The translations under genes and the position numbers were made by a program. 22,041 nucleotides of DNA, from the NCBI GenBank assembly GCA_021325135.1, contig JAJPHT010000017.1, positions 1 through 22,041 on the forward strand, written 5' to 3'. The stretch comes from Pseudomonadota bacterium (lineage in GTDB: Archaea > Thermoplasmatota > SW-10-69-26 > JACQPN01 > JAJPHT01). Shown piece by piece: positions 1-22,041 of the stretch. Numbering within the stretch: position 1 is the stretch's first letter; each line of letters begins with the position of its first letter. The notes under the pieces were generated by a model. The model worked only from the letters and a program-made list of their open reading frames with translations, made no database searches and was not told where the DNA came from.

Positions 1-2
1 AC

Positions 3-737
3 CCCGACGTGAACACCTACAAGCCCGAGTGGAGCCGCCACGACTGGAACGAGACGCTGCTCACCTGGTTCGACCACTGGCTCAAGGGCGTCGACAACAA
101 CTGGACCTCCCTCGCCCACGTCGAGGCGCAGGACCAGGCGGGAGAATGGCGCAACTCCACCGCGTGGCCCCCCGCCGACGCGGAGCCCGTCACGCTCTAC
201 CTCGGCCCCAGCGGAGCGCTCAGCGCCGCGCCCCCCGCCGCGGGCGTCGTCACGCTCAGCGCCGACCCGCGCGTGCAGACGCCCCTGGGCGGCGAGCTTA
301 GAGCGAAGTTCGCCACCGCCGCGCTCTCCAAGGACGTTACCCTCGTGGGCATGCCCACCGTGAGCGTCACGCTGAGCCTCGACCGCCCCGCGGGCAACCT
401 CGTCGCCATCTGGTACGACGTGCTGCCCAACGGCTCGTGGGTCGAGTGGGACCACGGCAGCCGCGAGCTGATGCACCGCGACACGCGCGAGCAGGGGAGC
501 CCCGTCACGCCCGGAGCGACGTTCACCACCATGGTCAACCTCTACCCGCAGGAGACGACGCTGGCGGCGGGCCACAAGCTGGGCCTCGCGCTGGCTCCGG
601 AGGACCCCGCGTGGATCGAGCCCTCGCCCCTGGGCCAAGGCGCGACGTACACGGTGCAGCTGGGCGAGAAGGGCACGGCGCTCCACGCGCTGGCGCTCCC
701 GGGCGGGGCCGCGGCCTTCGGCGCGGCTCCGTCGTGA
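3..737 (+). CDS. CocE/NonD family hydrolase (X-Pro dipeptidyl-peptidase-like), C-terminal part; 5'-truncated by the window edge
   Basis: The frame is open from the window start. WFDHWLKG, W..STAWPP, TLYL, a G.P.V strand, and L.P..TTLAAGHKLGL match the PepX_C/CocE C-terminal jelly-roll domain. Confidence 0.8.
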   Translation, partial: PDVNTYKPEWSRHDWNETLLTWFDHWLKGVDNNWTSLAHVEAQDQAGEWRNSTAWPPADAEPVTLYLGPSGALSAAPPAAGVVTLSADPRVQTPLGGELRAKFATAALSKDVTLVGMPTVSVTLSLDRPAGNLVAIWYDVLPNGSWVEWDHGSRELMHRDTREQGSPVTPGATFTTMVNLYPQETTLAAGHKLGLALAPEDPAWIEPSPLGQGATYTVQLGEKGTALHALALPGGAAAFGAAPS

Positions 738-782
738 CGCCAGCCGGGGCCGCGTCGGGCTGCCGACCGTGGGCAGGAATCG

Positions 783-794
783 TCAAATAGGGGG
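783..794 (+). promoter_or_regulatory. Putative TATA-like promoter element of tRNA-Lys (TCAAATAGGGGG)
   Basis: Main AT-rich patch upstream of the tRNA. An identical 12-mer lies upstream of rpoE' (14515-14526), and AAATAGGG lies upstream of tRNA-Pro. Confidence 0.55.
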
Positions 795-846
795 AGTGGA
801 TTGGAGGCCTCGCGCCTCCGGGGTTTCCCCGAGAGAACCGCGACCT

Positions 847-921
847 GGGCCAGTACCCTAGCTAGGTTAAGGGGACAGACTCTTAATCTGTTCGCCGCCG
901 GTTCGAATCCGGCCTGGCCCG
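847..921 (+). tRNA. tRNA-Lys(CTT), intronless, CCA not encoded
   Basis: Acceptor stem GGGCCAG/CTGGCCC; D-stem CCCT/AGGG; anticodon stem ACAGA/TCTGT with loop CT-CTT-AA (anticodon 882-884); T-arm GCCGG-TTCGAAT-CCGGC; discriminator G. Confidence 0.96.
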
Positions 922-1638
922 CTCATCTCCTGGAGCATTCCGCTCCAGCGCCACCACCTGATATCGCATCCCTTCTCGCACGTACTCTGGCCAGGGCCAC
1001 GCCCCCGCGGCGTTGAGCTTCGCCACGAGGGCGGTGATATCCTCCTGCCGGATGGGACGCCATCCGGTCCTGCGCGCGAGGGCCACGAGGTGCGCCTCGG
1101 TGAGGGGCCCGACGCCGTCGCGGACGCCGCCGCGGAGGGCGAAGCCATCGGTGACGACGAGGCGCGCGCCGGGCGCGGCGACGCGGGCCCACGCGCGCAG
1201 CGCGGCCTCCTTGTCGGGGAGGAGGTTGAGGAGGGAAAGCGCGCTCACGCGCTGATAGCTCGCCTCGGGCGGCGACTCGGCGGGACCCTCCACGAACGAC
1301 GCGTTGCGCAGGCCCTCCGCCTGGGCGGCGGCGCGCGCGAGGGCCAGCGCGCGGGGGGACGCGTCGACGCCCACCACCTGCATGCCGGGGCGGGCGCGGG
1401 CGACCGCCAGCGCGCAGAGCCCGTCGCCGCACCCCGCGTCCAGGTGCCACCCTTCGTCGGGCAGCGAGAGGGCGTCGAGCACGCGGGCGAGGTAGGGCGC
1501 GAGGGCGGCGCGGCGGGCGCGCGATGCCTCGGCGGTGAGCCCCTTGTAACGCTCGTCGTACTGGGCCGCGATGACCTGACGATAGCCGGGAAGCTCGCCG
1601 AGGTCCACAAGGGGCGCAGGGCGCGCCGTCGCCTTCAC
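883..1638 (-). CDS. Class I SAM-dependent methyltransferase (UbiE/Methyltransf_11/25-like)
   Basis: Motif I HLDAGCGDG, VVGVDAS, ASFVEG, and L..WARVAAPGARLVVTD. GTG start 10 nt after the leuD stop. The 3' end overlaps tRNA-Lys antisense. Confidence 0.85.
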   Translation of the reverse strand: MKATARPAPLVDLGELPGYRQVIAAQYDERYKGLTAEASRARRAALAPYLARVLDALSLPDEGWHLDAGCGDGLCALAVARARPGMQVVGVDASPRALALARAAAQAEGLRNASFVEGPAESPPEASYQRVSALSLLNLLPDKEAALRAWARVAAPGARLVVTDGFALRGGVRDGVGPLTEAHLVALARRTGWRPIRQEDITALVAKLNAAGAWPWPEYVREGMRYQVVALERNAPGDERARPDSNRRRTD

Positions 1639-1648
1639 GCTTGCGGGG

Positions 1649-2128
1649 TCAGCGCGGCCTCTCGGCGTAGCGCTTCTTCATGTGCTCGATGAGGCCGCCG
1701 TCCTCCACGATGCGGCGGGCCTGCTCGGGCATGGGAGGCGCCTGGTGGATGCGCCCCGAGGCGTCCACGATTCGGCCCGTGGCGAGGTCGACCTCGATCT
1801 CGGCGCCATCCTCCACGTCGAGGTCCGCCTCCAGCACGGGGAGCGCGAGGTTGACCGCGTTGCGGTAGAAGATGCCCGCGAAGCTGGGCGCGATCACGCA
1901 GAGGATGCCCGCCTGCTTGATGGCCATGACGGCCTGCTCGCGCGACGAGCCGCAGCCGAAGTTGCGCCCCGCGACGACGAACGCGGCCGCCTTCGCGCGG
2001 GCCGGCAGCGCGGGGTCCTCGCCCTCGAAGACGTGGTCGCCCAGGCGCTCCCAGTCCTGCATGAAGCGGGCCGGGATGATCACGTCCGTGTTCAGGTTCG
2101 CGCCGAGGCGGAGCACCTTGCCGCGCAC
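1649..2128 (-). CDS. leuD: 3-isopropylmalate dehydratase / homoaconitase family small subunit (LeuD/HacB type 2)
   Basis: NTDVIIPARF, AGRNFGCGSSREQA, IAPSFAGIFYRNAVNLALP and GGLI motifs. GTG at 2128 (VRGKV...) gives a family-typical 159 aa and lies about 23 nt downstream of a BRE/TATA-like element. Substrate specificity is not determinable. Confidence 0.88.
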   Translation of the reverse strand: MRGKVLRLGANLNTDVIIPARFMQDWERLGDHVFEGEDPALPARAKAAAFVVAGRNFGCGSSREQAVMAIKQAGILCVIAPSFAGIFYRNAVNLALPVLEADLDVEDGAEIEVDLATGRIVDASGRIHQAPPMPEQARRIVEDGGLIEHMKKRYAERPR

Positions 2129-2220
2129 GCCGCGCGATCCCGGGAGCGCCTCAAGAGCGTTTCCCCGTTTCAGCGCCCCCTCCCGGTGGCTCCCTTGGTG
2201 GGCAGCTCGCATGGGGTGGC

Positions 2221-2406
2221 ATGATCTCTGCCGCCGCGCTGGAGGCCGCCGGGCTGGAGCGCATGGGCCCGGACTCCTGCACGGTCTACCGCAGCCGCAC
2301 CGCCTCCCGCCCCTGCCTGCTCTGCGGCCGCTCCACGCTCCTCCTGGTGGTGTTCAAGCCGGGCGGCGCGCCCTTGGCGCTCTGCGGAACGTGCCGCGGA
2401 TACTAG
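2221..2406 (+). CDS. Small hypothetical Zn-finger protein (CxxC...CxxC), 61 aa
   Basis: ATG start, GC3-rich codons, CLLC and CGTC pairs. Fills the gap between leuD and the R15P isomerase gene. Confidence 0.55.
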   Translation: MISAAALEAAGLERMGPDSCTVYRSRTASRPCLLCGRSTLLLVVFKPGGAPLALCGTCRGY

Positions 2407-2482
2407 AAGCGGATAACCCCTCGCCTGCCGGTCCCGCTCCCGAGCGGAAACCCTCAAGCCCGGGCCCGCCGACGGGAGCCCC

Positions 2483-3427
2483 ATGAGCCTCGGCATCGTC
2501 CCCTCCCCACCCGCGCCCAGCGGCGTGGACCCCGCCCTCGCCAAGGCGGCGGACGACATCCGCGCCATGCGCGTGCGCGGCGCCGCCAAGATCGGCCGCT
2601 TCGCCGCCCAGGCCCTGGGCGAGTGGGCGCCCCGCTGGGACGGCGAGCCCGCCACGCTGGAGGCCGCCGCGCGCCTCCTGGTCGCCGCGCGGCCCACCGC
2701 GGTCTCGCTGCCCAACGCCGTCGACTTCGTCGCGAGCCACGCCAAGGCCGCGCCGGGCGGCGTGGAGGCGCGCCGCGACGCGCTGGCCGCCGCGGCCCGC
2801 GACTTCGAGACGCGCGCCGAGCAGGCCCTCGCCGCCATCGGCAAGGCCGGCGCCGCGCTGATCCCCGAGGGCGCGCTGGTCCTCACCATCTGCAACTCCC
2901 AGGGCGCGCTGGCGCCCATGTTCGCCGCCCACGAGGCGGGGCGCCGCTTCCACGTCATCGCGCTGGAGACGCGCCCGTGGCGCCAGGGCCTGCTGACCGC
3001 GGCCCAGCTCTCGGAGCGCGGCATCGCGTGCTCGCTGGCCGTGGACAGCGCCGCGTGGACGATGCTGCGCGAAGTCGACCTCGTGCTCACCGGCGCCGAC
3101 GCCATCGCGAGGAACGGGGACACCGTGAACAAGGTCGGCACGGGCGGCGTCGCCGTCCTCGCCAAGGAGCGCGGCGTGCCCCTCCACGTCTGCGCAGAGA
3201 CGTTCAAGCTCGACCGCAGGGCCGCCTCCGGCGCCGAGGTCGTCATCGAGGAGCGCGAGGCCGCCGAGGTCGTGCGCGCGGGCGAGGTCCCCGAGACGGT
3301 GCAGATCCGGAACCCCGTCTTCGACGTCACGGACCACCGCCACGTCAAGTCCTACGTCACCGACCTGGGCGTGCTCAAGGCGCACCAGATCAATGACGCC
3401 GCGCGCAAGGCGTGGGGCTGGGACTAA
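2483..3427 (+). CDS. e2b2: Ribose-1,5-bisphosphate isomerase (eIF-2B-like family)
   Basis: VRGAAKIGR, RPTAVSLPNA, catalytic Cys in TICNS, ETRPWRQG, catalytic Asp in GADAI, NKVGT, RNPVFDVT. Adjacent to AMP phosphorylase and RuBisCO. Confidence 0.92.
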   Translation: MSLGIVPSPPAPSGVDPALAKAADDIRAMRVRGAAKIGRFAAQALGEWAPRWDGEPATLEAAARLLVAARPTAVSLPNAVDFVASHAKAAPGGVEARRDALAAAARDFETRAEQALAAIGKAGAALIPEGALVLTICNSQGALAPMFAAHEAGRRFHVIALETRPWRQGLLTAAQLSERGIACSLAVDSAAWTMLREVDLVLTGADAIARNGDTVNKVGTGGVAVLAKERGVPLHVCAETFKLDRRAASGAEVVIEEREAAEVVRAGEVPETVQIRNPVFDVTDHRHVKSYVTDLGVLKAHQINDAARKAWGWD

Positions 3428-3435
3428 GCTGCCCA

Positions 3436-3540
3436 CCGCCTCCGGCGGGGAACCCGCGAATCTCCGAATCTCAGAATCAGGGAATTTCCCCGGCGGAGAT
3501 TCGGCGATCCGGAGATTCGCCTCTTCTCCGCCGGAGGCGG
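3436..3540. repeat. ~105-bp imperfect palindrome with internal inverted 8-bp tandem repeats (REP/MITE-like)
   Basis: Outer arms CCGCCTCCGGCGGGGAA (3436-3452) / TTCTCCGCCGGAGGCGG (3524-3540). Inner arms 3456-3470 / 3506-3520. GAATCTCC-like 8-mers occur four times on the left and three times inverted on the right. Confidence 0.85.
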
Positions 3541-3556
3541 GCAAAAGAAGGCGCGA

Positions 3557-5083
3557 TCAGATCTCGCGCACGTCGCTCAAGCGCTGCAGCACCATGCCCT
3601 CGACGATGACGGGGTTCGTCTTCCGCGCCAGCGCCAAGGCAAGCTCCAGCTTGTAGGCGCTCTCGGCGTAGATGGTCATGACCGACTCGCCGGGCTGGAT
3701 CTTGTCGCCGCGCTTGTGGTGCAGCACGATGCCGGCGCCGTGCTCCTTGGGGCTGCCCGAGGCGCGCGCGATGTTGATGATGGCCTTGTTGCGCACGCCC
3801 GCGACGTAGCCGCCCTCGGGGACCTCCAGCTCGGCGGTGAACTGGCCCACGGGCACGTCGCCCTTGGGGAGCACGCCGCGCTGGGCCTCGACGATCTGGC
3901 GGAACTTCTCCAGCGCCGCGCCGCTCTTGAGGATCTCCTCGGCCTTGGCCTTGCCCTTGCCGCGGCCCGCGACGCCGCCCATCTCCAGGATGATGCCCGC
4001 GATGGCGGTGGACTTCTCGATGAGCGACTTGGGCGCCTCCAGGCCGCGCAGCGCCGCGAGGGCCTCGTTGGCCTCCAGCGCGCAGCCCACGGCCTTGCCC
4101 ACGGGCTGGCCGCCGTAGGTGACGGCGCACTCCACCTGCATGTCCAGCCGCTCGCCCAGGTCGATGAAGGCGCGGCCGATCTTCTTGGCGTCGTCGATGG
4201 TGGGCAGCTTCGTGCCCTCGCCCATGGGCAGGTCCATCACGACCTTGTTCGCGCCCACGGCCTTCTTCTTGGACATGACCGACGCGAGCAGCTGCGCGCG
4301 CGGGTCGATGCTGAGGGGGTGCTCGACGCGGATGATGATGTCGTCGGCCGGGGCGAGGTTGACGCCGCCGCCCCAGCAGAGGACGCCGCCCACCTCCTCG
4401 GTGATCTTGCGGATCTGCGGGCCCGAGAGCGCCACGGGTCCGAAGACCTCCATGACGTCCGCCGTGCCCGCGGCGCCGGTGACGGCGCGGCTGCTGGTCT
4501 TGGGGATCATGAGGCCCGCCGCCGCGACGATGGGCACGATGAGGAGACTGATCTTGTTGCCGGGGACACCGCCGATGCTGTGCTTGTCGAACACGACGGC
4601 GTCGCCGAAGTCCAGCGTCTCGCCGTGCTTCACCATGGAGCGCGTGAGGTGCTCGATCTCCTCCATGTCCATGTCGTGGATCTCCAGCGAGGTGACCCAC
4701 GCCGACAGCTCCACGTCGGTGAGGCTCCCCTCCACGACGTCCTGGACGATGGTGTCGATCTCGTCGCGGTTGAGCTTGCGGCCGTGCATCTTCTTCTTGA
4801 TGTGGTGCACGCTGCTGGGCTTCTCCGCGGGGCGCACGTGCAGGCGCGCGCCCTCGTCGAGGCTGAAGTGCTTGCGGACGTCGGCGAACACGCCCATCGT
4901 GCCGGGCTGCACGACGCTCTCGGTGACGTCGACGACGGCGATGACGGCGTGGGGCTGCGAGAGCACGCGCACGCGGTCGCCCGGATGCACGCCCAACTCC
5001 TCCGCGTCGCTGCGGTGCAGGAGCACCTGGAACTTGCCCAGGTCGATGTCGAGGAGGTGGGCTTCGAGTGTCTTTCCATCCAT
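3557..5083 (-). CDS. deoA: AMP phosphorylase (nucleoside-5'-monophosphate phosphorylase)
   Basis: 508 aa with the extra N-terminal domain of the AMP phosphorylase subfamily. DKHSIGGVPGNK, PKTSSRAVTGAAGTADVME, WGGGVNLAPADD, LSIDP..QLLASVMSKK and QPVG..VG..LEA motifs. Confidence 0.95.
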   Translation of the reverse strand: MDGKTLEAHLLDIDLGKFQVLLHRSDAEELGVHPGDRVRVLSQPHAVIAVVDVTESVVQPGTMGVFADVRKHFSLDEGARLHVRPAEKPSSVHHIKKKMHGRKLNRDEIDTIVQDVVEGSLTDVELSAWVTSLEIHDMDMEEIEHLTRSMVKHGETLDFGDAVVFDKHSIGGVPGNKISLLIVPIVAAAGLMIPKTSSRAVTGAAGTADVMEVFGPVALSGPQIRKITEEVGGVLCWGGGVNLAPADDIIIRVEHPLSIDPRAQLLASVMSKKKAVGANKVVMDLPMGEGTKLPTIDDAKKIGRAFIDLGERLDMQVECAVTYGGQPVGKAVGCALEANEALAALRGLEAPKSLIEKSTAIAGIILEMGGVAGRGKGKAKAEEILKSGAALEKFRQIVEAQRGVLPKGDVPVGQFTAELEVPEGGYVAGVRNKAIINIARASGSPKEHGAGIVLHHKRGDKIQPGESVMTIYAESAYKLELALALARKTNPVIVEGMVLQRLSDVREI

Positions 5084-5154
5084 GTCAGATCACGATCGGA
5101 AGATGAGGCCTTATGGGGTCGTGGAGGGTCTTGAAGCTGTTCTCTTCGCCCGGG

Positions 5155-5239
5155 CGCCTCCGGCGGGGAGCCTCCAGGATGCCGGCGATCCGACAGGACG
5201 ACAGGCGACGGAAGCGGATCGCTGGCGTGTCCTGGAGGC
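5155..5239. repeat. Palindromic intergenic element related to 3436-3540
   Basis: Starts with the same 15-mer CGCCTCCGGCGGGGA. Stem 5170-5192 pairs with 5215-5239. The loop has CGACAGG-like tandem repeats. Shares CGGCGATCCG with the first element. Confidence 0.75.
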
Positions 5240-5286
5240 GCGGCGTCATGGCGGGCCCCTTGAGGGGAGGACGGCGGGGCCTGATA

Positions 5287-6576
5287 TCACTCCGAGGAGC
5301 CGCCCGGGGGCTTGGTGCCCCAGCGCTTGATGGCGGCGGCCAGCTCGTCGTGCTTCTTGGCGTACTCCTCCACGGGGATGCCCTTCTGGTAGGCCTCGAC
5401 GGCCTGGCGCATGGCGCGGGCGCCCGCCTCGGAGCCCAGGGGGTTGCCGTGGACGCCGCCGCCGGCCGCCGCGCAGAAGTCGGGGCTGCCGCTTGCGTCC
5501 CAGACGTGGTGGATCACGCCGGGGTGCATGCCGCCGCTGGCCACGGGGAAGACGGTCTTGAGGCCGTACATCTCGCCGCGCAGCATGTCGTAGATGGCGC
5601 GGGCGTGGCTCTTGCCGCCTTCCGTGAACATCTTGCCCGCGCCCAGCGTGCCGGCGTGGAGCGTGTCGGAGCCCGCCATGCGGATCCACTTGGAGACGGG
5701 CAGCATGTCGATGCCGTGGTCCTCAAGGCGGCTGAAGGCGCCGTGCATCGCGCGGTGGGCGTGGATGCCGATGCCCTTGCCCTCGAGGTGGTCGCGCATC
5801 TCCTGCACGGCGCTCCAGCCCACGGTGAGGACGTCGATCATGACGTAGTTGTTGCCCATCTCGCCGCAGACGAAGTCGGCGCGCTTCTTCATCTCGGAGA
5901 CGGGCGCGCTGACGTTGCAGAAGTAGAGCTTCTTCTCGCCCGTCTCGCGCTCGGCCTTCTTCTTGGCCTCCATGACCTTGCGGGCGCGGTCGTAGAAGCC
6001 GTTGAAGACCATGTTGGTGAGGTTCTCGTCGTCCTTGACGAAGTCGATGCCGCCGCGCCACGCGTTGTAGGCGGCCTTGGCCCAGTTGTCGGAGGAGAGG
6101 CCCAGCTTGGGCTTCACGATGGTGCCCAGGATGGGGCGGCCCTGGATGCCGGTCATCTTGCGGACGCCCTCCATGCCAAGCTGCGGGCCGCGGAAGCTCT
6201 TGACGAACTTCGCGGGCATCTCGATGTCGACGAAGCGGAGCTTGCGGACCTCCTTGAGGCCGTACACGTTGCCCACGACGCTGCTGAGGAGCTGGGAGAG
6301 GTTCCCGAACTCGAAGAGGCCGGGCGGGTACGCGATCCAGGCGAGCTTCTTCGCCTCGTCCATCTTGATGACGCGCGCGCCGTACTGGCGCTCCTCGCCG
6401 GTCATGGTCGTGAGGCCGGGGTCCCACGTGCCGATGCTGCTCTCGGCGGCCAGCGCGCCGGCGGCCCACGCGAAGTCCACGGCGGGGTCGTGCTCGACGC
6501 GGAACGTGCAGACGAACTCGTCCTGGGTGGCGGGGGAATCCAATTGGATGAAGTCCTTGTAGCCCATGCCGCGCAT
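5287..6576 (-). CDS. rbcL: Form III ribulose-1,5-bisphosphate carboxylase (RuBisCO large chain, III-b-like)
   Basis: AESSIGTW, GN, GTIVKPKLG, GIDFVKDDEN, HAHRAMH, LHAGT..AGK, ASGG and GGG; the full catalytic set is present. ATG 6576 follows an AGGTG RBS (ATG 6567 is an alternative). GTG 6597 probably lies upstream of the transcription start. Confidence 0.96.
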   Translation of the reverse strand: MRGMGYKDFIQLDSPATQDEFVCTFRVEHDPAVDFAWAAGALAAESSIGTWDPGLTTMTGEERQYGARVIKMDEAKKLAWIAYPPGLFEFGNLSQLLSSVVGNVYGLKEVRKLRFVDIEMPAKFVKSFRGPQLGMEGVRKMTGIQGRPILGTIVKPKLGLSSDNWAKAAYNAWRGGIDFVKDDENLTNMVFNGFYDRARKVMEAKKKAERETGEKKLYFCNVSAPVSEMKKRADFVCGEMGNNYVMIDVLTVGWSAVQEMRDHLEGKGIGIHAHRAMHGAFSRLEDHGIDMLPVSKWIRMAGSDTLHAGTLGAGKMFTEGGKSHARAIYDMLRGEMYGLKTVFPVASGGMHPGVIHHVWDASGSPDFCAAAGGGVHGNPLGSEAGARAMRQAVEAYQKGIPVEEYAKKHDELAAAIKRWGTKPPGGSSE

Positions 6577-6612
6577 GGAAAAACGCACCTGCCCCACCCT
6601 TGCGATCGGCGC

Positions 6613-6628
6613 GGGGATAAGCGCTTCG
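6613..6628 (-). promoter_or_regulatory. Putative BRE/TATA of rbcL (CGAAGCGCTTATCCCC)
   Basis: The same 10-mer GCTTATCCCC lies at 13689-13698, about 22 nt before the ATG at 13720. Confidence 0.45.
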
Positions 6629-6669
6629 GCTTGGGTGGGCGCAGGTTAGAAGGGGAGAAAAGCAGGGCT

Positions 6670-7062
6670 TCAAGCCAGGAGGCCGGGGGCGCAGCCCACG
6701 CCCTCCGTGCCCTCGGTGCAGGTCACCGTGACGTGCGTGAGGATGCACGCGCCGCACCCGACGGGGCCGCCCAGCGTCCGCCCGCCCACCTCGCAGGCCG
6801 CGTAGACGCCGTAGGACTCCAGCCCCTCGGTGCACTGGACCGAGGAGAGCGCGGCGTTGAAGCAGTTGGCGGTGGCGCACGGGTCGGGCGCGCACGCCAG
6901 GGCGCGGTCCCCCTTGGTGACGCAGACGAGCATGCCGCTGGGGCAGGGCGAGTGCCCCTCGATGCAGTAGCCGTAGGACGTGAAGGCCGCGGCGGGGGGC
7001 GCCAGCGCGGTCGTGGCAAGCAGCAGGGAGGCGGCGGCGAGGAGCAGAAGCGGGGTGCGCAT
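6670..7062 (-). CDS. Secreted Cys-rich hypothetical protein, 130 aa (12 Cys)
   Basis: ATG 7062; signal peptide MRTPLLLLAAASLLLATTALAPPAAA; GC3-rich codons. It is the 3' part of track ORF 6670..8403. Confidence 0.75.
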   Translation of the reverse strand: MRTPLLLLAAASLLLATTALAPPAAAFTSYGYCIEGHSPCPSGMLVCVTKGDRALACAPDPCATANCFNAALSSVQCTEGLESYGVYAACEVGGRTLGGPVGCGACILTHVTVTCTEGTEGVGCAPGLLA

Positions 7063-7132
7063 GGGAGTGCCCGGGCCCCGACGCGCGCTCTGCCCCTTGG
7101 CCCTCCTCCCCGCGCAGCCGGCCGGATGCGCG

Positions 7133-7843
7133 TCACGCCAGCGCGTCCAGCAGCTCCGGCAGGCGCGGGCCGATGTCCTCGTTCTCCAAGTCCAGCCAGA
7201 CGCCCAGGCACGCGGAGCAGGCGCCCACCTCGCGCCCGTCCAGGGCCAGCCGCCTTCCGTGGCGGCCGCACCCGGCGCAGAGGGGCCCGCCGCCAGGAGC
7301 GCGGGCCAGGGCGGCCGCGATGGCCGACGCGCGGGCGCCCAGCAGATCCTTGAGCGTCGAGCCCCGCACGAAGCGCCCGTGCCTCTCGCAGCGCCCCTCG
7401 GCCCCGAGCGCGTGATAGCACCGGGGGCAGACGCCTTGGGGCGGCTCGTGGCTGGGCATGGGGTTGAAAAGCGGGCCCAGGTCGCGCAGCTCCTCCAGGT
7501 CCAGGAGGTCGAACCACGTCCGCGAGCACGCCACGCAGCGGACCACGGAGACCTCCGTGCTGACGATGTACGGGACGGGGTAGCCGCGGAAGGTCGCCGC
7601 CCGCAGCAGGCTCCACCAGCTGGTGAGGAAGGAGACGCTGGCCATCTCCCCCTGGCAGGCGCTGCACCCAAGGGTCGTGGGCGCGGCGTTGACGAGGGCG
7701 CGGCGCCATGCCGTGTACGATTCGCGCGGCAGCAGGCGCGCCAGCCACGCCTCGTCGGCGAGGATGCCGTGCCCGTGCGCGCAGGCCAGCGCCCCTTCGT
7801 CCCACACGCCAAGGGGCTCCCAGCAGCGCCGGCAGATGGCCAT
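7133..7843 (-). CDS. Multi-Zn-ribbon protein with zf-TFIIB-like modules
   Basis: Eight Cys/His pairs (CRRC, CAHGH, CSAC, CVAC, CPRC, CERH, CAGC, CSAC). CxxC..WFD..L and CxxCLGVWLD are zf-TFIIB-like signatures. Starts 4 nt after the aspS stop. Confidence 0.72.
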   Translation of the reverse strand: MAICRRCWEPLGVWDEGALACAHGHGILADEAWLARLLPRESYTAWRRALVNAAPTTLGCSACQGEMASVSFLTSWWSLLRAATFRGYPVPYIVSTEVSVVRCVACSRTWFDLLDLEELRDLGPLFNPMPSHEPPQGVCPRCYHALGAEGRCERHGRFVRGSTLKDLLGARASAIAAALARAPGGGPLCAGCGRHGRRLALDGREVGACSACLGVWLDLENEDIGPRLPELLDALA

Positions 7844-7847
7844 GCCT

Positions 7848-9200
7848 TCACGGCGCGAGCCGGGTCCGGTCGCGCGGGAAGAGCACCGCCTCGCGCACGT
7901 TGGCGAGGCCGAGCACTTCCATGGTGAGCCGGTCGATGCCCAGGCCGAAGCCGCCGTGGGGTGGCATGCCGTACTGGAAGGGCTTGAGGTAGTCCTGGAA
8001 GTCGTCCGGGTCGAGCCCCTTGTGGAGGATGCGCTCCACGAGCTTCTGCGGGTTGTGCTGCCGCTGCGCGCCGGAGGTGACCTCCAGGCCCGCGTGCTCC
8101 AGATCGAAGCTGCGCGAGACCTTGCCGTCCTCCTCGATGAACGTGTAGAAGGGGCGGATCTGCTCGGGGTACTTCGTGATGAAGTAGAACTCGTGCCCCT
8201 TCTCGCGCATGACGTCGCCCAGGATCTTCTCCGCGGCGGCGTTGAGGTCCTCGCCGTGGGGGATCTCCGCGTGCTCGCCCTTGTCGTTGGTCCAGCGCTT
8301 GGTGGCGTTGACCATGCGCAGCGCGTCGTCGTAGGTCACGCGCGGGAAGGGGAGCGCGGGGACCTTGACCTCCTTGCCCAGGAGCTTCAGCTCGGCCTGG
8401 CACTGGTCGTGGACGCCCTGCCAGACGTCGCGCACGGCGGTCTCCAGCACGCGCATGACGTCCTCCTCGCTCTCCACGAAGGCCATCTCCACGTCGAACG
8501 CGGTGACCTCGTTGAGGTGGCGGTACGAGTTGTGCTTCTCGGCGCGGAAGTAGGTGGCCACCTCGAACTGGCGGTCCATCCCGGTGGCCATGAGCATCTG
8601 CTTGTAGAGCTGCGGGCTCTGCGCGAGGAACGCGTCCTTCTCGAAGTACTTGACCGGGAAGAGGTCCGTGCCGCCCTCGCTGCTCGCGCCGATGATGCGC
8701 GGCGTGTGGACCTGGAAGAAGCCCTGCCGCGTGAAGGAGTCGATGCCCGCCTTCACCAGCGCGCTGCGCACGCGGAAGATCGCCTGCACCTCGGGCTTGC
8801 GCAGGTCGAGGAAGCGGTTGTCCAGGCGCGTGTCGAAGTCCACGTCCACCTTGTCCACGATGCCCATGGGCAGGGGCGCGGCGGACTCGTTGAGGAGGCG
8901 CACCTCCTTGGGGAGCACCTCGTAGCCGTTGCGCGCCTTCTCGGAGGCCTTGACCGTGCCGAGGATGGCGACCACCGACTCGCGCTGGAGCTTGGTCAGG
9001 CTCTCCACCAGCGCGGCGTCCAGCTTCTTCTTGGGGAGCACGACCTGGAGCGTGCCGCTGCGGTCGCGCAGGATGACGAACGCGATGCCGCCCATGTCGC
9101 GCGTCTCCTGGATCCAGCCCGCGACGACGACGTCCTGCCCGTCCATGGCCTTGGGGTCGACGTCGAGGGCGTACTTGCGCTCCTGGAGGTTCACGCTCAT
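7848..9200 (-). CDS. aspS: Aspartate--tRNA ligase, archaeal type
   Basis: OB-fold VAGW..E.RD.GGIAF..LRDRSG; TRLDNRFLDLR; EGGTDLF; FLAQSPQLYKQ; motif 2 FRAE..RHLNE; motif 3 YGMPPHGGFGLGIDR; LFPRD. Confidence 0.96.
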   Translation of the reverse strand: MSVNLQERKYALDVDPKAMDGQDVVVAGWIQETRDMGGIAFVILRDRSGTLQVVLPKKKLDAALVESLTKLQRESVVAILGTVKASEKARNGYEVLPKEVRLLNESAAPLPMGIVDKVDVDFDTRLDNRFLDLRKPEVQAIFRVRSALVKAGIDSFTRQGFFQVHTPRIIGASSEGGTDLFPVKYFEKDAFLAQSPQLYKQMLMATGMDRQFEVATYFRAEKHNSYRHLNEVTAFDVEMAFVESEEDVMRVLETAVRDVWQGVHDQCQAELKLLGKEVKVPALPFPRVTYDDALRMVNATKRWTNDKGEHAEIPHGEDLNAAAEKILGDVMREKGHEFYFITKYPEQIRPFYTFIEEDGKVSRSFDLEHAGLEVTSGAQRQHNPQKLVERILHKGLDPDDFQDYLKPFQYGMPPHGGFGLGIDRLTMEVLGLANVREAVLFPRDRTRLAP

Positions 9201-9290
9201 GGGGATCGGCGGCGCGATGCGGGGAGGGCTACTTCAACGGTTCGCCGGCAAACCCCAACAGCGAAGCGGGCGGCCCGCGATGGCGCCGCG

Positions 9291-10187
9291 ATGCGCGGCG
9301 CGCTGGTGCTGCTGGCCCTCCTCCTCGTCGCGCTCCCGGACGCCCGGGCGCAGGCGGCAGGGAGCGCGCAGGTGGAGGTCAACGGCGTGGACGTGCGCTC
9401 GGCGGCGCTGACTCGCGATGCCTTGGGCGTCGACGCCTCGAAGGAGGCGACCCTCCACGTGGTCCTCACCGCGCCCCCCGACGCCGCGTGGGACGTCCGC
9501 GCCGTGCGCGTCTCCCTGGTGGTCGCCTCGTGGGGATCGGCCCTGTCGCGGGACCTTGACGTCGACCAGACCGTGGCGCCGGGCGGGACGCTCTCCCTGA
9601 ACCGCACCGTCGACCTCTCCGCGCTGCGGCCCGTGGGCGCGGGCGTCTACCGCGCCGAGGTCCTCGTCCTCGCCACCGACGGCGCGACGCTCAACTCCCA
9701 ATCGTTCTACGTCCGCATCGCGGGCAACCCCTTCCTCACCGTCGCGGCCGCCGTGGCCACCGCCCTGAGCGCCGCCTCTGGCTACGGCCTCTGGAGGCTG
9801 CTGCGCGACCTTAGGGAATTGAACGAGGCCCGGAAGCGCCACGGCCGGGAGCGCGAGGAGAAGCGCCGGGCCGCGGCGAAGGTGGGCGAGGTCCTGGGCG
9901 CGGGCTTCGACCTCACGGCGGGCCTCGAAGGGGTCGTGGGCGTCGTGGAGGGGGCGGACCCCGAGGCGCAGCGGCTCGCGAAGCGGGCCCCCGTCGCGTG
10001 GACGCTCACGGGGCTGGGCGTCGGCGGCGTCGCGGCCTCGTGGGGCCAGGCGCTGGGGCTCCTCCCCTTCGACGCCGCGGGGCTCGCCATCGCCGTGGCC
10101 GCAGGCGGCGCGCTCTTCCTCATGCTGGCGCTTCTCGCCCTGGGCCTCGCGAAGCGCCTGGGCCGGCGCAGGCCCCTCGCTCCCTAG
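9291..10187 (+). CDS. Hypothetical membrane protein (signal peptide, beta-rich extracellular domain, ~3 TM helices)
   Basis: ATG 9291 (MRGALVLLALLLVALPDARA). Beta-strand pattern, then a TM segment (PFLTVAAAVATALSAASGYGLW), a basic cytoplasmic stretch and two C-terminal hydrophobic helices. Confidence 0.75.
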   Translation: MRGALVLLALLLVALPDARAQAAGSAQVEVNGVDVRSAALTRDALGVDASKEATLHVVLTAPPDAAWDVRAVRVSLVVASWGSALSRDLDVDQTVAPGGTLSLNRTVDLSALRPVGAGVYRAEVLVLATDGATLNSQSFYVRIAGNPFLTVAAAVATALSAASGYGLWRLLRDLRELNEARKRHGREREEKRRAAAKVGEVLGAGFDLTAGLEGVVGVVEGADPEAQRLAKRAPVAWTLTGLGVGGVAASWGQALGLLPFDAAGLAIAVAAGGALFLMLALLALGLAKRLGRRRPLAP

Positions 10188-10702
10188 GTGGGCGTCCAGA
10201 CGAGGGTCACGAGGAAGACGCCGCGGTTGTCCGCGTAGTTCCCATCGACGAACCGGGCGACGACGGGTCCGCCCGCGTGGTGGATGACGCCCGCGTTGGA
10301 GGCGCCGAGGCACTGGCCGTCCACGGAGACGAAGTAGTCGCCCGCGCAGTCGATGGCGCGGAGGCCCGAGCACGCGCCGCGGTACGAGGACACCGACACG
10401 AGGCAGACCTCGTCGGGCACGGTCGCGCTCTGCGTCGTGCAGGGGATGGGACCCACCGCGGGCGCCTCGCAGGGCGTCGAGACGGGGATCGCGTGGTGGC
10501 CGCCGCCCCCGTAGACGCAGGCGCCCACGACGGTGACCACGTAGTTGCCGGGGGCAAGCGCGACCCCCGTGCTGGCGCCCCCGGCCTGATCGCAGGGGAC
10601 GGGGAGCGTGAACGCCAGAGCGTCCTGGCCCGCCGCGGGGGGCGACGCCAGGACCACGAGAGGCAGAAGGGACACGAGCAGGATGAAGAATGAGCGGCTC
10701 AA
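10184..10702 (-). CDS. Secreted protein, possible LecA/PA-IL-like lectin fold (8 Cys)
   Basis: Signal peptide; STGVALAPG..V.V.G near the N-terminus; C-terminal FVDGNYADNRGVFLV resembles the LecA D..Y.(D/N)N.G.F.V Ca/sugar loop. The TTG start is uncertain. Confidence 0.65.
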   Translation of the reverse strand: MSRSFFILLVSLLPLVVLASPPAAGQDALAFTLPVPCDQAGGASTGVALAPGNYVVTVVGACVYGGGGHHAIPVSTPCEAPAVGPIPCTTQSATVPDEVCLVSVSSYRGACSGLRAIDCAGDYFVSVDGQCLGASNAGVIHHAGGPVVARFVDGNYADNRGVFLVTLVWTPT

Positions 10703-10776
10703 CCTCGCACCGCGTCCCGATGAGACGGCGCGCGATTATAGCCTCCCGTGGGGGCAAGCCACGCGCGGAGGTCCCC

Positions 10777-10790
10777 CGAAAACCCTATAG
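10777..10790 (+). promoter_or_regulatory. Putative BRE-TATA of hppA (CGAAAA-CCCTATAG)
   Basis: A purine-rich BRE directly precedes a TATA-containing box in a divergent intergenic region. Confidence 0.55.
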
Positions 10791-10847
10791 AGCCCATCCT
10801 GCATCGCGCCCGCGTCCCGGGGCCATCTGGCCCGTTGGGTGATCCCT

Positions 10848-12977
<2,130 letters not shown>

Positions 12978-12990
12978 GGCCCAAGGGGGT

Positions 12991-13671
12991 GTGCTCCTGC
13001 GCGCCCCCGCCCTCCTTCTTCTCCTCGTCCTCCTTGCAGGCTGCGCCTCGCCGCCCGCGGCCGTGGGCGCCGCGGACCTGCGCCTCGCCTCGCTCTCGTT
13101 GGAGGGCCCCGCCGACGTGAACGCCACCGCGACCGCGCTCGTGGCGGTCGCCAACGCGGGCTCCGGCGCGGGGGAGGCCCTCGTCTCGCTGCTGGCAAAC
13201 GGGACCGCCCTTGGGAACGCCACCGTGGAGGTGCCGCCCAACGGGACCGCCACGGCGCGCATCTCCTTCGTGCCGCCCGCCGGAGGGGACCTCGCCCTGG
13301 AGGCCGAGATGGGGAACGCGACGCTCAACGCCACCGCGCACGTCCGCGCGCCGGACTTCGACGACGTGGGGTTCGGCGCGCAGGGCACCGCGACGTGCGG
13401 CGTGGGCCAGTACGCCCTCAAGGTGCGCAACACCGGCGACGGCCTCGCGCGCAGGATGGTCGCGCACGTCACGCTCTTCGCCGAGTCGGGCGAGGTGGAG
13501 CAGGACGTGGACTCGCCCGCGCAGGACCTCGCCGCCAACGCGACGGCCGACTTCAACGGCCCCATCGGCCGGGCCGAGGGGTGCCGCGCGCCCCAGGAGC
13601 ACCGCGTCCTGGTCACCATCCAGGCCGACGGCGTCCTCCCCCGTCGTTATGCCGCCACGGCCACCCTCTGA
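12991..13671 (+). CDS. Predicted lipoprotein with two CARDB/Ig-like domains
   Basis: Lipobox LAGC after a hydrophobic stretch; V.N.G.G motifs twice; seven N-x-T sequons. Confidence 0.75.
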   Translation: MLLRAPALLLLLVLLAGCASPPAAVGAADLRLASLSLEGPADVNATATALVAVANAGSGAGEALVSLLANGTALGNATVEVPPNGTATARISFVPPAGGDLALEAEMGNATLNATAHVRAPDFDDVGFGAQGTATCGVGQYALKVRNTGDGLARRMVAHVTLFAESGEVEQDVDSPAQDLAANATADFNGPIGRAEGCRAPQEHRVLVTIQADGVLPRRYAATATL

Positions 13672-13719
13672 CGCGCCAAACCGGCAGGGCTTATCCCCTT
13701 CCCAGGGCCTGGGAGCCTG

Positions 13720-14061
13720 ATGCCCAAGTACGAGACGAAGCTCAAGCTCGGCCGCAAGCACGAGGACGTGCCCGCGGACGTGGCCAGCGACAACCAGGTG
13801 AGCGTGCTCTTCCGCTACGACGAGACCGGCGCGGACAAGCACGTGAGCGTCAGCATCGAGAGCGACAGCATGGGCGCGGAGGACGTCGCCGCGCTCCTCC
13901 AGTTCCTGGAGCAGCGCAACCTCTTCACCCGCGCGAACTCCAAGACGTGGGTCTCCCAGCCGCAGGCCAGCGAGGCCAAGTTCGGCAAGACCCACGCGTG
14001 GAAGGGCGCCGACGTCAAGGACCTGGCGCACCGGGCGTCCACGATGCTCCCCGGCGCCTGA
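13720..14061 (+). CDS. Hypothetical cytoplasmic protein, 113 aa
   Basis: ATG start about 25 nt after a CTTATC TATA-like box; strongly GC3-biased codons as in the housekeeping genes. Confidence 0.75.
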   Translation: MPKYETKLKLGRKHEDVPADVASDNQVSVLFRYDETGADKHVSVSIESDSMGAEDVAALLQFLEQRNLFTRANSKTWVSQPQASEAKFGKTHAWKGADVKDLAHRASTMLPGA

Positions 14062-14139
14062 GGCGAGGCTGTTACCCTTCCTCGGGGAGGGGTCGCCTTT
14101 CGCTGCGCTCTAACCCTTCGACGGCGTTGGGGGTCGCGC

Positions 14140-14502
14140 ATGAAGCTCCGCACCCTCGTCCTGCCGATGCTGATCGCCGTCACCCTCACGGCGTGCCTTT
14201 TCCCCACGGCCCTCGCCGCCTCGTCGTGCTCCCGGTCCGGGTCCGCGCTGCAGTTCTCCCTCAGTTGCGGCATGAGCGGCACGTGCACCGACCCGAACCT
14301 CTGCATCCTCACGGTCACATGCACCGCGACCTTCCTGGGCGTCGCCACCGGCACCTGCGGCGGCGGGGCCATGATCTGCCTCCTCCTCGTGTGCGAGGGG
14401 CAGGCCACGCTGCCCGTCCTGGGCGGCGCCTCCTGGAGCACCTCCTGCTCCGTGAGCGGGGTCAGCGTGGAGGCCGAGACGCTCTCCTGCAGCGTCAGCT
14501 GA
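14140..14502 (+). CDS. Secreted (or LTAC-lipoprotein) Cys/Ser/Thr-rich protein, 120 aa
   Basis: Signal peptide MKLRTLVLPMLIAVTLTACLFPTALA; ten further Cys in an alternating beta-strand pattern. Confidence 0.72.
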   Translation: MKLRTLVLPMLIAVTLTACLFPTALAASSCSRSGSALQFSLSCGMSGTCTDPNLCILTVTCTATFLGVATGTCGGGAMICLLLVCEGQATLPVLGGASWSTSCSVSGVSVEAETLSCSVS

Positions 14503-14514
14503 GGGCGCGAGGAT

Positions 14515-14526
14515 TCAAATAGGGGG
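14515..14526 (+). promoter_or_regulatory. Putative TATA-like element of the rpoE' operon (TCAAATAGGGGG)
   Basis: Identical to the 12-mer upstream of tRNA-Lys. Confidence 0.55.
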
Positions 14527-14613
14527 CCCGGAATCCCGTCGCATCCCGCCCGGGTCCGTCAGGACCCACCCTCCCTCGCCCGCGGGTGGGGAGGCTGCAA
14601 CGGAGGATTCCTC

Positions 14614-15228
14614 GTGTATCAGATCGTCGAGATGGAAGACACCGTCCGCATCCCGCCCAACGAGCTCGGCGAGGACCAAGATGCGGTCGCCCGCGAGCTC
14701 GTCCACCGCTCCTTCGAGGGGCGCCTCAACAAGAAGCACGGCTTCACGCTGGTCGCGACGGACATCCAGCGCATCGGCGAGGGCCGCGTCATCCACGGCG
14801 ACGGCGCCGTGTACCAGCGCGTCAAGTTCAACGCCCTGACGTTCAAGCCCGAGGTGGGCGAGGTCGTCGAGGGCACGGTCTGCGAGGTCGTGGAGTTCGG
14901 CGCCTTCGTGCGCTTCGGGCCCCTGGACGGCCTGCTCCACATGAGCCAGATCATGAACGACTACCTCAACGTGGACCTGGGCAACGAGCGCCTCACCGGC
15001 AAGGAGACCGGGCGTTTCCTCGCGCTGGGCGACAAGGTGCGCGCGCGCCTCGTCACCGTCTCGCTCAACGAGCTTTCCCCGCGCGAGAGCAAGATCGGCC
15101 TCACCATGCGCCAGCCCGGCCTGGGCAAGCTGGAGTGGCTGGAGGAGGACCGCAACCCCGACGCGGTCAAGCCCCAGCGCGCGCCCCGCGGCCCCCGCGG
15201 CCCGCCCCGCGGCCGAAGGGAGGCGTAA
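14614..15228 (+). CDS. rpoE1: DNA-directed RNA polymerase subunit E' (Rpo7)
   Basis: D.VRIPP, IGEGRVIHGDGAVY, S1 domain GEVVEG.V..V.EFGAFV..GPLDGLLH.SQI, KIGLTMRQPGLGKLEW. GGAGG RBS before the GTG start. Confidence 0.96.
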   Translation: MYQIVEMEDTVRIPPNELGEDQDAVARELVHRSFEGRLNKKHGFTLVATDIQRIGEGRVIHGDGAVYQRVKFNALTFKPEVGEVVEGTVCEVVEFGAFVRFGPLDGLLHMSQIMNDYLNVDLGNERLTGKETGRFLALGDKVRARLVTVSLNELSPRESKIGLTMRQPGLGKLEWLEEDRNPDAVKPQRAPRGPRGPPRGRREA

Positions 15229-15231
15229 GCC

Positions 15232-15417
15232 ATGACCAAGGCCTGCCGCGACTGCCACCTCATCAGCGAGGACACCGACAAGTGCCCCGCCTGCCACGGC
15301 TCGAACCTCTCCAAGGACTGGCTCGGCTTCGTGGTCGTGACCGACGTCCCCCACAGCGTCATCGCCAAGAAGATGCAGATCGACGCCCCCGGAAAGTACG
15401 CCCTCAAGGTCCGCTGA
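15232..15417 (+). CDS. spt4: Transcription elongation factor Spt4 (RpoE'')
   Basis: KAC..CH.I, CP.C...LS.DW.G.V, S.IAK..I..PG.YALKVR; conserved position after rpoE'. Confidence 0.95.
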   Translation: MTKACRDCHLISEDTDKCPACHGSNLSKDWLGFVVVTDVPHSVIAKKMQIDAPGKYALKVR

Positions 15418-15530
15418 TATCACCCTCCCGCCGCCACATCCGCCCACTCCGCAGTCTCCCATGACGTGCCCGGCCGAGGGGATTGCAGAACGCCGGGGGC
15501 AAGCCCCCCGATTGGAGCCCTGCTGCCACC

Positions 15531-16031
15531 ATGTACCGACTCCCCGTCTCTCTACGCCCCCTGCTGGCGAAGCCGTTCGGCCCCGTCTACCAGACGCGCC
15601 GCACGCTGGAGGAGACGCGCCGCAAGGTCGTCATCGCCGTGGGCGACGTCGTCACGCGGACCTTCCTGGAGAACGGCGTGCTCCCCAAGGTGATGCTCGT
15701 CGACGGCGTCACGCAGCGCGGCACCCGCGTCGAGGACGCCCTGGGCGCCCTCCCCACGCACGGCGTGCGCCGCGTCGAGGTGGACAACCCCCCCGCCACG
15801 ATCACGCGCGAGATGATCGGCGCCATCGACCGCGGCCTCAAGGAGAAGGGGAGCACGCTCATCGCCGTCAAGGGCGAGGAGGACCTCGCGGCCCTCCCCG
15901 CCATGATCCTCGCGCCGGAAGGCGCATGCGTCTGCTACGGGCAGCCCCGCGAAGGCGTCGTCGTCGTCCACGTGGACGCGGCGGTCCGCAAGCACGCGCA
16001 AGACATCCTCAACCAGATGGAAGTGAAGTGA
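15531..16031 (+). CDS. GTP-dependent dephospho-CoA kinase (DUF359)
   Basis: LP..LR..L.KP.G, AVGDVVT, VDG.T.R, V.NPP..IT, GEEDLAALP, YGQP.EGVV. Conserved synteny spt4-DUF359-S24e-S27ae. Confidence 0.92.
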   Translation: MYRLPVSLRPLLAKPFGPVYQTRRTLEETRRKVVIAVGDVVTRTFLENGVLPKVMLVDGVTQRGTRVEDALGALPTHGVRRVEVDNPPATITREMIGAIDRGLKEKGSTLIAVKGEEDLAALPAMILAPEGACVCYGQPREGVVVVHVDAAVRKHAQDILNQMEVK

Positions 16032-16381
16032 TGGACATCGAGATCAAGGAGAAGAAGCAGAACCCGCTGCTCTCCCGCTGGGAGGTGCGCTTCAGCGTCG
16101 CCCACCCCAACGAGAAGACGCCCAGCCGCGACGCGATCCGCGAGAAGGTCGCCGGCGCCGTGGGCTCCAAGAAGAGCCTCGTCGTCGTGGACAGCATGAA
16201 CAGCGCCTTCGGCAAGCAGGTCACGACCGGCTACGCCCGCGTCTACGACACGCCCGAGGCCATCGGCAAGAACGAGCCCCTCTACCTGCTCAAGCGCAAC
16301 AAGCTCGAGGAGCTCAAGCCCAAGAAGAAGGAGCGCACCGAGGCGCCGGCCGCCGCGAAGGCCGCCCCCAAGAAGCGGTGA
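16031..16381 (+). CDS. rps24e: 30S ribosomal protein S24e
   Basis: NPLLSR.EV.F...H...TPSR, LVVV....FG...GYA.VY, EP.YLL.RN. TGATG overlap with the upstream gene. Confidence 0.95.
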   Translation: MDIEIKEKKQNPLLSRWEVRFSVAHPNEKTPSRDAIREKVAGAVGSKKSLVVVDSMNSAFGKQVTTGYARVYDTPEAIGKNEPLYLLKRNKLEELKPKKKERTEAPAAAKAAPKKR

Positions 16382-16387
16382 TGACAC

Positions 16388-16588
16388 ATGGCGAAGGGAA
16401 AGGAAGCAGCGAAGCCCAAGAAGGGCGCGGCCGGCAAGCGCGGCCTCTACGAGGTCAAGGGAACGCAGATCGTGCGCAAGCGGAAGGCCTGCCCCAAGTG
16501 CGGCCCCGGCGTTTTCCTCGCCGAGCACAAGGACCGCGTGTCCTGCGGCAACTGCGGGTACACGGAATTCAAGGCCAAGGCCGCGTAA
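16388..16588 (+). CDS. rps27ae: 30S ribosomal protein S27ae
   Basis: [28 protein letters not shown]. Confidence 0.96.
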
Positions 16589-16687
16589 GCGGCCTGCGTT
16601 GAATTCCGCGCGGACGGAGTGTCGCCGAGCGCAGCGAGGCGACGAGGCTCCGTCCAGCGCCGAATTCAAGGCCAAGGCCGCGTAAGC
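16563..16687 (+). repeat. Gene-end duplication cassette: 26-bp direct repeat, inverted copy and central hairpin
   Basis: GAATTCAAGGCCAAGGCCGCGTAAGC at 16565-16590 and 16662-16687; imperfect inverted copy at 16589-16608; hairpin 16608-16660 capped by GA-GCGCAGC-GA. Confidence 0.9.
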
Positions 16688-16698
16688 CCCTGCCTTCG

Positions 16699-16727
16699 GG
16701 CCCTGCGATGGGCCTTCTTTTTTTCTT
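16699..16727 (+). terminator. Putative terminator of the rpoE'-rps27ae operon (short hairpin plus T-tract)
   Basis: GGCCC-TGCGAT-GGGCC followed by TTCTTTTTTTCTT, the longest T-run seen in the window. Confidence 0.7.
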
Positions 16728-16825
16728 GCTATCGTGCTAGGCTTGGCTCCGTGCCGCCTCCGGCGGCAGTCCGGCCACGCAGGCAAGCGCGAGGACAAGC
16801 ACCTTGGGCGCCGAGGAGAAGAAGG

Positions 16826-17014
16826 ATGCCCGTCGAGGAGCCCGAGGACGACGCGCGGCCCGCGGACGTGGAGGGCGGGAGCACGGCGGGGCGCACGCAC
16901 GCGCAGGTGCTGGAGCAGACGCTGGGCCGCGAGCGGGCCAACGCCCTGGGGGACGGGCCGCCGGTCGCGCGCGGCGACGTCGTCAAGGAGCGGCACCGGG
17001 AGATGAGGCCTTGA
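16826..17014 (+). CDS. Small hypothetical protein, 62 aa
   Basis: ATG after a purine-rich GAGGAG tract; GC3-rich codons; TGATG coupling to the next ORF. Confidence 0.5.
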   Translation: MPVEEPEDDARPADVEGGSTAGRTHAQVLEQTLGRERANALGDGPPVARGDVVKERHREMRP

Positions 17015-17220
17015 TGCAGGTCACCATGGGGCACCTCCTCATGCTGGCGGGCGCGCTCCTCGTGGCGGGGCCCTTCGTCGCGCCGTTCCTCTACGACGCC
17101 GCAGCGGTGCCGCTGACGGTCTTCTTCGGCGTCGACCTCCTGATCCTGGGCGCCCTGTTCCGCAAGCTCCTGCCTCGCCTGGGCGGCGCGTACCCGCCCC
17201 CGCCGGAGCGCCGCGCCTAG
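17014..17220 (+). CDS. Small two-TM membrane protein, 68 aa
   Basis: Two hydrophobic segments and a basic/Pro C-terminal tail; translationally coupled start. Confidence 0.6.
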   Translation: MQVTMGHLLMLAGALLVAGPFVAPFLYDAAAVPLTVFFGVDLLILGALFRKLLPRLGGAYPPPPERRA

Positions 17221-17429
17221 AGGTCCAGCACGGGGGGCTCGCAGCCGCGGTGCGCGTCCAGGAAGCGCGTCAGGCGGTCCACGCGCTCCACCACGTCCAG
17301 CGAATGCGGCGCGTCCTCCTGGTGGCCGCAGTGGCGGCAAAGGGCCACGTAGCGCGAGGAGCCCGCGGGCTGGCGGAACGAGACGTGGGGCACGAAGCCT
17401 CCTTCGTCCTCGTCCTCCTCCAGCCCCAT
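17217..17429 (-). CDS. Small acidic Zn-binding hypothetical protein (CxxC...HxxC), 70 aa
   Basis: CRHC and HRGC. ATG 17429 lies about 26 nt from an AAAGCTTGA promoter-like element. Convergent 4-bp overlap with the neighbouring ORF. Confidence 0.6.
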   Translation of the reverse strand: MGLEEDEDEGGFVPHVSFRQPAGSSRYVALCRHCGHQEDAPHSLDVVERVDRLTRFLDAHRGCEPPVLDL

Positions 17430-17509
17430 GGACGCGGGACTCACGGCCCGTGGGTCAAGCTTTGTGGAGGGCGGCTCCAGAAGGGACCGGCAACGAGGCC
17501 GAATCCAGA

Positions 17510-17582
17510 AGTGGATCCGTCCAGGCCCGCACCGGCAGGGAGGGTCGAGACGGGCCTGCGAGCGAAGCGAGTGGGTCCGTCC
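17510..17582. repeat. Direct plus inverted partial duplication of the tRNA-Pro 3' end
   Basis: AGTGGATCCGTCC (17510-17522) vs AGTGGGTCCGTCC (17570-17582). ACGGGCCTGC (17550-17559) pairs with 17571-17580 around GA-GCGAAGC-GA. Confidence 0.6.
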
Positions 17583-17644
17583 GGATTTGAACCGGAGTCA
17601 AGTGGTCCCGAACCGCCAAGGATACCAAGCTACCCCACGGACCC
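17572..17644 (-). tRNA. tRNA-Pro(CGG), intronless, CCA not encoded
   Basis: Minus strand: acceptor GGGTCCG/CGGACCC; TGGGGTAGCTTGGTATCCT D-arm typical of archaeal tRNA-Pro; loop TT-CGG-GA (anticodon 17608-17610); T-arm TCCGG-TTCAAAT-CCGGA; discriminator A. Confidence 0.95.
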
Positions 17645-17687
17645 AGGGTTGTGCGCGGCTCGGGGAACGACGCCGCAAGCGGGGTTT

Positions 17688-17699
17688 CCCTATTTCACG
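17688..17699 (-). promoter_or_regulatory. Putative TATA-like element of tRNA-Pro (CGTGAAATAGGG)
   Basis: 11/12 identical to CGTCAAATAGGG upstream of tRNA-Lys. Confidence 0.55.
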
Positions 17700-17845
17700 C
17701 TTTGGGGCGCCCCGGCGCGCGCTTCGCGAGCACCCGCACGATGTCCCGCCCCCAGGAAGAGCGGGCCTTCAGGCGTCACGCGGCGCGGGCTCGGGACCCC
17801 GAAGGGTTATGCGATGCGCCGCGGTCGCCGAAGCCAGGTCGTGAC

Positions 17846-19045
17846 ATGGGCGCCATCCAAGAGGTGTTCTTCCGGAGGATCCTGGACAGCCGCGGCAACG
17901 CCACCGTCGAGGTGGACGTCGTGGCGGAGGACGGCTTCGGCCGCGCGGCGGCGCCTTCGGGCGCGAGCACCGGCGCGCACGAGGTGGCGGCGTGGGCGCC
18001 CGGCGGCGTCGAGGAGAGCGTGCGCGTGGGCCGCGAGCAGGTGGCGCAGGAGTTGGTGGGCGTCGACGTGCTGCTGCAGCGCGAGATCGACGACCTGCTG
18101 GCGGACCTGGACGGCACGGGCAACTTCGCGAAGATCGGCGGCAACCTCGCGGTGGCGACGTCGCTGGCCGTCGCGCGCTGCGCTGCGCACTCGCTGGACC
18201 TTCCCCTCTACGCGTACCTGGGCGGCGCGTTCGTGAGCCGGCTGCCCCGCCCCTTCGGCAACGTGCTCGGCGGCGGCGCGCACGCGGTGGGCGGCACCGA
18301 CATCCAGGAGTACATGGCCGTGGCGCTGGGCCCCACGGTGGAGGAGAGCGTGTTCGCCAACGCGTTCGTCCACAAGGAGGTCAAGCGCCTCCTCAAGGAG
18401 AAGTACCCGGGCCAGAGCCTCGGGAAGGGCGACGAGGGCGCCTGGACCGCGCCCATCGGCAACGTCGACGCGGCGGAGCTGGTCGCGCACGCGTGCGGGC
18501 TCGCGCAGGACAAGTTCGGCTTCGAGGTGCGCCTCGCGCTGGACGTCGCCGCCACCGAGCTGTGGGACGGCAAGGCGTACGGCTACAAGGACGGCAAGAA
18601 GACCAGCGCGGACCAGGTGGAGTTCCTGGCGGACCTCGCGAAGCGATATCACATCCTCAGCATCGAGGACGGCCTCGCGGAGGACGACTGGGACGGCTGG
18701 GTCGCCCTCACGAAGCGCATCGGGAGCAGCACGCTCCTCGTGGGCGACGACCTCTTCACCACGAGCCCGGAGCGCCTCCAGAAGGGCATCGGCCTGGGCG
18801 CGGCCAACGCGATCCTCGTGAAGCCCAACCAGATCGGCACGCTCTCGCGCACCGTGGAGACGATCCAGCTTGCGCACGACAACGGCTACAAGACCGTCAT
18901 CTCGCACCGCAGCGGCGAGACCACCGACGACGCCATCGCGCACATCGGCGCGGCGTTCGGGTGCTTCGGCATCAAGACGGGCGCCGTGGGCGGCGAGCGC
19001 ATCGCGAAGCTCAACGAGCTCATCCGGATCGAAGAGGAGCTGTAG
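17846..19045 (+). CDS. eno: Enolase (phosphopyruvate hydratase)
   Basis: ILDSRGN.TVEVD, APSGASTGAHE, NV.GGG.HA, IQE, GDEG, DVAA, SIED, VGDDL, LVKPNQIGTL, SHRSGET.D, IKTG, ER.AK.N.L.RIEE. ATG at 17846. Confidence 0.96.
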   Translation: MGAIQEVFFRRILDSRGNATVEVDVVAEDGFGRAAAPSGASTGAHEVAAWAPGGVEESVRVGREQVAQELVGVDVLLQREIDDLLADLDGTGNFAKIGGNLAVATSLAVARCAAHSLDLPLYAYLGGAFVSRLPRPFGNVLGGGAHAVGGTDIQEYMAVALGPTVEESVFANAFVHKEVKRLLKEKYPGQSLGKGDEGAWTAPIGNVDAAELVAHACGLAQDKFGFEVRLALDVAATELWDGKAYGYKDGKKTSADQVEFLADLAKRYHILSIEDGLAEDDWDGWVALTKRIGSSTLLVGDDLFTTSPERLQKGIGLGAANAILVKPNQIGTLSRTVETIQLAHDNGYKTVISHRSGETTDDAIAHIGAAFGCFGIKTGAVGGERIAKLNELIRIEEEL

Positions 19046-19123
19046 CGCTAGGGTGGAGCCTTCGCGCCGGGCGGGGGAAGCGTTAGGCGCGCGCCGCGCA
19101 TCCCGCCCCCGGCTGATGCCATC

Positions 19124-20260
19124 TTGCCGCTCCTCCGCCGCGTCCCGCTCCTCTGCGCGCTCCTTCTCGCCTCGCCCTTCGCGCTGGTCACCGGAGATCC
19201 CATGGGCCTTGTGGACGTCGAGACGGCGGGCCCCGCCTCGGCGTCCGTCCTGGCGGTGAGCGCCACGGGCGACGCGCACGGCTCCGGGGGCTGCTCCGGG
19301 CCGGGCGTCTCCTGCGTCGCCGTGAGCGGCACGGGGAACGCCCGCAACGAGGGCGGCGACCAGGCTTGCGGGTCCTCGTGGGCTGCGGGCGCCAGCATCG
19401 GATGCGTCGCCATCTCGGGCACGGGCGACGCCTCCAACGAGGCCGGCAGCGGATCGTGCGGCAGCGCCATCGTGGCCAGCGGCGCGGGCGTGGGGCTCGG
19501 GTGCCTCGCCGCGTCGGGGCTCGGCCGCGCGTCGAACGCGGGGGGAGCCTTCTCCTGCGGCCTGGGGGGCGGCGCCATGGGCGCGGGTGTCGGCGTCGGG
19601 TGCGTCGCCATCTCGGGGGCGGGGTCCGCCTCCAACGAGGCCGATGGCCTGGGCGCCTGCGGCGTGAGCGAAGGGGCCGAGGCCGTCGGCCTGGCCGCGG
19701 GGTGCTTGGCCCTCTCCGGCGCGGGCCCTGCGTCCAACGCGGCGGACTCGGGGAACTTCACCTGCGGCGCGGGGCTCGCCGCGGTGGGGGTCAGCGCGGC
19801 CCTGGGGTGCGTGGCGGCCTCAGGTGCCGGCGACGCGTCCAACGCCGGCGGGGGCTTCTCGTGCGGGTTCGGCGGCTTCACCGCGCTGGGCGCGGGCGTC
19901 GGCTGCCTCGCGCTCTCGGGAGAAGGGGACGCCTCCAACGCGGGCTCGGACGTCTCGTGCGGCGCGAGCCTGGTGGAGGTCGCGGGCCCCGCCGCGGGGA
20001 TGGGCTGCGTCGCCGTCTCCGCGCTGGGCTCCTCCTCCAACGCGGCCGGCGCGTACTCCTGCGGGACGACCCTCCTGGAGGGGGCCGGTCCGGGCGTCGG
20101 GATCGGCTGCGTGGCGGGCGCGGGCCCCGGCGGCTCGGCGACCGACGCCGCGGGCAGCGACGGCTGCGGCGCGGTCACGTCCTTCCCGACCTCGCCCTTC
20201 CTGCCCGTCCCCACCGACGTGGGCTTCGCGCAGGGCTGCATCGAGGAGGCGCTGCCTTAG
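19124..20260 (+). CDS. Secreted Gly/Ala/Ser/Cys tandem-repeat protein (9 repeats of ~30-35 aa)
   Basis: Signal-peptide-like N-terminus; repeat consensus C[VL]A[IVLA]SGxGxASNxxGxxSCG-x(10-14)-G; GC3-rich frame. The TTG start is uncertain. Confidence 0.8.
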   Translation: MPLLRRVPLLCALLLASPFALVTGDPMGLVDVETAGPASASVLAVSATGDAHGSGGCSGPGVSCVAVSGTGNARNEGGDQACGSSWAAGASIGCVAISGTGDASNEAGSGSCGSAIVASGAGVGLGCLAASGLGRASNAGGAFSCGLGGGAMGAGVGVGCVAISGAGSASNEADGLGACGVSEGAEAVGLAAGCLALSGAGPASNAADSGNFTCGAGLAAVGVSAALGCVAASGAGDASNAGGGFSCGFGGFTALGAGVGCLALSGEGDASNAGSDVSCGASLVEVAGPAAGMGCVAVSALGSSSNAAGAYSCGTTLLEGAGPGVGIGCVAGAGPGGSATDAAGSDGCGAVTSFPTSPFLPVPTDVGFAQGCIEEALP

Positions 20261-20434
20261 AAAGGGGCCCTCCCTCCGGGCGTCCCGTCCGCGGTTGGAA
20301 GGACTGGCGCGGGCGAGGCGTCCGGGGGAGCGCGCGTCCGCCTGGGAGTGGTTGGAGGCTTCGACGTGGGGCGGGCGCAGGCCTCTGGTGCCCGCTTCGC
20401 ACGATGCCCTTTCGCATCCGGAGTTGAATCCGGA
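20260..20434 (+). other. Multi-hairpin intergenic region (candidate structured RNA or palindromic element)
   Basis: Stems at 20270-20330 and 20334-20378; closing helix GAAAGGG/CCCTTTC; TCCGGA-GTTGAA-TCCGGA. Many G-T pairs, all on the + strand. Confidence 0.45.
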
Positions 20435-20446
20435 CCTGTAGAACGC

Positions 20447-21445
20447 TCAGGCGCCGATGCCAAGCTGGTGGAGGACGGCCGCGGCGACGAGGACCAGCGT
20501 GGGCAGGAGGACGCTGGTGGCCAGCTCCACGAAGACGCGCGTGTCGAACGGGTAGAGCGCCATGTCGCGAGCCTCCGCCTGCTCGCGGCGCACGGTGTCC
20601 AGCTGGCGCGTGACCTGGAGCTGGTCCGCGCCCTTGTCGTGCAGGCGCGGGCGCAGGCGATCGTACTCGTCCTGAAGACGCGCGAGGATGCGGGCCCGCT
20701 CGCGCTCGCCCGCCTTGTGGACCAGGTAGAGGGGCGCGACGAAGGTCGCCAGGATGGCCAGCGTGTGGCACGCGACGCCCAGGAGGAGGTACGGGTCCTG
20801 GAGGCTGGGCGAGTAGAGGAACACCAGCGGGAGCACCAGCGCACCGGAGGCGACGAGGAGCGTGGCGGGGAGCGAGAAGTCGCCGAAGGGCTTCAGCCCC
20901 GAGCGCGTGTCGGGGTGGAACGGGTGGAGGCGCAGCGGGCGGGACGCGACGCGCGCCACGGCCGCGAGCGTGGTGAAGGTGAGCGACATGCCGAAGCCCA
21001 CCAGCACGCCGCCCCACGCGACGAGCAGGGCGCCCAGGAGGAAGAACGGGTCCGCCGCTCCGCGGATGCCGCCCCCTCCGCGCACGACCACGTCGAGGCC
21101 GCCCAGGTAGATGGCGCCGCCCAAGAGCGCAAAGGGCACCGCCAGCGCGATGCCACCGCGCACGTAGGCCCGCTGGAACGAGGCGCGCGCCGCGTCAAGG
21201 CCCGAGGCGTCCTCCACGGCCTCCGCGGCGCGGGCGAAGAACGCGGGAAGCTGCACCGCGCCATAGCGCCAGAGGAAATGGGGGTAGATCGCGAGCCACA
21301 CGGTGGCGAGGCCGTAGGCCACGACGAAGGAGGCGCTAAGCTCCCCGTGCCGAAGGGCGAGGAGCGCCACGTAGTAGAGCGCGACGGGGCCGCCGAAGAG
21401 CGCGACGGTGCGGACGAAAGGGGGCGGGCGGCCCGGCTCGCTCAC
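20447..21445 (-). CDS. Hypothetical polytopic membrane protein (~7 TM)
   Basis: Several hydrophobic helices, a PFHPD..SGL..G loop, a coiled-coil segment, then YPFD and a final TM helix. GTG start about 25 nt from a TTGAA box. Confidence 0.78.
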   Translation of the reverse strand: MSEPGRPPPFVRTVALFGGPVALYYVALLALRHGELSASFVVAYGLATVWLAIYPHFLWRYGAVQLPAFFARAAEAVEDASGLDAARASFQRAYVRGGIALAVPFALLGGAIYLGGLDVVVRGGGGIRGAADPFFLLGALLVAWGGVLVGFGMSLTFTTLAAVARVASRPLRLHPFHPDTRSGLKPFGDFSLPATLLVASGALVLPLVFLYSPSLQDPYLLLGVACHTLAILATFVAPLYLVHKAGERERARILARLQDEYDRLRPRLHDKGADQLQVTRQLDTVRREQAEARDMALYPFDTRVFVELATSVLLPTLVLVAAAVLHQLGIGA

Positions 21446-21480
21446 GCGCGGGCATCCGGCCGCCGCCGGTTCAACCTATC

Positions 21481-21693
21481 TCAGCACGCCGCGTTGACGA
21501 CGACGCAGACGTTCAGGCCGCCCACGCTGACGTCGACGCTGACGCCGGGCGCGCTGGTGTCCACGCCGGTCGTGACGCAGGCGTTGTCGCCCGTGGGCAG
21601 GGCCTGGCAGGTCGTGTCGGCGCTGGCGGCGGGCGCGAGGGCGACGGCCGTGAGGGCGACGAGGCTGGCAAGGAGGATGGCGCTGGTCTTCAT
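21481..21693 (-). CDS. Small secreted peptide (25-aa signal peptide plus 45-aa mature region, 4 Cys)
   Basis: ATG 21693; MKTSAILLASLVALTAVALAPAASA|DTTC...C...C...AAC; GC3-rich codons. Confidence 0.72.
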   Translation of the reverse strand: MKTSAILLASLVALTAVALAPAASADTTCQALPTGDNACVTTGVDTSAPGVSVDVSVGGLNVCVVVNAAC

Positions 21694-21779
21694 GGGAGCA
21701 GGCTCCAGCCCGGGGAGCGGAGCCGCGCGGCTCGTGGTTTTTCGTCCAGGCCAGGATGTGGGGGCGACCCACCCAACTC

Positions 21780-21789
21780 TTTTATAGGG
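21780..21789 (+). promoter_or_regulatory. TATA box of rps2 (TTTTATAGGG)
   Basis: Near-canonical archaeal TATA box upstream of rps2; GAGGTGA RBS at 21863-21869. Confidence 0.65.
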
Positions 21790-21877
21790 CCGAAGGGTTC
21801 GCCGCGCCATCCAAGCCCGGTCCCCGGGCGCTACCTCCTCGGCGCGGAGCGTCGAGGCATCTGAGGTGAACCACGAA

Positions 21878-22041
21878 ATGCCCCAGCAGGAAGTCGAGCA
21901 GAGCCTCGCCGGCTACGAGAGCCTCGTCCCCGAGGACCAGTACCTCTCGTGCGGCGTCCACATCGGCACGCAGCAGAAGAACGCGGACATGGAGGAGTAC
22001 ATCTACCGCGTCCGCAACGACGGCCTCTTCGTCCTCGACGT
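21878..22041 (+). CDS. rps2: 30S ribosomal protein S2, 3'-truncated by the window edge
   Basis: Manual translation [54 protein letters not shown] matches the archaeal uS2 N-terminus (GVHIGTQQK...M..IY..R.DGL.VLD). Strong RBS. Confidence 0.93.

Follow-up and report, generated by a model that had tools for sequence, protein, structure and literature searches.

Inverted triplications, in which a segment is present three times with the middle copy inverted, are known from several settings: tandem inversion duplication (TID) in Salmonella and DUP-TRP/INV-DUP rearrangements in humans generate them by fold-back or template switching. In yeast, ODIRA begins with a hairpin-capped duplex that replicates to an inverted dimer, and homologous integration of the dimer yields the inverted triplication (PMC4689423). 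The cassette described here, which lies at the 3' end of the archaeal gene rps27ae, resembles ODIRA, TID and DUP-TRP products in that it holds a single interval in triplicate, with the second of the copies inverted, and in that its junctions are hairpin-forming inverted repeats. Unlike the products of ODIRA, its unit measures 13-54 nt across the class rather than kilobases, a length at which an internal replication origin is implausible. Moreover, unlike both ODIRA and TID, the second junction hairpin of the cassette is missing from the parent site and is often a dispersed repeat, and such cassettes recur at gene termini and persist over speciation.

The cassette also invites comparison with small mobile elements. 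WHO elements of yeasts reportedly insert into the end of a conserved gene, bring or keep a working end, and leave the old copy downstream; similarly, in the cassette the end of a conserved gene is kept working and a second copy of that end lies downstream, but the cassette encodes no endonuclease, has an insert of only 71 nt, includes hairpins and an inverted copy, and in the genome under study has two identical ends. Like MITEs and REP/REPIN sequences, the cassettes are small, protein-less, hairpin-forming and located at gene ends, and one of their hairpin families is multi-copy and lineage-restricted; they differ from those elements in that their outer arms copy the target, the duplication is long and variable in length, and the target is also copied in inverted orientation. 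Finally, GC clusters of yeast mitochondria are small, GC-rich, palindromic mobile units with fast turnover and unit merging, are exchanged between species by recombination in conserved flanks, and carry 2-3-nt flanking repeats (AG or ACT) with no inverted or long direct target copy (PMC4478555). The cassettes share with GC clusters the character of small palindromic units and are set apart by their long direct and inverted target copies.

The window analysed here (22,041 nt) is the entire contig C9 of a 3.77-Mb metagenome-assembled genome (MAG), coded G000, of a soil archaeon of the Thermoplasmatota (72% G+C, 94% complete, 51 contigs, 5.6% contamination). Comparisons within the genus involve the sister species G002 and the congeners G001, G003 and G004. 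An earlier first-pass annotation of the window, made from its letters, had drawn attention to the rps27ae gene end as the footprint of an insertion process. The analysis below indicates that the rps27ae cassette is genuine and conserved, and that it belongs to a recurrent class whose geometry points to fold-back copying at DNA mini-hairpins. To the fuller proposal, that the feature is a micro inverted triplication produced at the DNA level by fold-back copying at stable GNA/GNNA mini-hairpins, with portable hairpin modules, we give an even chance.

Anatomy of the rps27ae cassette

The gene rps27ae closes a gene block of the usual archaeal kind, which also contains rpoE', spt4, a DUF359-like gene and rps24e (names read off ORF translations). 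Five elements make up the cassette at its end, in the following order: E1, the functional gene end; H1, a mini-hairpin that carries the stop codon; E', where the gene end is repeated in inverted orientation; H2, another hairpin; and E2, which repeats the gene end directly. Coordinates are collected in Table 1. A repeat search of the window confirmed that E1 and E2 form an exact 26-nt direct repeat at a spacing of 97 nt, and the second copy is indeed followed, as the first-pass annotation had described, by a hairpin and T-run, which are probably the end of the operon transcript. Exact direct repeats of such length at spacings of 30-400 nt number a few dozen genome-wide and mostly fall within repetitive coding sequence.

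Table 1. Features of the rps27ae locus (window positions) and cassettes at other loci of G000 (contig handles)
Feature	Location	Strand	Details
rps27ae (ribosomal protein S27a type) CDS	16388-16588	+	ORF call; Pfam PF01599, E 1.3e-19; stop TAA 16586-16588
E1, direct-repeat copy 1	16565-16590	+	last 24 nt of rps27ae including stop, plus 2 nt; 26/26 identical to E2
H1, native mini-hairpin	16579-16594	+	6-bp stem, GTAA loop carrying stop codon; RNA/DNA folds
E', imperfect inverted gene-end copy	16589-16607	+	internal deletion relative to E1; pairs with 16564-16584
H2, 53-nt hairpin	16608-16660	+	three nested stems, tandem G-A brackets, GCA triloop; private to rps27ae locus
E2, direct-repeat copy 2	16662-16687	+	non-coding; runs on into native downstream DNA
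Terminator-like hairpin, then T-run	16698-16725	+	downstream of E2
Ferredoxin-domain gene cassette	C19		repeat 26 nt
TFS cassette	C15 (G000:C15:198120-198215)		repeat 17 nt
aRF1 cassette	C31		repeat 35 nt
AAA ATPase cassette	C18		repeat 40 nt
Drg-like GTPase cassette	C17		
Ribosomal P1 cassette	C23		
GatB-domain gene cassette	C42		
Thiolase cassette	C33		
Two tRNA 3' end cassettes	C3, C46		
Two gene-start cassettes	C15:212k, C2:43k		layout inverted

The insert between E1 and E2 is 71 nt long (16591-16661) and holds neither an endonuclease nor any other ORF. It is single copy in G000, and within the genus its only other copy is at the orthologous locus; a weak match on contig C24 lies in a coding region, is confined to the surroundings of the loop motif, and was set aside as chance. 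Inverted pairs and folds support the earlier description of an insert that opens with an imperfect inverted gene end, with the stop codon in a GTAA loop, and folding likewise recovers a GNA hairpin after the inverted copy. Specifically, H2 has an outer stem GGACGGAG/CTCCGTCC and an inner stem GTCGCC/GGCGAC, and is capped by the loop GAGCGCAGCGA at 16627-16637.

One extended imperfect palindrome spans 16589-16683, with the loop of H2 at its centre, and E' is therefore able to pair with either E1 or E2. The predicted folds take up both options: the minimum-energy RNA fold contains E1:E' plus H2 (z -4.4 against shuffles), and the DNA fold contains the stop hairpin plus a long E':H2:E2 hairpin (z against shuffles of -6.0 for the plus and -5.0 for the minus strand). 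In a search of the window against Rfam at the gathering score, the sole match was one tRNA at 847-921, and none fell on the cassette.

Recurrence at gene and tRNA ends

A genome-wide scan of G000 for direct repeats that enclose an inverted copy returned at least 12 further loci with the same order of elements: gene end as E1, H1 containing or adjoining the stop codon, E', H2 and E2 (Table 1; genes assigned by Pfam). The arrangement of direct copy, inverted copy and GNA hairpin noted in the first-pass annotation for one gene is found, in other words, at many gene and tRNA ends. The genes concerned include housekeeping genes, and the annotation's own ground for refutation, a layout restricted to one locus, does not hold. 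The accompanying suggestion that 3' ends are targeted holds for these gene and tRNA ends but not for two cassettes situated at gene starts. Direct repeats, 13-54 nt long, flank every insert, and the host gene is intact in every cassette, in agreement with the earlier statement that the host is spared.

The three copies within a cassette are closely matched in extent. In 17 cassettes parsed manually, the length of E' tracks that of the direct repeat's target portion, with a Spearman coefficient of 0.88 and a mean length ratio of 0.86, and E' ends where E2 begins, mirrored about H2. Since E' is about as long as the direct repeat, the cassettes are micro inverted triplications and not a target duplication enclosing an unrelated palindrome; E1, E' and E2 repeat a single interval, with E' in the opposite orientation, which is what defines an inverted triplication.

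Cassettes also occur in other members of the genus. In G004 the Drg-like gene carries one with a perfect 54-nt repeat, and in G002 the AAA ATPase gene carries a smaller, different cassette. The TFS cassette of G002 is orthologous to that of G000 and has another H2: between the G002 copy (L125, G002:C68) and that of G000, E1, H1, E' and E2 are nearly unchanged, including the difference between CGG TGA in E1 and CGA TAG in E2. This swap of H2 between sister species suggests that the H2 slot turns over or accepts nested insertions.

As the source of these observations, fortuitous resemblance or faulty assembly can be given almost no credence. Repeats and palindromes can confuse assemblers, the MAG is fragmented (51 contigs) with 5.6% contamination, and the G002 contig ends about 45 nt past its rps27ae cassette; in G000, however, the cassette lies mid-contig, an independent MAG of another species has the orthologous cassette with compensatory stem substitutions, a dozen analogous loci exist, and an exact 26-nt repeat is not expected by chance.

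Hairpin caps and portable modules

Loops of the type GNA or GNNA closed by C-G confer exceptional stability on single-stranded DNA. On the strand that reads the gene into E1, by our reading, H1 has a C-G-closed GNA or GNNA loop in about 11 of 12 cassettes. H2 differs from locus to locus. The loop motif GAGCGNAGCGA had been put forward as a signature of the class; a scan of the genome found 46 copies, where about 16 would be expected from base composition by our estimate, and only 7 of the 46 have perfect flanking stems. Other caps occur as well, and GAGCGNAGCGA is one among several GNA/GNNA caps rather than a hallmark of the class.

One H2 module, a 48-nt hairpin family designated H2-A, is dispersed. 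G000 has 7 copies of it and G002 at least 4, and the loci that carry it are not orthologous; the G002 sites corresponding to the C17 and C33 genes, which carry H2-A cassettes in G000, are empty. The H2-A pattern found no match in 39 other relatives or in a viral contig collection. All nine copies examined lie between E' and E2 in the same orientation. The outer stem and internal loop of the family are invariant, and its inner stem exists in five versions, each perfectly self-complementary. H2 modules are portable, with H2-A dispersed and the H2 of rps27ae private to its locus.

Comparison with known mobile elements

Profile searches of G000 for four enzyme families gave no match: Y1/HUH transposases (PF01797, RAYT), for which 6 control genomes were matched and G000 is 94% complete; reverse transcriptase (PF00078), which was matched in controls; and Cas1 (PF01867) and TnpB (PF07282), both searched with positive controls. 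The responsible enzyme had been noted as absent from the window, and for these four families the statement now extends to the whole G000 assembly.

Several known types of element were considered and set aside. A MITE does not account for the insert, which is single copy, has outer inverted arms that are target sequence, and is flanked by a duplication of 13-54 nt rather than a short or fixed one. REP/REPIN sequences mobilised by RAYT are disfavoured by the lack of a Y1 transposase match in G000, and an IS200/IS605-derived palindrome by the lack of a TnpA/TnpB match together with the presence of long direct repeats. No reverse transcriptase, which a SINE-like, DGR or retron insertion would require, was matched in G000, and E1/E2 differences are not adenine-specific as would be the case for a DGR. 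Integration of the Cas1 type (CRISPR- or casposon-like) was dismissed given the lack of a Cas1 match and the variable repeat length, and a homing element of the WHO type given that no endonuclease ORF fits into 71 nt. By inspection, the core-site order does not suit an integron attC site; a bulge-helix-bulge intron is incompatible with exon ends that are direct repeats rather than complementary, which makes the helix impossible; and a known structured RNA found no support in Rfam, with no match on the cassette. To our knowledge, no mobile element known or found described accounts for the cassette, and no tested mobile-element family fits the class.

A miniature transposable element is nevertheless an alternative to be weighed. 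Its enzyme, supplied perhaps by a plasmid or virus missing from the assembly, would make wide staggered cuts that yield long target duplications differing in length, and the inverted copy would arise during repair. It would account for the direct repeats at every insert and for a module, H2-A, that is dispersed, lineage-restricted and found at non-orthologous sites in two species; moreover, with G000 at 94% completeness, the enzyme gene could be missing from the assembly. We judge it unlikely, in that a repeat length ranging from 13 to 54 nt is unlike a fixed stagger, the inverted target copy always covers the same interval as the repeat, the H2 of rps27ae is single copy, H2-A does not occur in the viral contig collection, and the four enzyme families had no match in G000. 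The lack of a match instead favours host replication or repair synthesis that turns at stable mini-hairpins and takes hairpin modules along.

Age and maintenance of the rps27ae cassette

The rps27ae locus was compared over 40 relatives, in which the gene ends were read, and through scans of GTDB and JGI. Two of the metagenomic sequences, L063 and L068, repeat those of G004 and G003 and were not counted as extra lineages. At every locus compared the closest relative is G002 (87-92% identity), which carries an orthologous rps27ae cassette with about 17% sequence change from that of G000; the GTDB and JGI scans for additional filled sites returned G002 only. Empty sites, which the first-pass annotation had proposed to look for in close strains, were found: the site is empty in the congeners G001, G003 and G004 and in the metagenomic lineages L066 and L067, and no gene-end repeat was seen in L064 and L065, which are more distant. 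In several of the lineages with an empty site, a T-rich run comes directly after the stop hairpin.

Where G003, G004 and L066 have the empty site, the gene already ends in H1, with its 6-bp stem and the stop codon in a GTAA loop; H2 is absent from empty sites. The stop-codon hairpin, previously assigned to the insert, therefore belongs to the target. The rest of the cassette was most simply acquired by the ancestor that G000 and G002 share; insertion rather than deletion is the parsimonious reading of the few genomes available.

Although the two gene-end copies of G000 are identical, the perfect duplicate does not signal a recent event. The insert is older than the split from a sister diverged by about 12%, and the identity of E1 and E2 therefore reflects later homogenisation or re-copying. 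Consistent with this, both copies in G000 share a GCC codon private to G000, all other lineages having GCG, while the copies in G002 differ; E2 of G000 was therefore renewed or homogenised after the split. Homogenisation probably proceeds via the alternative pairing of E' with E1 or E2.

The stems of the cassette have been maintained over the same period. Between G000 and G002 the outer stem of H2 is the same and the inner stem different, E' is fuller in G002, and the consensus fold of the two has 40 predicted pairs, of which 5 show compensatory change (both sides altered) and none is broken. Such conservation raises the alternative that the cassette is a selected RNA structure, a functional 3'-UTR element with transcript-stabilising or protein-binding hairpins whose repeats are by-products of selection for pairing. 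Under this alternative, the GA-bracketed mini-hairpin might be a K-loop-like site, and the competing pairings E1:E' and E':E2 would couple structure to translation termination. In keeping with such a role, the cassette lies between the stop codon and the T-run, stems are kept over speciation by compensatory changes, the inner stems of H2-A covary, H2-A is sense-oriented in 8/8 3'-end cassettes examined, and the RNA fold has a z of -4.4. The alternative is nonetheless improbable: tRNA genes are followed by the layout too, and gene starts have it in inverted form; with transcription as the reference, both loop orientations are represented in co-directional gaps; the mismatches of E' are, by our reading, mostly transversions or indels and not G-U-compatible; selection for pairing leaves an exact 26-54-nt direct copy unexplained; no Rfam family was matched; and most relatives do without the cassette. 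The RNA and DNA readings are compatible, in that a cassette made at the DNA level can later be kept for a role in RNA.

Differences between the copies

Two features of the copies bear on how they arose. Firstly, E' is only 80-85% complementary where E1 equals E2 (the C18, C19 and rps27ae cassettes). As E2 equals E1 in young cassettes, E2 cannot simply have been copied from the present E'. The opposite holds at C17, where E1:E' is a near-perfect palindrome and E2 has diverged. The mismatch between E' and E2 can be explained, albeit post hoc, if changes in the shared arm made the palindrome less toxic or if conversion took place later.

Secondly, in young cassettes each of the seven sense-codon differences between E1 and E2 affects a third position, and in four cases one stop codon is replaced by another; in the rps27ae cassette of G002, E2 differs from E1 at 5 positions, all of them third-codon or stop-to-stop. 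This pattern would result from recombination that exchanges functional alleles, or from change restricted to the functional copy. It is also what would be seen if a WHO-like homing cassette, comprising E1-H1-E'-H2, spread between lineages by homologous recombination, with the gene body and the resident gene end as homology arms, such that E1 is the donor allele and the resident end becomes E2, the recipient allele. Differences that are solely synonymous or stop-to-stop in the rps27ae cassette of G002 (5/5) and in those of C19, TFS, C31, C18 and the G004 Drg-like gene accord with such spread, as does the finding that E2 of G002 has states found as live alleles in other lineages. Third-position G-C transversions are typical of functional-allele divergence in GC-rich genomes, and they make up 4 of the 7 sense-codon differences. 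Homing of this kind is nevertheless quite improbable. A 71-nt insert offers no endonuclease or ORF, E1 and E2 of G000 are identical down to a common private substitution, and the copy that looks native varies by locus (E1 at C19; E2 at TFS and the G004 Drg-like gene). Furthermore, ordinary allelic recombination of the gene body in a cassette-bearing lineage would yield the same pattern, and homing accounts for spread but not for the origin of E' or of the hairpins. For the fold-back model, the third-position and stop-to-stop differences are unpredicted, and they hint at allelic exchange or at selection on E2.

A proposed fold-back model

Cassette geometry is consistent with the hairpin-primed or template-switching process suggested in the first-pass annotation. 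In the model favoured here, a DNA 3' end pointing away from the gene would fold back on a very stable GNA/GNNA mini-hairpin at the gene end and copy that end backwards, giving E'. Synthesis would turn again at a second hairpin module, H2, and copy forwards to give E2, after which it would rejoin the original template. A formally equivalent route would be homologous integration of a target copy hairpin-capped at both ends (a 'dog-bone'). The gene survives because E1 keeps the stop codon. The cassette would then be transcribed as 3' UTR ahead of the T-run, and it has outlasted a speciation, its stems kept paired and its copies re-homogenised.

The source of H2 sets the model apart from established schemes. 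As H2 is absent from empty sites, a simple double snap-back at pre-existing palindromes, as in TID or ODIRA, is insufficient. The 3' end of H2 matches the sequence upstream of E1 at 61 of 168 positions, against 50.4 in controls (P ~0.04), a marginal microhomology that serves as a weak lead only.

A broader proposal, which we advance tentatively and consider somewhat doubtful, is that such mini-hairpins constitute a form of archaeal mobile DNA that moves without a transposase, via fold-back priming or hairpin capping, with each insertion writing an inverted and a direct copy of its target; the rps27ae cassette would be an old, maintained member. If the model is right, DNA synthesis turns round at very stable mini-hairpins situated at gene ends, which would first generate and then carry target-copying cassettes, and repeats could spread in compact genomes without a transposase while sparing the host gene. 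The 'inverted repeats' of such an element would be made from its target, leaving essential genes intact, and archaeal repeats with conserved loops but differing stems would find an explanation. Events on this micro scale would also be linked to the fold-back amplification models of bacteria, yeast and humans. In practical terms, the position of the cassettes after highly conserved genes and tRNAs could make them useful for marking strains.

Related sequences in the window and beyond

Several further sequences touch on the cassette class. On the minus strand of the window, positions 17520-17644 hold a degenerate cassette behind tRNA-Pro, with the complement of the loop GAGCGAAGCGA, an imperfect inverted tRNA end and, about 35 nt on, a direct copy matching at 12/14 nt. 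The arm of this degenerate cassette shares GGACGGA with the outer stem of the rps27ae H2; derivation of that stem from the tRNA-Pro 3' end was considered, and the shared stretch is too short to decide the matter. At 14085-14140, GAGCGCAGCGA occurs on the minus strand, immediately ahead of the plus-strand signal-peptide ORF 14140-14502, with GGGGTCGC repeated on both sides of the loop motif; this may be a decayed gene-start cassette.

Elsewhere in G000, a dispersed repeat upstream of TFS (G000:C15:197600-197760; L073:1-160) has copies at the ends of C13, C14, C25, C31, C37 and C42 and probably breaks the assembly; loop-motif hairpins at C13:174 and C14:164 adjoin it. A second TFS paralogue, 86% identical, is located at G000:C28:1158-1475 (L129) and is without a cassette. 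The last codons of the conserved Drg-like GTPase gene on C17 lie within a near-perfect palindrome (G000:C17:45590-45680; L072:591-681) that extends over about 43 bp, with 38 bp perfect and 5 bp more beyond them, and the synonymous codons of its coding arm are unusually AT-rich for G000.

Lastly, the DNA downstream of rps27ae in the distant relatives G010 and G007 and in a metagenome contig (L036/L037/L065) contains arrays of perfect hairpins with CTGCGG loops, which suggests that GNA-capped hairpins behind the rps27ae operon are widespread in the family.
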